DNA from: an uncultured Ulvibacter sp.
GTDB lineage: Bacteria; Bacteroidota; Bacteroidia; Flavobacteriales; Flavobacteriaceae
Direction: 5' to 3'
Assembly: GCA_965367015.1 (NCBI GenBank)
Contig: CBDUGY010000002.1
Location: 30,432-94,431 of the forward strand
Length of the DNA stretch: 64,000 nt
The notes under the pieces were generated by a model. The model saw only the letters and a list, made by a program, of their open reading frames with translations. It did not search any database and was not told the origin of the DNA. This document shows, piece after piece, positions 1 to 64,000 of the stretch (positions are counted from its first letter, which is position 1; the number at the start of each line of letters is the position of its first letter). The translations under genes were made by a program, and so were the position numbers.

Positions 1-482
1 ATTATTTTGCCGATAAAAATTCTCTCACATGGGAAACAGCTAAGCTAGGAGATATCACGTCCTACAAACTTAAAGGCAGGACATTTATATTACTAAAACC
101 AAGTACCTACATGAATCTAAGTGGTAAAGCAATCAAATATTGGCTGGAAAAAGAAAAAATTCCCTTAGAAAACCTTTTAGTAATTACCGATGACCTTAAT
201 TTGCCATTTGGAAGTATTAGAGTTAAGACAAAGGGTAGCGATGGCGGACATAACGGACTCAGAGACACTCAAAATGTGCTCCAGACAACAAAATACAATA
301 GATTTAGATTTGGTATAAGTGATGAATTTTCGAAAGGGCGTCAAGTAGATTACGTTTTGGGCGATTGGACCCCCGAAGAAGAAAAAGCACTTCCCGAACG
401 TCTTGAAATGGGTACAAACATAATTGAATCTTTCGGTCTCGCAGGAATCAATATTACTATGAACACTTATAACGGTAAATAA
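1..482 (+). CDS. pth: peptidyl-tRNA hydrolase, 5' end outside the window
   Basis: Frame 3 is open from the window edge to the TAA at 480-482. Contains ...FILLKPSTYMNLSGKA... and ...DGGHNGLRD..., typical of Pth. The track ORF 111-482 is only the part after an internal Met. Confidence 0.9.
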   Translation, partial: YFADKNSLTWETAKLGDITSYKLKGRTFILLKPSTYMNLSGKAIKYWLEKEKIPLENLLVITDDLNLPFGSIRVKTKGSDGGHNGLRDTQNVLQTTKYNRFRFGISDEFSKGRQVDYVLGDWTPEEEKALPERLEMGTNIIESFGLAGINITMNTYNGK

Positions 483-483
483 C

Positions 484-1416
484 GTGGATCAATATACATC
501 TGCTTCAACTTATAATAACGAACGCGCATCGGTTGTAACGATTGGCACCTTCGACGGGGTACATATTGGGCATAAAGCTATTTTGAATAGGCTCGTTAGT
601 ACGGCTAAACAGGAAAATCTGGATTCGGTGTTACTTACCTTTTTCCCCCATCCAAGAATGGTGCTTCAATCAGATTCCGATATCAAACTAATCAATACTC
701 TTTCAGAAAAAAAAGATCTGCTCGAACAAACCGGGCTCGATCATTTAGTTATTCATCCCTTTACTCATGCATTTTCAAGACTTACAGCCCTGGAGTATGT
801 ACGCGATATTTTGGTAAATAAACTACATGCCAAAAAAATAATTATAGGTTACGATCATCGATTTGGAAGAAATCGGACAGCCAATATCGAAGATTTGCGA
901 GAGTTCGGTAAAACATACGGTTTTGAAGTATTAGAGATTAGCGCACAGGAATTAGATGATGTTGCTGTAAGCTCCACCAAAATTAGAAATGCGCTTCGGG
1001 CGGGTGATATTGAAACCGCCAATAGCTATTTAGGATATTCATTTATGCTATCAGGTACTGTGGTTAAGGGAAAGGCTATCGGCAGAACAATGCAATATCC
1101 TACTGCGAATCTACAATTGGACGAATCGTATAAGTTGATTCCGAAGAATGGTGTGTATGTGGTAAAAAGTACAATTAATGACAAAGAAGTTTTCGGAATA
1201 ACCAGCATTGGAACAAACCCGACCGTTGGGGGCACACAAAAAACTATTGAAACTTTCTTTTTAGACTTCAATGATGATCTCTATGGAAAAACACTGAAAT
1301 TAGATTTCTTGTCTCATATTCGTGACGAAATAACCTTTCTGTCTATTGACGCGTTAAAAGATGCGATACGCGAAGATGAAACAATTGCGAGAGAATTTCT
1401 GAAGCAATATGAATAA
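484..1416 (+). CDS. ribF: bifunctional riboflavin kinase / FMN adenylyltransferase
   Basis: 310 aa with a GTG start 1 nt after the pth stop. N-terminal nucleotidyltransferase motif GTFDGVHIGH, then C-terminal riboflavin-kinase motifs (PTANL, GVYVV, NPTVG, ETFFLDF) in RibF order. Confidence 0.9.
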   Translation: MDQYTSASTYNNERASVVTIGTFDGVHIGHKAILNRLVSTAKQENLDSVLLTFFPHPRMVLQSDSDIKLINTLSEKKDLLEQTGLDHLVIHPFTHAFSRLTALEYVRDILVNKLHAKKIIIGYDHRFGRNRTANIEDLREFGKTYGFEVLEISAQELDDVAVSSTKIRNALRAGDIETANSYLGYSFMLSGTVVKGKAIGRTMQYPTANLQLDESYKLIPKNGVYVVKSTINDKEVFGITSIGTNPTVGGTQKTIETFFLDFNDDLYGKTLKLDFLSHIRDEITFLSIDALKDAIREDETIAREFLKQYE

Positions 1417-2767
1417 ATTTTTGTTCAAACATATTGACAATACCGGACTTGTCTTGTTCAGAGCATTTTTTGGCTTACTTATAACAATTGAAGCATTTGG
1501 TGCAATAGCCACTGGCTGGTTGCGAAAAACCTTCGTAGAACCCGAATTCACATTTAACTTTATCGGATTTGAGTTTTTACAAATTCTCCTTGGAGAAAAA
1601 ATGTATGTATACTTTGTTATCATGGGCATATTTGGTATCATGGTGATGTTGGGTTACAAATATAGGTTGAGCATGATCGCGTATGCTATCATGTGGTCTG
1701 CCGTATACCTGCTGCAAAAAACATCTTATAACAATCACTATTATTTAATGATGCTCCTTTGTTGGATGATGGTATTTCTTCCTGCCAATAGGTGGTTCTC
1801 TTTAGATGCTAAACTTAACCCACAAATTAAATCTCCATCTATGCCGCGCTGGTGTCTTTTGGTGCTAATTTTACAGGTTTGGATAGTGTATACCTATGCC
1901 TCTGTCGCAAAATGGTATCCCGGCTGGTTAGACGCTTCAGTTGCAGAACTTTTTATGAAAGGCAAGAAAAGCTATTGGCTTATTGGCGACCTTTTACAAT
2001 TAGACTGGGTACATTGGTGTATTGCCTATGTAGGGATCTTATTCGATCTGATGATCGTTCCTTTAATGCTTTGGAAACGAACACGCCTTTTAGGCTTCTT
2101 TGTTTCAGTGTTTTTCCATCTATTTAATTCCATTGTTTTTCAAATAGGGATTTTCCCCTATATGTCAATTTCATTTGCCCTGTTTTTCTTCTCTTCCGAA
2201 ACACTACAGAAGCGTTTTTTGCCGAAAAAAAAGCTATATTCTGCTGGAGAGGTTATAATTCCGAAGTACAATAAACTACTTATTACGGTTTTCTCTATCT
2301 ACTTTATTTTTCAAATAGCTTTGCCCCTTAGACATTGGTTTTTCGAAGATGATGTATTATGGACTGAAGAAGGACATCGTCTAAGTTGGCGTATGATGTT
2401 ACGTTCTAAAGGCGGCAACCTTACTGTATGGGTTGAAGACAAGAAAACCGGAGAAAGAAGTCAGTACGACTATAACAAATTATTGACTAAAAAACAACAG
2501 CGATCTGTAAAAACAAAACCCGATATCCTTTGGCAATTAGCCAGGCGTATTAAAAATGTGGAGGCGCAAAAAGGTAATGATGTTGCTGTTTATATGAACG
2601 TTCGTGTGAAAGTTAATGGAGGTGAATATCATCCACTAATCGATCCTGAAGTTGATCTTGGTTCAGAAGATTGGAGCCATTTTAAACATCACAATTGGAT
2701 CTTACCATCTCCAAAAAACTACCATATCAGAGAATCCCCAGCTCAACCAAACGTCACAGAGGATTAA
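1409..2767 (+). CDS. HTTM domain (vitamin K-dependent gamma-carboxylase-like) integral membrane protein
   Basis: 452 aa, multi-pass and Trp/Phe-rich. The N-terminus (HIDNTGLVLFRAFFGLLITIEAF) resembles the HTTM domain. The start overlaps the ribF stop by 8 nt. Confidence 0.7.
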   Translation: MNKFLFKHIDNTGLVLFRAFFGLLITIEAFGAIATGWLRKTFVEPEFTFNFIGFEFLQILLGEKMYVYFVIMGIFGIMVMLGYKYRLSMIAYAIMWSAVYLLQKTSYNNHYYLMMLLCWMMVFLPANRWFSLDAKLNPQIKSPSMPRWCLLVLILQVWIVYTYASVAKWYPGWLDASVAELFMKGKKSYWLIGDLLQLDWVHWCIAYVGILFDLMIVPLMLWKRTRLLGFFVSVFFHLFNSIVFQIGIFPYMSISFALFFFSSETLQKRFLPKKKLYSAGEVIIPKYNKLLITVFSIYFIFQIALPLRHWFFEDDVLWTEEGHRLSWRMMLRSKGGNLTVWVEDKKTGERSQYDYNKLLTKKQQRSVKTKPDILWQLARRIKNVEAQKGNDVAVYMNVRVKVNGGEYHPLIDPEVDLGSEDWSHFKHHNWILPSPKNYHIRESPAQPNVTED

Positions 2768-2824
2768 AATATCTATACTTTATAAAAACAATACACTATA
2801 AGGCGTGTTAATTTTCATTTTCGT

Positions 2825-2832
2825 TAACTTTG
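2825..2832 (+). promoter_or_regulatory. candidate Bacteroidota -7 promoter box (TAACTTTG = TAnnTTTG) for serS
   Basis: Exact match to the TAnnTTTG consensus, 20 nt upstream of the ATG at 2853 and inside the track's N-terminal extension of serS. Confidence 0.35.
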
Positions 2833-2852
2833 CGGCTTCAAATTCTGAAGAA

Positions 2853-4124
2853 ATGTTACAAGTTACCGATATTAGAGAGAATAGAGACCAGATGGTGACT
2901 GCCCTTGCCAAGAGAGGTATTGATGCTGTCCAAATTCTAGATGAAGTGCTCGAAGCCGATGAAACCAGAAGGGCTACGCAAGCTAAATTGGATGAAACCC
3001 TGGCACAGTCTAATTCGTTTTCAAAAGAGATCGGTATACTCTACAAAAATGGGGAGACGCAAAAAGCGAATTTACTGAAAGAGAAGACGGGTAAGTTAAA
3101 GGAGATTTCAAAAGAATTGAGTGAGCAATTGAATGCAGCTTCAGAAAAGCTTCAAGGGCTTTTGTACACTATTCCTAATATCCCGAATGAGCTTGTTCCG
3201 GCAGGAACCGATGAAAATGATAATGAAGAAACTTTCCGTGAAGGCAATATTCCTGTTTTGGCTGATGGAGCCCTACCCCATTGGGAATTGGCTAAAAAAT
3301 ACGATATTATCGATTTTGAATTAGGGGTCAAGATCACAGGTGCGGGATTTCCGGTATACAAAGGAAAAGGTGCCAGATTGCAACGTGCTCTTATTGCGTA
3401 CTTTCTGGATAAAAATACCGCAGCAGGCTATACCGAATATCAAGTTCCTCATTTAGTAAATGAGGCTTCAGGTTTTGGAACCGGACAGCTGCCCGATAAG
3501 GAAGGACAGATGTATCATGTAACTGCAGACGACCTGTATTTGATCCCAACTGCCGAAGTTCCGGTTACTAATATGTTTCGAGGAGATTTGTTAAATGTTG
3601 GAGATCTACCCGTTACTTGTACGGGCTACACCCCATGTTTTAGAAGAGAAGCAGGAAGTTATGGAGCACATGTTCGCGGCTTAAACCGACTGCATCAATT
3701 CGATAAGGTTGAAATTGTGAGAATCGAACATCCCGACAATAGCTACAAGGCTCTGGACGGAATGGTAGATCATGTGAAGCAAATTTTAAGAGAGCTGAAA
3801 CTTCCCTATAGAATTCTTCGATTGTGTGGAGGTGATTTAGGATTTACATCTGCGCTTACCTACGATTTTGAAGTTTTCTCGACAGCGCAGGACCGTTGGT
3901 TGGAAATTTCTTCGGTATCTAATTTTGAAACTTTTCAGGCAAATAGATTGAAATTACGTTTTAAGGATATAGATGGTAAGAATAAGCTGGTACACACTCT
4001 TAACGGTAGCGCTCTTGCGTTGCCAAGAGTATTGGCTGGTATCTTAGAGAATTACCAAACTCCAGAAGGGATAAGGGTTCCTGAGGTACTGGTGCCATAT
4101 TGTGGTTTCGATATCATCAACTAA
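2853..4124 (+). CDS. serS: seryl-tRNA synthetase
   Basis: 423 aa from the ATG at 2853 (MLQVTDIRENRD...). Has an N-terminal coiled-coil arm and class II motifs FRREAGS and GSALALPR. The track start at 2805 adds 16 hydrophobic residues and overlaps the candidate promoter box, so the internal ATG is preferred. Confidence 0.93.
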   Translation: MLQVTDIRENRDQMVTALAKRGIDAVQILDEVLEADETRRATQAKLDETLAQSNSFSKEIGILYKNGETQKANLLKEKTGKLKEISKELSEQLNAASEKLQGLLYTIPNIPNELVPAGTDENDNEETFREGNIPVLADGALPHWELAKKYDIIDFELGVKITGAGFPVYKGKGARLQRALIAYFLDKNTAAGYTEYQVPHLVNEASGFGTGQLPDKEGQMYHVTADDLYLIPTAEVPVTNMFRGDLLNVGDLPVTCTGYTPCFRREAGSYGAHVRGLNRLHQFDKVEIVRIEHPDNSYKALDGMVDHVKQILRELKLPYRILRLCGGDLGFTSALTYDFEVFSTAQDRWLEISSVSNFETFQANRLKLRFKDIDGKNKLVHTLNGSALALPRVLAGILENYQTPEGIRVPEVLVPYCGFDIIN

Positions 4125-4196
4125 TTTTCGGATTATTGCAGACTAGGCTTCATTTTTGATATACGTTGTCAAGAATCATTTCGTTATCTTTAACGC

Positions 4197-5978
4197 ATGC
4201 GATATATTTTGATTTTAGCATTATTTCTTTTGGGAGCTCCGGCTATGGCTCAAAGTGAACTATTGGCCAAAAACTACTTCGATCAAGGTGAATATGAAAA
4301 GTCACTGGTTATCTACGAAAAATTATATAAAAAAACTCCCACTCGTTTAGATTTTCTTTTGTCGATCGTTGAAGCGCACCAACAATTAGAGAATTTTACC
4401 GCTGCAGAAGAACTTTTAAAGGAGAAAATAACCGGCCCTCGTACCAACCCACAGTTGTTAATAGAGTTGGGATACAATTATTCCTTACAAGAAAATACAA
4501 TAGAGGCTAATAAGAATTACAATCTGGCCATCGAAATGGCACTTGTGAACCCAAATTATGCCTACAGCGTTGGTAAATCTTTTGAAAAATACAGTCTGCT
4601 GGATGAAGCTACAACCTTGTACGAACAAATGATGGTGTTAGATCCAGGCAGAGATTTTAATATGCAGTTGGCACGGATCTATGGAGAACAAGGCAAGTTG
4701 GAAAAAATGTTTAATAAGTACATCGATCTTGTCGAAAAAAATCCCTCGGGAAAAAGTATCGCCCAGCGTAATTTTAGCATGTATGTAACTGAAGACCCTA
4801 CCAACGAGGCCAACTCCATACTACGAAAGGCATTACTGCTCAAGCTGCAAAAAGAACCCAATGTTTTATATAATGAATTACTGAGTTGGTTATTTATTCA
4901 GCAAAAAGAATTCAAGAAAGCATTTACCCAGGAAAAAGCGATTTATAAAAGAACAGAAGAAGATCTGCGGGGCGTTGCAGAATTAGCAATTATCACGATT
5001 GCGGAAGAAGATTATGAAAATGCCACCGATATAGTAAAATTTTTAATTGAAAAGTCTTCAACTCCGGAAGCCAAATTACAGGGACATCAATACTTGATGA
5101 AAATCGCTCTGAAGACTGCAACTCCAAAGGATTATTCGGCTATCGAAAAGCAATTTGAAGAACTACTAGATACCTATGGTAGAGTGCGGCAAACGTATTT
5201 GCTTCAAATTGACTATAATCATTTTTTGGCTTTTCAGGCCGATAAGAAAGAACAAGCCATTCAGAATTTAAAAGCCTTGAGTAAAGAACAAATGACCTCC
5301 TATCAGGAGGCCAGAGTTAAGATGGAGCTTGCCGATATTTTAGTTTTTGATGAAAAATTTAATGAGGCGCTCATCTATTATTCTCAGATTCAGAAGAAAG
5401 TTGAGAGTGATGTACTTGCGCAAGAGGCACGATTCAAGGTAGCACAAACGAGTTATTTTAAGGGTGACTTCGAATGGGCACAAGTACAACTGGATGTCCT
5501 TCGGAAATCGGCTTCCCAACTCATTGCGAATGATGCGATGCAACTTAGCTTGATGATTCGCGATAATTCGCTGGAAGATTCAACTCAAACCGCATTAAAA
5601 AAGTACGCCCGCGCCGATCTACTAGCTTTTCAGAATAAAAATTTAGAAGCTATTACAGCGTTGGATAATATTTTGCTGAATCATAAAGGAGAAAAAATAG
5701 AAGATGAGGCCTTGTTAAAACAGGGTAAGCTTTATGAAAAGACCCAGCAATATTTAAAAGCAGAAGCCAACTATTTAAAACTAATTGAGCTTTATAAGGA
5801 GGATATATTGGCAGATGATGCCTTTTATCGAATCGCAAAATTATATGAAGATAAATTAGAGCTTCCCGAAAAAGCTAAAGAGTATTACGAACAGATTATA
5901 TTTAATTTCGCTGACAGTATCTATTTTGTCGAAGCGCGAAAAAAATACCGTTCGTTACGCGGAGATGCTATAAATTAG
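4197..5978 (+). CDS. tetratricopeptide-repeat protein with signal peptide
   Basis: 593 aa. N-terminal signal (MRYILILALFLLGAPAMAQ) followed by repeated TPR-like helical pairs throughout (e.g. YFDQGEYEKSLVIYEKL, AKLYEDKLELPEKAKEYYEQII). Confidence 0.7.
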   Translation: MRYILILALFLLGAPAMAQSELLAKNYFDQGEYEKSLVIYEKLYKKTPTRLDFLLSIVEAHQQLENFTAAEELLKEKITGPRTNPQLLIELGYNYSLQENTIEANKNYNLAIEMALVNPNYAYSVGKSFEKYSLLDEATTLYEQMMVLDPGRDFNMQLARIYGEQGKLEKMFNKYIDLVEKNPSGKSIAQRNFSMYVTEDPTNEANSILRKALLLKLQKEPNVLYNELLSWLFIQQKEFKKAFTQEKAIYKRTEEDLRGVAELAIITIAEEDYENATDIVKFLIEKSSTPEAKLQGHQYLMKIALKTATPKDYSAIEKQFEELLDTYGRVRQTYLLQIDYNHFLAFQADKKEQAIQNLKALSKEQMTSYQEARVKMELADILVFDEKFNEALIYYSQIQKKVESDVLAQEARFKVAQTSYFKGDFEWAQVQLDVLRKSASQLIANDAMQLSLMIRDNSLEDSTQTALKKYARADLLAFQNKNLEAITALDNILLNHKGEKIEDEALLKQGKLYEKTQQYLKAEANYLKLIELYKEDILADDAFYRIAKLYEDKLELPEKAKEYYEQIIFNFADSIYFVEARKKYRSLRGDAIN

Positions 5979-6056
5979 ACAGAATCAATTTCGTTGAGAT
6001 TCATTATTTCAACATTAATAAAATCCTACTTATCTTTAGGTCGCTAATTCTTTTAA

Positions 6057-6713
6057 ATGAAGCAACCCAAAAAAATAGACTGGCTCAACCATTTTCTTGA
6101 ATTCATCGTGGTTATTATAGGTATTCTTATCGCATTTCAACTGAATACTTGTGCTGTCGAAAAAAAACAAAGCAAATTAATTGAATCACACTTCACGAAC
6201 ATCCTAGAAGAAACCGAATTTAACAGGCGCAACATTACCTCTTCAATTTCGGCCACCAACCGTCTTATAGGCCAGATAGACTCGATTTCAACGCTAATTA
6301 AGGAAGGACAAAACCTCCAACAGATAAATGGTCTTGCTTTTCAAATTTTAAGTATAAATATTACTTATTTTAAAACTAATGCCTATAGTTCGTTGATAGA
6401 AACCGGTGACATTCGTTTTATAAATGATTTTAACACTAAAAATGATATCATACAATTGTATGAATATTATAATTGGGCTAAAGGAGTAGAAGAAGTTAGT
6501 CTGGATTCTTATTCAAAATATTACTATCCTTATGTGCTGGAAAATCTTGACCTCTTAGAAGGGAAACCACAGCAGCTAGAGGTTTATTCGAATAAGGAAT
6601 TTCTGAATATCGTATCATCCTATCGATATATGATGGCATCTAACTTAACCCGTCAAGAAGAGACACTAACACAGATAGAAAAATTTCTAGAAAATTACAA
6701 TTCAAAATATTAA
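6057..6713 (+). CDS. hypothetical N-terminally membrane-anchored protein
   Basis: 218 aa with a single N-terminal TM helix (FLEFIVVIIGILIAFQL) then a helical soluble part. This organisation recalls small flavobacterial anchor proteins (DUF6090-like), but I cannot confirm the family. Confidence 0.5.
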   Translation: MKQPKKIDWLNHFLEFIVVIIGILIAFQLNTCAVEKKQSKLIESHFTNILEETEFNRRNITSSISATNRLIGQIDSISTLIKEGQNLQQINGLAFQILSINITYFKTNAYSSLIETGDIRFINDFNTKNDIIQLYEYYNWAKGVEEVSLDSYSKYYYPYVLENLDLLEGKPQQLEVYSNKEFLNIVSSYRYMMASNLTRQEETLTQIEKFLENYNSKY

Positions 6714-6714
6714 T

Positions 6715-7023
6715 ATGTATATCTATAATGTTACAATAAATATTGAAACTGATATTCACGAAAGATGGCTTCATTGGATGAAAACAGAGCATATTCCAGC
6801 AATGCTGGCTACGGGAAAGTTCTCTAACGCCTTAATGACCAAAGTGCAAATAGAAGAAGATATGGGTGGTATCACATATTCGGTACAATACCGAACAGAT
6901 AGTAAAGAGACTTTACAAAAATACTATACTGAGGACGCCGAAAATTTAAGAGCACAGAGTAAACCTTTCGAAGGAAAATTCGTCGCTTTTAGAACTGAAT
7001 TGGAAATTGTAAGCGAACATTAA
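6715..7023 (+). CDS. DUF4286-like small protein
   Basis: 102 aa, starting 1 nt after the previous stop. MYIYNVTINIE..IHERWLHWMK.EHIP matches my recollection of DUF4286. Confidence 0.6.
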   Translation: MYIYNVTINIETDIHERWLHWMKTEHIPAMLATGKFSNALMTKVQIEEDMGGITYSVQYRTDSKETLQKYYTEDAENLRAQSKPFEGKFVAFRTELEIVSEH

Positions 7024-7033
7024 ATAATCCTAA

Positions 7034-7543
7034 TTACTTATAAACCATCATTGTAAAATGATTAATATTACTGCTGTTCTTTAAAATTCCAAACCCGGCA
7101 TGAGTGTAATTGCCTTCTATAACTTGTTTATGTGAAGAACTATTCAACCAGGCAGCAACAACTTCATCGGCTGTATCATAACCTTTGGCTATATTCTCAC
7201 CAATTATGGTTGCCCCTCTACTCCTTAAAGCGGCGGCACGTGCTTCAAAATTATTGTGGTTTAAAGAGTTTGTAGCGATCATATATTTTGTGTGTTCTAC
7301 AGCATAAGCAGAGGCATACTGCGTATCACTCACTATTTCAGTAAGACCCATTGAAGCGCGATGTTGATTTATCAATAGCAACATTCTATTGGCTATCCGC
7401 CAATCGGTTTGGAGTGAAAGAGTAAGGTCTATTTGATACTGATTGCCATTGGAGATTGGAGTCTCAACACTTTCTTCTGAACAGGAAACGAAAAAAAGTA
7501 CCAACGCTAAAAAGCATGCGCTGCTATTTACGAGATTTTTCAT
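7034..7543 (-). CDS. CAP/SCP (YkwD-like) domain lipoprotein
   Basis: 169 aa with a lipoprotein-type signal (LALVLFFVSC). CAP-domain motifs are NHNNF...GENIAKGY and WLNSSSHKQVIEGNYTHAGFG. Confidence 0.75.
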   Translation of the reverse strand: MKNLVNSSACFLALVLFFVSCSEESVETPISNGNQYQIDLTLSLQTDWRIANRMLLLINQHRASMGLTEIVSDTQYASAYAVEHTKYMIATNSLNHNNFEARAAALRSRGATIIGENIAKGYDTADEVVAAWLNSSSHKQVIEGNYTHAGFGILKNSSNINHFTMMVYK

Positions 7544-7813
7544 AGGGGGATATGAATTAAGTTATGTTTGTTCCTTTTTGAACGGGGTAGATCTCAACAG
7601 ATTGTGTGAGTGAAAAGAGATAGAAAAATTTGTTAGTCTCTTCTATAGAATGTAGTCGTCTTAAGATTCACGAATTGAGATAGTTATAATATTTATGGTT
7701 GCAGTAAATAATATTAATTTTTAACATTTTACCTTCGTAGATTTTCAAAAATAATTGTAGGGTTTTTCGCCAATTATGGTATAATAATCGATAAAACGAA
7801 TTTTTTTCAGTTG

Positions 7814-7847
7814 AAAAACAAAAAACCCACTGTTTGAAACAGTGGGT
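7814..7847 (-). terminator. rho-independent terminator of the OmpA-family gene
   Basis: Hairpin CCCACTGTT(7826-7834)/AACAGTGGG(7838-7846). On the minus strand it is followed by TTTTTTGTTTTT, 36 nt downstream of the stop at 7882. Confidence 0.6.
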
Positions 7848-7881
7848 CAAAATGTGCAGCTTTCGCTGCGGTGGTTAATTA

Positions 7882-9492
7882 TTATTGATTAATAATAAAC
7901 TCGAGACGACGATTCATCTCATGTTCTGCTTCTGTACATGGATCGCATATTATGAGAGGTCGTGATTCTCCATATCCTTTAGAGCGAAGTCTATTTTCGA
8001 TTATTCCCTTTGAAAGAAGATATTTCAAAGCCGATGAAGCTCGCCGTTTAGATAATTCCAAATTGTAATCGGCACTACCCCGGGTATCGGTATGAGCTTC
8101 CAATATAACTGTGAGGCTCACATTATTGGCAAGTGCATCTATGACTGCATTGAGAGTTTTAGTAGCATCAGGTTTTAACGAGACACTATTAAAATCAAAA
8201 TTAATATTATTGATTCGTATTGGTTTAAAAATTTCAGTAGATGGTTTGTTTACAACTTTAATCTTTAAGGAGACATTGGCGTCTTCCACACTATTAACAT
8301 TATCGGTATTAAATATCGTTGATCCAGAAAAGTACCCTTCCTTATCTGCGACAACCGTATAGTATTCAAAGGAGGAAATAGGAAATGTATAAACCCCATT
8401 AAGATCGGTTCTCGCTACACCCACTTCGGTACCGTCGGTATCTATAAGTCTTACGCGAACATCAGACAGTAATGCTCCACTTTCATAATCGACAGCGTGA
8501 CCGGTTACCTTCTGTGATTTTACGTATTCTGTAATTTTATATATGTCGTAACGTCCGTTACCGCCATCTCTGTTTGAAGTAATATATCCAATCTTATCGG
8601 TCGCTGGTATAAACGCAATTTCGTCCTTTTCGGTATTGATTGTATTTCCCAAATTAACTATTGTGACATAGCCATTTTTGGTTCGTCGTGTTTTAAATAC
8701 ATCGAAACCTCCTTCATTTTCATGTCCTTTGGAAGAAAAGAACATAAATTTCCCGTCGACTGATGTATGAGGAAATTTTTCGTCCTCTTTCGTATTTATC
8801 GAACCTTTGATAGGAACAATATCTCCGAATTTGCCTTTTTCTAAAATTTCCACTTGATAAATATCGAATCCTCCAACTCCACCCGGCATATTTGAAGCAA
8901 AATACATTGTTTTACCATCCGGACTAATATGAGGATTCTCTATAGAATAATTTACATTGTTAAAGGTAACTGGAGCAATATTTTTCCACCTGCCCATTTT
9001 CTCGGAATCCATTTCAGCTTTGTAGAGTTGAAATCTCTTTGTATTTCCGTCTTTATTTTTAGTAAAATATAAAGTGTTACCATCTTTGGAGAAAGTAAGA
9101 CTCCCTAAATTTTCGTTTTTATTAAGGATATATGAAAACAATAATGGTCTGTCGAGATCCCAATCATTAATAATATCTGAACAAAATAATTTTGTAAACG
9201 GTTCATCTGTATTTGGATCTTTTCTGGCCAGTGCCCCAATCTTTCGTGCCGAATAAGAAATGAACTTATTTTTAAAAAATCCAATTCCGTAATCAGAATA
9301 TTTAGTGTTGATACCTGTAGTAACAGATTCGAACTTAAAGCCATTGTCCCCCAGTTTCTTTTCATAAACATCCGCGATAATTTGTTTCTCCTCCTCAAAA
9401 GAAAAATTATCTCCATAATTTGAAACCATGGGCTGTGCAAAAAGAAATGTAAGGGGGGCAATTGCTACGATTAAACTGTAATAAATTTTCAT
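7882..9492 (-). CDS. OmpA-family protein with TolB-like (PD40) repeats and a carboxypeptidase-regulatory-like domain
   Basis: 536 aa with a signal peptide. Repeated S.DG.T.YF(T/A)SN PD40-type motifs, a CarbopepD_reg-like stretch (VRVRLIDTDGTEVGVARTDLNGVYTF) and a C-terminal OmpA peptidoglycan-binding domain (LEAHTDTRGSADYNLELSKRRA). Confidence 0.85.
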   Translation of the reverse strand: MKIYYSLIVAIAPLTFLFAQPMVSNYGDNFSFEEEKQIIADVYEKKLGDNGFKFESVTTGINTKYSDYGIGFFKNKFISYSARKIGALARKDPNTDEPFTKLFCSDIINDWDLDRPLLFSYILNKNENLGSLTFSKDGNTLYFTKNKDGNTKRFQLYKAEMDSEKMGRWKNIAPVTFNNVNYSIENPHISPDGKTMYFASNMPGGVGGFDIYQVEILEKGKFGDIVPIKGSINTKEDEKFPHTSVDGKFMFFSSKGHENEGGFDVFKTRRTKNGYVTIVNLGNTINTEKDEIAFIPATDKIGYITSNRDGGNGRYDIYKITEYVKSQKVTGHAVDYESGALLSDVRVRLIDTDGTEVGVARTDLNGVYTFPISSFEYYTVVADKEGYFSGSTIFNTDNVNSVEDANVSLKIKVVNKPSTEIFKPIRINNINFDFNSVSLKPDATKTLNAVIDALANNVSLTVILEAHTDTRGSADYNLELSKRRASSALKYLLSKGIIENRLRSKGYGESRPLIICDPCTEAEHEMNRRLEFIINQ

Positions 9493-9772
9493 CTTCTAGT
9501 GCTTTGATTCTACTAGGAAGATTTGGGTCGATAATTACATAAGGTTAGATCGAATATAAAATCAATATTTTATTAAACAGTATTTTCTTACATATATTTG
9601 TTAAAATGGTAGGTTTTATCGCTCAAATGATTAACTAAAAACAAAAAGTAGCAGAATTTTGCAATTGAAACACAACAGATTATCGTATAAAAGATGTACC
9701 TATTGTTCGTAAAGTTGGTATATTTAAAGCCTTCAGTTGATCACCATAAAATTGCATTAATCACTATTTTAA

Positions 9773-10567
9773 ATGAGCAAATCCGTTCGCGCCAAAAAAC
9801 ATTTAGGACAACATTTTCTAAGAGATGAATCTATTGCCGAAAAAATTGCCAATACTCTTCAACTGCAAGGGTATAGAAATGTTTTGGAAATAGGTCCGGG
9901 CATGGGGGTGTTAACAAAATACCTATTATTAAAAGATATCGATTTGGTTGCAATGGATCTGGATACTGAATCCATCTCTTTTTTAGAAGCTAACTATCCA
10001 AACGAAAACCTTCAGTTGCTAGAAGCCGATTTTTTAAGATATGAATTGAAAGATATCTTTGGAGATGAACCATTCGGTATTACAGGCAACTTTCCCTATA
10101 ATATTTCAACGCAGATAGTATTTAAGACTCTTGAAAATAAAGCACAAATTCCGGAATTTACGGGGATGTTTCAAAAGGAAGTTGCGCAACGAATTTGCGC
10201 AAAAGAAGGCAGTAAGGTTTATGGTATTCTATCGGTTTTAACCCAAGCCTTTTATGATGCCGACTACCTTTTTACAGTGCCTCCATCTGTTTTCGATCCT
10301 CCACCCAAAGTTGATAGCGGTGTGCTCCGCCTTACCAGAAAAACAGATTATAAAATCCCTTGCGATGAAAAAATGCTTTACCGAGTTGTAAAGACTGCTT
10401 TTCAGCAACGCCGAAAAACACTGCGAAACAGTCTAAAATCATTTAATCTTTCAGATAAAATAAAAGAAGATGCTATCTTTGGGCAACGTCCCGAACAACT
10501 CTCAGTGACCGAATTTATAGCACTGACACTTAAATTAGAGGAAGATGCAATTTCAACTCACGACTGA
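9773..10567 (+). CDS. rsmA: 16S rRNA (adenine1518/1519-N6)-dimethyltransferase
   Basis: 264 aa. Contains KKHLGQHFL, the SAM site EIGPGMG and GNFPYNIST, all typical of KsgA/RsmA. Confidence 0.9.
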
Positions 10568-11894
10568 ATTTATAGAAATTATCGAGCAGCTTATCGCCAA
10601 AAAGGACGGTAGCGCACTGCGTGAGCAATTACAAGAACTCCACTTTGCTGATATAGCAGAGTTACTGGAAGAACTTAAAAGTGATGATGCTACCTATCTC
10701 GTTAAGTTACTGGAAACGGATCTTAGTTCAGAAGCTCTTATGGAGCTGGACGATGATGTACGTGAAAAAATTCTAGACCGGCTCTCTCCTAAAGAGATTG
10801 CAAATGAGTTGGAAGAAATGGATACCGATGATGCGGCCGATATTATAGCCGAATTAGATGAGGATATTCAGAAAAAGGTTATCGATAAGATTCAGGATGA
10901 AGAACATGCCGCAGATATCGTAGAGCTTTTAAATTATGCTGAAGATACTGCGGGAGCGCTGATGGCAAAAGAATTAGTTCAAGTGAAGGAAACCTGGACT
11001 GTAGCTGGTTGCGTGCGCGAAATGCGCAGACAAGCCGAAAATGTAACCCGCGTTCATTCAATTTATGTAACGAATAAGGAAGGAAAACTAACGGGAAGAC
11101 TAAGCTTAAAAGATTTGCTAACCGCTTCAGAAAAAACTAAGATAAGCGAAGTCTTTATCCCAAAAGTAGATTATGTCACTGTTCATACCGAAAATGAAGA
11201 AGTCGCCAGAATAATGCAAAAATATGATCTTGAGGCAATTCCTGTAGTAGATGAACAAGGCATTCTGGTCGGGCGAATTACCATCGATGATATTGTAGAT
11301 TTTATTAAAGATGAAGCTGAAAAAGATTATCAGATGGCTGCGGGTATATCTAAAGACGTGGAAGCAGATGATAGCATATGGCAGTTAACGCGTGCCCGAC
11401 TTCCTTGGCTGGTTTTAGGACTATTTGGTGGATTAGGAAGTGTATACATCATGCAAGGTTTTGAAGAAGCCTTATCTAAGTTCCCTATACTGTTCTTTTT
11501 TACTCCACTTATAGCGGCGATGGCAGGAAATGTTGGTGTTCAATCGAGTGCCATAATAGTACAAGGATTAGCAAATGACAACGTAAAAGGAAGTCTGTTT
11601 AACAGGCTTCTTAAGGAAGTTGGCCTTGCACTTATCAATGGAACCGCACTAGGATTATTGGTAATTGTGTACGGCTATATTGCTGGTTTAGATCAACTTG
11701 TTGGACTTACCATTGCATTGTCAATGCTTTCAGTAATTATTGTAGCGGCACTTATTGGAACTTTTGTTCCTATTATTCTAGATCGAAGAGGAATTGATCC
11801 TGCCATTGCAACAGGACCATTTATTACTACAAGTAATGATATTTTTGGGATTTTCCTCTTTTTCTACCTGTCGAAAATTATACTCGGATTTTGA
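10545..11894 (+). CDS. mgtE: magnesium transporter MgtE
   Basis: 449 aa. Acidic MgtE_N region, tandem CBS region and a C-terminal 5-TM channel domain (...[10 protein letters not shown]...PFITTSNDI...). Overlaps the rsmA 3' end by 23 nt. Confidence 0.9.
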
Positions 11895-12283
11895 CTTCGG
11901 AAAAATATACAAAACAATTTATAGTTCCTTCTGAAGCAATTGATGCGATGAATCATGTAAATAACATCGCTTATTTGCAATGGTGTATTGATATAGCCGA
12001 AGTTCATTGGCTTTCTAAAACTTCTGAAGCACAGCGAAAAAAGTACCTTTGGGTAGTCCTTAATCATTTTATAAGCTACAAAGCGCCGGCATTTGAGGGT
12101 GACGAACTCGAAATAGTTACCTGGATCGACAAGAATGAAGGTGTAAAAAGTGAACGCCATTATAAAATCAGTCGGCTTAAAGACAACAAAACTATTGTTG
12201 AAGCTCAAACGTTGTGGTGTTTATTAGATGGGAAAACAATGCGTCCTATGGTAATTCCTGAAGAGATAAGTATGATTTTCTAG
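11891..12283 (+). CDS. acyl-CoA thioesterase, 4HBT/YbgC-like hotdog fold
   Basis: 130 aa with a TTG start overlapping the mgtE stop by 4 nt. DAMNHVNNIAYLQW matches the D..GHVNN..Y catalytic region. Starting at the first ATG would delete the first strand of the fold. Confidence 0.65.
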   Translation: MTSEKYTKQFIVPSEAIDAMNHVNNIAYLQWCIDIAEVHWLSKTSEAQRKKYLWVVLNHFISYKAPAFEGDELEIVTWIDKNEGVKSERHYKISRLKDNKTIVEAQTLWCLLDGKTMRPMVIPEEISMIF

Positions 12284-12331
12284 TCAGTATATTGGAAAAT
12301 TTAGTAGGTTTTGTTTTGTACCTTAGCTTCT

Positions 12332-12697
12332 ATGAAACCCATTAACATTCAGCAAAAACTTTCTACTTTCAGCAAACACTGGCATCCACATCAGATTGCG
12401 GTGGTAGATGATATGCAAGTTCTACTTGCCAAAATTAAAGGTGAATTTGTTTGGCATAAACACGAAGATGAAGACGAGTTATTTTACGTACAGAAAGGCA
12501 CACTCGAAATGCATTTCAGGAATAAGGTTGAAATTGTAAAAGAGGGTGAAATAATTGTTGTTCCAAAGGGAGTAGAACATTGTCCGAAGACCCAAAATAA
12601 TGCTGAAGTGCATCTTTTGCTATTTGAAAAACTCTCTACTGCCCATACCGGCAATGTCATTGACGAAAAAACCCAGACCGAATACCCTAAAATATAA
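12332..12697 (+). CDS. cupin domain protein
   Basis: 121 aa from the ATG at 12332. Cupin motifs are WHKHEDEDELFYV.KG and VVPKGVEHCP. Confidence 0.7.
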   Translation: MKPINIQQKLSTFSKHWHPHQIAVVDDMQVLLAKIKGEFVWHKHEDEDELFYVQKGTLEMHFRNKVEIVKEGEIIVVPKGVEHCPKTQNNAEVHLLLFEKLSTAHTGNVIDEKTQTEYPKI

Positions 12698-12701
12698 TTT
12701 T

Positions 12702-13640
12702 TTGAAAATACTTCATCTCGATAAAAATCATCCATTATTAATAGCGCAACTCAATGATGCCGGTTTTGTAAATCACGAAGATTACACTTCACCCAAGCAT
12801 GCGATTGAGGAACTCATTGATCATTACGACGGAATTATAATTCGCAGTAGGTTTAAGATCGACAAACAGTTTTTAGATGCTGCCACAAATCTAAAATTCA
12901 TTGCGCGCGTTGGAGCCGGGTTAGAAAGTATAGATCTCCCTTACGCTGAAAAGAAGGGTATTAGTTTATTTTCGGCGCCTGAGGGTAATAGAAATGCCGT
13001 GGCTGAGCACGCCTTGGGGATGCTTTTAGCCCTGTTCAATAATTTGCTCAAAGCCGACGCTGAAGTGCGTCAAGGGCAATGGAATCGGGAAGATAATCGC
13101 GGTATTGAATTACAAGGAAAAACGGTTGGTTTAATAGGATATGGGAATATGGGTAAGGCATTCGCTAAAAAGCTTAAAGGCTTCGATTGTGAAATCTTAT
13201 GCTGTGATATTAAAGAAAATGTTGGTGATGTCAACGCCAAACAAGTTTCGATGGAGATCCTTCAGCAAAAAGCCGACGTTTTGAGTCTACATACACCCTG
13301 GACTCCCCTCACAGATAAAATGGTGTGTACAGAATTTATTCAAAAATTTCAAAAACCATTTTGGTTTATCAATACCGCCAGAGGTAAAAGTGTAATTACT
13401 GAAGATCTCATAGTCGCTTTAAAAAGCGGACAAGTATTAGGGGCTTGTCTGGATGTGTTGGAGTATGAAAAAAGCTCTTTCGAATCGTTATTTACTTCCG
13501 AAGAGCTACCTAAACCCTTGCAGGAATTACTTCAGTTAGAGAATGTGTTGCTGAGTCCGCATATAGCCGGATGGACAGTAGAAAGTAAGGAAAAATTGGC
13601 ACAAGTTATTGTAAATAAGATTCTTGAGAAATTTACATAA
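12702..13640 (+). CDS. D-isomer-specific 2-hydroxyacid dehydrogenase (phosphoglycerate dehydrogenase-like)
   Basis: The track ORF starts at 12600 but overlaps the cupin gene by about 100 nt. An in-frame TTG at 12702 gives MKILHLDKNHP..., a typical start. Has the NAD site GLIGYGNMG, INTARG and SPHIAGWT. Confidence 0.8.
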   Translation: MKILHLDKNHPLLIAQLNDAGFVNHEDYTSPKHAIEELIDHYDGIIIRSRFKIDKQFLDAATNLKFIARVGAGLESIDLPYAEKKGISLFSAPEGNRNAVAEHALGMLLALFNNLLKADAEVRQGQWNREDNRGIELQGKTVGLIGYGNMGKAFAKKLKGFDCEILCCDIKENVGDVNAKQVSMEILQQKADVLSLHTPWTPLTDKMVCTEFIQKFQKPFWFINTARGKSVITEDLIVALKSGQVLGACLDVLEYEKSSFESLFTSEELPKPLQELLQLENVLLSPHIAGWTVESKEKLAQVIVNKILEKFT

Positions 13641-13688
13641 CTTTAGAAGGGTAAAAACTATCTAATTCGGTAATACACCAATAAAAAA

Positions 13689-14096
13689 ATGTACACACCT
13701 AAGACTACAGAAAATGATGCCAATGTGTTGAAATTCCTTGAAACTTTCAAGGAGGAAGAACGGTTCCCTGATTTTCAGGAGTTGTTGAAAATTATGGAAA
13801 ATATATCCGGAGAAAAGGCAAAAATGTGGGGATCATCCATTATTGGCTATGGCAAATACACTTATAGGGGGAAAACTTCAACGGGAGAATGGTTCAAGAT
13901 TGGTTTTTCACCAAGAAAACAGAATATCTCAATTTATGCAATCAGCGGTTTCGAGAAGGAAACGGAGTTAATGCAATCTCTTGGAAAACATAAAACAGGC
14001 AAAGGTTGTTTATACGTCAAAAGATTAGACGACATAGACAGATCGGTGTTAAAGGAATTTTTAAAAAGATCATGGGTTGAAATGAAAAAATGGTAA
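13689..14096 (+). CDS. DUF1801 (YdhG-like) domain protein
   Basis: 135 aa. The pattern ...MWGSSIIGYGKYTYRGKTSTGEWFKIGFSPRKQNISIY... is typical of the family as I recall it. Confidence 0.55.
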   Translation: MYTPKTTENDANVLKFLETFKEEERFPDFQELLKIMENISGEKAKMWGSSIIGYGKYTYRGKTSTGEWFKIGFSPRKQNISIYAISGFEKETELMQSLGKHKTGKGCLYVKRLDDIDRSVLKEFLKRSWVEMKKW

Positions 14097-14106
14097 ATAT
14101 ATAAGT

Positions 14107-14490
14107 ATGAAAACTAGAGTTACGGGTATCGGCGGATTATTCTTTAAATCGAATAACCCCAAAGCGGCTAAAGAATGGTACAAGAAGCATTTAGGCTTTA
14201 ATACAGACGATTATGGTTGTACTTTTTGGTGGAAAGACGAAAACGGAAAGAAGTGTTCGACACAGTGGAGCCCTTTTCCTGAAGACACTAAATACTACGA
14301 TCCATCTAAAAAAGATTTTATGTTCAACTATAGGGTTGAAAACTTAGTGGAACTCCTAAAGGTGCTAAAAAAGGAAGGTGTAACCATAGTTGGGGAGATG
14401 CAAGAGTATGATTACGGGAAATTTGGTTGGATCCTTGATCCCGAAGGAAATAAAATTGAATTATGGGAACCTATAGATAGTGCATTCTGA
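14107..14490 (+). CDS. VOC (glyoxalase/bleomycin-resistance) family protein
   Basis: 127 aa. Starts ...GIGGLFFKSNNPKAAKEWYKKHLGF and ends ...FGWILDPEGNKIELWEP, as in the VOC fold. Confidence 0.7.
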   Translation: MKTRVTGIGGLFFKSNNPKAAKEWYKKHLGFNTDDYGCTFWWKDENGKKCSTQWSPFPEDTKYYDPSKKDFMFNYRVENLVELLKVLKKEGVTIVGEMQEYDYGKFGWILDPEGNKIELWEPIDSAF

Positions 14491-14544
14491 TAATTTTTGT
14501 AGTTTTATGGATATCAATATATAACCAACCAAAAAATTAATATC

Positions 14545-14967
14545 ATGAGTGACGAAAACAACGACAACTTAGGCGATAAAATTGAAAACGAGGCTAATGA
14601 GGCCTCGAACGACGCCAAGGAAACTGCTAAAGAATTTAAAGAAGAAGCCAAAAGTACTGCAAATGAATTCAAAGAGAGCTGGAACCAGGTAACCAATAAT
14701 CAGGATAATAAGAAAATGATTGCCGGTATTCTTGCGATTGTTTTGGGAGCCTTCGGTGTTCATAAGTTCATTCTGGGTTATAATAAAGAAGGGATCATTT
14801 TATTGGTGGTAAGCTTAATAGGGGTCGTAACTACCTGTATAATCATTGGTAGTTTTATTCTAATGGCTACAGGAATTGTAGGGCTAATTGAGGGTATAAT
14901 TTATCTGACCAAAAGTGATGAAGAGTTCTTTGAAACTTATCAAAAGAACAAAAAACCTTGGTTCTAA
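14545..14967 (+). CDS. TM2 domain membrane protein with an acidic repeat N-terminus
   Basis: 140 aa. TM2 motif GILAIVLGAFGVHKFILGY plus a second TM helix. The N-terminus carries repeated A(K/N)EFKE(E/S) units. Confidence 0.7.
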   Translation: MSDENNDNLGDKIENEANEASNDAKETAKEFKEEAKSTANEFKESWNQVTNNQDNKKMIAGILAIVLGAFGVHKFILGYNKEGIILLVVSLIGVVTTCIIIGSFILMATGIVGLIEGIIYLTKSDEEFFETYQKNKKPWF

Positions 14968-14973
14968 AAACCT

Positions 14974-15007
14974 AAAAGCCTTCAGAAAAATGTATGAAGG
15001 CTTTTTT
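14974..15007 (+). terminator. rho-independent terminator after the TM2 gene
   Basis: Arms AAAAGCCTTCA (14974-14984) / TGAAGGCTTTT (14995-15005) with a 10-nt loop and a T-run through 15007. Confidence 0.65.
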
Positions 15008-15026
15008 ATTTAAAAATAACATCGTA

Positions 15027-15038
15027 ATATTGCAATAT
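15027..15038. promoter_or_regulatory. perfect 12-bp palindrome ATATTGCAATAT, candidate ArsR operator overlapping a near-consensus -7 box
   Basis: Perfect dyad 54 nt upstream of the arsR ATG. It overlaps TAATATTG (15025-15032), which matches 5 of the 6 fixed TAnnTTTG positions. A second 8-bp dyad GTGATCAC lies at 15051-15058. Confidence 0.3.
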
Positions 15039-15091
15039 AATAATTAGACAGTGATCACTTTATTAATCAACTGTTTATAATCATTAAAGCC

Positions 15092-15415
15092 ATGGGAGTT
15101 ACAAAACGACACATTCATCCAATGCAGGCAAATAAACTGGCCGACTACGCTAAAGTCTTGTCGAATCCAGCCAGGATCTCTATTCTTAACTACATTGGCG
15201 ACTGCGAAGGTTGTTTGTGCAAGGATATTTCAGAAAAAATTAAACTTTCACAACCTACGACTTCTCAGCATCTGCAGGTAATTAAAAAAGCCGGTTTGTT
15301 AAAAAGTAAGTTTGAAGGAAAGAGCCAATATTATCGAATCAATCTAGACCGTCTGTACGAATTAAAGAATTTATTTCAGGAATTCTTTGAAACGACAGCC
15401 GATAAGTGTAGCTAA
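15092..15415 (+). CDS. arsR: ArsR/SmtB-family metalloregulator
   Basis: 107 aa winged-helix protein (LSNPARISILNYI...LSQPTTSQHLQVIKKAGLL). A Cys cluster DCEGCLCKDI sits at the alpha3 position where the R773-type ArsR As(III) site (ELCVCDL) lies. Confidence 0.8.
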   Translation: MGVTKRHIHPMQANKLADYAKVLSNPARISILNYIGDCEGCLCKDISEKIKLSQPTTSQHLQVIKKAGLLKSKFEGKSQYYRINLDRLYELKNLFQEFFETTADKCS

Positions 15416-15432
15416 TCTTAAATTTTAGAATT

Positions 15433-15924
15433 ATGAAAACTCAAGAATTATTTGAAGTCCTCGAGGCACATAAAGATAAATCACTTCTTTTTGAATACCT
15501 CCCCAACCAGTTGGTTGGCGCTAACTATCATATAACGGAAGTAAAACATATAAAAATCGATTCGGTTGATTGTGGTGCTAATTCCGATACTTGGAATGAA
15601 ACAATCATTCAATTATGGGAAAGCCCTTCCGAATTGGGTAAAACTGAGTTCATGAGCATATTTAAAGCGCTGGGTATTCTTAAAAAAGTAGGAACAATGA
15701 AGTCTTACGATCTTAATTCGGAAGTGAAGTTTGAATATAGCAATGCTTTATTTCATACAGCACAATTATTTGTTAATGATTACGAAATACGCGAGAATAA
15801 TCTTCTGTTTAAATTAGCCGTTGAAAAAACCGATTGTAAGGCGAAAGAAACCTGTGGGGTACCCGAAACCGTTGAAATCTCTGCGGAATCAGCTTGTTGT
15901 GCGCCGGGTGGCGACTGTTGTTAA
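15433..15924 (+). CDS. DUF6428-like protein of ars clusters, with a C-terminal Cys-rich tail
   Basis: 163 aa between arsR and the acetyltransferase. Starts ...LLFEYLPNQLVGANYHITEVK and ends CKAKETCG...SACCAPGGDCC. The family name is from memory only. Confidence 0.5.
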   Translation: MKTQELFEVLEAHKDKSLLFEYLPNQLVGANYHITEVKHIKIDSVDCGANSDTWNETIIQLWESPSELGKTEFMSIFKALGILKKVGTMKSYDLNSEVKFEYSNALFHTAQLFVNDYEIRENNLLFKLAVEKTDCKAKETCGVPETVEISAESACCAPGGDCC

Positions 15925-16428
15925 ATGAAAGTTGAGCTATTAAAAGAAAAGAATTACGAAGAAGTTGCAAGAATTTATTCTGAAGGCATCTCCACCGGAT
16001 TTGCAACATTTGAAACTTTCGCTCCTTCCTGGACTCAATTTAATGAAAAGTTTCTGAAAGTTTGTCGGTATGTTCTCGTGGACCAAGATCGTATACTCGC
16101 ATGGTGTGCCTTAAGTGCTGTCTCGAAGCGAGCTGTTTATAGTGGTGTGGCGGAGGATACAATCTACGTTGACCCAAGGTATCAGGGCAAAGGATTAGGT
16201 CAACTTTTGCTGGCACATCTAATTAATGAAAGTGAACATAATGGATTTTGGTCGCTTCAGGCCGGCATTTTTCCAGAAAATATCGCAAGTATAAAGCTAC
16301 ACGAAAACTGTGGTTTCCGAATCGTTGGAATTCGCGAGAAAATTGCACAACGCGAAGGGAAATGGTATGACAATGTAATTATGGAGCGCAGGAGTATAAT
16401 TGTTGGTACTCCTAATAAAGAAAAGTAA
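15925..16428 (+). CDS. GNAT acetyltransferase, phosphinothricin-acetyltransferase/ArsN1-like
   Basis: 167 aa, ATG directly after the previous stop. PAT-family pattern: IYSEGISTGFATFE...AVYSGVAEDTIYVDPRYQGKGLG..LL...N.ASIKLHENCGF...G....KWYDNVIMER. Confidence 0.7.
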   Translation: MKVELLKEKNYEEVARIYSEGISTGFATFETFAPSWTQFNEKFLKVCRYVLVDQDRILAWCALSAVSKRAVYSGVAEDTIYVDPRYQGKGLGQLLLAHLINESEHNGFWSLQAGIFPENIASIKLHENCGFRIVGIREKIAQREGKWYDNVIMERRSIIVGTPNKEK

Positions 16429-16467
16429 GTTTAACATAAAAAGATACCCGTTTTCGCGGGAAATTGT

Positions 16468-16890
16468 ATGAAAAAAGTTTTAGTCCTTTGTACTGGTAAC
16501 AGCTGTCGCAGCCAGATGGCACATGGATATCTCGAAAAATTTTCTGAAGGAAAAGCAACTATTTACAGTGCTGGAATAGAAACTCATGGTCTCAATCCCG
16601 GCGCCGTAGAGACTATGGCAGAAGATGGAATAGATATTTCACATCACACCTCAAATCATGTAGATGAATACGATGGTATTGAATGGGATTTTATTATCAC
16701 TGTTTGTGATCATGCCTACGAAAACTGTCCCTACATCGCTGCACCTAAGGCAAAAAGATTACATCAAAATTTTTATGACCCCTCGAAATTCGTTGGTAAT
16801 AAACAAGAAATGAGAGAAGCTTTTGCGAAAGCGAGAGACGAAATAAAGGCCTATTGCAAGATTTTTGTAGCCGAAAACCTACCTGTTTAG
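16468..16890 (+). CDS. arsC: arsenate reductase, LMW-PTPase/thioredoxin-coupled type
   Basis: 140 aa. P-loop CTGNSCRSQMA plus a downstream Cys pair VCDHAYENCP with the 7-residue spacing of pI258-type ArsC. Confidence 0.85.
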   Translation: MKKVLVLCTGNSCRSQMAHGYLEKFSEGKATIYSAGIETHGLNPGAVETMAEDGIDISHHTSNHVDEYDGIEWDFIITVCDHAYENCPYIAAPKAKRLHQNFYDPSKFVGNKQEMREAFAKARDEIKAYCKIFVAENLPV

Positions 16891-17004
16891 TTTCGAAACT
16901 ACGTATAACTACTTACAATACAGCTTATTATATTTTGTATATTTAACTAACTAACAGAACCTACTTCTTTAGAGAAGATGTTCAACCATAAAACACATTA
17001 AATT

Positions 17005-17520
17005 ATGAAAACTTTTAAGCTCAAAATGCTAATTATATTGGCATTAACTATGACGTACTCTGTATCGAGTGCCCAGAATGCGACGTTAGAATTTAAAAAT
17101 GCAGAAGCTTCGGTAAAAATTGTAAAAGATTATGTAGCTGCGCTGCAAAGTGGTGACGCCTCAAAGATGACTTCATACCTGGCTGAAAATGCCATGGTTT
17201 ACGGTCTTGGAGGCGGGCAAGACTCGTTAACCACTAAACAACATCGTGAGTATTTTACAGAAAGTATTAAGAACTACAAACATTCTATTTCCAATGACCT
17301 TTACCTTCCTGTTAAGGTTACTGAAAATTGGAATGAAGGAGAATGGGTCTTGACTTGGGGAGTTAATACAATTACCAATAAAGAAAATGGAAAGGTATCC
17401 ACAGTTCGGTATCATACTGCTAGTACGGTTGAAAATGGAAAAATTTCCCGTATTGTCTATTATTATGATATGAGTAATCTACTAGTGTCACAAGGTTGGT
17501 CGCTAACACCCCCTAAATGA
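17005..17520 (+). CDS. secreted SnoaL/NTF2-like protein
   Basis: 171 aa with a signal peptide (LIILALTMTYSVSSAQ). The NTF2-like start is KIVKDYVAALQSGDASKMTSYLAENAMVYG. Confidence 0.5.
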   Translation: MKTFKLKMLIILALTMTYSVSSAQNATLEFKNAEASVKIVKDYVAALQSGDASKMTSYLAENAMVYGLGGGQDSLTTKQHREYFTESIKNYKHSISNDLYLPVKVTENWNEGEWVLTWGVNTITNKENGKVSTVRYHTASTVENGKISRIVYYYDMSNLLVSQGWSLTPPK

Positions 17521-17536
17521 ACATATATTTTAATTA

Positions 17537-17573
17537 AAAACCTCATCGAGAAGCATCTTAATGAGGTTTTTTT
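17537..17573 (+). terminator. rho-independent terminator after the SnoaL-like gene
   Basis: Arms AAAACCTCAT (17537-17546) / ATGAGGTTTT (17561-17570) followed by a T-run. Confidence 0.65.
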
Positions 17574-17741
17574 ATTTTAGATGAATGGTTTTGTATTTTA
17601 ATCTGTTACATTGAAGTACTTTTTAGCGACATAATTTCAATAACACCCATCTCTTACCAGCGACTTTGTTTACTTTTATTTACATTTTTGAATTCAGCTA
17701 ACTAATTCTTGGCAATAATTTATAAAACAACATAAAAAAAT

Positions 17742-18077
17742 ATGACAGCTAAATCAACTAACTGGACCAAAACTGAATTGCAAACGTATATTTTATTACT
17801 CTGCGCAAATGCCGACGAAGATGAAAGTGAAGAAGAACTAGCAATGATAAAATCTAAGGTTTCTAAAGACACTTTCGATAAAATATACAAGCAATTTAGC
17901 AAAGATTCCGAAAAGAAAAGACTTAAAAGAGTGGATAGAAATATTCATATGCATATGTACAGTAGTAAAGAGCTCTCCGATTTTCGAAGAGAGGTATATG
18001 AGATTTTCTTTGCAGACTGTAATTTTACCATGATGGAAAAAAGACTGGATTGGACTTTAGACAATATTTTATATTAA
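17742..18077 (+). CDS. hypothetical small protein, possibly TerB-like
   Basis: 111 aa. LLLCANADEDESEEELAMIKSKV resembles the A.aDG..s.eE core of TerB-like helical bundles. Weak. Confidence 0.35.
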   Translation: MTAKSTNWTKTELQTYILLLCANADEDESEEELAMIKSKVSKDTFDKIYKQFSKDSEKKRLKRVDRNIHMHMYSSKELSDFRREVYEIFFADCNFTMMEKRLDWTLDNILY

Positions 18078-18306
18078 AGCCAGTTTGAAAAAATTAAAAG
18101 ACCCGGTAAATTTTCATAATGTATTGCCTTCTATCTATAATTTGGCAGGCTTCAAAATCGCTCTTTTCTATCTGATGAGTTGAACAAGGGATTGTGGGCA
18201 CAACCTTGAAATGGTAGTATAAAATTTATCACTAGCATTTGATATCAAGAAAAGTTGGTTCAGTCATTAAATCTTATATTTATTCAATATTACTAAACAA
18301 CTAATT

Positions 18307-19836
18307 ATGTTTTCTTTAAAGAATATTTTCGTCCTTGCTTTATTCATAAGCTTCATTTCATGTAAAGACACTCAGGAGTCCAAAGACCAATTGGGAACAG
18401 TCCGTATCAATGTTACCGGATCAGAAGCAGCGAAGCAACAGTTTGAAAAAGGGCTCTTACTTTTACATTCTTTTGAATACGAAGATGCCCGGGAGGCATT
18501 TCAGAAAGCACAAAAATTAGATCCAGCAATGCCGATGGCTTACTGGGGTGAGGCTATGACACATAACCACAGCCTTTGGTCGGAACAGGATTTTGAAGAG
18601 GCCGATAAGGTACTGGCTAATCTGGATAATATTGATTATCACAGTAGTTGCAGTCAGCTTGAACAAGATTTGATTGCTGCAATTCATATATTGTATAAGC
18701 CAAAAATGGATAAGCCCGATAGAGATATAGCGTATTCAGATTTTATGGAAAAGCTAGTCGAAAAATATCCAAAAAACCACGAAGTAGCTGCTTTTTATGC
18801 CTTATCCCTGTTGGGTTCTGTGCAAGAGGGACGTGATGACGAAATTTATGGAAAAGGGGCAATAATTGCACAGGGGATCTTGGAAGAAAATCCGAAACAT
18901 CCCGGAGCACTGCACTACCTTATTCATTCATACGATGATCCCGGGCACGCAACCCTAGCAATTGATGCAGCCCATGCTTATTCTAAAGTTGCTCCCGATG
19001 CAAGTCATGCCTTACACATGCCTTCTCATATCTTCGTAGCCATGGGAATGTGGGACAACGTAATAGCATCTAACATTGATTCGTATCAAGCTAGTCTTGA
19101 CAGAATGCTTCGAAAGAATCTCGATGGCGACGCCAGAGGGTATCATGCGTTTCATTGGCTGGAATATGGTTATCTCCAAAACAATCAAAAAGAAGAAGCT
19201 AAGTCTATGGTTCAGGAAATGTTCGAATTCACTAAAGAAAAACCTTCAATACGCACGCGGATTCATATGGTGTTTCTGAAGGGCACTTATTTGGTAGAAA
19301 CCAGTGAATGGAATAGTGATATAGCAGAGATTCCTGTGGATATAAGTGACCTAAATATTTCAGTGCGCTCGCAGTATTATTTTTTGGAAGGGATGAAAGC
19401 TTATGCGAATTCGAATGTTAAAAAATTAGACGATGTAATTGGAATGATGGAAAAAGACCTCGACAGAGAAACTTTCGTACTGGCACAAGGCAGCGCAAAT
19501 CTATGTTCAAATGTAAGTCGGGAGGAAGCCACACAGAGAGATCTTGTTGAAGGGAAAATTAGAATGAGTCAACTGAAAGGATTACTTGCCGATTTGAACT
19601 CCGACATAGTTAAGGCTGAAGAGTATTTCCTTACATCTATCGATCTAAATAATAGCATCAGCTATAGTTACGGACCACCGCATATTCAGAAGCCCACTCA
19701 CGAACTATATGCCGATTGGCTCTTGAGCCAAAAGCGGTATAAAGATGCGGAAGCACAGTATGAATTGGCCTTAAAATTAGCGCCTAAGAGAAATTTGTTG
19801 ATGCGGGGAATTGAGAATGTGCAACAATACCTTTAA
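18307..19836 (+). CDS. hypothetical lipoprotein with TPR-like repeats
   Basis: 509 aa with a lipobox (LFISFISC). TPR-like pairs occur at both ends (YEDAREAFQKAQKLDP; YKDAEAQYELALKLAP). Confidence 0.55.
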   Translation: MFSLKNIFVLALFISFISCKDTQESKDQLGTVRINVTGSEAAKQQFEKGLLLLHSFEYEDAREAFQKAQKLDPAMPMAYWGEAMTHNHSLWSEQDFEEADKVLANLDNIDYHSSCSQLEQDLIAAIHILYKPKMDKPDRDIAYSDFMEKLVEKYPKNHEVAAFYALSLLGSVQEGRDDEIYGKGAIIAQGILEENPKHPGALHYLIHSYDDPGHATLAIDAAHAYSKVAPDASHALHMPSHIFVAMGMWDNVIASNIDSYQASLDRMLRKNLDGDARGYHAFHWLEYGYLQNNQKEEAKSMVQEMFEFTKEKPSIRTRIHMVFLKGTYLVETSEWNSDIAEIPVDISDLNISVRSQYYFLEGMKAYANSNVKKLDDVIGMMEKDLDRETFVLAQGSANLCSNVSREEATQRDLVEGKIRMSQLKGLLADLNSDIVKAEEYFLTSIDLNNSISYSYGPPHIQKPTHELYADWLLSQKRYKDAEAQYELALKLAPKRNLLMRGIENVQQYL

Positions 19837-19992
19837 AGTTAGATTAGAAAAAAACTAGCAGAGAATTCTAAAGATTTATATTTGCCATTATAGCATCCAT
19901 ATTTGAAAAAATCATTTTGAAATTATTTCCAATGAGCACATATCCGGTTTGTTAACCGTAATTATTGAGCAAATGTGTAGTTGAATCATTAT

Positions 19993-20403
19993 ATGTCCCA
20001 AATATTGAAAAAAAACTTTTCCAAATTCCCGGTTTATACACTTCGAGCTTGTGTAGTCCTCATTTTATCTATTTACACAAGTTGTGACAACAAGAATTCA
20101 CTTCCCGATCCATTGGAAGCTGGTTGGGACAATCAAAAGGTATGCGAAGTAATACAAGACAATGACAAGTTGAGAGTTTTAAAATGTACTTTTCCTCCCG
20201 GAGTCGGGCATGAACGTCATTATCACAAAGCACATTTCGGTTATACTATTACAGGAGGTAAATTTCGAATAACAGATACAACAGGTACGCGGGAAGTCGA
20301 CATTCCTGACGGATACGATTTTTCGAACGACTTTATCGAATGGCACGAAGTACTCAATATTGGAGAAACTACAGCCATATTCCTGATAATAGAACCTCAA
20401 TAA
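19993..20403 (+). CDS. cupin domain protein with N-terminal signal/lipobox
   Basis: 136 aa from the ATG at 19993. Lipobox-like LSIYTSC, then cupin motifs GVGHERHYHKAHFGYTI and EWHEVLNIGE. Confidence 0.6.
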   Translation: MSQILKKNFSKFPVYTLRACVVLILSIYTSCDNKNSLPDPLEAGWDNQKVCEVIQDNDKLRVLKCTFPPGVGHERHYHKAHFGYTITGGKFRITDTTGTREVDIPDGYDFSNDFIEWHEVLNIGETTAIFLIIEPQ

Positions 20404-20475
20404 GAACTTTCTTGTTACTTGTCGACCAAGTTTTACTGATTTGAAAAGTCGCCAAAGCTACTTTTTTTGTAACTT

Positions 20476-20955
20476 TTGAGTACCAAAAAAAGAGCTATGA
20501 ATATTTCGAAGCGACTGGAGAACGCAATTAATAAACTTTACATTGCGTTTCACAACAACTCCTTACACCCAGAATATTGCCACTCATGCGCTGTTGGGAA
20601 TATTTGCGATAATATCGATTCCTGGCAACATCTAACCAATTATCATGGTTCTCTACAACTAAACTATGTTGGGATAGTCAACGAAAAATTTGGTAGACGA
20701 ATCAACGGCTACTCACCTATGGAACTATTGCAGATTGAAGCGACTTTTTTGAATGCCTGTGGTTACGAACTTCCTCTTAAACGTGGTTCAAAAAGGCCAG
20801 ACAATCCGCAGGATAAAGAATTGCTTTTTAACGGACTCTCGGCGGTGGTGGCACTTCTTTGTAAGTTCGACGGAAGAGAGAATATAATGGATTGTTCAAA
20901 ATTGTTCAATTACATGAATACTTCGTCTAAATTACGATCCATTGAGAATATTTAA
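20476..20955 (+). CDS. hypothetical protein
   Basis: 159 aa (TTG start; an alternative ATG lies at 20497). Has a Cys/His stretch HPEYCHSCAVGNIC. I recognise no family. Confidence 0.4.
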   Translation: MSTKKRAMNISKRLENAINKLYIAFHNNSLHPEYCHSCAVGNICDNIDSWQHLTNYHGSLQLNYVGIVNEKFGRRINGYSPMELLQIEATFLNACGYELPLKRGSKRPDNPQDKELLFNGLSAVVALLCKFDGRENIMDCSKLFNYMNTSSKLRSIENI

Positions 20956-21952
20956 ATATTTCAATACAAATTATCTTTCACCGATCGTATTCGGAAGCCT
21001 TCTGCTTGCAATAGTGTCATCTTGCTCAAATAATAACAGTGAGAAGAAAGTCCAGATAAGTGTCTTATCTAAAACGATTACTCCGGTTACTTCTACGTCA
21101 TTAGTAATTTTAGGAACTATCCAAGATGCCGGATCGCCACACATAGCTTGTGACAAAGATTGTTGCAACAAATTATTCGACAATCCCAATGTACGTCGAA
21201 GAGTGGTTTCACTGGCATTAATAGATGCTGAAAACAATAAAACATATCTTTTTGAAGCTACACCCGACATTGGTACCCAGCTAAAAAAATTAAAACGATT
21301 TGCCGGTTCCGAAACTGAGCTCCCCGATGGTATTTTTGTTACACATGCACATATTGGACATTATTCCGGACTAATGTACTTAGGTAAGGAAGCAACAAAT
21401 GCCTCAGAAATACCTGTATATGCTATGCCCCGCATGAAAGAGTTCCTGGAAAACAACGGACCTTGGAGTCAATTGGTAAATAATAGTAATATTGCTATAT
21501 CACAATTACAGAATAAGAATACTCTTCAGTTAACATCGAATTTGAAAGTGACTCCCTTCATCGTTCCACATCGTGACGAATTTTCAGAAACAGTAGGTTA
21601 CAGAATAGAGGGGCCTAGTAAATCTGTCTTGTTTATTCCAGATATTGATAAATGGTCGGAATGGGAAGAAAATGTTTCCGAAGCAATTAAAAATGTAGAT
21701 TATGCTTTCATTGATGCTACTTTTTACGACGGAAACGAAATAAATACCCGCGATATTTCAGAAATACCTCATCCTTTTATTATAGAAAGTATGGCCTTGT
21801 TCGAATCACTCCCTTCCGTAGAAAAAGAAAAAATTTATTTTATTCATTTTAACCATACTAATCCGGTAATCAACCCGTCGAGCGTTGCCTCAGAAAAAGT
21901 TCTGCAAAACGGGTTTAAGATCGCGAACATTAATGATGTAATTAAATTATAA
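20942..21952 (+). CDS. MBL-fold metallo-hydrolase, PqqB-like, lipoprotein
   Basis: 336 aa with a TTG start overlapping the previous gene by 14 nt, and lipobox LLLAIVSSC. LGTIQDAGSPHIACDKDCC resembles the PqqB N-terminal motif. VTHAHIGHYSG is the MBL His motif. Confidence 0.6.
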   Translation: MRIFKYFNTNYLSPIVFGSLLLAIVSSCSNNNSEKKVQISVLSKTITPVTSTSLVILGTIQDAGSPHIACDKDCCNKLFDNPNVRRRVVSLALIDAENNKTYLFEATPDIGTQLKKLKRFAGSETELPDGIFVTHAHIGHYSGLMYLGKEATNASEIPVYAMPRMKEFLENNGPWSQLVNNSNIAISQLQNKNTLQLTSNLKVTPFIVPHRDEFSETVGYRIEGPSKSVLFIPDIDKWSEWEENVSEAIKNVDYAFIDATFYDGNEINTRDISEIPHPFIIESMALFESLPSVEKEKIYFIHFNHTNPVINPSSVASEKVLQNGFKIANINDVIKL

Positions 21953-21991
21953 GATTCCGACTTAAAAGATTACAACTCTAAAATAGAAACT

Positions 21992-22699
21992 ATGAAACCA
22001 GATTTCTCGAACTTAAAAGCACTTTACATCAATTGTACACTTAAAAAATCTCCACAAATGAGTCATACTCAGGCTTTGATGGATGTTTCCATTAAAATCA
22101 TGAGATCCGAAGGCGTCACCGTAGAGTACCTGAGATGGGCAAATCACGACGTGGCATTTGGTGTTTATCACGACATGACAGAGCATGGCGCAGACACAGA
22201 CGAATGGCCCCAGCTTTGGAAAAAAGTCAAGGACGCAGATATTCTAATAATCGGAACACCAATTTGGTTGGGTGAAAAATCTTCACTGGCTACACAACTT
22301 ATCGAGCGTTTGTATGGTGAGAGTGGAAGGCGAAATGAAAAAGGGCAATATTATTTCTACGGAAAAGTTGGCGGATGTATCATTACCGGTAATGAAGATG
22401 GAATAAAACACGTCGCTATGAGTACTCTATACGCCCTTCAACACATAGGATACAGCATTCCGCCTCAGGCAGATTGTGGGTGGATTGGAGAAGCGGGACC
22501 CGGACCAAGTTATAACGATGAGGAAAGTGGGGCAAAAAATAATGATTTCACTAATCGCAACACTACATTTATGACCTACAATTTGCTACATTTAGCAAAA
22601 ATACTTAAAGATCAAAGCGGTTATCCATCTTACGGAAATTCGAGAGCAGAATGGGACGATGGCACACGCTGGAACTTTGAAAATCCGGAATATCGATAG
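21992..22699 (+). CDS. flavodoxin-like fold NAD(P)H-dependent FMN reductase family protein
   Basis: 235 aa. ALYINCTLKKSP...ADILIIGTPIWLGEKSS is typical of NADPH-dependent FMN reductase/flavodoxin-like proteins. Confidence 0.65.
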   Translation: MKPDFSNLKALYINCTLKKSPQMSHTQALMDVSIKIMRSEGVTVEYLRWANHDVAFGVYHDMTEHGADTDEWPQLWKKVKDADILIIGTPIWLGEKSSLATQLIERLYGESGRRNEKGQYYFYGKVGGCIITGNEDGIKHVAMSTLYALQHIGYSIPPQADCGWIGEAGPGPSYNDEESGAKNNDFTNRNTTFMTYNLLHLAKILKDQSGYPSYGNSRAEWDDGTRWNFENPEYR

Positions 22700-22726
22700 T
22701 TTAAATATCAAGTTGAAATTATTTGA

Positions 22727-23503
22727 ATGAAAAAGAAGAAAGACCATTTTGCAAGTTTTGGTGTCGCCACAAAAGGTATTTTATATTTATTAATAGGAAT
22801 ACTTACCGCAATGTCAGCCTTCGGCCTTGGTGGGAGAATGGCCGGTAGTCGGAATGCGATAGAATTTATCTCAGAACAAATTTTCGGAAAAATTCTACTT
22901 ATTGGAATTTGTATCGGTCTTAGCGGATACGTATTTTGGCGCCTCTATCAAATTTTTCAATCGGATGAATCCTCAACGAAAAAGGCAAAAAAGATTGTAA
23001 AAAAAGTTGCCTATTTTTTTAGTGCATTGTTTTACTCTTTTCTCATCTATATTGCTGTGAGCATCCTAACCGGAGCCATGGACGATAGCAAGACCGGAAG
23101 TGATTTATTTGCTACAATATTTACTTCGGAAGCCGGGCAAGTGATTGCCATTATAGTTGGTATTGTTCTTTTAGGAAAAGGATTGTATGAATTCTATCAC
23201 GCATATAAGGGAAAATTCAAGGAGGAAGTAGAAGCTTCCGAATTACCTAACATATCCAAAAAATGGCTCATACGAGCTGGAAATATAGGTATCATTTCGA
23301 GAGGGGTGGTAAGTTGTATTATGGCTTACCTATTCTTAAAAGCCTCTTTTACCGGCCAAATTGAGCAGATAGGCAAAAAAGATGCGTTTACCTATATACA
23401 GGATGAGTTTGGACTGTTCCTATTGGGGGCAATAGCGCTCGGTTTGGCACTATATGGAGTCTTTATGATTATTCGTTCGCTGTATGGAAAGAATTTTGTT
23501 TAG
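22727..23503 (+). CDS. DUF1206-like integral membrane protein
   Basis: 258 aa with three repeated pairs of TM helices (KGILYLLIGILT..., KVAYFFSALFYS..., RAGNIGIISRGVV...), as in DUF1206. Confidence 0.55.
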   Translation: MKKKKDHFASFGVATKGILYLLIGILTAMSAFGLGGRMAGSRNAIEFISEQIFGKILLIGICIGLSGYVFWRLYQIFQSDESSTKKAKKIVKKVAYFFSALFYSFLIYIAVSILTGAMDDSKTGSDLFATIFTSEAGQVIAIIVGIVLLGKGLYEFYHAYKGKFKEEVEASELPNISKKWLIRAGNIGIISRGVVSCIMAYLFLKASFTGQIEQIGKKDAFTYIQDEFGLFLLGAIALGLALYGVFMIIRSLYGKNFV

Positions 23504-23797
23504 CTAAAATTTACTGTGTGTTAGTACCGTTGATGACATTACGGAAAGCATTAATCTTTAAAGTATTGCCAACATTAAGTTGAGAAAAATTTCTCTCTCT
23601 AAGTCCTGAGGGTATTTCTCAGAATTAAATCTTACCGTTGTGCTAACCACCACAAATAATAATAAACGAATTACACATGATTATTCAGATGAATTATTGA
23701 AAAAATAAATAATTTCTGCTCTGCGAAAAAACAAATATATATCACCACATCTTAAATAGCTTTCACTGTTTTTTTAGTAGTTTAGTAAAAAAACAGA

Positions 23798-24763
23798 ATG
23801 AACGGTATCTTTCAATTTATAGTTACCCAGGCTACGAAAAATAAATTCAGAAACAAGAAGTTTCCGGTACCCAAAAAACAATTTGACAAAACGTTTAAGG
23901 AGACTTTAGTTGAATTTAAACATTTAATTAGAGAGAGCTCTCTCATACTTGTGGGTGTTGGTTGTGCCTGCATTGGTTTGAGAGGTTTTCTGCTTCCAAA
24001 TGCTTTTATTGATGGAGGTGTTACCGGAATTTCATTAATTCTCACTGAAATTACCGGTCTGTCGCTGGCAATTTTTTTAGTACTTATCAATATTCCATTT
24101 ATTGCACTTGGATATAATACAATAGGAAAGCAATTTGCAATTCGGAGTTTGTTAGCAATTATAATCTTAGCAGTCTCAGTTCACTTCATTGAACTTCCCA
24201 TAATCACAGATGATTCTCTATTAATTGCTGTCTTTGGCGGATTTTTTTTAGGTGCGGGTATCGGACTGTCAATTCGAGGCGGTGCGGTAATTGATGGCAC
24301 AGAAGTATTGGCGATCTATATCAGTAAAAAAGCACATGTAACCATTGGTGACGTAATCTTACTCTTTAATGTCATAATTTTCGGCGTAGCTGCCTATATA
24401 TTCTCTGTCGAGACCGCTTTGTACGCTATGTTAACGTATTTATCAGCATCTAAGACAGTTGATTTTGTGGTATCTGGAATTGAAGAATATGTGGGAGTAA
24501 CTATTATTTCAGATTTCAGTGAAGAAATACGGCTCGCAGTCATCGAAAAAATGGGAAGAGGTTGTACTATTTATAATGGTAAAAGGGGGTTCGGAAAACG
24601 AGGCGACAGATTGAAAGATACAGATATAATTTATACATTAATAACACGTTTGGAGCTGGCTAGGCTTCAAACAGAAGTGGATAAAATCGATAAAAATGCT
24701 TTTGTAATAATGCAAAGTATAAAAGATGCAAAGGGTGGAATGATAAAAAAACGCCCTTTGTAG
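23798..24763 (+). CDS. YitT-family membrane protein (C-terminal DUF2179)
   Basis: 321 aa. Multi-pass N-terminal part (FIDGGVTGISLIL...) and a C-terminal soluble domain (...GCTIYNGKRGFG...I.T.ITRLE...L...V..ID.NAF). Confidence 0.8.
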   Translation: MNGIFQFIVTQATKNKFRNKKFPVPKKQFDKTFKETLVEFKHLIRESSLILVGVGCACIGLRGFLLPNAFIDGGVTGISLILTEITGLSLAIFLVLINIPFIALGYNTIGKQFAIRSLLAIIILAVSVHFIELPIITDDSLLIAVFGGFFLGAGIGLSIRGGAVIDGTEVLAIYISKKAHVTIGDVILLFNVIIFGVAAYIFSVETALYAMLTYLSASKTVDFVVSGIEEYVGVTIISDFSEEIRLAVIEKMGRGCTIYNGKRGFGKRGDRLKDTDIIYTLITRLELARLQTEVDKIDKNAFVIMQSIKDAKGGMIKKRPL

Positions 24764-24841
24764 TAAATTCTTTTGATGACATATTGAAATAGTTACGATG
24801 TTTATTAAATAATTCGTCTCAACATTCTAAAGACATGCATC

Positions 24842-25585
24842 ATGAATACTATTCAAATCATTATTGATAAAATTTTCTCCACAGAAGAAGCTATCGACCC
24901 CAAAAAACTGGAAGCAGAGAATCTTCCAGCCGAGACAATTGAAAAAATTGTACTCTTGCAGCAACTCCAGGTTGACTATGCCAATGCAGAGGCTAAATTA
25001 GCAGGTCACCAAAGAAAATCTGCTGTAGATACCTTCGTCCTTATAGAACGCTTAAAAGAGTCCCTTATAAAGACCCTTGTTGAAAGTAGTAGCGTACAAG
25101 GTATCATAAAATGGATGTTCTCACTTACCTTTTTACTGGGTTTTATATTAATTGGGTTTGCCATCTATTTTGGTTATATCGGAGAGGAATTTTTAGCAAC
25201 TGCCTTCGGAGGTTTCGGAATGCTTAGTATAGTAACCCTATTATTAAAAGATCCACCATTAAAAATGCAGGATAGTAGATCTAATTACGCCCAATTAACA
25301 ATAGGGATGTTGGCCTGGTTAAACGATCTAATTGATAAAAGTGCTATGTCTGTTCAAAATCAAGTAATCAATCAAAAAGTTCAAAATACACAGGGACTTC
25401 GCCTCGAAGATATAAGATCGGTTCATAATGAATGTATCCAGAATTATTTGAACCTATCAAATGCTCAGATTGAAAATACAGTCAAACTCCTACATTTAAT
25501 AGATGATGTGGCAGAACCCGGTAGTAAAAGGAGCATTAATCTGGAGGAAAAGATTATGGCAAAAAAGAATCTGACTTCAGAATGA
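24842..25585 (+). CDS. hypothetical membrane protein
   Basis: 247 aa with two central TM helices flanked by helical Gln/Asn-rich regions. I recognise no family. Confidence 0.45.
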   Translation: MNTIQIIIDKIFSTEEAIDPKKLEAENLPAETIEKIVLLQQLQVDYANAEAKLAGHQRKSAVDTFVLIERLKESLIKTLVESSSVQGIIKWMFSLTFLLGFILIGFAIYFGYIGEEFLATAFGGFGMLSIVTLLLKDPPLKMQDSRSNYAQLTIGMLAWLNDLIDKSAMSVQNQVINQKVQNTQGLRLEDIRSVHNECIQNYLNLSNAQIENTVKLLHLIDDVAEPGSKRSINLEEKIMAKKNLTSE

Positions 25586-25590
25586 TAATA

Positions 25591-26343
25591 TCAGCCTTCG
25601 TTTAAAACAGAAATTACTCGATGAGTATCTTTTGTTTCAAAAAAACGAATAATCTTAATTGTAAATCGAAGTAATCGACTGTTTGAGGTAATTAATTTGG
25701 TCGCCAACTCAGCTATAACATGATCTCTCCTCTTTACCTCATCCAATTTATTAGGCGAAATATGATACTGATTTGCGAATAACCATGCGCCATCTCTAGC
25801 AATATTGATACTAAAGCTTACAACCTTGTCCTCTCTCCCTTTTCCTATTGTCTCGAGCAGATAAAAAAGTGGAGAGACTCTACCAATTCGATCCTGAACT
25901 TCGTTAATCATACTGCCTAATATCTCGTTGATTTTGTTAAAATCATTTTCAAAATCGAATAAACTCCCCTCCTCACCAACAGTTTCAGCTACCGCAATTC
26001 CGAGATCCAAATTAATATGTGCGTTTATCCCTAATAGTAGATGTTGCATGATTAAAAGATTATTTTGTTTTGTAGCGTCAAAGGCTTTTTGCCAACTTTG
26101 AGACGGTTGCCTTCCATCTTGCAATTCTCGATAGGCCAGTATATATCTATTTGCAAACAACACGTCAAGTTTTTCCATACGTTGGTTGTTCTCAAATTCG
26201 TTATTAATAATTCCAAATTTGATGCGCTCGGTCACTTGTTTATACAGCACAGGAAAGAAAGCCATTGATGATCCCTTAATCGATTCAGAGCTTATTATCT
26301 CATTTAGTTGTTCGATGACCTCGTCAATGGTTGTTGCTGTCAT
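25591..26343 (-). CDS. DUF5995-like protein
   Basis: 250 aa. ...FFPVLYKQVTERI...FANRYILAY...LLGINAHINLDLGIAV matches my recollection of DUF5995. Confidence 0.5.
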   Translation of the reverse strand: MTATTIDEVIEQLNEIISSESIKGSSMAFFPVLYKQVTERIKFGIINNEFENNQRMEKLDVLFANRYILAYRELQDGRQPSQSWQKAFDATKQNNLLIMQHLLLGINAHINLDLGIAVAETVGEEGSLFDFENDFNKINEILGSMINEVQDRIGRVSPLFYLLETIGKGREDKVVSFSINIARDGAWLFANQYHISPNKLDEVKRRDHVIAELATKLITSNSRLLRFTIKIIRFFETKDTHRVISVLNEG

Positions 26344-26369
26344 TTATTAAAGAAAATTATATAAAGCTA

Positions 26370-28184
26370 CTATTCCTCCTCTTTCTGTCCATTGGCATAT
26401 TTCCGTTCCAATTCGGCTTGAAACTCTTCCATCACAGGCTTTACGGTGCTTTCAGGAAGATCGGCGATTCTAATATACATTAAACCGTCGACAGCATTAT
26501 TAAATAAGGGATCCACATTAAAAGCAACTACTTTTGCATTCTGCTTGATATATTTTTTAATGAGTACCGGAAGACGAAGACTTCCCGGCTCAACCTCATC
26601 TATTATTTTATCAAATTTATTCAGATCGGCTTCACTTTCGTCAAAAATAAAATCTTTATCTGCATCCTTAAGTTTTACTTTATATTCCTTCTTAGGATTG
26701 ATATACTGAGCTACATATGGATCGTAATAATTGGATTTCATAAATTCAATCATCAAAGACTTAGAAAATTCTGAAAACTTATTACTTATACTCACTCCCC
26801 CTATCAAATAACGATGCTCCGGGTAGCGTAACGTAGTATGAACAATTCCCTTCCAAAGCAAGAATAATGGCATGGGCCGCTGTTGATATTCGTTAATAAT
26901 AAAAGCGCGTCCCATTTCGATGGATTCTTTCATCATAGGATATAGTTCCGGTTCGAAACGAAAGAGATCTTGTAAATAGAAACCATCGATACCATATTGT
27001 GGAAAGATTTTAGAACCCAGACCCATTCTGTACGCTCCGGCAATTTTTCGCGCTTCGTTATCCCATAAAAACATATGGTGATAGTACGAATCGAATTTAT
27101 CGAGATCGGTAGAGTTATTAGTTCCTTCTCCTACTTCTCTAAAAGTAATTTCCCGTAGTCTCCCTATTTCTTGTAAGATATTAGGTACAAATTCGGCTTG
27201 TGCCAGAAAAACTTCGTAATTCTTGCTAATAAGTAAGCGTTTGTCTTTTTCGCGAAGCGCTTCTATTTCTGCTTCCATAGCTTCAATAGATATAGCTCCG
27301 GCGATTTTTTTAGGTGGCTTCGGAAACTTTATCGTTTTCGGAATGGTATCTATTAGTTTTTTCTTCTGAAAAGGATTTGCGAGCATGTATGTCTTCTTCC
27401 GAAGAAATTCGGTAAAATCTGACAAAGATTCGTGTTCTTCCTGATCTTTAATTGGAATCGGATTTCCAATTCTCACCTTGATGATACGTTCCTTTTGCGT
27501 TAGTAATTCAGACGGTAATTTAGCCGTACGCAACGTGGGACTCATCTTAGCGAGCCGATAAAAGAGCTTGCTGTTTTTTGCGTGGAAATATATAGGTACT
27601 ACGGGAACATTAGCTTTTTTCACAATCTTCATCGCACTTTCTTCCCAGGGTCGATCTACAACTAATTTTCCATCGCGATAAGTAGAAACTTCTCCCGCCG
27701 GAAATATTCCTAATGGATGACCATCTTGAAGATGTTGCAATGCAGCTTTTAACCCTTGCAAACTAGATTTTGCGTCTTTTCTGTCCTCAAACGGATTGAC
27801 GGGCATGACAAAGGGCTTTAATGGCTCAATACGATGTAATAAAAAGTTAGCGATAACTTTGAAATCAGGGCGGTGTTCTAGCAATAATTTTAAGAGTAAA
27901 ACTCCGTCAATCCCTCCTAAGGGATGATTAGAAATAGTAATAAATGGTCCCAACTTAGGAATCCTTTTCAGATCCTCCTCCGGAATCTCAAATTTTACTT
28001 CAAACTCATCAAGTAGTGCATTTATAAACTCCAAGTCCTTTAAATGCTTCTTTTTGTCGTAGATTTTATTGAGCGTCGTAATGTTTAAGACTTTCATGAG
28101 TGTCCAGCCAATCGCGGTACCAATAAAGCCAAATTTATCGACGTTAATAGCCTTTGCTACCTCTTTTGCATTAACTAATCCCAT
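26370..28184 (-). CDS. bifunctional aminolipid synthase-like protein (PlsC-type O-acyltransferase fused to OlsB/GNAT-type N-acyltransferase; OlsF-like)
   Basis: 604 aa. The N-terminal half has acyltransferase blocks ISNHPLGGIDG and FPAGEVS. The C-terminal half has the OlsB-like pattern REITFREVGEGT...DLDKFDSYYHHMFLWD...KIAGAYRMG. Confidence 0.65.
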   Translation of the reverse strand: MGLVNAKEVAKAINVDKFGFIGTAIGWTLMKVLNITTLNKIYDKKKHLKDLEFINALLDEFEVKFEIPEEDLKRIPKLGPFITISNHPLGGIDGVLLLKLLLEHRPDFKVIANFLLHRIEPLKPFVMPVNPFEDRKDAKSSLQGLKAALQHLQDGHPLGIFPAGEVSTYRDGKLVVDRPWEESAMKIVKKANVPVVPIYFHAKNSKLFYRLAKMSPTLRTAKLPSELLTQKERIIKVRIGNPIPIKDQEEHESLSDFTEFLRKKTYMLANPFQKKKLIDTIPKTIKFPKPPKKIAGAISIEAMEAEIEALREKDKRLLISKNYEVFLAQAEFVPNILQEIGRLREITFREVGEGTNNSTDLDKFDSYYHHMFLWDNEARKIAGAYRMGLGSKIFPQYGIDGFYLQDLFRFEPELYPMMKESIEMGRAFIINEYQQRPMPLFLLWKGIVHTTLRYPEHRYLIGGVSISNKFSEFSKSLMIEFMKSNYYDPYVAQYINPKKEYKVKLKDADKDFIFDESEADLNKFDKIIDEVEPGSLRLPVLIKKYIKQNAKVVAFNVDPLFNNAVDGLMYIRIADLPESTVKPVMEEFQAELERKYANGQKEEE

Positions 28185-28233
28185 GAAATTTTTTGGTTGT
28201 TGCTAATCACAAATATAGCGAAACCTTTCCAGA

Positions 28234-29490
28234 CTATTCTTTAATAACCAGCTGAACAGTTTCCCGGCTTTCTTGCTTCAGCAGCACTATTTTATCTTTT
28301 ATTAATGCCTTAATCTCTGAAGGGACAGAGTGTCTTATGGTATAAAGTGTAACGCCTTCATTCCAACTTACTCTAAAATTTGATCGCAATTTGGACAACA
28401 GCAGCTCTAAATTATTGTACTTATTATCAATACACACCGAAAAGCTAATTGCAGAATTTTGAATTAGTTCAACCTTCATTTTATATTTATGCAGCAGTTT
28501 AAAAACCTCGCCAATATTATCTTCCATCATAAATGAAAAGTCTAAAGAAGACAGCGAGATGAGCACCTGATTTTTCTTTAATATAAAGCAGGAAATCTGT
28601 GGGTCCAGAGTTACACCTTTACCTACACAAGTTCCCGATTTCGAAGGATTTAAAAATGATTTTACAAAAAGGGGTATTTCCTTTCTCTGAAGCGGTTGTA
28701 AAGTCTTTGGATGTATAACAGAAGCCCCGTAAAACGCCAATTCTATCGCTTCACGATATGATATATGGTTTAGCAGAGTTGTTTTATTAAAATATCTTGG
28801 ATCTGCGTTCAAAATTCCGGGAACATCCTTCCAAATTGTAACACTTTCAGCATTGAGACAGTAACCAAATATTGCAGCAGTATAGTCACTACCTTCTCTC
28901 CCTAAAGTAGTAGTAAAGTTATTGGTGGTTTCTGCACCTAAAAAACCTTGTGTAATTGTAATTGCATTGGAAGCAACATGATTCGTTATTTGTTCCAGAG
29001 TAATTTCCCAATCTACTTTTGCATCTCTGTAATTAGCATCCGTTTTTATACAAGTTCGAACATCTAATTGGTTATTTTTTATCCCTGCTTCAGTGAAGTA
29101 TGCAGATACAATGGCAGTTGACAAAAGTTCTCCATGACTTACGACTTGATCATACACGAAGGCGTGATTTTTCGATTTTGTCGTTTTAATAAATCTCTTT
29201 AGATCCTTGAAAATAGTATTTACTTCGGAATAAACTGAGTGTGAATTTTCAGCAAATAGATTTTTCAGAATATTGTTGTGATAGTCATAAACTTCACTTA
29301 AAGCACTTTCAATATCTGAAGGGTCAGAGAAATATCCGGAAACCACTTCTTCTAAAGCATTAGTCATCTTACCCATGGCCGATATAACAACAACCAACTT
29401 ACTCTCCTGCGTGGTTTTAATTACCGAAGCGACATTGCGTATTCCTTCTGCATCTTTAATCGATGCGCCCCCAAATTTAAAAATTTTCAT
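28234..29490 (-). CDS. aspartate kinase
   Basis: 418 aa. MKIFKFGGASI start, amino-acid kinase core (...GREGSDYTAA...) and C-terminal ACT-like repeats. Confidence 0.85.
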   Translation of the reverse strand: MKIFKFGGASIKDAEGIRNVASVIKTTQESKLVVVISAMGKMTNALEEVVSGYFSDPSDIESALSEVYDYHNNILKNLFAENSHSVYSEVNTIFKDLKRFIKTTKSKNHAFVYDQVVSHGELLSTAIVSAYFTEAGIKNNQLDVRTCIKTDANYRDAKVDWEITLEQITNHVASNAITITQGFLGAETTNNFTTTLGREGSDYTAAIFGYCLNAESVTIWKDVPGILNADPRYFNKTTLLNHISYREAIELAFYGASVIHPKTLQPLQRKEIPLFVKSFLNPSKSGTCVGKGVTLDPQISCFILKKNQVLISLSSLDFSFMMEDNIGEVFKLLHKYKMKVELIQNSAISFSVCIDNKYNNLELLLSKLRSNFRVSWNEGVTLYTIRHSVPSEIKALIKDKIVLLKQESRETVQLVIKE

Positions 29491-29530
29491 AGTTCGTTCT
29501 TACTAAGGTAAAAAGAATTGAATGGTTAAT

Positions 29531-30013
29531 TTATTTTTTTCCTTTTACAAAATCTGTTAACTCTTTTTCTCCCATATGTACCACATGCCAATCACGTAAA
29601 ACCTTGGCACCACTGCGTTCATAAAATCGTATAGCTCCTTCATTCCAGCCTAAGACTTCCCACTGCACTCTTTTTACCCCCTGGTCGTATCCATATTTCA
29701 ATACAGTCTCGTAGAGTGCTTCACCTACACCTTTACCCCGCATATTTTGTTTCACCACTAAATCTTCCAGATGAACGACTCGGCCTTTCCAAGTAGAAAA
29801 TCTAAAATAAACAAGCGCCATCCCAACAATTTCATTTTCCACTTCAGCAACCCAGCATTTAAATGAAGGGTCACTTCCAAACCCGGACTCTTGTAAGTCT
29901 TCTACCGTTACCTCAACAGCATCCGGTTCCTTTTCAAAAATTGCAAGTTCTCGAATTAGCCCAAGCACTTCAGACATATCTTCTTTGATTGCCAATCTGA
30001 CAGTAATTTCCAT
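29531..30013 (-). CDS. GNAT family N-acetyltransferase
   Basis: 160 aa. The acetyl-CoA site is VKQNMRGKGVGEALY, and the ending AIRFYERSGA is typical of GNATs. Confidence 0.75.
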   Translation of the reverse strand: MEITVRLAIKEDMSEVLGLIRELAIFEKEPDAVEVTVEDLQESGFGSDPSFKCWVAEVENEIVGMALVYFRFSTWKGRVVHLEDLVVKQNMRGKGVGEALYETVLKYGYDQGVKRVQWEVLGWNEGAIRFYERSGAKVLRDWHVVHMGEKELTDFVKGKK

Positions 30014-30093
30014 AAAAGCGGTTTTGCTTCACAAATATCGTTTCATTTTCTTAAAAAACCCGATATTTGTCTCAAATTCACGAAAACAAGGCA

Positions 30094-31098
30094 ATGGCTA
30101 AAAAGAATCAGACACTAGGCGAATTTATAATTGAAAATCAAAGTGAATTTCAATACTCTTCAGGAGAACTTTCTCGTCTTATAAATTCAATTCGACTTGC
30201 CGCCAAAGTAGTAAATCATGAAGTAAATAAAGCCGGGCTTGTAGATATTTTAGGCGCAGTTGGTGACACTAATATACAGGGTGAAGATCAGCAGAAACTA
30301 GATGTCTATGCAAATGAGGCGTTTATTAAGACTCTGACTAATCGTGAGATTGTATGCGGGATCGCAAGTGAAGAAGAAGATGATTTTATCACAATTAAAG
30401 GAAGAAATAATAAGAATGACAATAAGTATGTTGTTTTAATTGATCCATTAGATGGCTCTTCAAATATAGATGTTAACGTATCTGTGGGAACCATTTTCTC
30501 GGTGTATAGACGAGTAACCCCCTCAGGGACTCCGGTAACATTAGAAGATTTCCTGCAGCCGGGAAATAAACAAGTTGCAGCGGGGTATATTGTTTACGGA
30601 ACCTCGACAATGATTGTTTATAGCACAGGTCATGGAGTAAACGGATTTACGCTAAATCCGGCAATTGGAACGTACTATTTATCGCACCCCAATATGAGAA
30701 TCCCGGAAAGCGGAACAATCTATTCTGTGAATGAAGGAAACTATATTCATTTTCCTCAGGGAATTAAGAACTACATTAAATATTGTCAGCAGGAAGAGGA
30801 AGATCGCCCTTATACCTCGCGATATATTGGTTCTTTAGTATCTGATTTTCATAGAAATATGATAAAGGGTGGTATTTATATTTATCCAAACACATCTAAA
30901 AATCCGGAAGGTAAATTAAGGCTTTTATACGAATGTAATCCTATGGCATATATAGCTGAGCAGGCGGGCGGACAAGCTAGTAACGGATTTACCCGTATAT
31001 TGGATATTATGCCAACGGAACTACATCAAAGGGTTCCTTTTATCTGTGGCAGTAAGCTAATGGTAGAAAAGGCAGAAGAGTTTATGAAAAATTCTTAA
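30094..31098 (+). CDS. fbp: class 1 fructose-1,6-bisphosphatase
   Basis: 334 aa from the ATG at 30094 (the track uses TTG at 30067). Contains TLGEFII, the metal site [11 protein letters not shown] and [13 protein letters not shown]. Confidence 0.9.
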
Positions 31099-31160
31099 AT
31101 AATGGCATATTCTATTTGTTACCTAATTTTTTCTTAGATTTATAACAATAAACTGACGTA

Positions 31161-31511
31161 ATGGGAAAGAAACCAACACAAGAACCTGAAAAAGAGGCTG
31201 TCGATTCTGCTTCGAAAATTGAAGCAATTAAAAATCTTATTTTCGGAGAAAATATCGTTCAATACGATGGTGAATTTGAAACGATTAGAAAAGACCTTCA
31301 GAAGAAAAAAGAGGTGCTTGAAAACTACATCGATGAAGTTCGTAACGAACTTATGCAATCAATTGATTCTCTCAGTACCGACGTAAATATTAGAATTACT
31401 GATCTCGAACAAGCCTTACAAGAAAAGACCGATAAGCTTTCTGAAAAGAAAGTGGACAAAAAGGAACTAGGGAAACTCCTCATTAATTTAGGTGAAAAAA
31501 TAAGTTCGTAA
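31161..31511 (+). CDS. hypothetical coiled-coil protein, first gene of the GTPase/kinase cassette
   Basis: 116 aa, Lys/Glu-rich with heptad-like helical sequence and no TM segment. Its N-terminal motif IKNLIFGEN resembles LLRDILLIDD at the start of the next gene. Confidence 0.55.
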   Translation: MGKKPTQEPEKEAVDSASKIEAIKNLIFGENIVQYDGEFETIRKDLQKKKEVLENYIDEVRNELMQSIDSLSTDVNIRITDLEQALQEKTDKLSEKKVDKKELGKLLINLGEKISS

Positions 31512-31532
31512 TCGTTCTCATTAATACTGTTT

Positions 31533-32363
31533 ATGGTAAAAGATGATGATAAATTACAGCTTTTACGTGATATCCTGCTCATAGATGATAGGCAAGTTGC
31601 GCATGCCATAAACAAGCGAATAGAATTTATTACCGAAACTATTGAAAAGCGTGAAAAGCTTTCAGAAAAAATTGATCCAATAATAGATGATAAACTAAAT
31701 CAGTTTATTGCAGATATCCCCGCCACTTTAGGACCAACTATAACAAAAACTTTAAAAGAACAGATAGAAAATTCTAAAGATCAAGTGGTGGAGGCCCTTT
31801 ACCCTATTATGGGTAAGATGATAAAGCGGTATATCCAGAATGAGATCCGATTACTTTCAGAAAATATAAATAAAAAAGTAAATAATACTTTTTCGTTTAT
31901 TTCCTTCAAACGTAAAGTGCAAGCTCGGTTTACGGGAGTCAAGGAAAGTGATCTGATGCTTAGTGAGATGGACTCTCCTCAAATTAATGAAGTTTTTGTA
32001 ATCCAAAAGGGATCCGGTTTGCTCTTGGGCAACTATAGCAGTACTTACACTATGGATAAAGATATGGTGTCGGGTATGTTAACAGCGATTAAAAGTTTTG
32101 TTGAAGACGCTTTTGAAGGAGGAAATCAAAATCTAGAAGCCATCGAATACGAATTGTATACAATACATATTCAGAATTTTCATACATACTATATTGCCGC
32201 AGTTATATCAGGTACCTATAGTCGAAACTTTGAAAGTAAATTAGAAAATAAGCTGTTTAAGTTGTCGAAGAACTTATCCCCTAAAATATCCACCCTTACA
32301 CAAGATGCTATTGATGGTGTTTTGGAAGATTACTTTACAAAATGGAAATTACCAAGAAAATAG
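31533..32363 (+). CDS. hypothetical protein with helical N-terminal half and Roadblock/LC7-like C-terminal domain
   Basis: 276 aa. The C-terminal 100 aa or so (EVFVIQKGSGLLLGNYSS...MVSGMLTAIKSFVEDAF...IEYELYTIHIQNFHTYYIAAVISG...) shows the strand-helix-strand-strand pattern of Roadblock/MglB-type domains. The 3' end overlaps the GTPase gene by 22 nt. Confidence 0.5.
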   Translation: MVKDDDKLQLLRDILLIDDRQVAHAINKRIEFITETIEKREKLSEKIDPIIDDKLNQFIADIPATLGPTITKTLKEQIENSKDQVVEALYPIMGKMIKRYIQNEIRLLSENINKKVNNTFSFISFKRKVQARFTGVKESDLMLSEMDSPQINEVFVIQKGSGLLLGNYSSTYTMDKDMVSGMLTAIKSFVEDAFEGGNQNLEAIEYELYTIHIQNFHTYYIAAVISGTYSRNFESKLENKLFKLSKNLSPKISTLTQDAIDGVLEDYFTKWKLPRK

Positions 32364-32842
32364 TGCTTTTAGGCCAGTTTGGGGTGGGAAAGACTTCATT
32401 AGTACAAAGATTCATTAAAAATGAATTTACTCAAGATTATAGAACCACTTTGGGGGTGCAAATCGAGAAAAAAATTATCAACTTACCATCGGGCGCCACT
32501 CTTTCTATGATTATTTGGGATTTAGAAGGTTTTTCATCGGTGGATAAAACAAGATCATCTTACCTACTCGGCTCCAGTGCATTTATTCATGTTTTCGACC
32601 TAACACGCCCTGTTACTTATTCAAACTTACATGAAGAGATAAATTTTCTTAGGGTAAATTTTCCAAAAGTACTGTTACGCACTATTGGAAATAAGAGTGA
32701 TCAAAAAGACCCGGAATCGGTTGCAAATTACCTGAAGAGTAAAAATATAAATATTTATGGTTTTGTTAGCGCCAAAACCGGAGAAGGAGTAAATGAACTA
32801 TTTAAAGATATAGCATTAAACCTTAGCGACTATGAACATTAA
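32342..32842 (+). CDS. Ras/Rab-like small GTPase, paralogue 1
   Basis: 166 aa. G1 GQFGVGKTS, switch I TTLGV, G3 WDLEG, G4 GNKSD and G5 SAKTG, in canonical order and spacing. Confidence 0.85.
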   Translation: MEITKKIVLLGQFGVGKTSLVQRFIKNEFTQDYRTTLGVQIEKKIINLPSGATLSMIIWDLEGFSSVDKTRSSYLLGSSAFIHVFDLTRPVTYSNLHEEINFLRVNFPKVLLRTIGNKSDQKDPESVANYLKSKNINIYGFVSAKTGEGVNELFKDIALNLSDYEH

Positions 32843-33422
32843 AAGTTTTTTTTCAAACAAGGTTCAAGAAATTCATACGACTTTAGAAGGCAAGGTCACA
32901 GAAAGCAGTGATACGATATTTACTGTCGATATAGGAGAAAATATATACCTTTTACACCCATTTTTTGAAAGTCTAAAATCTGAATTGATTAATGGTGAAC
33001 ATGAAAGTCTTGCCTTTCCATGTGTACAATTGGAATTTAATGAGACAAAAGCAATATGTGATATTACCATAAAAATTGAACGTGGGTTTTTGGCAATTCT
33101 CTTATTTGATTATTCCGATCATTATGAAAATCTACACGAGGCCGCACAAGAGAAAAAAACGGCAATGTTAAATGAGCAGGCTTATGAATTAAATACTAAA
33201 TATTCAGAAGAGAAAAGAGCTTACTTTGAATACATCCGAGACCGTATTGACCACAAGATTATTAAAGAAATGCAGGATATTGTACTTCAAATTGAAGATT
33301 TAAAGAAAACGAAACTTTCATCAAAACAATATGCGTTATTGCATTCCATAGAAAGTAATATTGGCAACCTGCATTTAAAAGCAATCCAAATTAAAGAAGG
33401 ACTTGGTATTAAATTAGACTAA
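32832..33422 (+). CDS. sensor + DHp-like protein, an ATPase-less paralogue of the downstream histidine kinase
   Basis: 196 aa, colinear without gaps with residues 1 to about 205 of the kinase at 33949. Shared motifs are TIF, LHPF, FPCV.LE.N, FD[YF][ST]DHY and QEK. A His (codon 33252-33254) lies exactly 50 residues after the FD motif, as in the kinase H-box. The protein ends where the kinase ATPase domain would begin. The 5' end overlaps GTPase 1 by 11 nt. Confidence 0.6.
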   Translation: MNIKSFFSNKVQEIHTTLEGKVTESSDTIFTVDIGENIYLLHPFFESLKSELINGEHESLAFPCVQLEFNETKAICDITIKIERGFLAILLFDYSDHYENLHEAAQEKKTAMLNEQAYELNTKYSEEKRAYFEYIRDRIDHKIIKEMQDIVLQIEDLKKTKLSSKQYALLHSIESNIGNLHLKAIQIKEGLGIKLD

Positions 33423-33460
33423 AATTCTTTATAATTGTTCTCTAAACTCTTCGATAATAT

Positions 33461-33946
33461 ATGTCCATTTCAAAAAAAATAGTAATGCTTGGCCATTTTG
33501 GCGTGGGTAAAACCAGCCTCGTTCGCCGTTATGTAGATAGCGCTTTCAGCGAAGACTATTTAGTAACTATGGGTGTGCAGGTAAAGAAAAGGGAAATTGA
33601 GTTTCAAGGAGAAACTATAAAACTCATTATATGGGACATTGAAGGAAATACTTCGATTTCCAAAGCCAGAAAATCTTACCTATTAGGAGCTCAGGGCTTC
33701 ATTTATGTTTTCGACGTGACACGCCCGGAAACATTTGATAACCTCGCATCAGAAAAAGAATATTTGGAAGATAATTTTCCCTTAGTACCGGTTTGTGTAG
33801 TAGGTAATAAAAAAGATCTCATTGAACAAGACAATATTGAGAACTTTATAAAAGAAAAAACCTTCGAAAACTCGATTTTTGCAAGTGCCAAGACTGGTGA
33901 TAATGTAGAGAGAATATTCTTAGAAATCGTAACTAAAATATCGTAA
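33461..33946 (+). CDS. Ras/Rab-like small GTPase, paralogue 2
   Basis: 161 aa. G1 GHFGVGKTS, switch I VTMGV, G3 WDIEG, G4 GNKKD and G5 SAKTG. By eye, close to half the positions are identical to paralogue 1. Confidence 0.85.
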   Translation: MSISKKIVMLGHFGVGKTSLVRRYVDSAFSEDYLVTMGVQVKKREIEFQGETIKLIIWDIEGNTSISKARKSYLLGAQGFIYVFDVTRPETFDNLASEKEYLEDNFPLVPVCVVGNKKDLIEQDNIENFIKEKTFENSIFASAKTGDNVERIFLEIVTKIS

Positions 33947-33948
33947 GT

Positions 33949-35472
33949 ATGAAATTCTCAAAAATACGAGACGATATATATAACTCAAAAATACAAGTTG
34001 TTCAAATCAATGAAGAAGGTATTATAGAAGAGAGTGAAAATACCATCTTTAAACTTAAACAGAATACTGATATCACACACCTGCATCCCTTTCTAGAAGG
34101 GATTCAGCCACTCTTTAATAGCCATGAAGAGTCTAGAAGTGTTCAATTCCCATGTGTTAATCTAGAGATAAACGATAAACACATTGTTGCCGATATTCAC
34201 TTAATTAAAGATGGAAGTAATATCTTTTTAGTTTTTTTTGATTTTACTGATCACTACAAAGATTCACATCCCTTAATTCAGGAAAAAAACGAAGCGTCCA
34301 TTGCTAAGAATAAGCTTACGTTCGAACGAAATATTCTCATCGCGAAAGAAGAAATAAAAAATAATTTCATTGCCCACTTAAATCATGAGATAAGAAACCC
34401 ATTAAATAGTCTTCTAGGGTTTATGGAAATCTTGCGAAATACGAAGCTGGATTACGAGCAAAAGGAAACTCTTAATATAATGAACAAAACCGGAACACAT
34501 TTAAAGGTTTTGTTAGACGACCTCTTAGATATCTCAAGAATTGAAAAAGGAGAGACTGAAGTTCGAAATAGACCTTTCAGTTTAAGTCAGATATTGAATA
34601 ACTTACAAAAACATTTTCAACTTAAATATAATAAGACTAGAATCGATCTGACTATTGACTCGGAAAAGGAAGTTCCCATAAGGCTAATGGGAGATCCCAC
34701 GAGATTAAATCAGATAATTTACAACCTTATCGAGAATGCTTATAAAAACACTAGTGAGGGTACTATAAATATTAAAGTATCTTCCGAAAAAATAGATGAG
34801 GAAAAAGTTAATATTAATTTTACAATATCAGATACTGGACGCGGTATACCCGAGAAAGATTTACCAAAAATATTCGATTCGTATTACCAGCTGGAATTTG
34901 ACGAAACTATACCCCTTGGAGAAGGGCTCGGACTTAAAATTGTTAAAGAACTCACGCATTTGTTGAAAGGTAAAATAGGTGTAGAGAGTAAAGAAAATGT
35001 TGGTACTACATATAGCGTTAGTTTACCCTTTGCTCTTCGTGAAAAAAAAGAACGAAAACATAAGTCGGTACCAAAAGGCACAGGAATAATATTGAGCAAA
35101 AGAATATTGATTGCAGAAAACGATGAAATTAATCAAATGCTCTTAATGAAAACCTTTCTCGATAACGATCAGGGCTATTATATTGAAATTGCCAGAGATG
35201 GGCAACACGCACTGGATTTTCTTGAAAAAAGAAAATACGATCTTTTTCTGTTGAAAATGAAACTTCCCGATATTGATGGCTTAAAAATGATTTCTCTTAT
35301 AAGGAGTAATCCCAATCCAAAAATAAACTCAATCCCTATTCTTGTGGTTACAGGTAGCACCATGAAAAGTGAAGAGAAAGCAATTTTGAGCGGAGGAGCA
35401 TCCGCTTTTTTAGCTAAGCCGTATACCCAAAATGAACTGTTCAAAAATATTGATCAGCTCTTAAAGAATTAG
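33949..35472 (+). CDS. soluble hybrid histidine kinase (novel N-terminal domain, HisKA, HATPase_c, degenerate receiver)
   Basis: 507 aa with no TM segment. H-box HLNHEIRNPLNS (His codon 34384-34386), N-box YNLIENAYKNT, G1 DTGRGIP, F-box FDSYYQ and G2 GEGLGLKIV. The C-terminal REC-like domain (ILIAENDE...VVTGS...FLAKP) has Lys at the phospho-acceptor position. Confidence 0.85.
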   Translation: MKFSKIRDDIYNSKIQVVQINEEGIIEESENTIFKLKQNTDITHLHPFLEGIQPLFNSHEESRSVQFPCVNLEINDKHIVADIHLIKDGSNIFLVFFDFTDHYKDSHPLIQEKNEASIAKNKLTFERNILIAKEEIKNNFIAHLNHEIRNPLNSLLGFMEILRNTKLDYEQKETLNIMNKTGTHLKVLLDDLLDISRIEKGETEVRNRPFSLSQILNNLQKHFQLKYNKTRIDLTIDSEKEVPIRLMGDPTRLNQIIYNLIENAYKNTSEGTINIKVSSEKIDEEKVNINFTISDTGRGIPEKDLPKIFDSYYQLEFDETIPLGEGLGLKIVKELTHLLKGKIGVESKENVGTTYSVSLPFALREKKERKHKSVPKGTGIILSKRILIAENDEINQMLLMKTFLDNDQGYYIEIARDGQHALDFLEKRKYDLFLLKMKLPDIDGLKMISLIRSNPNPKINSIPILVVTGSTMKSEEKAILSGGASAFLAKPYTQNELFKNIDQLLKN

Positions 35473-35473
35473 C

Positions 35474-35899
35474 CTATTTTCTATTCAAGAGATAGCGATA
35501 ATCTTCGAGGTCTAAACCCCCGTCATAAATATCTATAGATCTTTTTATGAGTTTTTGCGCTAATTCTGTAGAATATCCAAGTCCGATTGCATACTTTTCA
35601 ATCAGAAATCGTTCATCATCATCGATATGATGATCAGCAAAAATCATTTCGAACAGATCGTGCATTCTCTCTAAACGTTTTTCCGCGGAATTTGGAGGAT
35701 TCATTGGATACTTCGTTGGATTTTTCAAAACATCAGCATATTCATCCTCATCGATATCTAACTTTCGAGCAAATCTCTTTAAAAGTTCCTCTTCTTTCGA
35801 ATTCAACGCTCCGTCTACCGAAGCCATATTTGCAATTGAAGCGAAATGACCAAGGTTTCTTTTATGTTCTCCGCTTTCAAATAAATCTGTAAATGACAT
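35474..35899 (-). CDS. TerB-family (tellurite-resistance-like) protein
   Basis: 141 aa with two TerB-like repeats (ASVDGALNSKEEELLKRFA; IFADHHIDDDERFLIEKYA). Its stop lies 1 nt from the kinase stop, in convergent orientation. Confidence 0.55.
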   Translation of the reverse strand: MSFTDLFESGEHKRNLGHFASIANMASVDGALNSKEEELLKRFARKLDIDEDEYADVLKNPTKYPMNPPNSAEKRLERMHDLFEMIFADHHIDDDERFLIEKYAIGLGYSTELAQKLIKRSIDIYDGGLDLEDYRYLLNRK

Positions 35900-36053
35900 A
35901 GTATAATTTTAAAGCACAAATATAAAACAATTCCTAACGTTGGGAAGCAAACTAAATAAAGATTACGCCAATTTAAAAAGACCGCTAAACTTTTCTTAAT
36001 TCCATGGAAAGCCTACAAACCTTTTAGTATTTTTAAGGTGCTATGAAAAGAGA

Positions 36054-37076
36054 ATGAAGCAACCACTACTAGTATTTAACGAAAAAGGAATATACTGCAA
36101 ACAGGCAAATGTGTACATTGATGCCTGGAGTCCGGTAGATAACTGTATTGTCACACATGGCCATGCAGATCACAGCAGGTGGGGCCACAAAAATTATATC
36201 ACCCACAGAAATAACGTCCCCATCATAAAACATAGATTAGGAGATATTATAGTCACCGGAGTGGAATGGAATGAAACCTTTACAATTAATGGTGTAAAAT
36301 TCTCTCTTCATCCTGCGGGTCATATTGTCGCATCCTCACAGGTTAGAGTTGAGTACAAAGGAGAGGTTTGGGTCTTTACCGGAGATTTCAAAACTGAAAA
36401 TGACGGCCTGGCCGAGCCTTTTCAACCTATAAAATGTCATACTTTTATTACCGAATGCACTTTCGGACTTCCCGCTTTTAAATGGGTACCTCAAGCTGAA
36501 GTATTTAACGACATTAATAATTGGTGGGCTACCAACCAAAATGAAGGAAAAACATCTATTCTATTTGGTTACAGCCTAGGAAAAGCGCAGCGATTATTAA
36601 AACATTTAGATCCTTCGATCGGTAAAATTTATACGCATGGAGCTGTAGAAAATATGACTGCTGTTTTACGTGAAAACTATATATTTCCAAAAACTGAACG
36701 CATTACAAGAAATACAACCAAAGAAGAAATTAGAGGGAATATTGTTATCGCCCCGCCAAGCGCACATGGTGGAACATGGATTCGAAAAATGGTTCCTTAT
36801 GTCACTGCATCCGCTAGTGGTTGGATGACATTTAGAGGAGCACGACGGCGACGCGCTATAGATCGCGGATTCGTACTCAGCGATCATGCCGATTGGGACG
36901 GTCTGCTGCATGCCATAGATGAAACAGGGTGTGAAAAAGTAATAGCCACTCATGGTTATACAGATATTTTCGCTCGCTATCTTCGGGAAGAAATTGGACT
37001 TGATGCCCGCACTGAAAAAACACAATACGAAGAAGAAGGTGCCGAAATTACAGCAAAAACAGAGAACGATGTCTGA
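36054..37076 (+). CDS. ligase-associated DNA damage response exonuclease (MBL/beta-CASP fold)
   Basis: 340 aa. MBL motif VTHGHADH and late motifs LSDHAD and ATHG. First gene of the conserved exonuclease-ligase-helicase-PdeM order. Confidence 0.8.
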   Translation: MKQPLLVFNEKGIYCKQANVYIDAWSPVDNCIVTHGHADHSRWGHKNYITHRNNVPIIKHRLGDIIVTGVEWNETFTINGVKFSLHPAGHIVASSQVRVEYKGEVWVFTGDFKTENDGLAEPFQPIKCHTFITECTFGLPAFKWVPQAEVFNDINNWWATNQNEGKTSILFGYSLGKAQRLLKHLDPSIGKIYTHGAVENMTAVLRENYIFPKTERITRNTTKEEIRGNIVIAPPSAHGGTWIRKMVPYVTASASGWMTFRGARRRRAIDRGFVLSDHADWDGLLHAIDETGCEKVIATHGYTDIFARYLREEIGLDARTEKTQYEEEGAEITAKTENDV

Positions 37077-37148
37077 AATTCCGAATAATGGAAATACCAT
37101 ATTAATCTCTATTCCTATGTTACTAGGTGTAGTAAAGTGTGTGAGATT

Positions 37149-38741
37149 ATGAAAGCATTTGCGCAACTCATTAAAACTCTTGACAGCACCAATAAAACTA
37201 CTTTAAAGGTAGATGCATTGTCCAATTATTTTTTACATGCTTCGGAAGAAGACAAATTATGGACTATCGCGATTCTTTCACATCGCCGGCCGAAGCGCCC
37301 CGTTAACACTACCTTACTCAGGCAATGGGCAACAGAGATTAGCGGAATACCTTTGTGGCTTTTCGAAGAGAGCTATCATATTGTTGGTGATCTTGCCGAA
37401 ACGATCGCGTTGATCTTGCCGACCTCTGAAGAACACACCGAAAAGTCCCTGTCAACATATATAGGCGAAATAATTCAGCTGAAAAAACTTTCAGAAGAAG
37501 AAAAGAAAAGCTACTTGCAGGAAAATTGGTTAAGGCTTAATTACTTCGAACGATTTGTATTTAATAAGATCCTCACAGGAAGTTTCCGCATAGGGGTGAG
37601 TCAGAAATTAATGACACGCGCACTTTCTAAGGCAACAGAAATTGATGAAGATATTCTCGCGTATAAACTTATGGGCGATTGGACGCCCGAAAATACCACC
37701 TTTCAGAAATTAATTCTCGAAGAAAACGCGGAAGATTATCTCTCAAAACCTTATCCCTTTTACCTTGCATATGCGGTGGAAAATAATTTTCAGGAAGATC
37801 TTGGCGATATATCACAATGGAGTTTTGAACATAAATGGGATGGTATTCGATCGCAGGTAATTATTAGAAATGATGAAGTCTTTGTTTGGTCTCGTGGAGA
37901 AGAATTGGTTACAGATAAATATCCCGAGTTTCAACAATTTCTAAATGAAATTCCTAACGGAACAGTCTTAGACGGTGAAATTCTTCCCTTCGGAAAAGGG
38001 CACATTGGCAATTTCAACGAGCTCCAAACACGAATAGGGCGAAAAAATCTTTCGAAAGCATTGCTCGAAAAAACACCAGTTATTTTAACTGCTTACGACC
38101 TGCTCGAGTGGAAGGGAGAAGATATTCGCCAAAAACCATTTTCTGAAAGACGGGAGATACTGGATAATCTCATTAGCACATGCGATTGCGATAAACTAGG
38201 CTTATACCTAAGCAATACCATGAATTTTGACACCTGGGAAGCCGCTGCCAAAGAACGAGAGTTGTCTCGCGAAAAACGAAGCGAAGGTTTAATGTTAAAG
38301 CGGAAAGATTCACCATATCTGGTAGGAAGAAAAAAGGGCGATTGGTGGAAGTGGAAAATTGATCCTTTCACAATCGATGCTGTATTAACATATGCGATGA
38401 GAGGTCATGGAAGGCGCGCAAATTTGTATACCGATTATACCTTCGGCCTCTGGAACAAGGGCGAACTCGTAACTTTCGCAAAGGCCTATTCGGGATTAAC
38501 TGATGCCGAATTTAGACAAATTGATGCCTGGATCAAAAAAAACACTTTAGAACGTTTTGGTCCTGTTCGGAGCGTAACACCACATCACGTTTTTGAAATC
38601 GCTTTTGAAGGAATCGCCGAAAGTTCACGCCATAAAAGTGGTATTGCCACTCGTTTTCCAAGAATACTACGATGGCGAAAAGACAAGCCTATTGAAGAAG
38701 CGAATACACTGGATGATTTAAAGGCATTAATTCCGAGATAA
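37149..38741 (+). CDS. ATP-dependent DNA ligase (three-domain, ligase-associated damage-response type)
   Basis: 530 aa from the ATG at 37149 (the track uses GTG at 37137). Adenylation motif I is EHKWDGIR; also LDGEILP, EGLMLKRKDS and WWKWK, followed by an OB domain. Confidence 0.85.
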   Translation: MKAFAQLIKTLDSTNKTTLKVDALSNYFLHASEEDKLWTIAILSHRRPKRPVNTTLLRQWATEISGIPLWLFEESYHIVGDLAETIALILPTSEEHTEKSLSTYIGEIIQLKKLSEEEKKSYLQENWLRLNYFERFVFNKILTGSFRIGVSQKLMTRALSKATEIDEDILAYKLMGDWTPENTTFQKLILEENAEDYLSKPYPFYLAYAVENNFQEDLGDISQWSFEHKWDGIRSQVIIRNDEVFVWSRGEELVTDKYPEFQQFLNEIPNGTVLDGEILPFGKGHIGNFNELQTRIGRKNLSKALLEKTPVILTAYDLLEWKGEDIRQKPFSERREILDNLISTCDCDKLGLYLSNTMNFDTWEAAAKERELSREKRSEGLMLKRKDSPYLVGRKKGDWWKWKIDPFTIDAVLTYAMRGHGRRANLYTDYTFGLWNKGELVTFAKAYSGLTDAEFRQIDAWIKKNTLERFGPVRSVTPHHVFEIAFEGIAESSRHKSGIATRFPRILRWRKDKPIEEANTLDDLKALIPR

Positions 38742-38772
38742 ATTAATCTCTTCCCGACTTAAAACAAAATAG

Positions 38773-41232
38773 TTGAATAGAACAGAACTCATTTCAATCG
38801 CCGAAACCTGGTTTGAACAACAAGGGTGGAAACCCTTTCCCTTTCAGAAAAAAACCTGGAAAGCATTTTTAAGTGGAAAACACGGGTTACTAAATGCTCC
38901 AACAGGAAGTGGAAAAACATATTCTCTTTGGTTTCCAATTGTACTTGAATATATCAGCAACAATCCTGATTATAAAACTAAAAAGTCTAAAGGGATAAAG
39001 GCTATTTGGATAACACCCCTGAGAGCCCTCTCTGTAGAGATTTTGCAGGCCGCACAGCGAGTTGCAGACGATCTCGAAACGGGATTAACAGTGGGTATTA
39101 GAACCGGAGATACTTCCCAAAGCGAGCGCGCTAAACAAAAGCGAAATATGCCTGATTTGCTTATCACTACGCCCGAAAGTTTAATGCTGCTGCTGGCCTC
39201 AAAAAACTACGATAAAATGTTCAAACCCTTAACGGCAATTGTAGTAGACGAGTGGCATGAATTATTGGGAAGTAAGCGCGGAGTGCAAATGGAACTCGCT
39301 CTTTCTAGGTTTAAAACTATTAGCCCGGAACTCCGAATTTGGGGTATTTCAGCTACTATTGGTAATCTGGAGCAAGCGCAGGATGTATTACTGGGGATTG
39401 ATGAAAGTTTTCGCAATGATTCTGTTTTAATTAAAGCAAAGCAAAAAAAGAAAATCAAGGTTATGTCCATCATTCCGAAGAAAATGGAAAATTTTCCATG
39501 GCGGGGACATCTCGGACTTCATTTGTTGGATGATATCATTCCAATTATTAGAAAAAGTAAAACGACGATTATCTTTACCAATACTCGAAGTCAGAGTGAA
39601 ATCTGGTTTCAGAAAATTCTCGAAAAATACCCGGAGTTCGCAGGAGAAATCGCAATGCATCATGGAAGCATCGACAAAGAAACCCGACTCTGGGTAGAAC
39701 AAGCTATTCGCAATGAGTCGTTAAAAGCAGTTGTCGCGACCTCAAGCCTCGATTTGGGGGTTGACTTTGCACCCGTTGAAACTATAATTCAAATTGGTGG
39801 TCCTAAAGGAATTGCTAAATTTTTACAACGTGCCGGCCGCAGTAATCATCGCCCGGGAGAGGCAAGTGTAATTCATTTTTTGCCCACTCATGCTCTCGAA
39901 TTGATTGAAGCTTCAGCCTTAAAGCATGCTGTAAAAGAGGAAGTGGTTGAAGATCGCATTCCCTATCTTATGAGTTTCGATGTCCTCATTCAATATTTAG
40001 TGACACTTGCGGTAAGCAACGGATTCTTTCCGAAAGAGATTTATCCTGAAATTAAAAAAACCTTTTGCTTTCAAGGAATTACTGAAGACGAATGGAAATG
40101 GTGTCTGAATTTTATTACTATTGGAAGTCAAAGTTTGAAAGCATATGATGAATACCGAAAAGTAATCGTGACGCCCGAAGGTCTTTTTAAAGTTGAAAGT
40201 CGGCAGATTGCGATGATGCATCGACTCTCCATAGGAACTATCGTAAGCGATGCCATGCTAATGGTGAAATATGTTTCGGGCGGATTCATTGGAACGATCG
40301 AAGAATACTTTGTAGGTAAAATGAAACCCGGAGACACATTTGTATTCGCAGGACGAACCCTGGAATTGGTACGCCTTCGTAATATGGTGGCACAGGTACG
40401 GCGTTCAAATAAACGTACAAGTAGAATTGTAAGTTTTATGGGCGGACGAATGGCTCTATCCTCACAAATGAGTGAAATTTTAAGGCAAGAATTGCAAAGT
40501 GAAGCCGATCATAAACGAAATACTCCCGAATTACGTGCACTCAGCACTCTGTTCGATAGGCAGGAGTTAGAATCAATAGTTCCCGGTGAAAATCAATTTC
40601 TTGTCGAGAGTTTTAAGACACGTGAAGGCTATCATACTATTTTCTATCCTTTCGAAGGGAGATTTGTTCATATGGCGATGAGTGGGCTTCTAGCATATCG
40701 GATAAGTTTACTCTCCCCTATTTCTTTTTCTTTGGCCTACAATGACTACGGTTTCGAGCTGCTTAGCGATCAGCCTTTGGATGTTCAAAATGTGATCGAT
40801 AATAATTTATTCTCAACAGAATTTCTCTTCGACGATCTTCAAAAAAGCTTAAATTCAACTGAGTTAGCCAGAAGAAAGTTTCGCGATATTGCAGTAATTA
40901 GCGGTCTCGTATTTCAGGGGTATCCGAATAAAATGATAAAGACAAAACATTTACAGAGTAACTCGCAATTATTATTTGAAGTATTCAGGGATTATGAACC
41001 CGATAATTTGTTGTACCTGCAGGCGTTCAGGGAAACTTTTGAGCATGAATTGGAGGAAGGAAGATTGCGAATAGCGCTAGAGCGTATAGATTCGCAAGAG
41101 ATTATTTGGAAGCAATGTAAAAAACCAACGCCCTTTAGCTTTCCCATTATTACAGATAGATTGAGAGAAAAACTGTCTTCGGAAAAATTGGCAGATCGAA
41201 TAAAAAAAATGAAATTACTGTTAGAAAAATGA
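38773..41232 (+). CDS. ligase-associated DNA damage response DExH-box helicase (Lhr-core-like)
   Basis: 819 aa with a TTG start. Walker A APTGSGKT, DExH box VVDEWHEL, SATIGN, motif VI QRAGRSNHR and a long Lhr-type C-terminal domain. Confidence 0.85.
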   Translation: MNRTELISIAETWFEQQGWKPFPFQKKTWKAFLSGKHGLLNAPTGSGKTYSLWFPIVLEYISNNPDYKTKKSKGIKAIWITPLRALSVEILQAAQRVADDLETGLTVGIRTGDTSQSERAKQKRNMPDLLITTPESLMLLLASKNYDKMFKPLTAIVVDEWHELLGSKRGVQMELALSRFKTISPELRIWGISATIGNLEQAQDVLLGIDESFRNDSVLIKAKQKKKIKVMSIIPKKMENFPWRGHLGLHLLDDIIPIIRKSKTTIIFTNTRSQSEIWFQKILEKYPEFAGEIAMHHGSIDKETRLWVEQAIRNESLKAVVATSSLDLGVDFAPVETIIQIGGPKGIAKFLQRAGRSNHRPGEASVIHFLPTHALELIEASALKHAVKEEVVEDRIPYLMSFDVLIQYLVTLAVSNGFFPKEIYPEIKKTFCFQGITEDEWKWCLNFITIGSQSLKAYDEYRKVIVTPEGLFKVESRQIAMMHRLSIGTIVSDAMLMVKYVSGGFIGTIEEYFVGKMKPGDTFVFAGRTLELVRLRNMVAQVRRSNKRTSRIVSFMGGRMALSSQMSEILRQELQSEADHKRNTPELRALSTLFDRQELESIVPGENQFLVESFKTREGYHTIFYPFEGRFVHMAMSGLLAYRISLLSPISFSLAYNDYGFELLSDQPLDVQNVIDNNLFSTEFLFDDLQKSLNSTELARRKFRDIAVISGLVFQGYPNKMIKTKHLQSNSQLLFEVFRDYEPDNLLYLQAFRETFEHELEEGRLRIALERIDSQEIIWKQCKKPTPFSFPIITDRLREKLSSEKLADRIKKMKLLLEK

Positions 41233-41867
41233 CCCAGACGATTGAAATTAGAAAACAACAATTTTTGCTGCATGATAGCGGTGCGATGTATTGGCTTCAG
41301 AAAAAAATGCTGTTAATTGCTGATGTGCATTTTGGAAAAGTGACTCATTTCAGAAAATATGGTGCTGCAATTCCGAAACAAGCTTCCGAAGAAAATTTTA
41401 GAAAACTTCAAAAGCTAGTTGAAGAGATTAAACCCGATACTATTTGCTTTCTCGGAGATCTTTTTCATAGTACAATTAACAGCGAATGGGAACCTTTCAG
41501 GAATTGGGTTGAAAACACAAAAGCCTCAATTATTTTAGTTTCCGGAAATCACGATATAATTCCAACGTATTTATTTGAAGAGTTAAAAATTGAAGTCTTA
41601 GATACTATTAAAATCGATACTTTTATGTTAACCCATCACCCAACTGAAGATGCTACGCTATTTAATATTTGCGGGCATATTCATCCGGGAATTCGAATGA
41701 AAGGTGTTGGAAGACAAATCATGAAACTCTCTTGTTTTTATAAAACTGAGACACAACTTATTCTCCCGGCTTTTGGTAACTTTACGGGTAAGCATATTTT
41801 AAGTCCTAAGGAAACCGACGACATTTTTGTCATCGTTGATGGGGAAGTAATTTGTGTATCAAACTAA
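41229..41867 (+). CDS. pdeM: ligase-associated DNA damage response metallophosphoesterase
   Basis: 212 aa with an ATGA start/stop overlap with the helicase. Calcineurin-like phosphoesterase motifs ADVHFGK, GDLFH, GNHD and GHIHP. Confidence 0.8.
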   Translation: MTQTIEIRKQQFLLHDSGAMYWLQKKMLLIADVHFGKVTHFRKYGAAIPKQASEENFRKLQKLVEEIKPDTICFLGDLFHSTINSEWEPFRNWVENTKASIILVSGNHDIIPTYLFEELKIEVLDTIKIDTFMLTHHPTEDATLFNICGHIHPGIRMKGVGRQIMKLSCFYKTETQLILPAFGNFTGKHILSPKETDDIFVIVDGEVICVSN

Positions 41868-41873
41868 AAAATT

Positions 41874-42671
41874 ATGAAAAAAACCCTGCAAATAGCTAAT
41901 ATCATCGCCTTTGTGTTAATGGTATTTGTAAATTATCTTTCCAACACCGGAGCCATCAACAATACCACTATTGGAAATGTTTCTGATAGTTTAAACACGC
42001 TCTTTACCCCTGCCGGCTATGCTTTTTCAATATGGGGAATTATTTATTTATTCCTTCTGGGCTTTATAATATATCAGAGCAGAAGTCTATTCAAAAAAGT
42101 GCGGGATGACGAATTTATCCTTAAAATAGGTTGGTATTTCGTGCTTTCTTGTGTTGCAAATGTATTATGGATAACTTTTTGGCTCTACGGATATGTGAAT
42201 TTCTCGGTGCTCTGTATTTTCGTATTACTGTATTCCCTACTGAAAATTATCTTGAACAATAAAATGGAATTATGGGATGCGCCAATTTCGATAATCGTGT
42301 TTTTATGGTGGCCTTTTGTAATCTATAGTGGATGGATAACGGTGGCCAGTATCGTAAATGTTTCAGCGTATTTAATGGATATGGGATGGGATGGTTTTGG
42401 TATTTCTGAAACCACTTGGGCAATTATTATGATCATCATTGCCGGTATTATAAATCTTCTTGTTATCTGGAAACGAAATATGCGTGAATTCGGATTAGTA
42501 GGAATTTGGGCGCTGGCCGCTATCGCTGTCGCTAATTGGGAAATAAATCAGACTGTTGCTTACGCCGCAATTTTTACGGCAGCTATACTTTTTGGAAATG
42601 TAAGTATTCATGGATTTAAAAACAGAGAAACCAGTCCATTTATCAAACTCAATCAATACCTTAATCGATAA
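41874..42671 (+). CDS. TspO/MBR-like tryptophan-rich integral membrane protein
   Basis: 265 aa, about 7 TM helices, Trp-rich. FTPAGYAFSIWGIIY resembles the TspO-related family. Assigned from memory. Confidence 0.45.
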   Translation: MKKTLQIANIIAFVLMVFVNYLSNTGAINNTTIGNVSDSLNTLFTPAGYAFSIWGIIYLFLLGFIIYQSRSLFKKVRDDEFILKIGWYFVLSCVANVLWITFWLYGYVNFSVLCIFVLLYSLLKIILNNKMELWDAPISIIVFLWWPFVIYSGWITVASIVNVSAYLMDMGWDGFGISETTWAIIMIIIAGIINLLVIWKRNMREFGLVGIWALAAIAVANWEINQTVAYAAIFTAAILFGNVSIHGFKNRETSPFIKLNQYLNR

Positions 42672-43813
42672 TGTTAGATAGTCAGAAGCATTTATTCAGC
42701 TTACCCGAAGGGGTTTCCTATCTCAATTGCGCAACTATGTCTGCCCAATTAAAATCGGTTGAAAAAATTGGAATTGAGAATCTTCAGAAAAAATCCACCC
42801 CGTATGTAATTGAAAGCAAACATTTTTTCAAAGAAAGAGAGGTATTAAAACAACGGTTTGCCCGGTTGATTGGGGCTCCCGGTCCGGGATATATTTCAAT
42901 AATTCCTTCGGTTTCCTACGGAATTGCTAACGCTATCAAGAATATTTCCTTTGAAAATGGTGATGAGGTCATTGTATTGGAAGAGCAATTCCCGAGTAAT
43001 TTTTATGCATGGAAAGCTTTGGAAATGGAGAAAGGGGTGACTTTAAAAACAATTCCGGCCCCAGAAATTATCGAAGGAAGAGGTAGAATATGGAATGAGC
43101 GTATTTTAGAAGCAATTTCCGCTAAAACTAAGGTGGTTTCCATCCCAAATATTCATTGGACCGATGGTACGCTGTTCAATCTTGAGGCAATAAGGGCACG
43201 AACCAATGAATTTGGAGCCTATTTAGTAATTGATGGAACTCAAAGCGTTGGAGCATTAGATTTTTCGGTTGATAAAATAAAGCCCGATGTTTTAATCTGC
43301 GCCGGTTATAAATGGTTAATGGGTGCCTACGGATTAGGAGTTGCCTTTTATGGCGAACGATTTCATCATGGTAAACCCATTGAAAATAATTGGATGAATC
43401 ATGAGGGAAGCGAAGATTTTACGAATCTGGTTAAGTACAATCCTGAGTTTAAATCAATGGCGGCTCGCTACGATATGGGTGAATCCAGTAATTTCATTCT
43501 AACACCGATGCTCTCAGAAGCAATTCGGCAAATCTTAGAATGGACACCAAATGCAATCCAGCAATATTGTAAAAGAATCACTGAGACTCCCTTAAAGCAA
43601 CTTCAGGAAAGAGGCTATTTCATTGAAGATCCACAGTATCGGGCGCACCATTTATTCGGAATATATTTACCTTCAGGTAAAGACATTCAGAAGATAAAAG
43701 AGGCTCTTTTAGAAAATCACATTTACGTTTCCTATCGAGGAAAAGCCATCCGTATATCTCCAAATATTTATAATACTGAAGAGGATATGGACAAGCTGCT
43801 GCGTTTGTTTTAA
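42671..43813 (+). CDS. aminotransferase class V-fold PLP-dependent enzyme
   Basis: 380 aa with a TAATG overlap with the previous gene. Contains LVIDGTQSVG and AGYKWLMG (PLP Lys), as in the cysteine desulfurase/epimerase fold. Confidence 0.75.
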   Translation: MLDSQKHLFSLPEGVSYLNCATMSAQLKSVEKIGIENLQKKSTPYVIESKHFFKEREVLKQRFARLIGAPGPGYISIIPSVSYGIANAIKNISFENGDEVIVLEEQFPSNFYAWKALEMEKGVTLKTIPAPEIIEGRGRIWNERILEAISAKTKVVSIPNIHWTDGTLFNLEAIRARTNEFGAYLVIDGTQSVGALDFSVDKIKPDVLICAGYKWLMGAYGLGVAFYGERFHHGKPIENNWMNHEGSEDFTNLVKYNPEFKSMAARYDMGESSNFILTPMLSEAIRQILEWTPNAIQQYCKRITETPLKQLQERGYFIEDPQYRAHHLFGIYLPSGKDIQKIKEALLENHIYVSYRGKAIRISPNIYNTEEDMDKLLRLF

Positions 43814-43883
43814 AGTTAACTAAATGATAATACTGGGTATTGGCAGCCAAAATTTTTAAAGAAGGTATTATCTTTGCAAACTT

Positions 43884-46800
43884 ATGAGCAAAACCATTGT
43901 TCGTTCGCTTTTTGCACAGTCTTCGGCCACCCGAAAACTGGGGGAGGCTATTGCCAATTCTCAAGAATCTACCACGGTTTCGGGATTAGTGGGATCTTCC
44001 GTTTCTTTAGTAATAGCCGAAGTATTCAAGATGGTTGAAAAGCCTTTCCTATTAATTTTCAATGATAAGGAAGAAGCAGCATATCATCTTAACGATTTGG
44101 AAAATCTATTAAGTGACCAGAATGTACTTTTCTATCCGGGGAGCTATCGGAGACCTTACCAGATTGAAGAAACCGATAATGCTAACGTGCTGTTGCGTTC
44201 GGAGGTTTTAAACCGAATCAACTCAAGAAAGAAACCGGCGCTCATTGTAACTTATCCGGAGGCACTTTTCGAGAAAGTCGTAACACGAAAAGAACTAGAG
44301 AAGAATACGTTGAAGATCTCCGTTAATGACGATCTCTCTATAGATTTCGTCAATGAAGTGCTTTTTGCATATAACTTTAAAAGAACCGATTTCGTAACCG
44401 AACCTGGGGAATTTTCTGTTCGTGGCGGCATATTAGATGTATTTTCTTTTAGTAATGACGAACCCTATAGAATTGAATTCTTTGGAGACGATGTAGATAG
44501 TATTCGAACTTTCGACGTAGAAACACAGCTTTCTCTAGAGCAAGTAAAGAAAGTTTCTATCATTCCAAATGTGGAAAATAAAATGATGGAAGAGAATCGG
44601 GAAAGCTTTCTAAAATACATTGCCTCAAAAACTGTGATTTTCTTAAAAAACGAAGAGCTTCTAAGTAATAGTATTGATAAATTATTTCAAAAAGCTTCTG
44701 AGGCATTTAAGCAACAGACTGGTGAAGTCAAGATGAGCGCACCCGGCGAATTATTTTGTACTTCCGAATTATTGAAGCAGCAACTCGCAGAATTTACTTC
44801 CGTAACGCTAAATACTAAAATTACATCGCAAAATAGCAATATTACATTTAAGACAAGGCCACAACCTTCTTTTAACAAACAATTTAATTTGCTAATTGAA
44901 AACCTCAACGCAAATGCTGCCGATGGTTACACCAATTATATATTTTGCAGTAGCGATCAACAGGCAAAGCGTTTTCATGATATTTTTGAAGATGCCCAAC
45001 AAAAGGTAGAACAATTTAAAACAGTTGTTTTTCCTCTTTATCAGGGCTTTATCGATGATGAGAATCGAAATATTTGTTATACCGATCATCAAATTTTTGA
45101 ACGATATCACAAGTTTCAACTAAAGAATGGCTATGCTAAAAAACAGGCCATTACCCTCAAGGAGCTAACAAATCTTGAAGTTGGAGATTACGTAACACAC
45201 ATCGATCACGGGATAGGTAAATTTGGCGGACTTCAAAAAATTGAAGTCGAAGGCAAGCAACAAGAAGCAATAAAACTGATCTACGGGGAACGAGACATAT
45301 TATACCTCAGTATTCACTCCCTCCATAAGATCTCCAAATACAATGGAAAAGACGGGACGGCTCCGAAAATTTATAAGCTTGGGAGTGCTGCCTGGAAAAA
45401 GTTAAAACAAAAAACCAAAACACGGGTTAAAGAAATCGCCTTTAACCTCATCGAACTATATGCCAAACGCCGACTCAAAAAGGGATTTTCCTATGATCCC
45501 GATTCGTATCTACAGTTAGAATTAGAATCATCGTTTATGTATGAAGACACTCCAGATCAATCTACAGCGACGGAGGACGTAAAACGCGATATGGAGAGCG
45601 AGCGTCCTATGGATCGTTTAGTATGTGGGGATGTTGGTTTCGGTAAGACTGAAGTTGCCATTCGGGCTGCGTTTAAAGCAGTTGATAATGGAAAGCAAGT
45701 TGCAGTTTTGGTTCCCACGACAATTTTAGCGTTTCAGCACCAAAAAACATTTTCAGAACGATTGGCCGAAATGCCTGTAAGAGTCGATTATCTGAATCGA
45801 TTTAGAACTGCGAAGGAACGCCGTACTGTTTTAGAAGATCTTAAAAGTGGCAAACTTGATATTGTAATTGGAACGCATCAATTGGTTAATAAATCGGTTG
45901 AATTTAAAGACCTTGGTCTTCTTATTATTGATGAGGAACAAAAATTTGGAGTTGCCGTTAAAGACAAATTAAAGACTATCAAAGAAAATGTAGACACATT
46001 AACACTCACTGCTACTCCAATACCGAGAACTCTTCAGTTTAGTTTAATGGCAGCGCGTGATCTTTCAGTTATTACTACAGCTCCCCCCAATCGTTACCCG
46101 GTAGAAACCAATGTTATCCGTTTTTCCGAAGACACCATTCGAGACGCAATAAGATATGAGATCTCACGAGGCGGACAGGTGTTCTTTGTACATAATAGAA
46201 TTGAAAACATAAAAGAAGTAGCTGGAATGATTCAGAGGCTTTGTCCGGATGCAAAGATTGGAATTGGCCATGGACAAATGGAGGGAAAGAAACTAGAGAA
46301 ATTGATGCTTGCATTTATGAATAACGAATTTGATGTTTTAGTTTCCACCACCATTATTGAAAGTGGATTGGACGTTCCCAACGCAAATACCATATTTATC
46401 AATAATGCAAATAACTTCGGAATTTCCGATTTGCATCAAATGCGGGGTAGAGTTGGACGTAGCAACAAAAAGGCATTCTGTTATTTTATTACGCCACCCT
46501 ATTCTGCCATGACCGACGACGCACGAAAACGTATAACCGCGCTAGAACAATTCAGTGAATTAGGCAGCGGACTCAATATTGCGATGAAGGATCTGGAGAT
46601 ACGCGGAGCCGGAGATCTTCTGGGAGGTGAGCAAAGCGGATTTATAAATGAAATAGGCTTTGATACCTATCAAAAAATTCTAGCTGAGGCGATTGACGAA
46701 TTAAAGGAAAAAGAATTTAAGCATCTCTATACCGACGCCGAGAAAGAAAAAAAGAATTTCGTTAAAGAAACAGTGATCGATACCGATTTCGAATTACTAT

Positions 46801-47225
46801 TTCCGGATGATTATGTGAATAATATCACTGAACGCCTCAACCTCTACACAAAACTAAACGAGATTAAAGATGAGATCACGCTTCAGAAATTTGAAAATGA
46901 GCTTATCGATAGATTTGGAGAATTACCGCAACCCGCTGTAGACCTATTTAACAGTGTTCGCATAAAATGGGTAGCGATAGCGATGGGCTTGGAAAGGGTG
47001 GTTATGAAAAAAGGTAAGTTAGTTGGCTATTTTGTAAGTGATCAACAAAGCGCGTTCTATCAAAGTGAGGCATTTACGAAAGTGCTGCAGTATGTGCAAA
47101 GTCATTCGAGCACAGTAAAGATGAAAGAAAAGCAAACTCGAAGTGGTTTGCGCTTAATACTCACTTTTGAAGGAATAGTTTCAATAAATAAAGCATTAAA
47201 AGCATTGAATTCTTTTATGGTCTAG
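43884..47225 (+). CDS. mfd: transcription-repair coupling factor
   Basis: 1113 aa. UvrB-homology N-terminus, CarD-like RNAP-interaction domain (GDYVTHIDHGIGKF), SF2 motor (GDVGFGKTEVA, DEEQKFG, RGRVGRS) and the TRG region. Confidence 0.95.
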   Translation: MSKTIVRSLFAQSSATRKLGEAIANSQESTTVSGLVGSSVSLVIAEVFKMVEKPFLLIFNDKEEAAYHLNDLENLLSDQNVLFYPGSYRRPYQIEETDNANVLLRSEVLNRINSRKKPALIVTYPEALFEKVVTRKELEKNTLKISVNDDLSIDFVNEVLFAYNFKRTDFVTEPGEFSVRGGILDVFSFSNDEPYRIEFFGDDVDSIRTFDVETQLSLEQVKKVSIIPNVENKMMEENRESFLKYIASKTVIFLKNEELLSNSIDKLFQKASEAFKQQTGEVKMSAPGELFCTSELLKQQLAEFTSVTLNTKITSQNSNITFKTRPQPSFNKQFNLLIENLNANAADGYTNYIFCSSDQQAKRFHDIFEDAQQKVEQFKTVVFPLYQGFIDDENRNICYTDHQIFERYHKFQLKNGYAKKQAITLKELTNLEVGDYVTHIDHGIGKFGGLQKIEVEGKQQEAIKLIYGERDILYLSIHSLHKISKYNGKDGTAPKIYKLGSAAWKKLKQKTKTRVKEIAFNLIELYAKRRLKKGFSYDPDSYLQLELESSFMYEDTPDQSTATEDVKRDMESERPMDRLVCGDVGFGKTEVAIRAAFKAVDNGKQVAVLVPTTILAFQHQKTFSERLAEMPVRVDYLNRFRTAKERRTVLEDLKSGKLDIVIGTHQLVNKSVEFKDLGLLIIDEEQKFGVAVKDKLKTIKENVDTLTLTATPIPRTLQFSLMAARDLSVITTAPPNRYPVETNVIRFSEDTIRDAIRYEISRGGQVFFVHNRIENIKEVAGMIQRLCPDAKIGIGHGQMEGKKLEKLMLAFMNNEFDVLVSTTIIESGLDVPNANTIFINNANNFGISDLHQMRGRVGRSNKKAFCYFITPPYSAMTDDARKRITALEQFSELGSGLNIAMKDLEIRGAGDLLGGEQSGFINEIGFDTYQKILAEAIDELKEKEFKHLYTDAEKEKKNFVKETVIDTDFELLFPDDYVNNITERLNLYTKLNEIKDEITLQKFENELIDRFGELPQPAVDLFNSVRIKWVAIAMGLERVVMKKGKLVGYFVSDQQSAFYQSEAFTKVLQYVQSHSSTVKMKEKQTRSGLRLILTFEGIVSINKALKALNSFMV

Positions 47226-47273
47226 TTTTTGGTTAAACCGAAGCATATCATACTTTAACTATATTTGTGGCTT

Positions 47274-48608
47274 ATGTATAAAAAAATACTATTATTCGTT
47301 TTATTTCCCATGGTTGGCATGGCGCAACATTCCATCAAGGGAACTTTTACCCCAGCTGAAGACTATAAATGGGCCATTTTATATCGTGTAGAACCAGCTC
47401 AAATGTTCTATACGGCAAATACACAAATGGATTCAGAGGGACGTTTCTCTTTAGATTTAGATTCGACAGTTACGGAAGGTGTTTATCGACTTGTATATGC
47501 GTTACCGCAGGAAATTTATAATTTTGATGTGATATATAATGGTAAAGAAGATATAGAAATTGTTTTTAATGAAGATGAGGGACTCTCATTTATTTCTTCG
47601 GAAGAGAACAAATTATTAGCAGCCTATGAAGCCGCGATGATAGAAATTCAAACCGAATTGGGGAAGGCGTTTCAGGAATCTCCTGAAGGTTCTCCCGCAG
47701 TGCAAGTTGGTTTTAAGAATCTTGAATTGCTACAGAAGCAATTCGAAATTGATGCTGAGGGTTATGTAGCGGCAAATTTTATAAAAGCCAATCGTCCTTA
47801 TATTCCTGAGGGTGCCGTAGATTTTCAAACATTCATTAGAGACTATAAAAAGAACTACTTTCAGTATGTGGATTTTAATAATCCCGTACTTCAGAAATCT
47901 AGCTTCCTCCTAGAGCGTTCTATGAATTACATCAAAGGTTTTGTCTCCACATCCGAAGACACTCAGTCACCATACAATCAGAATATTGATACCGTGGCGG
48001 CGATTCTTAAGAATACCGACTCTGATTATCAGTTGGCATTATTAGGTAATATTTGGCAAAAATTGGTCAATGAAGAAAATATAAATGCTGCAAATTACCT
48101 AGCCGAAAAATACTTGATTCCAATAGCAGATGCGCTTGGTGACAAAGAGCTTTCAGAAAAACTAACTCTTTTTAAGAACCTTTCCATGGGTTCGAAAGCT
48201 CCAGACTTTGGCTGGGAAGAAGATGTGGACGGGAAAACTATTCAGAATTCATTGCATAGCATCGATGCAGCCAAGAGATATGTGCTCGTTTTTTGGAGCA
48301 GTGGTTGCTCACATTGTTTAAAGGAGGTCCCGGAGTTGCACAAAAAAGTGAAAACTTTCAAAGAAGGAGATTATAAAGTGATTGCCATAGGATTGGAAGA
48401 CGAGCCGTACGACTGGCAAAACAAAATCTTCGATTTCCCTGAGTTTATTAATGTCCTCGGTTTAGGTAAATGGGAGAATGAAATCGGTAATAATTACGAT
48501 ATAACCTCTACTCCCACTTATTTTGTTCTCGATAGTGACAAGAAAATTATCGCAAAACCGGAAACTTTGGAAGATTTAAACAAAATATTTGAAGCCTTAC
48601 AGCAATAG
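47274..48608 (+). CDS. TlpA/thioredoxin-like thiol-disulfide oxidoreductase with a long N-terminal domain
   Basis: 444 aa from the ATG at 47274, with a signal peptide. The C-terminal redoxin domain has FWSSGCSHC (CxxC). Confidence 0.7.
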   Translation: MYKKILLFVLFPMVGMAQHSIKGTFTPAEDYKWAILYRVEPAQMFYTANTQMDSEGRFSLDLDSTVTEGVYRLVYALPQEIYNFDVIYNGKEDIEIVFNEDEGLSFISSEENKLLAAYEAAMIEIQTELGKAFQESPEGSPAVQVGFKNLELLQKQFEIDAEGYVAANFIKANRPYIPEGAVDFQTFIRDYKKNYFQYVDFNNPVLQKSSFLLERSMNYIKGFVSTSEDTQSPYNQNIDTVAAILKNTDSDYQLALLGNIWQKLVNEENINAANYLAEKYLIPIADALGDKELSEKLTLFKNLSMGSKAPDFGWEEDVDGKTIQNSLHSIDAAKRYVLVFWSSGCSHCLKEVPELHKKVKTFKEGDYKVIAIGLEDEPYDWQNKIFDFPEFINVLGLGKWENEIGNNYDITSTPTYFVLDSDKKIIAKPETLEDLNKIFEALQQ

Positions 48609-48629
48609 ATATTCGGGCGAATTCTAAAA

Positions 48630-48989
48630 TCAAAAATGATAAAACGCATCTTTAAAATGCTCGATCTGCTCGATCTGTTTATTTTTTAAAACTGAAATAA
48701 TATCAAAACGAACTTCCTTTTCGATATTATTTGAAATGAGGAATTCATTAGCAGCTTTTACCAATAATTTAATTTTGCCTTTGGTTACAAAATCTTGTGG
48801 ATCACCAAAAAAGGCGCTGTTTCTTGTTTTTACTTCCACAACAATAATAAAATCATCTTTTTCTGCAATAATATCTATTTCAGCCTTTTCATAAACAAAA
48901 TTTCGTTCTAAAACGGTGAAGCCATTGCGCAGCAAATAATCGGTTGCCAATTGTTCTCCAATTTTTCCAAGTTCGTTATGATAAGCCAT
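48630..48989 (-). CDS. YraN-family (UPF0102) endonuclease-like protein
   Basis: 119 aa. G.IGEQLATDYL...GF.VLERNF......EIDIIA......VVEVKTR is typical of YraN. Confidence 0.8.
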   Translation of the reverse strand: MAYHNELGKIGEQLATDYLLRNGFTVLERNFVYEKAEIDIIAEKDDFIIVVEVKTRNSAFFGDPQDFVTKGKIKLLVKAANEFLISNNIEKEVRFDIISVLKNKQIEQIEHFKDAFYHF

Positions 48990-49044
48990 TTATCTTAGTT
49001 TCCGATATATAAATTTCAACATACCACTCTGTAAAAGTTGGTTG

Positions 49045-49947
49045 CTAACTAAAATCTAAATTTATACCTGTACTTTCTACTTTCAGAGTTACTTCTCTTC
49101 CCAAAATCAATGCCCGGTTATCGTTGATATGCCCTGCCGGAAAGTTAAAACAGACAGGATATGAATATTCCGCCACTGCCTCAAGAATAATTTCTTCTGC
49201 AGTCTTTCCAAAGGGAATTGTATTATCCCTCATATCGCTCATCCCTCCTACGATCAATCCTGCCAAATCTTTAAGTAGCATATTTCGCTTAAAATTTTGC
49301 ATCATACGATCGATATGATACAGCATTTCGTCAAGGTCTTCTATAAACAAAATCTTTCCCTTTGTTTCAATTGCTGATGGGCTACCAATTAAGGAGTATA
49401 AAAGTGATAAATTTCCTCCAGTAAGTATCCCCTTTGCATTTCCTTTGCGATTAAGTCTATTTGCTTGGATAGCCATATCGATACGATAATTCTTTCCGAA
49501 GAGGACCTCTTTTACAGAATCCCTTGTAGCAATAGTTTTATTTTCCAACTCCATCGCCATATTTGCATGAAGTGTCTCAATATTAAAAGTATGAATATGC
49601 GAATGCAATACTGTAACATCACTATAGCCAATAATCCACTTCGGGTTTTTTCTGAATTTTGAAAAATCCAAGCGATCGATAATTCGAACCGTACCATAAC
49701 CTCCTCTTGCACACCATATTGCGCTTATTTTTGAATCATCCAGAAATTGCTGAAGATCTTCCGATCGAATGTTATCGTTACCGGCAAATTGATCTGACTC
49801 AGCATTAATCGATTTTCCCAAAACATAGTTCAACCCCCAAGACTCCAACATTTTCAGAAACGTTTCTAGTTCGGCAGTTGTGATTTTTCTAGCGGTAGAT
49901 ATAATTCCAACGGTATCTCCGGTAGCTAAATAAGGGGGTGTAACCAT
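49045..49947 (-). CDS. LD-carboxypeptidase (peptidase S66)
   Basis: 300 aa. Nucleophile motif IIGYSDVTVLH, and late Glu/His motifs (FIEDLDE; FPAGH). Confidence 0.8.
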   Translation of the reverse strand: MVTPPYLATGDTVGIISTARKITTAELETFLKMLESWGLNYVLGKSINAESDQFAGNDNIRSEDLQQFLDDSKISAIWCARGGYGTVRIIDRLDFSKFRKNPKWIIGYSDVTVLHSHIHTFNIETLHANMAMELENKTIATRDSVKEVLFGKNYRIDMAIQANRLNRKGNAKGILTGGNLSLLYSLIGSPSAIETKGKILFIEDLDEMLYHIDRMMQNFKRNMLLKDLAGLIVGGMSDMRDNTIPFGKTAEEIILEAVAEYSYPVCFNFPAGHINDNRALILGREVTLKVESTGINLDFS

Positions 49948-50069
49948 ATGTTAAATTTACACGTCTTATAGAATAATTATTAAACTTTTAAGTTAAAATT
50001 ATGTCACATTATATGTAAACAACTATTATTCAGTACTTTTATTTTTAACACAAACCAAAAAACCCACCT

Positions 50070-51539
50070 ATGGAAACAATTGCTAATCCCTCTTGCAATG
50101 CTTCTACATTAGCACCATATGTACCAACAGCGCAAAATCCATGGAGTACTTCAAAAATTAAACACATTTATCGCAGACTTGGCTTTGGGGCATCACAAAT
50201 GGATGTAGATGCAGCTTTAGCGCTAACACCCGAGACTTTTATAGATACGCTTGTAGATACCGCATTTAATCTTCCCCCTACGCCGGCACCTTTTTGGGGA
50301 TATTGGTCATTTAATGATTATACTAATTATAATGATCAAAACTTCCTTTTTACTCAGGAATGGCGAATTCAGGCAGTCAATGATTTTCTAAGTGAAGACT
50401 TGAGAGGAAGAATCGCCTTTTTTTGGTCTAACCACTTTGTTACTGAGTTAGAAGTGTATGGACATGCACCATATCTATACCAATATTATAATTTACTACA
50501 AACACATGCACTAGGCAATTTTAAAGAATTTACTCGTGAAATCGGGATATCATCCACAATGTTGATTTATCTGAATGGCTTTGAGAATACGCAATTTAAT
50601 CCGAACGAAAATTATGCCCGTGAACTGTATGAACTGTTTACTTTGGGAGAGGGTAACGGCTACACTCAAACCGATATTACCGAGACGGCTCGTGCTCTTA
50701 CCGGTTACAACCATTGGGATGATTATGGTGATATAATATATTTTGATCAAAGCACCCACGATCCCGGACCTAAAACAATTTTTGGACAAACAGGTAACTA
50801 TGATTATAATCAGGTTATCGATTTACTTTTTCAGGAGCGAGGTGACATTATCGCTTTTTATATCTGCGAAAAATTATATCGCTTTTTCGTGAGTCCGGAA
50901 GTCGATCAAATCATTGAAACCGATATAATCCAGCCACTCGCTACAACATTTATCAATAACAATTTTGAAATCGTTCCCGTATTAAAGCAACTTTTCAAGA
51001 GCGAACATTTCTTCGACGAACGAGCTTTAGGAGTTGTAATTAAGAGTCCGTTCGACACCACATTGTCATATCTAAAAGAAACCGGATTCTTTTATGACAA
51101 TACGATTATCGATGCATTTATATATTACAATAGTTTAATGGGTCAGGACCTTTTCGACCCCCTGGACGTGTCCGGTTGGCAACGGGATGAATCCTGGATT
51201 AATACATCCACACTTACGGGACGCTGGGCCCTCTTTGGATTGTACATAGACTATCTTTTTAATGAAGGTTATGAATTTCAATTTGTGGATCTGGCCAGAG
51301 AATTAACGAACGATAGTAATGACCCGGTATTTATAACCCAAGTATTGGTAGATCATTTTATGTCTAAGCCTTTGCACAGCTTAGATGATTATACCACTGC
51401 TACTGATATTTTCAAATGGGAAGTGCCACAAAACTATTACGATCAAGGCCTTTGGAACTTAAGTTGGTCTTCTGCCCCTTATCAGGTTTCACTCTTGCTC
51501 AAACATATCGCCACAATGCCCGAATTCCAACTTAAATAA
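50070..51539 (+). CDS. DUF1800 domain protein
   Basis: 489 aa. HIYRRLGFGAS...FWSNHF...NENYARELYELFTLG...TGY matches DUF1800 as I recall it. No N-terminal signal peptide is visible. Confidence 0.7.
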   Translation: METIANPSCNASTLAPYVPTAQNPWSTSKIKHIYRRLGFGASQMDVDAALALTPETFIDTLVDTAFNLPPTPAPFWGYWSFNDYTNYNDQNFLFTQEWRIQAVNDFLSEDLRGRIAFFWSNHFVTELEVYGHAPYLYQYYNLLQTHALGNFKEFTREIGISSTMLIYLNGFENTQFNPNENYARELYELFTLGEGNGYTQTDITETARALTGYNHWDDYGDIIYFDQSTHDPGPKTIFGQTGNYDYNQVIDLLFQERGDIIAFYICEKLYRFFVSPEVDQIIETDIIQPLATTFINNNFEIVPVLKQLFKSEHFFDERALGVVIKSPFDTTLSYLKETGFFYDNTIIDAFIYYNSLMGQDLFDPLDVSGWQRDESWINTSTLTGRWALFGLYIDYLFNEGYEFQFVDLARELTNDSNDPVFITQVLVDHFMSKPLHSLDDYTTATDIFKWEVPQNYYDQGLWNLSWSSAPYQVSLLLKHIATMPEFQLK

Positions 51540-51547
51540 GATAAGCC

Positions 51548-53167
51548 ATGTGTAACAACCATAAAATCCCAAAGAAAGAAGCGTCAAAGGACGAAAAGAA
51601 TATTCACGACCAGGAACACGCAACATGGAATCGACGCTCCTTTATACAGGCCCTTGGCCTGGCAGGGGCGGGAAGTATGATGTTGGGACAAGCAGCAATT
51701 TCTGCCACCAAACCATCTCCGCTTTCAGTAGCTCTCTCACAGGTTGAAAATGATAATATTCTTGTGATCATTCGACTAAAAGGGGGAAATGATGGACTTA
51801 ATACTATTGTTCCAATTTATGATTATGCAACTTATGCGAATTTAAGACCTACTATAAAACATCAGCAAAGTGATTTACTTAACCTAAATGGAGATTTTGC
51901 TATCCCTAATTATATGAACGGACTGGAAAGCATGTGGGGAGACGGACAAATGAAAGTAGTTCATGGGGTTGGATATCCGCAACAAAATTTATCTCACTTC
52001 CGTTCTTCTGAAATTTGGGCTTCAACCGATGCAATTAATTTTGAGCCAACAGGTTGGTGGGGAAGATATTTTGAAGACTTATATCCGGATTATCTTATAA
52101 ATCCGCCAGAAATCCCGCCGGCGATACAGATTGGTAGCATTGGTAATCTTGTTTTTGAAGGTGAGAATTCGAATTATGCTTTCTCAGTGGCTAATCCGGA
52201 CCAGTTGGCCAGTGTAGCTGCTAATGGTGCCTTACACGATGTATTGGATATTCCGGATTGTGTCTATGGAGATAAGCTTCTTTTTATGCGAGCAACAGCC
52301 AACACTACTTTTATATATTCACAAGTAATCAATGACGCTTATTTGTCATCAAACAATAGTGTGGCTTACGGTGATGAACAATTAGCTTCTCAATTGGCAA
52401 TCGTTGCGAGAATGATTAAGGGGGGATTAGGAACCAAAGTTTATATGGTAACTTTAGACGGTTTTGACACTCATGCGAACCAAGTGAACAATCACCGATC
52501 TATTCTTGAAGATCTTTCGAACTCTTTAAAAAACTTTTACGATGATCTTTCTGCCACAGGAATGCAGGATAAGGTTTTATCAATGACCATTTCAGAATTT
52601 GGCCGCAGACCTTACGAAAATGGTTCGAATGGAACCGACCACGGTGCTGCATCGCCTGTAATGCTATTTGGAGAAGGTTTACAAGGCAGTGGCTTTGTTG
52701 GACAACATCCAGATCTAACGACCTGGGATAACAATGATAATTTAATACCAACAGCCGATTTCAGAGATGTGTATTCTTCGGTTTTAACCGATTGGTTTTG
52801 TTTAGATCAATCTGTGATAGACTTGATCTTATTGAATGAAAACTACCAACATCTGGACCTCGGTCTTACATGTGAAACATTATCAACTAATGATTTTAGC
52901 GACGTCACCAGATTTGTTCACACTGCAACCTATAATAATAATAAGACCTTCATTGAATTGAATATGCCATTCACAGCAAATGTGGATGTGAAGCTTTATG
53001 ATATCATGGGAAGAGAGATTGCAACACTTGCCAATGAGATTCTTTTTCCGGGAAGGCATACCATTGATGTTAGAGAAAAGTCGAAAACCAGGCTCTCATA
53101 TGGTCAATATGTCTACCGAATTGCCGTTGGGGGCCAGTTTTATAGTAAATCGATTTTGATAAAATAG
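51548..53167 (+). CDS. DUF1501 (sulfatase-fold) protein with a twin-arginine signal and a T9SS C-terminal sorting domain
   Basis: 539 aa. Tat motif NRRSFIQALGLAGAGSMMLGQAAISA (RR codons 51632-51637). DUF1501 core (GGNDGLN...GFDTHANQ...EFGRR...GTDHG). The last 85 aa or so resemble the type A T9SS CTD (VKLYDIMGREIATL...GQYVYRIAVGGQFYSKSILIK). Confidence 0.75.
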   Translation: MCNNHKIPKKEASKDEKNIHDQEHATWNRRSFIQALGLAGAGSMMLGQAAISATKPSPLSVALSQVENDNILVIIRLKGGNDGLNTIVPIYDYATYANLRPTIKHQQSDLLNLNGDFAIPNYMNGLESMWGDGQMKVVHGVGYPQQNLSHFRSSEIWASTDAINFEPTGWWGRYFEDLYPDYLINPPEIPPAIQIGSIGNLVFEGENSNYAFSVANPDQLASVAANGALHDVLDIPDCVYGDKLLFMRATANTTFIYSQVINDAYLSSNNSVAYGDEQLASQLAIVARMIKGGLGTKVYMVTLDGFDTHANQVNNHRSILEDLSNSLKNFYDDLSATGMQDKVLSMTISEFGRRPYENGSNGTDHGAASPVMLFGEGLQGSGFVGQHPDLTTWDNNDNLIPTADFRDVYSSVLTDWFCLDQSVIDLILLNENYQHLDLGLTCETLSTNDFSDVTRFVHTATYNNNKTFIELNMPFTANVDVKLYDIMGREIATLANEILFPGRHTIDVREKSKTRLSYGQYVYRIAVGGQFYSKSILIK

Positions 53168-53340
53168 TCCTGTTAAAATAGCTCGATCTATGATCAACAC
53201 CGGACGTTCTTCTTTAAAAGAAAGTGATAGTGATTGATTGATTTACTAATGAATAATCCGCTTTAAAAGGATGCATTAGCTCGGTCCGGACTTTGCCCAA
53301 AATTCATTTGGATTAAAAACTCATCCGAAGATAAAATCCT

Positions 53341-53348
53341 TATTTTTG
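53341..53348 (+). promoter_or_regulatory. candidate -7 promoter box (TATTTTTG) for metG
   Basis: Exact TAnnTTTG match 40 nt upstream of the metG ATG. No well-spaced -33 TTTG was seen. Confidence 0.3.
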
Positions 53349-53388
53349 CAATTGCCTAGCACAAGATGATAGGTTTGTAAAGAAAATT

Positions 53389-55497
53389 ATGAGTCAAGAT
53401 CCTAAAAGATTTACCATTACTGCAGCTTTGCCGTATACCAACGGACCCGTTCATATTGGGCATTTAGCCGGTGTGTATGTGCCTGCCGATATATATGCAC
53501 GATACCAACGGCTTCAAAATAAAGATGTCGTTTTTGTTTGCGGAAGCGATGAACATGGGGTGCCGATAACTATAAAAGCAAAAAAAGAGGGAATTACACC
53601 GCAGCAAGTGGTCGATAAATATCACGCGATAATTAAGCAGTCTTTTGAGGACTTCGGAATAAGTTTCGATAACTATTCACGAACCTCAGCAAAAATCCAT
53701 CACGAGACCGCAACAGAATTCTTTAAGAAATTATACGAGGACGGAAAATTTATAGAGGAAGTAACTGAACAATTCTACGATGCGGAAGCAAATCAATTTC
53801 TAGCCGATCGTTTTATTGTTGGAACCTGCCCCAAGTGCGGATTTGAAGAAAGTTATGGCGACCAGTGTGAAAACTGTGGAACTTCGCACAATGCTACCGA
53901 TCTTATAAACCCAAAAAGCGCAATTACCGGTGCAACTCCAACTTTGAAAGAAACCAAGCATTGGTTTTTACCTTTAGATCAGTACGAACCATGGCTGAAG
54001 GAGTGGATCGTTAAAGGGCATAAAAAAGATTGGAAAACCAATGTTTACGGACAGTGTAAATCTTGGATAGATGATGGATTACGACCTAGAGCTGTAACTC
54101 GAGATTTAGATTGGGGAATTCCAGTTCCTGTTGAAGGAGCCGAAGGAAAAGTACTTTACGTCTGGTTTGATGCACCCATCGGATATATTTCCTCTACAAA
54201 AGAATGGGCTGCCCGCGAAGGGAAAGATTGGGAGCCTTATTGGAAGAATGATAGCACTAAGCTACTTCATTTTATTGGAAAAGACAATATCGTATTTCAC
54301 TGTATCATTTTCCCCAGTATGCTAAAAGCTGAAGGTAGCTACGTGTTGCCCGACAACGTTCCGGCAAACGAATTTTTGAATTTGGAAGGGAATAAAATCT
54401 CAACTTCCAAGAATTGGGCGGTATGGCTGCATGAGTATTTGGAAGAATTTCCGAATCAACAGGACGTATTACGTTACGTATTAACAGCGAACGCTCCCGA
54501 AACTAAAGACAATGATTTCACTTGGGCCGATTTTCAAGCCAGAAATAATAATGAATTGGTTGCTGTCTTCGGAAACTTTATCAACCGTGTAGTAGTTCTA
54601 ACGCACAAATATTACGACGGAGCAGTGCCGCAAGCATCCGGTTTTTCTGAAAGAGATGAAGCTACTATGAAAGAATTACAGGCTTATCCTGCGGTGATTG
54701 CCAGTTCAATAGAACGCTATCGTTTCCGCGAAGCGCAAATGGAATTGATGAATGTAGCCCGACTCGGAAATAAATATCTGGCAGATGAAGAGCCCTGGAA
54801 GACTATCAAAACTGATGAGGATCGTACAAAAACAGTAATGTATGTTGCGTTGCAGATTGCTTCGGCTTTAGCAATTTTATGTGAACCTTTTTTACCTTTT
54901 ACTTCTAATAAATTGAAATCCATTCTAGGTCATTCTGAGATTGAAAAAACCTGGAATGATATAACTGAAATAATTACTTCTTCTCCCATTTTAGGGGATA
55001 GCCCACAAGGAGAGAAAAGGGTACTTATTCCTACTGGGCACACCATCGGTGCCGGCGAATTGCTTTTCAGTAAAATAGAAGATGAGCAGATACAACAACA
55101 ATTAGATAAACTTCAAGCCAGTAAAAAGATGAATGAAGCTGCCAATAAATTGATTACTCCACAGAAAGAAACCATTCAGTTCGACGATTTCTCAAAGCTT
55201 GATATGCGGGTTGGGACTATTATTGAGGCCGAAAAAATGCCAAAAGCAAAAAAGTTATTGGTATTAAAAGTAGATACAGGGATTGATGTTCGCACAATCG
55301 TATCCGGAATCGCCGAAAGTTTTTCTGCCGAAGAAATTATTGGTAAAAAAGTGACAGTGCTGGTAAATCTTGCACCTCGTGCCTTACGTGGTGTGGATAG
55401 TGAAGGGATGATCTTAATGACCGAAGATCGAGAGGGAAAATTAATTTTTGTGAATCCCGATATGGATGGGGTTGATAATGGTGCGACTATAAATTAA
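53389..55497 (+). CDS. metG: methionyl-tRNA synthetase with a C-terminal tRNA-binding domain
   Basis: 702 aa. HIGH motif (PVHIGHLAG), Zn knuckles CPKCG...CENCG, KMSKS-type KISTSK and a C-terminal Trbp111/EMAP-like OB domain ([25 protein letters not shown]). Confidence 0.95.
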
Positions 55498-55585
55498 ATC
55501 GTACGCCGGAATAGTTAGTCATTTCTCGACAGAAATCTTGCTGTTATATATCATAAATATACTTAACTCTTTTAAACCACAATTG

Positions 55586-55617
55586 AAAAAGCCCACTGAT
55601 AATTTAGTGGGCTTTTT
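55586..55617. terminator. bidirectional rho-independent terminator between convergent metG and ssb
   Basis: Arms AAAAAGCCCACT (55586-55597) / AGTGGGCTTTTT (55606-55617). An A-run on one side and a T-run on the other give a U-tail in both directions. Confidence 0.65.
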
Positions 55618-55636
55618 AATTTAAGATTTATAGGGC

Positions 55637-55972
55637 CTATTTGCTCCCAAGCATCAGCAGTTCATTACAAACTACTTCTGTAGTGTAACGCTTGTTACCT
55701 TCTTTATCGTCGTAAGAGCGATGCGAAAGCTTTCCCTCAATGGCAACTTCCTTGCCTTTGGTAACATATGTCTCAATGATTTCAGCCGTCTTTCCGAAGC
55801 AAACTACATTGTGCCATTGCGTATCGGTAACACGTTCTCCTTCTTTGTTTTTATAAGTTTCATTTGTTGCGATGCTAAACTTCGCAATTTTCTTTCCTGA
55901 ATCTAAATTAATGATTTCAGGGTCGTTTCCTAAGTTTCCAATCAACTGTACTTTGTTTCTAAGTGTACTCAT
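55637..55972 (-). CDS. ssb: single-stranded DNA-binding protein, short form without acidic C-terminal tail
   Basis: 111 aa OB fold (NKVQLIGNLGNDPE...TQWHNVVCFGKTAE...KG..V.IEGKL). It ends ...NELLMLGSK with no Gly/Pro-rich linker and no D-D-(I/L)-P-F tip. Confidence 0.85.
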   Translation of the reverse strand: MSTLRNKVQLIGNLGNDPEIINLDSGKKIAKFSIATNETYKNKEGERVTDTQWHNVVCFGKTAEIIETYVTKGKEVAIEGKLSHRSYDDKEGNKRYTTEVVCNELLMLGSK

Positions 55973-56251
55973 AATTTCTAATTTTTAATAATTAAACAGT
56001 TAAGAAATATTCCCGAGTTCGTCCCGAGAACCTATCGTCCTGAATTGAAACCAGCAGATTATCTGTACACAATAATTCACTCCAACAATTCAACACTGCA
56101 AATATGAGACAGCTTGCAAAAAAGAGTCGGTTGATAATTATTTACTTTCGTTTATAGTTGTTTACAAACGTTTGTAATTAATTGAACATAATTATAAAAA
56201 TACATAAACGCCCTGTTTAAAGGCAGTTGAAGAGTATGAAGTAGGTTTTCC

Positions 56252-58657
56252 TTAAAACGCGTAACTAGCCGCAACAATAAAATTTCTTCCCGGAGAAGCG
56301 ATTCCAGAGCTATACGTACGGTACCTTTGGTCACTAATATTCTCTAAAGTAGCATTTAGCAATAACGCCTCGGTAAGTTGATATTGCGCTCTAAAATTGA
56401 GGGTATACCAATTGGGAGAATAGGGGTTTCCGTCGGCATCTTTGGCATATAAAAAGTCATTACTTGCCTGACTCGGTGCTAAATCTTCAAAATCGAACTG
56501 ACCATTATATTCCACAAAACCGTCTAATTTTAGTTTATCAGATTTGAAAATTATATGACTATTCCCAAATTGAGGGGCGGCATGACGAATTGGGTTTCTA
56601 TCTCCATTGTCGTCTTCTTCGAAACCATCCGTAATATTATATTGAGACGTTAATTGAAGCTGTTTACAGAAATTGATCTCAATACCCGCTTCAAATCCGT
56701 ATACTTCAGCCTTCGCGGCATTCTGTATCGCCTGTACATTACTCGGTTCGCCTTGATAGTCGATTACTGTTTGGCCGTCCAGATCAAAATCTCTTCGTAC
56801 CAAAGCATCCCTCAAATATGTTGCATAGCCGGCTACATCCAGTTTTACAACATTTTCAAAATTAAGGGTAGCTCCCACTTCTCCCGTTCGCGCGTACTCG
56901 GGTTTTAGATCGGCATTAGGCACGACTACACTTCCCGGTTCACTATCGAAAATTTTCCCTACATCGTCTATATTAGGCGCTCTAAAGGCGGTTCCAAAAT
57001 TAAATCTCCAGCCTAAGACCTTATTTGGATTCCACGCCAAACCGGCGCTTCCGGTTAAGGCCCCGGTATTTATATCTGCGTCTTCGAAAGGAAAATCATA
57101 AATATTTGGATCGAAGGTGGCGTCAAGTAAGATATGATTGTATCGCAAACCACCTTGAAATGCCAGGGTAGGATTCAGTTTCCATTCAAGACTTGTATAG
57201 GCAGCGGCCGATTGCCAAGTGGCGCCATCAGGATACCTTGATGCATCCTGTTGCGAGATACCTGTTGTGATATCGGTATTACTTCCTTCCGAATTCACTT
57301 TATTGTAGACATATTCAATTCCGTAATGTAGCTTTGCCTTCTTAAAATCCTTCTCAAAATCCCAAGCTGCGCTATAAGCAGATAACTTTTCTTCTGTTTC
57401 AAATAATGTCGTTTTACCAAAATCCCTATCGTGTCGACTCTCTTTAAAACGCTGGTAAGAAACAGTCATAATACTTTCGTCATAAACTCCTTCATTATAT
57501 GCGTTATTTCGTGCCTGTAGATTTCCTGAAATCCATTCTTGAGGCCCATAGTACCATTCGGCAGAGCGCAGTTGACCATCACTCTTTCTAATTAATCGAT
57601 CGTAGCGCGGATAGTCGCTGGTAGTAGTATAAAAGAGCCCCATATTAAAATCCCATTTTTCAGAAGGCATAAACCTTATCTTCTGCATGGTATTAACTTG
57701 ATTATAACCTGTTGGATTCTGAACTTCAGGGTCATCGTTTGGGACTGTCACATCTACCCCGTTTATAGTCTCTACATATTCATTACGTAAGTAATCATCC
57801 GGACCATGAGATCCCATCTTTAGATCTCCAAAGTCACTATATGTAACACTCGTTAAGAATGCCCATTCTTTAGACCCTATATTAAAATCGAAATGTCCGG
57901 TTTTCTCATTGTTTGCTGTAGCATATCGGGCCGTGGCATTACCAGAAAAACTAGTTCCTTCAACGAAGGAGAATTTTGGTCTTTTCGTATAGAAATTCAT
58001 GACACCCCCAACGGCATCACTTCCGTAGATTACCGAACCTGGTCCTAGAACCACCTCAGTGTTTTCAACAGCAAATGGATCGATTGAAATAATATTCTGA
58101 ACATTTCCGCCACGAAAAATCGCTGTGTTAAAACGTACCCCATCAACCGTAATTAGTAATCTATTCGTTGAAAAACCTCGTATTAAAGGGCTTCCTCCCC
58201 CTAATTGACTTTTTTGAATATAAACTTGTCCCGTGCTTTCAAGCAAGTCTGCTGAAGTTTGCGGATTTGCAAAAAGTATATCTTCCTTCGATACACTGGC
58301 AATTTGCTGAGGTATATCTCGTTTACTCTGACCAAATTTAGCTACTGAAAGTACTACTTCATCCAAAGTGCTCGCATCGGTTGCTAGATAAACGATATTT
58401 CCATTAGCTATAATGTCTTTTTTAAGTACGCTTTTTAGAGTATGAGCAATATGCTGAATAACAATGATCTCATTCTCAGAAAAATCTGTGATATCCACGA
58501 AGCCATCAAAATCGCTAATATTCCCCTTACTTTTGTCTTTGTTAAATATCGCTGCGCCAGAAACAGGTATATTATTATCTTCTTCTAAAATTTGAATTTT
58601 CTGAGCAATTCCTGTGCTTGAAACGAAAAGTACTGCGATCAATAAAAATATACGCAT
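56252..58657 (-). CDS. TonB-dependent receptor
   Basis: 801 aa. Signal peptide, carboxypeptidase-regulatory-like domain, plug (...GGSPLIRGFSTNRLLITVDGVRFN...) and a beta-barrel ending ...AASYAF with a terminal Phe. Confidence 0.85.
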   Translation of the reverse strand: MRIFLLIAVLFVSSTGIAQKIQILEEDNNIPVSGAAIFNKDKSKGNISDFDGFVDITDFSENEIIVIQHIAHTLKSVLKKDIIANGNIVYLATDASTLDEVVLSVAKFGQSKRDIPQQIASVSKEDILFANPQTSADLLESTGQVYIQKSQLGGGSPLIRGFSTNRLLITVDGVRFNTAIFRGGNVQNIISIDPFAVENTEVVLGPGSVIYGSDAVGGVMNFYTKRPKFSFVEGTSFSGNATARYATANNEKTGHFDFNIGSKEWAFLTSVTYSDFGDLKMGSHGPDDYLRNEYVETINGVDVTVPNDDPEVQNPTGYNQVNTMQKIRFMPSEKWDFNMGLFYTTTSDYPRYDRLIRKSDGQLRSAEWYYGPQEWISGNLQARNNAYNEGVYDESIMTVSYQRFKESRHDRDFGKTTLFETEEKLSAYSAAWDFEKDFKKAKLHYGIEYVYNKVNSEGSNTDITTGISQQDASRYPDGATWQSAAAYTSLEWKLNPTLAFQGGLRYNHILLDATFDPNIYDFPFEDADINTGALTGSAGLAWNPNKVLGWRFNFGTAFRAPNIDDVGKIFDSEPGSVVVPNADLKPEYARTGEVGATLNFENVVKLDVAGYATYLRDALVRRDFDLDGQTVIDYQGEPSNVQAIQNAAKAEVYGFEAGIEINFCKQLQLTSQYNITDGFEEDDNGDRNPIRHAAPQFGNSHIIFKSDKLKLDGFVEYNGQFDFEDLAPSQASNDFLYAKDADGNPYSPNWYTLNFRAQYQLTEALLLNATLENISDQRYRTYSSGIASPGRNFIVAASYAF

Positions 58658-58660
58658 AGT

Positions 58661-59380
58661 TTAGTTAAATAGTTGGTTGAGCACCAAAAGGGACTTGGGT
58701 TTTTTGTAATCCTGCAAATGTAATTGATAATAAACCAATAACAAATTAAGAAGCGCCAAACGTGCCGATTTGGTTAGTTTTATGTCGCTAATCGCATCAA
58801 AATTTATGCCGAAGAACCCTTTAAAATTTTCAACTACATCTCCTTTTTCTGAATACATTCCGGAAGGACTCGTTTCAAAATACCCTTCCGCTAAATTAAA
58901 ATACTGAAAATCAACATCTGAAGTATCCGGATAAAATCCGAGGTAAGTGGTAAGTTCCAGTAAAAACAAAATATGAAAATTAGCAATGTCATTATGATCA
59001 TCTAACCAATCGAGAGATTGGGTCAAATATTGAAATAAACGATCATTTGATTCCTCTTCCTTAATGGCATTCTTAAGCATTTCATAAAGAAACATTACCA
59101 TCGATGATTTTACTACATCGGTATGAAGACTTTGGTAAGGTTTAAATATTTTAGCCTCTCGTATGCTTTCGAGAGTACCTTTATCCTTATGTTTTGCAAC
59201 AATCTCTAATTGCGTAAGGGGTTGAAAAAGTGAGGCACGTAACTTGCCCTTTTTGGATTTCAGAATTCCTCGGAGCAAATATGTTTTTACACCAGAACTT
59301 TCAGTATAACAAGTAGCTATCAGGTCTGCTTCCGAATATTTTAAGGCAGAAATCACGATGGCTCTTGTTGTTATAATCAT
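58661..59380 (-). CDS. recO: DNA repair protein RecO
   Basis: 239 aa. The N-terminal OB region (TRAIVISALKYSEADLIATCYTES.G...YLLRG) is typical of flavobacterial RecO. The start overlaps the upstream stop (TAATG). Confidence 0.8.
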   Translation of the reverse strand: MIITTRAIVISALKYSEADLIATCYTESSGVKTYLLRGILKSKKGKLRASLFQPLTQLEIVAKHKDKGTLESIREAKIFKPYQSLHTDVVKSSMVMFLYEMLKNAIKEEESNDRLFQYLTQSLDWLDDHNDIANFHILFLLELTTYLGFYPDTSDVDFQYFNLAEGYFETSPSGMYSEKGDVVENFKGFFGINFDAISDIKLTKSARLALLNLLLVYYQLHLQDYKKPKSLLVLNQLFN

Positions 59381-61686
59381 TAGCGCACGATCATTATTTT
59401 TGAAACCTTCGTTTCTAAATTGTCTTCCGTGGTAATTAATACCAAGTAAACCCCGGAGGCCACGCTATACTTGCCGAAAGCAGTTGTATCCCATAATACA
59501 CTTCCTCCTTCCGAAGTTTGTTCATACACCAAATTTCCTTCAATATCAGTAATCTTTACATTTGCATCAGCAGTAAGCCCGTCTATTGTTACATTACCTG
59601 TAAATCCAGGGCGTACCGGATTTGGATATGCATATACATTATCTAAATTATCCCTCGGCGCAGTAGCAGTTCCATTATATGCCACCAAACCATTAACCGT
59701 GGCAAAGTAAACTGTTCCTGTAAAAGAATCTATCGCAATATCTTGCACGTTATTCGACGGTAAAGGAGAATTAGTTTTTGTAAATCTAAGCAGTGTTTCC
59801 TGTCCGTTAGAGGAAAGATAAAATACTCCCGAGGTAGCTGTAGATATCCATTTGTTGTTGGAGCCATCTACTTCAATATCGGTTATAAAAAGTTCGAAGA
59901 GCAATTCCTGAGGTACCCCATCCTCAAGAATTATAATAGGTTGTGCATCAATATTTGCATTTTCTTCAAAAAATCCCCCCACATTAAATAAAACCCTTAG
60001 ACCCCTCGGCGTTCCAATCCAAAGTCTGTTTTGATTGTCGAATGCCAAAGAGCGAACGCTATTCCTTGGAATATTACCATTTCCCTCTCCTTCTTGAATT
60101 CTGTTGAAGGCGCCGTTATTAGGATTGTAACCTATTAAACCTCCTTCGGAAGTTCCAAAGAAAACATAACCCTCTCTACTAATCGCAACCTTCGTGAACG
60201 CCTGTTCCTGTTCACCATTGATGGTATTAGAAACATCGATTTTCGTAAACTGACCGGATGGAGATAGTTTAATTAACCCTTCATTTGAACGGGATTGAAC
60301 AATCCATAAATTTCCCTCTCTATCGAAGGCAGAACCATATAAACGTATTCCAACAGATTGCGGGTTTCCCACTGGAGGAATATCCAATACTGAATTTGTC
60401 TCGTCATAGAGTATTTCGGGGCTCTGATCATTAATTTTCAGTAATCCCTTTTGATACGATGAAATATAGGTTTCGCTGGCATTGTCAGGATTGATAGTAA
60501 CATTGACCAGATCATTAATCGGTTTTCCGACAAGGTCTTCCAGATCATCATAGGATAAATTAGTCCAAGCTCCTTCTCGATAATTACTAATTCCTCTATA
60601 ACTTAATGGAAAGGGATTAAAGGTCACCGAAAAATCTCCAAACACCGTCCATAACTGTCCGGGAGAAGCATCGATAGCAAAACTTTGATTTAAAATTGGG
60701 CCGTCGGGTAAGATTTGTACGGCTTGATTCGTCGCAAAAGGTACGGCGAGCATTCCGAAACTATCGGTTCCGAGATAAAGAACTTCCCCGAAGGTATAGC
60801 CGGCTTGTAATTGAAAATCATATTCGGGAATGGCGTTATTTGTGGTATTTGCTTCCAGAATGAAACCTGTGGAGTACGCTTGAATACTATTGGTGGTAGT
60901 AATAGTTAAAAGATTGTTTGCCACTTGAAAATCGATGACATTCGTTCCAAAAGCTCCTTTTTGAATAAAACTACCAGAAACCGGGACTTCAAAAACAACA
61001 TTCGCGTTATTTAGAGCGTATACTTCATTTTGGAGGGTTTGAATGCCTTTATATCCAACGTTTATAATTCTTGTCCAATTTTGATAGTCTATTAAGTTAT
61101 CGTCGTCTACCATGGCTCTATAAACTCCGTCATCTGGTGAAACTGCAAAAATGTGTGGCGGTCTTACAGTAGTTTGTAGTACGTTGATTTGAGTCCCTAA
61201 ATCTCCAATAAAATAAGTGTCTCCAAATTCTAAGGCTTCAAGGTCATAGACTGAAATTCCAAATTGGGTGGCAATATAAAGTTTGCCATCGTATTCATTG
61301 AAGTGGTTGATTGCTTTTCGATCTGGAGGAATAGTGGGTTTATCTAAAATATCAACTACACTTAAAACATTTTCTTCGCCGTCACTTACTACTTCTATAA
61401 GTCCGTTATTATAACCTATCACAAGTAAGTCAAAATTTTCACTGTAATAAATGGTTGTAATTGTTTCTCCTGCTAGTCCATTTATGGAAGAAATTGTATT
61501 AATTTCTAAAGTTGAAAGATCGTAAGTAAAAATGGCGTTTTCAGAAGCGGCATAAACCCTATCATTTCCTTGGGAAATATCTCGAATTGAGCTATAAGAA
61601 AAATGACCTTCCCAACTATCTTCAAAATTTTGAGCATTTACAAAGGCTATTACAGAGAATAGTAAAAGTGTTAGCAAGTACTTCAT
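59380..61686 (-). CDS. porZ: double beta-propeller protein with a T9SS C-terminal sorting domain, PorZ-like
   Basis: 768 aa with a signal peptide. Two long regions of propeller-type repeats are followed by a CTD (YAYPNPVRPGFTGNVTIDGL...VKITDIEGNLVYE...GVYLVLITTEDNLETKVSKIMIVR). Size and architecture match P. gingivalis PorZ as I recall it. Confidence 0.6.
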   Translation of the reverse strand: MKYLLTLLLFSVIAFVNAQNFEDSWEGHFSYSSIRDISQGNDRVYAASENAIFTYDLSTLEINTISSINGLAGETITTIYYSENFDLLVIGYNNGLIEVVSDGEENVLSVVDILDKPTIPPDRKAINHFNEYDGKLYIATQFGISVYDLEALEFGDTYFIGDLGTQINVLQTTVRPPHIFAVSPDDGVYRAMVDDDNLIDYQNWTRIINVGYKGIQTLQNEVYALNNANVVFEVPVSGSFIQKGAFGTNVIDFQVANNLLTITTTNSIQAYSTGFILEANTTNNAIPEYDFQLQAGYTFGEVLYLGTDSFGMLAVPFATNQAVQILPDGPILNQSFAIDASPGQLWTVFGDFSVTFNPFPLSYRGISNYREGAWTNLSYDDLEDLVGKPINDLVNVTINPDNASETYISSYQKGLLKINDQSPEILYDETNSVLDIPPVGNPQSVGIRLYGSAFDREGNLWIVQSRSNEGLIKLSPSGQFTKIDVSNTINGEQEQAFTKVAISREGYVFFGTSEGGLIGYNPNNGAFNRIQEGEGNGNIPRNSVRSLAFDNQNRLWIGTPRGLRVLFNVGGFFEENANIDAQPIIILEDGVPQELLFELFITDIEVDGSNNKWISTATSGVFYLSSNGQETLLRFTKTNSPLPSNNVQDIAIDSFTGTVYFATVNGLVAYNGTATAPRDNLDNVYAYPNPVRPGFTGNVTIDGLTADANVKITDIEGNLVYEQTSEGGSVLWDTTAFGKYSVASGVYLVLITTEDNLETKVSKIMIVR

Positions 61687-61743
61687 AAAATTGGGTTTCT
61701 TTTCAAAGAATATAACAGGCTAAAATACTATTTATTGCTGTAT

Positions 61744-61779
61744 AAAAGCGAAAAGGTTGCCCTTTGTAAGGCAACCTTT
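61744..61779 (-). terminator. rho-independent terminator of gdhA
   Basis: Arms AAAGGTTGCC (61752-61761) / GGCAACCTTT (61770-61779). On the minus strand they are followed by TTTTCGCTTTT, 24 nt downstream of the gdhA stop. Confidence 0.65.
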
Positions 61780-61802
61780 CATTACTTTACATAATTGAAT
61801 TG

Positions 61803-63146
<1,344 letters not shown>

Positions 63147-63187
63147 CTATAAATAATTTATTGAAAACGTTTACGTTAATTAAGCAG

Positions 63188-63195
63188 CAAATATA
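63188..63195 (-). promoter_or_regulatory. candidate -7 promoter box (TATATTTG on the minus strand) for gdhA
   Basis: Plus-strand CAAATATA is the reverse complement of TAnnTTTG, 41 nt upstream of the gdhA ATG. Confidence 0.3.
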
Positions 63196-63278
63196 AGTTT
63201 TATGTAAAAAATAGCATGCTAAATTTTTACAAATAAGCTAAATATGGACAATAAATTTCGCTGTTTCATATGTTTTTA

Positions 63279-63286
63279 TATATTTG
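63279..63286 (+). promoter_or_regulatory. candidate -7 promoter box (TATATTTG) for the 3'-terminal outer-membrane ORF
   Basis: Exact TAnnTTTG match 28 nt upstream of the ATG at 63315. Confidence 0.3.
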
Positions 63287-63314
63287 TTGCGTCTCAATCT
63301 AAACCTAATTTACA

Positions 63315-64000
63315 ATGAATACCAGAAACATGCTATTGGTATTTGTACTTCTTGTTTTCATAAAACAGGATGTATACAGCCAATTGGGCTTCTCCCATGA
63401 AGTCGGATTTATTACTGGTCCGGTGGCTTTTTATTCAGATTTTGGTGTACGAAATGATTTTGAAACAAACTCAGGAAATGTAGGGTTTGGAGTAGGAATT
63501 ATCCACTATATCAACTTTTCATATCGATCTGACTGTAATTGCTATACTAGAGATACCTATTTTAATGATCATTTTAAGATCAGAAACGAAATTGATTTCC
63601 ACAAAACGAGGTTAGAACACTTCGGAAAGTGGGTAGATCCGGATAGAACTTCTCCCACTGCAGATCAACTTAGAGCCATGGTAGGCTCTTCTACGGTCTT
63701 CGATATTGGATCACAACTAGAATTTTTCCCTTTAAGTATTAGAGATTTTTCGGCAGGAGCCTTTAAAATCGCCCCATTTTTAAGTTTAGGGATACATTGG
63801 GTGAATTTTGACCCTGAAGTTACCTCCGATCTTGGAACTGTAAACACCAGTATTACAACCCCCGACAAGTACTTTAATGGTTTTCAGCAAGAACCTGATT
63901 CTACCTGGGGTGTAGTAGCGAGTGTGGGAATCCGATACAAGCTAACTCCTTTAAGCGACCTTATGCTCGACAGCAGATGGCAATACTATTTCTCTGACTG
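63315..64000 (+). CDS. putative outer-membrane beta-barrel protein, 3' end outside the window (absent from the ORF track)
   Basis: My own translation from the ATG at 63315 stays open to the window edge (228 codons): MNTRNMLLVFVLLVFIKQDVYSQLGFSHEVGFITGPVAFYSDFG...GVVASVGIRYKLTPLSDLMLDSRWQYYFSD. It has a signal peptide and alternating aromatic/Gly-rich strands typical of small OM barrels. Confidence 0.6.
   Translation, partial: MNTRNMLLVFVLLVFIKQDVYSQLGFSHEVGFITGPVAFYSDFGVRNDFETNSGNVGFGVGIIHYINFSYRSDCNCYTRDTYFNDHFKIRNEIDFHKTRLEHFGKWVDPDRTSPTADQLRAMVGSSTVFDIGSQLEFFPLSIRDFSAGAFKIAPFLSLGIHWVNFDPEVTSDLGTVNTSITTPDKYFNGFQQEPDSTWGVVASVGIRYKLTPLSDLMLDSRWQYYFSD

Follow-up and report, generated by a model that had tools for sequence, protein, structure and literature searches.

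The Group 1 Rup family, also called the Rup1 family, was defined by genome comparison (Wuichet and Søgaard-Andersen 2014, Genome Biol Evol 7:57; PMC4316618), and its members are described as being, among bacterial small GTPases, the nearest to eukaryotic Rab, Ras and Rho (PMC4316618; bioRxiv 10.1101/2024.02.28.582541). In the portion of the 2014 paper drawn on here, the gene order is given as a coiled-coil DUFY, DUFX, the Rup, and an output protein whose N-terminal domain is conserved; this fourth gene encodes a histidine kinase or a GGDEF/EAL protein with an invariant Gln in its N-terminal region. DUFX is described there as frequently carrying a fused TM helix and OmpA, with Flavobacteriia listed as DUFY>DUFX>Rup and Cyanobacteria as DUFY>DUFX:OmpA>Rup. 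The same text puts forward the idea that the missing G3 glutamine is replaced by a glutamine donated in trans by the output protein, and at that time no experiment on any member was reported. Our search of the literature on Rup after 2014 returned only phylogenetic mentions and no experimental work, and a PDB search, repeated at an E-value of 10, added nothing, with no solved Rup structure among the matches.

Other described systems share parts of this arrangement. MglA/MglB of Myxococcus and Thermus and the actinobacterial conservon (CvnA-D) also encode a Ras-like GTPase together with a Roadblock-fold regulator, and the conservon includes a histidine kinase as well. MglB is a GAP that reorders the switch regions without inserting a residue, and MglA retains the catalytic Gln, has an intrinsic Arg finger and carries a P-loop that differs from that of Rup. 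In the Rap/RapGAP, Rheb/TSC2 and Rab/TBC-GAP pairs, as in Rup, a Gln61 in cis is missing from the small GTPase or goes unused; precedents for a catalytic residue supplied in trans are TBC GAPs acting on Rabs, RapGAP acting on Rap and TSC2 acting on Rheb. Rheb has a bulky Arg15 at the Ras-12 position, where Rabs have Ser, and Rab25 naturally carries Leu at the Gln61 position.

Here we examine two small GTPase genes in the window, the whole 64,000-nt stretch of DNA analysed. With a probability of roughly 80% for the explanation as a whole, we read both as Group 1 Rup GTPases, Ras/Rab-like switches encoded in a translationally coupled operon. The case is mostly one of correct assignment to a known family and calls for neither gene decay nor a novel type of switch. 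New here are the aromatic residue at Ras-12, the variable Ras-61, the single glutamate, the modelled fold of DUFX, and the PAS-like N-terminus of the kinase with its Gln; the 2014 text, in the portion drawn on, contains no discussion of Phe12, Glu59/61, a Roadblock/longin fold in DUFX or a PAS-like N-terminal fold (PMC4316618). Throughout, Rup1-type and Rup2-type denote the paralogue clades of GTPase 1 and GTPase 2, respectively.

Gene order and family membership

The features of the locus are collected in Table 1. Pfam Ras (PF00071) matched both GTPases over their full length, with E-values of 5.8e-26 for GTPase 1 and 1.4e-33 for GTPase 2, and the two are 48% identical to each other. The features of the Ras superfamily are all present (GxxxxGK[ST], the switch-I Thr, DxxG, NKxD, SAK and a domain of about 160 aa). 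As in Group 1 Rups, each is a single-domain Ras-like GTPase without the G3 Gln; DUFY and DUFX immediately precede them, and the order ends in a signalling protein with a conserved Gln in its N-terminal region, the kinase starting 2 nt after the Rup2-type gene. We have assumed that kinase Gln111 is the invariant Gln of the 2014 paper, and DUFY fits the "coiled-coil cytoplasmic protein" reported for Group 1 Rup neighbourhoods (PMC4316618). The window differs from the general scheme in two respects: its DUFX copy has neither a TM helix nor an OmpA domain, as is likewise the case for other Flavobacteriia in the published table (PMC4316618), and an extra Rup, with Phe61, and a kinase-less PAS-DHp protein stand between DUFX and the ancestral Rup.

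Table 1. Positions in the window of the cassette genes, predicted domains and active-site codons
Feature	Position	Strand	Details
DUFY, coiled-coil protein, first cassette gene	31161..31511	+	116 aa ORF; weak coiled-coil-type Pfam matches only
DUFX	31533..32363	+	276 aa; helical N-terminal half, C-terminal longin/Roadblock-like domain (model)
DUFX longin/Roadblock-like domain	~residues 148-250, ~31974-32282	+	AF2 model and Foldseek
GTPase 1, Rup1-type	32342..32842	+	166 aa; GQFGVGKT, WDLEGF, NKSD, SAK
GTPase 1 Phe13 (Ras 12) codon	32378-32380
GTPase 1 Glu62 (Ras 59) codon	32525-32527
GTPase 1 Phe64 (Ras 61) codon	32531-32533
N196, paralogue of kinase PAS-like domain and DHp helix	32832..33422	+	196 aa; no ATPase or receiver domain
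N196 conserved Gln12	32865-32867
N196 conserved Gln106	33147-33149
GTPase 2, Rup2-type	33461..33946	+	161 aa; GHFGVGKT, WDIEGN, NKKD, SAK
GTPase 2 Phe13 (Ras 12) codon	33497-33499
GTPase 2 Glu61 (Ras 59) codon	33641-33643
GTPase 2 Asn63 (Ras 61) codon	33647-33649
Hybrid histidine kinase	33949..35472	+	507 aa; Pfam HisKA, HATPase_c, Response_reg
Kinase PAS-like N-terminal domain	residues 1-~107		AF2 and Foldseek
Kinase Gln111 in Q..NE helix	34279-34281
TerB-like gene, convergent	35474..35899	-	Pfam TerB, E 1.4e-6

Membership in the MglA family is not supported: the two proteins lack a G3 Gln, no switch-I Arg is among the invariant columns, and the locus gave no match to a stand-alone MglB/Roadblock Pfam model. 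Published trees place Rup with Rab, Ras, Rho and Ran rather than with MglA (PMC4316618; bioRxiv 10.1101/2024.02.28.582541). In our own tree, which did not include the published Group 1 references by name, the Rups of the window group with those of other Flavobacteriaceae, and cyanobacterial cassette Rups join them at a greater distance.

The DUFY-DUFX-Rup cassette was kept in 20 flavobacterial loci, in about 62 of 80 cyanobacterial loci and in about 75 of 80 loci from other Bacteroidota. A DUFY homologue lies upstream of DUFX at 19/20 flavobacterial loci and at most of the cyanobacterial and other Bacteroidota loci. In nearly all loci the Rup is directly followed by a protein with a PAS-like start, whatever the output: hybrid kinases, proteins of ~640 aa, GGDEF proteins or a stand-alone domain of 116-145 aa. 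Because the successive overlaps (negative) or gaps from DUFX to the kinase are -22, -11, +38 and +2 nt, the genes are taken to form one operon. A scan of the cassette for sigma-70 promoters and terminators gave sites no more frequent than in shuffled sequence, and the sigma-70 consensus may not suit these bacteria, Bacteroidota promoters being divergent from it. A search for related loci from a single metagenomic representative returned no matches.

Active-site positions in the two GTPases and across the family

The closest solved structures are those of Rab1, Rab5, Rab11, Rab14 and Rab25, which are ~40% identical to the Rups across the whole G domain (best E 2e-24) and have a similar switch I. 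Against all five, phmmer aligned both GTPases without a gap from strand 1 to switch II, placing GQFGVGKT and GHFGVGKT on the Rab GDSGVGKS and WDLEGF and WDIEGN on WDTAGQ; a MAFFT alignment with H-Ras included gave the identical register. The Rups differ from Rabs in lacking C-terminal prenylation cysteines and in having Phe for Ser in the P-loop and Glu for Ala in DTAG. Thus Ras-12 is Phe in both GTPases, and Ras-61 is Phe in GTPase 1 and Asn in GTPase 2, as the preliminary description had read by eye. A shift of register that would restore Gln61 was considered and ruled out, since G1 to G3 align gap-free and neither switch II contains a Gln. The claim that both paralogues share the same deviations holds for position 12, which is Phe in each, and does not hold for position 61 (F versus N). 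Ras-59, Ala in Ras, is Glu in both proteins; this residue was missed by the preliminary description and is a candidate in cis for the role there given to a trans residue.

G1, the switch-I Thr35, Asp57, Gly60, the G4 NKxD and the G5 SAK are kept in both GTPases, so that the residues expected to bind nucleotide and Mg2+ and to sense the gamma-phosphate are all conserved. The motifs associated with guanine specificity (NKSD or NKKD, and SAK) are among them, in line with the earlier expectation that this specificity should be retained.

Residue counts were made on 189 unique cassette-linked Rups from Bacteroidota and Cyanobacteria. G10, V14, G15, K16, D57, G60, N116, K117, D119, S145 and A146 are invariant, and position 35 is occupied by T in 179 sequences and by S in the other 10. 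Ras-12 is aromatic in every sequence (F 183, Y 6), and Phe12 occurs in 36/36 Flavobacteriaceae Rups. Ras-61 varies between clades (H, N, T, S, F, K, Y or R, with Gln in 14/189) and is fixed only within them, a variability that the preliminary description had named as counting against its reading; of the proposed pair of substitutions, it is the aromatic residue at position 12 that is found throughout the set. All 189 carry a single Glu at Ras-59 or Ras-61 and never at both: 149 have Glu59 and never Glu61 (WDxEG, as here), and the 40 with Ala59 always have Glu61 (WDxAGE, in other Bacteroidota). This rule fails outside the sampled cassettes, Glu being at neither position in 26 of 61 Phe12-type representatives collected without regard to context. 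Within the sampled cassettes, alignment shows a family-specific active site with an aromatic Ras-12, a variable Ras-61 and one Glu at 59 or 61. Among the nearest 120 homologues of GTPase 2, the P-loop reads GHFGVGKT in 118 and G3 reads WD[ILV]EGN in 115.

Each paralogue has its own supported clade of orthologues. The Rup1-type clade (5 members, support 100/99) has QF in the P-loop and LEGF in G3 throughout, and the Rup2-type clade (7 members) has support of 98/98; all G motifs are intact in both, and Ras-61 is F in 5/5 of the former and N in 6/7 of the latter. Six further Rup1-type copies were found, one with a variant P-loop, GRYGVGKS. Because Phe12 is found throughout the Flavobacteriaceae set, the aromatic residue throughout the cassette set, and the orthologous clades are supported, the deviations are best explained by selection rather than decay, as had been suggested. 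That the two genes are decayed copies or an artefact of alignment is hardly credible: a tandem pair could signal redundancy, and N196 has lost its catalytic domain, but the reading frames are intact, all G motifs are kept, and orthologues of each paralogue share 60-79% identity across several genera. The conserved clades and family counts, together with the gap-free alignment of G1 to G3, refute it.

DUFX and the PAS-like candidate partner proteins

Pfam and NCBIfam searches with DUFX, Pfam Roadblock included, gave no match. Its AF2 model has a mean pLDDT of 64, with blocks from residue 151 onwards mostly at 80-86 and two at 66-69, and the C-terminus has the topology strand-strand-helix-strand-strand-strand-helix. 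Foldseek matches to this model were modest (E 1e-4 to 1e-3) and comprised the longin proteins Ykt6, VAMP7 and Sec22, the C-terminal domains of RagA/C, LAMTOR, MglB and Mon1-Ccz1; nearly all of the top 50 are longin or Roadblock proteins. A longin/Roadblock fold is therefore predicted for the C-terminus of DUFX. An HMM of the flavobacterial copies matches cyanobacterial DUFX proteins of ~900 aa with E-values of 1e-42 to 1e-50, and homologues carry the annotation "cell envelope biogenesis protein OmpA". Conservation across phyla extends to P91, G94, G135, G162, GMLTAI at 181-186, F189, Y206 and G227. No Arg, Gln or Asn is conserved in this cross-phylum alignment, and DUFX therefore cannot be a finger-type GAP. 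R127 and K159 had been considered as a finger and were rejected; they are invariant in an alignment of flavobacteria and cyanobacteria and fall below 80% once other Bacteroidota are added.

The N-terminus of the kinase models as PAS-like. The AF2 model of residues 1-129 has a pLDDT of 81, and Foldseek matched the PAS domains of FixL, HTR and DOS (E ~4e-4, TM 0.45-0.56), with no match to Pfam PAS. The receiver domain has Lys at the phospho-acceptor position in a receiver alignment. N196 is 30% identical to kinase residues 11-187 (E 9e-21) and was found only in the tandem subclade, each time immediately 3' of the Rup1-type gene; its H-box His is kept here and in a genome of the same genus, and other orthologues have A, T, G, D or N in its place. 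The tandem arrangement (Rup1-type with N196, then Rup2-type with the hybrid kinase) is confined to one flavobacterial subclade, in which the Rup-plus-PAS unit occurs twice behind one DUFX. The earlier suggestion of the Roadblock-like and kinase partners as candidate suppliers of a catalytic residue is reasonable in view of the modelled longin/Roadblock domain and of a near-invariant Gln in the N-terminal domain of the kinase.

From gene order alone we infer the binding partners. A GTP-bound Rup would dock on the PAS-like domain carried by the product of the next gene, the hybrid kinase for Rup2-type and the kinase-less N196 for Rup1-type, and docking would set the output of the kinase; N196 probably dimerises with the kinase or titrates it. 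The longin/Roadblock domain of DUFX may set the nucleotide state, as a GAP or GEF platform comparable to MglB, Ragulator or Mon1-Ccz1. Hydrolysis, with no glutamine in cis and no arginine finger of the Ras type, would be intrinsically slow and triggered by a partner, and the attacking water may be handled by the conserved Glu in cis or by the Q..NE Gln of the PAS linker.

Possible routes to hydrolysis

A residue supplied in trans, considered in the preliminary description, had already been published for the Rup family in 2014, in a form in which the N-terminal region of the output protein is the GAP and its Gln replaces Gln61 (PMC4316618). Applied to the window, Gln111 of the kinase and Gln106 of N196 would be supplied, with Asn114 possibly acting as an "Asn thumb". 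No RapGAP- or TBC-like domain was found in the cassette with Pfam or NCBIfam, unlike in the eukaryotic-type pairs above; the candidate suppliers are the PAS-like and longin/Roadblock domains. The Gln of the Q..NE motif reaches at least 95% conservation across 78 Bacteroidota domains and is largely kept in cyanobacteria; it is retained in the stand-alone PAS-like proteins of 116-145 aa, which have no kinase helix to preserve, and Rup and PAS-like domain are paired one-to-one, the tandem duplication included. Against this, the position of the Gln, where the linker helix begins directly behind the PAS "D-x-T" strand, is one that other PAS kinases conserve for signal transmission, and the segment was modelled with a pLDDT of only 54-64. 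The Gln is absent from one N-only paralogue (a 139-aa protein), the motif of the N196-type partners reads QEKK, its Asn and Glu having been lost, and 14 of the 189 Rups have a cis Gln61 anyway. We regard this route as doubtful. Gln16, the first conserved Gln of the PAS-like domain, was rejected as a universal trans residue, being conserved only within Bacteroidota and Glu in cyanobacteria.

Somewhat easier to entertain, though still tentative, is a route in cis, in which Glu59 or Glu61, packed on the aromatic Ras-12, positions or deprotonates the water and DUFX stimulates hydrolysis as MglB does, by reordering the switches without an inserted residue. It would account for the single Glu in every cassette Rup, and the lack of a conserved finger residue in DUFX is compatible with a GAP that works like MglB. 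Flavobacteriaceae Rups with Glu59 form a clade within the Glu61 Bacteroidota, and the cyanobacterial Glu59 clade lies elsewhere in the tree; however, well-supported branches force no more than one switch between the Glu states, and the covariation may represent only one or two evolutionary events. The representatives outside the cassettes that have neither Glu also speak against it. In hGBP1, Glu99 lies in a DTEG motif, at what we take to be the equivalent G3 position. This Glu99 forms, with Ser73, a proton relay in GTP hydrolysis (PMC5365056). In Ras itself, faster hydrolysis by Q61E was reportedly observed by Frech in 1994. Other evidence from Ras speaks against the route: K-Ras A59E suppresses hydrolysis and speeds nucleotide exchange (bioRxiv 10.1101/2025.09.05.673994), and H-Ras Q61E is, according to a review, as impaired as other Q61 mutants (PMC6813200).

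The Rups could also be effectively non-hydrolysing, the combination of Phe12, Glu59 and no Gln61 giving fast exchange and slow hydrolysis, so that their state would track nucleotide availability or partner binding rather than a GAP/GEF cycle; this would be most pronounced in Rup1-type, with its hydrophobic Phe61. In Ras, hydrolysis is impaired by each of the three substitutions, as is established for G12 and Q61 mutants. The enhanced exchange of A59E and the lack of a conserved candidate catalytic residue in DUFX would agree with such proteins. Yet the gamma-phosphate-sensing position 35 and Gly60 are conserved, a Roadblock/longin partner, of a kind that normally regulates the nucleotide cycle, is universally linked, and the behaviour of Ras mutants may not transfer to proteins whose closest solved relatives are only ~40% identical. 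We consider this unlikely. The statement that hydrolysis is crippled, taken over from oncogenic Ras mutants, was too strong, because Gly12 is a feature of Ras and Rho and the closest Rabs have Ser.

An active-site design undescribed for Ras-like proteins, in which an obligatory aromatic Ras-12 and a single movable carboxylate (59/61) replace Gly12 and Gln61, is improbable as it stands; the Rups would then be either glutamate-based hydrolases triggered by the longin/Roadblock partner or fast exchangers that report the guanine-nucleotide state to the kinase through the PAS-like domain. If it were true, the tandem Rup1(Phe61)/N196 pair could be a hydrolysis-dead decoy branch tuning the same kinase. 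For the preferred reading as Group 1 Rups, the absence of Gly12, a dispensable Gln61 and one Glu beside the gamma-phosphate provide a concrete mutational plan for a first biochemistry, and caution against annotating such proteins as ordinary "Rab family GTPases". The predicted fold of DUFX would pair Group 1 Rups with a protein of the longin/Roadblock fold, by which Rab7 and the Rag GTPases are regulated in eukaryotes.

The range 32342-33946, given in the preliminary description for the two GTPases, also covers the non-GTPase N196 gene. Downstream, a TerB homologue lies convergent behind the kinase in 14 of the 20 flavobacterial loci.

A tandem Group 1 Rup locus

The locus consists of six co-directional genes that overlap or nearly abut (spacings of -22, -11, +38 and +2 nt) and encode, in order, a coiled-coil protein (116 aa), a second protein of 276 aa, GTPase 1, the 196-aa N196, GTPase 2 and a hybrid histidine kinase (507 aa) carrying HisKA, HATPase_c and receiver domains. 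The two GTPases share 48% identity, N196 is a paralogue of kinase residues 1 to ~187 (30% identity, E 9e-21), and the 276-aa protein has no match in Pfam or NCBIfam. This organization matches the "Group 1 Rup" system of Wuichet & Søgaard-Andersen 2014 (PMC4316618), outlined there as a Ras-like GTPase that has no G3 glutamine and is encoded with three partners, one of them the coiled-coil protein DUFY, another DUFX and the third a kinase or GGDEF/EAL protein with an invariant Gln in its N-terminal region. In that account the authors proposed that the invariant Gln of the output protein is supplied in trans, tabulated six Flavobacteriia with the order DUFY>DUFX>Rup, and stated that, as of 2014, no member of the group had been characterized (PMC4316618); our search of later literature on Group 1 Rup returned phylogenetic mentions only. 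Neither the missing Gln61 nor the catalytic residue in trans put forward in the preliminary description is new, both having been in print for this group since 2014. The locus is a further Group 1 Rup member, distinguished by a lineage-specific tandem duplication; its GTPases are referred to here as Rup1 and Rup2, and the 116-aa and 276-aa proteins as DUFY and DUFX.

Features of the tandem Rup locus (window positions)
Feature	Position	Strand	Length	Remark
GTPase 1 (Rup1)	32342-32842		166 aa	Pfam Ras over full length, E 5.8e-26
Glu codon of Rup1, Ras Ala59 column	32525-32527
N196	32832-33422		196 aa	Between GTPase 1 and GTPase 2
GTPase 2 (Rup2)	33461-33946		161 aa	Pfam Ras over full length, E 1.4e-33
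Glu codon of Rup2, Ras Ala59 column	33641-33643
PAS-like domain of the kinase	33949-34270
Receiver domain of the kinase	35098-35469
TerB-like gene	35474-35899	-		Convergent with the kinase gene, 1 nt between stop codons

The active site and its conservation

Across the region from strand 1 through switch II, phmmer aligned both GTPases without a gap to solved Rab1, Rab5, Rab11, Rab14 and Rab25 chains, which places the Rab GDSGVGKS (Ras GAGGVGKS) against GQFGVGKT in Rup1 and GHFGVGKT in Rup2, and WDTAGQ against WDLEGF and WDIEGN, respectively; an alignment that included H-Ras gave the same columns. As the preliminary description had it, Ras-12 is Phe in both proteins and Ras-61 is Phe in Rup1 and Asn in Rup2, and G4 (NKxD) and G5 (SAK) are intact. 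The switch-I Thr is present too. The observation of the preliminary description is confirmed, its interpretation supported in part: Ras Gly12 is a poorer comparison than it implied, since the Rabs, the closest solved relatives, carry Ser at that position, and it overlooked a Glu in the Ras Ala59 column of both GTPases. Rheb has Arg at the Ras-12 position. No Gln was found in switch II of either protein, so no register shift restores the canonical site; together with the gap-free alignments, this rules out a register in which Gly and Gln would occupy their usual positions.

Rup1 and Rup2 are the only Rups in their own genome. A Rup was found in 30 of 151 sampled genomes of the same family, and the tandem pair in 5, this one included. 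All 36 Rups from the sampled family genomes combine G[HQY]FGVGK[TS] with WD[ILM]EG, with any of T, N, S, F, Q, Y, H, K or A at position 61. The order DUFY>DUFX>Rup>hybrid kinase was found again in 19 of 20 flavobacterial loci inspected; in the tandem subclade, Rup1 and N196 are inserted after DUFX, ahead of the ancestral Rup. In the tree, five Rup1 orthologues group as one clade (support 100/99) in which Phe61 is constant, and seven Rup2 orthologues as another (98/98), 6 of them with Asn61; neither clade has a resolved position relative to the single-copy Rups in this tree. Because both orthologue clades are well supported, the two paralogues are maintained genes and not decaying copies, as had been argued from their shared deviations. 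Two flavobacterial variants were also seen, at loci L051 (genome G124) and L050 (genome G077): in one, a single Rup is followed by two consecutive PAS-like hybrid kinases, and the other is a second, stripped-down locus of a Rup and a receiver-less kinase, without DUFX or DUFY.

The same gene order recurs in cyanobacteria, where DUFX is ~900 aa long and is matched by the flavobacterial DUFX profile at E 1e-42 to 1e-50. Cyanobacterial Rups have the P-loop GDF[GS]VGKT (F in 78 and Y in 2 of 80) and a WD[LIV]EG G3 followed by H, S, Q, R or others; the cassette is also present in Cytophagales, Saprospiraceae and other Bacteroidota, there with GxFGVGKT and WD[IVL]AGE. Across the pooled 189 unique cassette Rups, the two deviations presented earlier as conserved fare differently: position 12 is aromatic throughout (F 183, Y 6), but position 61 varies (H 55, E 40, N 24, T 24, Q 14, S 12, F 10, others). 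Residues G10, V14, G15, K16, D57, G60, N116, K117, D119, S145 and A146 are invariant in this set, and position 35 is Thr (179) or Ser (10). Glu59 without Glu61 occurs in 149 of the 189 and Ala59, always with Glu61, in the other 40; none has both Glu residues and none has neither. A quick tree places the Flavobacteriaceae Glu59 clade amid Glu61 Bacteroidota and the cyanobacterial Glu59 clade elsewhere, with five Glu59/Glu61 changes by parsimony, of which the well-supported branches alone force no more than one. The one-Glu rule is not universal: of 98 context-free single-domain representative proteins, 61 have Phe and only 1 has Gly at position 12, and 26 of the 61 Phe12-type proteins have Glu at neither 59 nor 61. 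Certain Rup-like proteins of the Phe12 type lack even the G3 glycine (WDLAHIEKF, WDIADVATF, WDLAASEKF; representatives P0374, P0338, P0384, P0320, P0304 and P0323) and may be candidate pseudo-GTPase branches of the family.

DUFX, the PAS-like partners and GTP hydrolysis

Mean pLDDT of the AF2 model for DUFX is 64, with better values in the C-terminal third, from ~residue 150 (mostly 80-86), which is arranged as strand-strand-helix-strand-strand-strand-helix. Nearly all Foldseek matches (E 1e-4 to 1e-3) were longin/Roadblock proteins, comprising the Ykt6, VAMP7 and Sec22 longin domains, RagA/C C-terminal domains, LAMTOR subunits, MglB and Mon1-Ccz1. Across 104 diverse DUFX proteins, P91, G94, G135, G162, GMLTAI 181-186, F189, Y206 and G227 are conserved, and no conserved Arg, Gln or Asn was found. 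Given these fold matches and the lack of such a residue, the modelled DUFX resembles platforms such as MglB, Ragulator or Mon1-Ccz1 rather than a finger-type GAP.

Kinase residues 1-129 were modelled by AF2 with a PAS-like domain and then a helix (pLDDT 81), and Foldseek matched this N-terminus to the PAS domains of FixL, HTR and DOS (E about 4e-4, TM about 0.5). Rups and PAS-like domain proteins are paired one-to-one, and one longin/Roadblock protein is common to both Rups. Judged from their sequences, Rup1 and Rup2 are conserved switch proteins, specific for guanine and with an active site characteristic of their family. We propose that GTP-bound Rup would bind the PAS-like domain of its downstream partner and so set kinase output, with the nucleotide state of Rup under DUFX control.

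Three readings of hydrolysis remain. The conserved Glu may act in cis; here we take Glu99 of hGBP1 to be at the equivalent DxEG position. That residue takes part in a proton relay for GTP hydrolysis (PMC5365056), but in K-Ras A59E hydrolysis is suppressed and nucleotide exchange sped up (bioRxiv 10.1101/2025.09.05.673994), and for H-Ras Q61E an impairment equal to that of other Q61 mutants is reported (PMC6813200), so that, as analogies, the precedents for Glu-based hydrolysis point both ways. Alternatively, the Gln may be supplied in trans, as published (PMC4316618). In the PAS-like domain, Gln111 belongs to a Q..NE motif that directly follows the PAS "D-x-T" strand. Conservation of this Gln reaches at least 95% across 78 Bacteroidota domains; the residue is mostly retained in cyanobacteria and persists in stand-alone 116-145 aa versions without a kinase. 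In N196-type proteins the Gln is retained but Q..NE has become QEKK. Gln16 is also at least 95% conserved in Bacteroidota and is Glu in cyanobacteria. Finally, Rup may hydrolyse very little GTP.

Further features of N196, the kinase and the adjoining gene

In Saprospiraceae loci (L161, L163, L179, L189, L194 and others) the protein after Rup is a lone PAS-like domain of 116-145 aa without an output domain. The H-box His is kept by N196 of this genome and of a same-genus genome (RIDHKI); most N196-type proteins lack it, other orthologues (L033-L037, L147-L181) having A, T, G, D or N there, so N196 is probably not a phospho-acceptor. The kinase receiver has Lys at the position of the CheY phospho-acceptor Asp57 (LLKMKLPD), a substitution found only in kinases of the Rup2 (Asn61) subclade; other flavobacterial Rup-cassette kinases retain Asp (LMDIKLP).

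Within the kinase PAS-like domain, whose best fold matches are the heme-binding PAS domains of FixL and DOS, His46-Pro-Phe-Phe, Cys69 and His102-Tyr103 are invariant among Flavobacteriaceae copies, and conservation of the His and Cys residues does not extend to Cytophagales, Saprospiraceae or cyanobacteria; a putative flavobacteria-specific cofactor or metal site is possible. The convergent TerB-like gene adjoins the cassette in 14 of the 20 flavobacterial loci inspected.

Follow-up and report, generated by a model that had tools for sequence, protein, structure and literature searches.

The window (the whole 64,000-nt stretch of DNA from an uncultured Ulvibacter sp., a marine flavobacterium, that was analysed) contains a six-gene cassette, encoded on one strand, with the following features:

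31161..31511, + strand: first gene of the Rup cassette, encoding a 116-aa helical/coiled-coil protein.
31533..32363, + strand: 276-aa conserved protein whose N-terminal part has long helices and whose C-terminal part is a longin/Roadblock-like domain.
32342..32842, + strand: Rup1, a 166-aa Ras/Rab-like small GTPase, the upstream paralogue (Pfam Ras, E=6e-26).
32832..33422, + strand: 196-aa short protein, with a predicted PAS-like N-domain (residues 1-111) and a His-less pseudo-DHp hairpin (residues 112-196).
33423..33460, no strand assigned: 38-nt spacer that separates the short gene from Rup2.
33461..33946, + strand: Rup2, a 161-aa Ras/Rab-like small GTPase, the downstream paralogue (Pfam Ras, E=1e-33).
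33949..35472, + strand: 507-aa hybrid histidine kinase with a predicted PAS-like N-domain, HisKA, HATPase_c and a receiver-like domain.

Judged from their sequences, the genes at 31161-35472 are a 'Group 1 Rup' small-GTPase signalling system, a type that was predicted in 2014, in a purely computational description, and that combines a coiled-coil protein and one of unknown function with a Ras-like GTPase devoid of the catalytic Gln and with an output whose N-terminal domain has an invariant Gln (Wuichet & Sogaard-Andersen, PMC4316618). All four components are present, with a histidine kinase as the output. Rup1 and Rup2 (48% identity, E=3e-55) both carry the motifs GxFGVGKT, WDxEG[F/N], GNKxD and SAK, with canonical G1, G4 and G5 and no catalytic Gln in G3. 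For Rup1 these read GQFGVGKT (G1, with Phe in place of Ras Gly12), WDLEGF (G3), GNKSD (G4) and SAK (G5), conserved in 18 orthologues, while G3 of Rup2 is WDIEGN; across three Rup groups the motifs are conserved in 18, 16 and 21 sequences. The N-terminal regions of the short protein and the kinase contain the invariant Gln (Gln12, codon 32865-32867, and Gln16, codon 33994-33996, respectively). Upstream, the 116-aa protein corresponds to the 'coiled-coil cytoplasmic protein' of Group 1 Rup neighbourhoods (PMC4316618), its coiled-coil character being suggested by weak coiled-coil-type Pfam matches, the only ones it has, and by a helical model. The neighbouring 276-aa protein, the second conserved protein of unknown function, matched no Pfam family and was modelled poorly by AF2 overall (pLDDT 53). 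Its C-terminal domain (about residues 150-250, pLDDT 70-81) gave Foldseek matches to Mon1-Ccz1 longin domains, Rag C-terminal domains, Ragulator and MglB (E ~1e-4), which makes the protein a candidate GEF/GAP platform. The 116-aa and 276-aa genes are kept in all related loci examined.

The cassette differs from the published Group 1 Rup systems in several respects. The Rup/output pair occurs twice, with an extra output protein that has no output domain. The second protein, which elsewhere often has a transmembrane helix and an OmpA domain, has neither here; we additionally assign it as longin/Roadblock-like and the output N-terminal region as PAS-like. The actinobacterial conservons (CvnA kinase, CvnB Roadblock, CvnC, CvnD GTPase) likewise co-encode a Ras-superfamily GTPase, a Roadblock-type protein and a kinase. 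However, their GTPase belongs to the MglA family rather than the Rup family, their kinase is membrane-bound and has a HAMP domain, and they contain neither a PAS-like Gln-bearing N-domain nor an output-less kinase paralogue.

In the 507-aa kinase, Pfam detected HisKA (137-201), HATPase_c (248-362) and Response_reg (386-501). His146 (codon 34384-34386) lies within HisKA in a conserved H-box, HEIRNPL, and the receiver-like domain has Lys436 (codon 35254-35256) instead of the acceptor Asp. The genes of the cassette are tightly packed: the 276-aa gene and Rup1 share 22 nt, and the sole real intergenic gap is the 38-nt spacer that follows the short gene. In 14 other six-gene loci this gap is 31-96 nt, while the remaining junctions all overlap or abut. 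We found no terminator-like site in the spacer, which is likely the scar of lost CA and REC coding sequence. A scan for promoters and terminators returned counts at the level of shuffled sequence, with a sigma-70 consensus that is not appropriate for Bacteroidota.

A first-pass annotation of the window had described a tandemly duplicated [GTPase - sensor protein] module, in which the short protein would be a paralogue of the sensor and DHp region of the kinase that ends before the ATPase domain. Both gene pairs indeed proved to be paralogous, and the 196-aa protein is a true paralogue of kinase residues ~1-190: pairwise BLASTP was significant (E=9e-21, 30% identity, 184 aa), the N-terminal halves matched at 99.9% probability in a profile-profile comparison (E=1e-35), and the DHp halves alone matched in register with hhalign (90%, E=1.5e-6). 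The shared motifs were found where they had been placed (short protein/kinase: TIF 28/32, LHPF 41/45, FPCV 62/67, FD[YF][ST]DHY 92/97, QEK 106/111 and TKL 160/165), as were the aligned His residues, His141 (codon 33252-33254) and His146 (from 34384). Two details required adjustment. The distance from the Phe of the FD motif to the His is equal in the two proteins, as claimed, but is 49 residues, with 50 obtained only by inclusive counting; and the alignment, said to be gap-free, is so from FPCV to TKL but includes one 1-residue indel overall, since the kinase numbering is 4 residues ahead as far as LHPF and 5 residues ahead from FPCV on. The absence of HATPase_c from the short protein also held, as no Pfam family matched it and it ends at residue 196.

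The shared N-terminal domain of about 100 aa, which the first-pass annotation could not assign to any family, models as a PAS-like fold and corresponds to the Gln-bearing N-terminal region of Group 1 Rup outputs (PMC4316618). The AF2 model of the short protein (pLDDT ~90 over residues 11-93) runs from two strands through helices and three strands to a long helix and a helical hairpin; strands 11-16, 21-25, 59-69, 72-83 and 86-93 form a predicted five-stranded antiparallel sheet flanked by helices (38-54), as in PAS domains. With Foldseek, the best matches of the model were the PAS-linker-DHp kinase YF1 (4gcz, the top structural match over 220 columns, at an identity of only ~11%) and PAS domains, among them PYP, HIF-2alpha PAS-B, phytochrome PAS and RpfR PAS for the N-domain (probability 1.0, E ~1e-4). 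By sequence, no Pfam PAS family and no PDB entry matched at E<=1, and the short family had no match in Pfam, NCBIfam or PDB sequences. As in short PAS/LOV proteins and YF1, the short protein is predicted to consist of a PAS core, a long coiled-coil linker and a helical hairpin; unlike them, it has no flavin-binding residues, Pfam PAS match or ATPase domain. The Gln is unchanged in 32 aligned N-domains of both paralogues and in 25 more, and over the same 16 genomes the mean identity of the N-domain was 67% for the short protein vs 50% for the kinase. A phylum-wide search with an N-domain profile matched 3/301 genomes, and the domain is therefore, at the search sensitivity used, mostly confined to Flavobacteriaceae and a few others; elsewhere, the same domain is joined to other outputs, SpoIIE/PP2C or a LytTR-like C-terminus.

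The C-terminal half of the short protein is predicted to form the two-helix hairpin of a DHp domain (helices 95-158 and 164-188, pLDDT 65-79), in agreement with the DHp-like architecture foreseen by the earlier annotation. The DHp hydrophobic register is retained at 16 of 26 positions, compared with 4-12 in shifted registers, and the hairpin, at 51% identity, is still constrained. The short protein was said to have kept the His while losing the flanking E-x-R-x-P-L. The loss is real, with these H-box residues replaced in all short orthologues, but no orthologue other than those of the window and its closest relative has the His, the column being S/A/G/E/R/T/D/N/L in 20 others. Neither a HisKA nor an Hpt profile matched any of 22 short-family members. 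The short protein thus lacks the conserved phospho-acceptor His and the HATPase_c of a HisKA kinase, as well as a conserved His in the helical half as found in HPt proteins. The phosphotransfer role that had been offered for the protein is ruled out as a family-wide function because His141 is not conserved in the orthologues; the E-x-R-x-P box is also gone. DivL is a pseudo-histidine kinase in which the phospho-His is replaced and the ATPase domain is kept; the short protein would similarly be a kinase-derived scaffold kept for protein-protein signalling minus its acceptor His, except that it retains only the sensor and the DHp-like hairpin. RetS, a full-length hybrid kinase with a periplasmic sensor, blocks GacS via DHp-DHp contacts. 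The short protein is proposed to resemble it in modulating a true kinase via dimerisation helices rather than phosphotransfer, but it has no ATPase or receiver domain.

A four-gene form of the cassette (coiled-coil, longin/Roadblock-like, Rup, hybrid histidine kinase) occupies the same locus (aspartokinase-GNAT-FBPase ... TerB) in many Flavobacteriaceae genera and in Cyclobacteriaceae and is ancestral. At least 18 species, from Ulvibacter, Aureisphaera and Marinirhabdus or represented by MAGs, share the six-gene form in an identical gene order, and a culturable relative that carries it is Ulvibacter litoralis DSM 16195. The six-gene form keeps the ancestral junctions, with the 276-aa gene overlapping Rup1 and Rup2 abutting the kinase, and the Rup1/short gene junction also overlaps or abuts (-8 to +2 nt). 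The receiver Asp-to-Lys change is present in every kinase of this lineage. The short-protein family comprises 85 clusters of 188-202 aa, and at least 18 species have an intact gene (195-201 aa, 50-72% identity). The short gene is under purifying selection, with pN 0.153 and pS 0.898, close to the values for the kinase (pN 0.148, pS 0.834); only pN and pS are given for the two genes because dS to the nearest relative is saturated. Several lineages have shortened the short gene further or lost it. Five lineages without Rup1 keep only an N-domain protein of 116-139 aa, the hairpin being lost too, and Ulvibacter antarcticus has an extra N-domain-only copy of 127 aa. Frameshifts were seen in Rup1 and the short gene of one MAG (L060), and a lineage member without the module (G260) showed no remnant in the 175-bp gap. 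We also noted independent short forms (P0197 and P0123).

For the origin of the short protein, the short proteins nested among the kinases of their own lineage in the best tree, but weakly (76/29). An alternative in which they group with the G115/G231 kinases was not rejected (AU p=0.43), nor thereby was an older duplication followed by reciprocal loss. In the Rup tree, where clade support was 100/99 for Rup1 and 96/98 for Rup2, duplication within the lineage was only marginally tolerated (AU p=0.088).

From these data, the short protein probably regulates the pathway of which it is a part, as a dimer that is coupled to Rup1 and has neither the His nor an output domain. The [Rup - kinase] pair would have been tandemly duplicated in the ancestors of Ulvibacter, Aureisphaera and Marinirhabdus, after which the upstream kinase copy would have dropped its ATPase domain, receiver domain and phospho-acceptor His. 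What remained would be a PAS-like N-domain with its invariant Gln intact and a degenerate, His-less DHp-type hairpin that keeps the hydrophobic dimerisation register. Each Rup may partner the N-domain protein encoded directly 3´ of it, Rup1 the short protein and Rup2 the kinase. The short protein would then act as a non-catalytic dimeric adaptor whose PAS-like domain senses the nucleotide state of Rup1, and would tune the kinase branch, without taking part in phosphotransfer, either by pairing of the pseudo-DHp with the kinase DHp or by competition for shared upstream components. Each of these steps is inferred from homology and the order of the genes. An argument against the pairing variant is that paralogous kinases, as a rule, evolve so that their DHp domains do not heterodimerise, and the persistence of N-domain-only proteins without Rup1 indicates that the N-domain can function without 'its' GTPase. 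A more specific version, which we regard as unlikely, is that the PAS-like N-domain is a new GTPase-activating/effector domain that supplies Gln12/Gln16 in trans, with the short protein relaying the state of Rup1 via a pseudo-DHp/DHp heterodimer. If so, two Ras-like switches would converge on one kinase with a disabled receiver (Asp to Lys).

Among the alternatives, the short protein and Rup1 might form a stand-alone GAP/effector pair, for example with Gln12 acting in trans, homodimers and targets outside the cassette, leaving the kinase untouched. We entertain this tentatively. It would account for an invariant Gln12 alongside Rups without a G3 Gln, for the translational coupling of Rup1 and the short gene, and for the stronger conservation of the short N-domain; the occurrence of the N-domain with other outputs is also in its favour, and an in-trans role for the N-terminal Gln of the output has already been proposed (Wuichet & Sogaard-Andersen, PMC4316618). 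However, the cassette already encodes a longin/Roadblock-type protein, a classical GAP/GEF fold, and the short protein has no output domain for signalling elsewhere. PAS-fold GAPs are not known, and the constrained pseudo-DHp suggests a role beyond that of a tether.

A second and more doubtful alternative is that the short protein is a decoy or buffer: by titrating Rup-GTP (Rup1 and/or Rup2) or shared upstream proteins away from the kinase, it would determine the pathway's threshold. Retention of the interaction domain with loss of all catalytic parts would fit, as would the extra copy in U. antarcticus and the survival of N-domain-only versions in lineages that lost Rup1, where their targets must be the remaining Rup or the upstream proteins. 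In contrast, a dimerisation hairpin is unneeded for a pure decoy, and at least 18 species keep the full-length form alongside a diverged Rup1 of its own, which argues for a dedicated pair. That the short protein is an HPt-like phosphotransfer or phospho-acceptor partner is most improbable: His141 aligns exactly, in register, with the phospho-accepting His146, but the column is not conserved and no profile matched. Equally improbable is a functionless, decaying remnant of the duplicated kinase, for which the frameshifted MAG and the truncations and losses would speak; the pseudogene status that the annotation had named as a possible refutation is rejected by the conservation of intact genes, by pN far below pS, as for the kinase, and by an N-domain more conserved than that of the kinase. 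The dimeric regulator coupled to Rup1 remains our preferred reading.

This type of cassette was known before but is uncharacterised; what is new here is the duplicated pair with an output-less, kinase-derived partner. No bacterial proteins are closer to eukaryotic Rab/Ras/Rho than the Rup GTPases, and neither the 2014 survey (PMC4316618) nor literature searches revealed a characterised Rup GTPase or a known GAP, GEF or effector. The receiver Asp-to-Lys change throughout the lineage carrying the duplication suggests that the pathway was rewired there. The lineage also represents a natural dissection, in which a small soluble protein consists of no more than the Rup-linked domain plus a dimerisation hairpin and has a GTPase dedicated to it. 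Minimal and paired with Rup1, the short protein is thus a convenient handle on the Gln-bearing domain as a putative GAP or effector, and could help to explain the connection between a GTPase switch and two-component signalling.

The short gene lies within a cassette of six genes, all on the plus strand and arranged head to tail (31161-35472).

Genes of the cassette (window coordinates)
31161-31511, plus strand, 116-aa helical protein
31533-32363, plus strand, 276-aa protein
32342-32842, plus strand, GTPase 1 (Rup1), 166 aa; Pfam Ras/Roc
32832-33422, plus strand, short protein, 196 aa
33461-33946, plus strand, GTPase 2 (Rup2), 161 aa; Pfam Ras/Roc
33949-35472, plus strand, hybrid histidine kinase, 507 aa; Pfam HisKA 137-201, HATPase_c 248-362, Response_reg 386-501

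Both GTPases carry the motifs GxFGVGKT, WDxEG[F/N], GNKxD and SAK, with a Phe at the Ras Gly12 site and a G3 motif without Gln. Group 1 Rup GTPases were described as Ras-like proteins that lack the catalytic G3 Gln and are encoded in a conserved four-gene neighbourhood (Wuichet & Sogaard-Andersen, Genome Biol Evol 2014, PMC4316618). There the GTPase gene is accompanied by genes for a coiled-coil protein, for a second protein whose domain is of unknown function, and for an output protein, the latter being a histidine kinase or GGDEF/EAL protein with an invariant Gln in its N-terminal region. A GAP-like action of this Gln, in trans, was put forward as speculation in 2014, with the remark that no Rup had been characterised (PMC4316618); our literature search found nothing newer on the Group 1 Rup system. 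The same G3-Gln-less GTPases and Gln-bearing outputs are found in the window, where the N-terminal domain shared by the short protein and the kinase (N-domain) has a Gln (Gln12 and Gln16, respectively) that is invariant in two sets of N-domains, one of 32 from both paralogues and another of 25. By these sequence features we assign the cassette to the Group 1 Rup systems. The model of the 276-aa protein had an overall pLDDT of 53, with 70-81 for the C-terminal ~100 residues, which by Foldseek resemble the longin/Roadblock domains of GTPase regulators (Mon1-Ccz1, Rag C-terminal domains, Ragulator and MglB), making this protein a candidate GEF/GAP platform. A TerB-family gene (35474-35899, minus strand), convergent with the kinase gene, occupies the same position beside the cassette in most related loci.

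The observation of the first-pass annotation, that the module of GTPase and sensor protein occurs twice, was confirmed with small corrections. By BLASTP the short protein aligned significantly with the kinase (30% identity over 184 residues, E=9e-21), GTPases 1 and 2 are 48% identical (E=3e-55), and the short protein and the kinase contain the only N-domain copies in their genome. All of the listed motifs were found where they had been placed, including TKL 19 residues past the His in both proteins. However, the His lies 49 and not 50 residues past the Phe in both, and the alignment, described as gap-free, has one single-residue indel between LHPF and FPCV, shifting the offset from 4 to 5. In profile-profile comparison (90%, E=1.5e-6, in register), the helical half of the short protein is homologous to the kinase dimerisation and phospho-His helices (DHp) independently of the N-domain.

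No family matched the short protein in the Pfam search. An AF2 model built on a 22-sequence alignment (mean pLDDT 77.8; ~90 for residues 11-93) begins with two strands, short helices and three further strands; a 64-residue helix (95-158) follows, joined by a five-residue turn to a second helix (164-188), which gives a DHp-like helical hairpin. The top Foldseek match in the PDB was 4gcz, the PAS(LOV)-linker-DHp-CA kinase YF1 (220 columns aligned), followed by PYP, HIF-2alpha PAS-B, phytochrome PAS and RpfR PAS (probability 1.0, E ~1e-4). The N-terminal domain, left unassigned in the first-pass annotation, is thus PAS-like by predicted fold; it had no match among PAS sequence profiles or PDB sequences. 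Of the hydrophobic positions of the kinase DHp, 16/26 are kept in the short family in register, compared with 4-12 when the register is shifted. In place of the H-box F-[IL]-A-N-x-[SN]-H-E-[IL]-R-x-P-L, the short family has Y-[IF]-[RK]-x-R-I-D-x-K-[IL]-[IV]. We refer to this half as the pseudo-DHp.

The short protein is conserved and not a pseudogene remnant. A search of 5.8 billion proteins yielded 85 clusters, nearly all 188-202 aa long, from Ulvibacter, Aureisphaera, Marinirhabdus, Rasiella and flavobacterial MAGs, always named 'hypothetical protein' where named. Relative to the nearest relative, the short gene has 0.153 non-synonymous and 0.898 (saturated) synonymous differences per site, almost equal to the kinase (0.148 and 0.834), and is therefore under purifying selection. 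In the 22-sequence alignment the invariant residues, which include Q12, E13, G20, HPFFES 42-47, F62-P63-C64, C76-D77, F92-D93-Y94 and H97-Y98, all fall in residues 1-113, with Gln166 as the sole exception. The phosphotransfer role suggested earlier for His141 is refuted by these comparisons: among the 22 sequences His is restricted to the window and its nearest relative, the others having S/A/G/E/R/T/D/N/L, and the H-box is replaced, excluding a phospho-His role as a family function. Across the same 16 genomes, mean pairwise identity of the N-domain was 67% for the short protein and 50% for the kinase, while that of the pseudo-DHp and DHp halves was 51% and 71%, respectively. Selection focused on the PAS-like domain after truncation, with the hairpin relaxed yet still constrained.

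The N-domain was detected in 63/301 Flavobacteriaceae genomes (300 genera), most with a single kinase of ~505-520 aa, and we annotated 46 related loci. The ancestral order, conserved in chromosomal position across many genera, is aspartokinase, GNAT, FBPase, [116-aa gene, 276-aa gene, Rup, kinase], TerB; the four-gene core is also present in Cyclobacteriaceae. At least 18 species have the six-gene form, in which Rup1 and the short gene are inserted. Here both flanking junctions of the ancestral arrangement are kept, with the 276-aa gene running into Rup1 and Rup2 lying directly against the kinase gene. The junction of Rup1 with the short gene ranges from overlapping to abutting (-8 to +2 nt), and the sole real gap follows the short gene (31-96 nt; 38 nt in the window). 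This pattern is as expected from tandem [Rup-kinase] duplication after which the upstream copy lost its ATPase and receiver part. The structural and evolutionary reading of the first-pass annotation is supported. The trees recovered Rup1 (100/99) and Rup2 (96/98) as clades, and the short proteins fell into one group (88/89). The best tree had the topology of an in-lineage duplication with weak support (76/29), but an older origin was not rejected (AU p=0.43) and the in-lineage hypothesis gave p=0.088 for the Rups, placing the date of duplication beyond the reach of these trees.

The module was further remodelled. In five lineages (Halomarinibacterium, Aureitalea, genome G099 and two MAGs; loci L061-L064, L028, L029), Rup1 is gone and the short protein has been reduced to the N-domain only (116-139 aa), conserved at 132 aa in three genomes, and G260, a member of the duplication lineage, has lost the module with no trace. 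A third copy is present in Ulvibacter antarcticus, where it separates the short gene from Rup2 (N-domain only, 127 aa, L044:6740-7123), with the Gln kept and HPFF changed to DPFF. In one uncultured Ulvibacter MAG (L060:5480-6620), Rup1 and the short gene are each frameshifted, owing to either assembly error or module decay in that lineage. Kinase-kinase tandems with no second Rup were found in three genera (L030, L031, L032; G187, G256, G229).

The acceptor Asp of the kinase receiver is Lys in the window (K436; codon 35254-35256), as it is throughout the kinases of the duplication lineage, including members whose short gene was later truncated or lost, whereas single-module lineages retain the Asp. 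With this Lys, the receiver of the 'hybrid' kinase is a pseudo-receiver. The downstream kinase of the kinase-kinase tandems has Asn at the acceptor site, and in the upstream copy of G229 the H-box His is Asp. Phospho-site loss repeatedly follows duplication in this family.

Searching 1.84 billion representatives with the N-domain profile returned 311 proteins, with the domain at the extreme N-terminus in 150/150 of the matches listed; at the phylum level, 3/301 genomes matched. Among the matches examined, it precedes either HisKA and HATPase, with or without a receiver and with or without Hpt, or a SpoIIE/PP2C phosphatase. P0160, P0230, P0175, P0222, P0197 and P0123 are matches with these other architectures or short forms, and the C-terminus of P0230 looks LytTR-like by eye. 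At least two other short forms have degenerate H-boxes (P0197, 212 aa, His to Asn; P0123, 195 aa) and may be independent truncations; many other short matches are kinase fragments at contig ends.

The analysis shows the short protein to be a kinase homologue with a PAS-like predicted fold that has lost the catalytic parts and retained the Gln and the dimerisation register. Each Rup gene is tightly coupled to the gene for the downstream N-domain protein, and Rup1 and the hairpin were lost together. Each Rup may address the N-domain protein encoded directly 3´ of it, and the short protein would be a dimeric, non-catalytic reader of Rup1, which could modulate the kinase branch either by forming a pseudo-DHp/DHp heterodimer or as a competitor for shared upstream proteins. 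The N-domain may act as a GAP, with its Gln in trans, or as an effector, and the longin/Roadblock-like protein may be the GAP or the GEF. Modulator, decoy and effector, the roles suggested in the first-pass annotation, are all candidates for the short protein. This kind of system was already known, purely from computation; the duplicated output-less paralogue is new, and has practical value for testing the binding partners of bacterial Ras-like GTPases.
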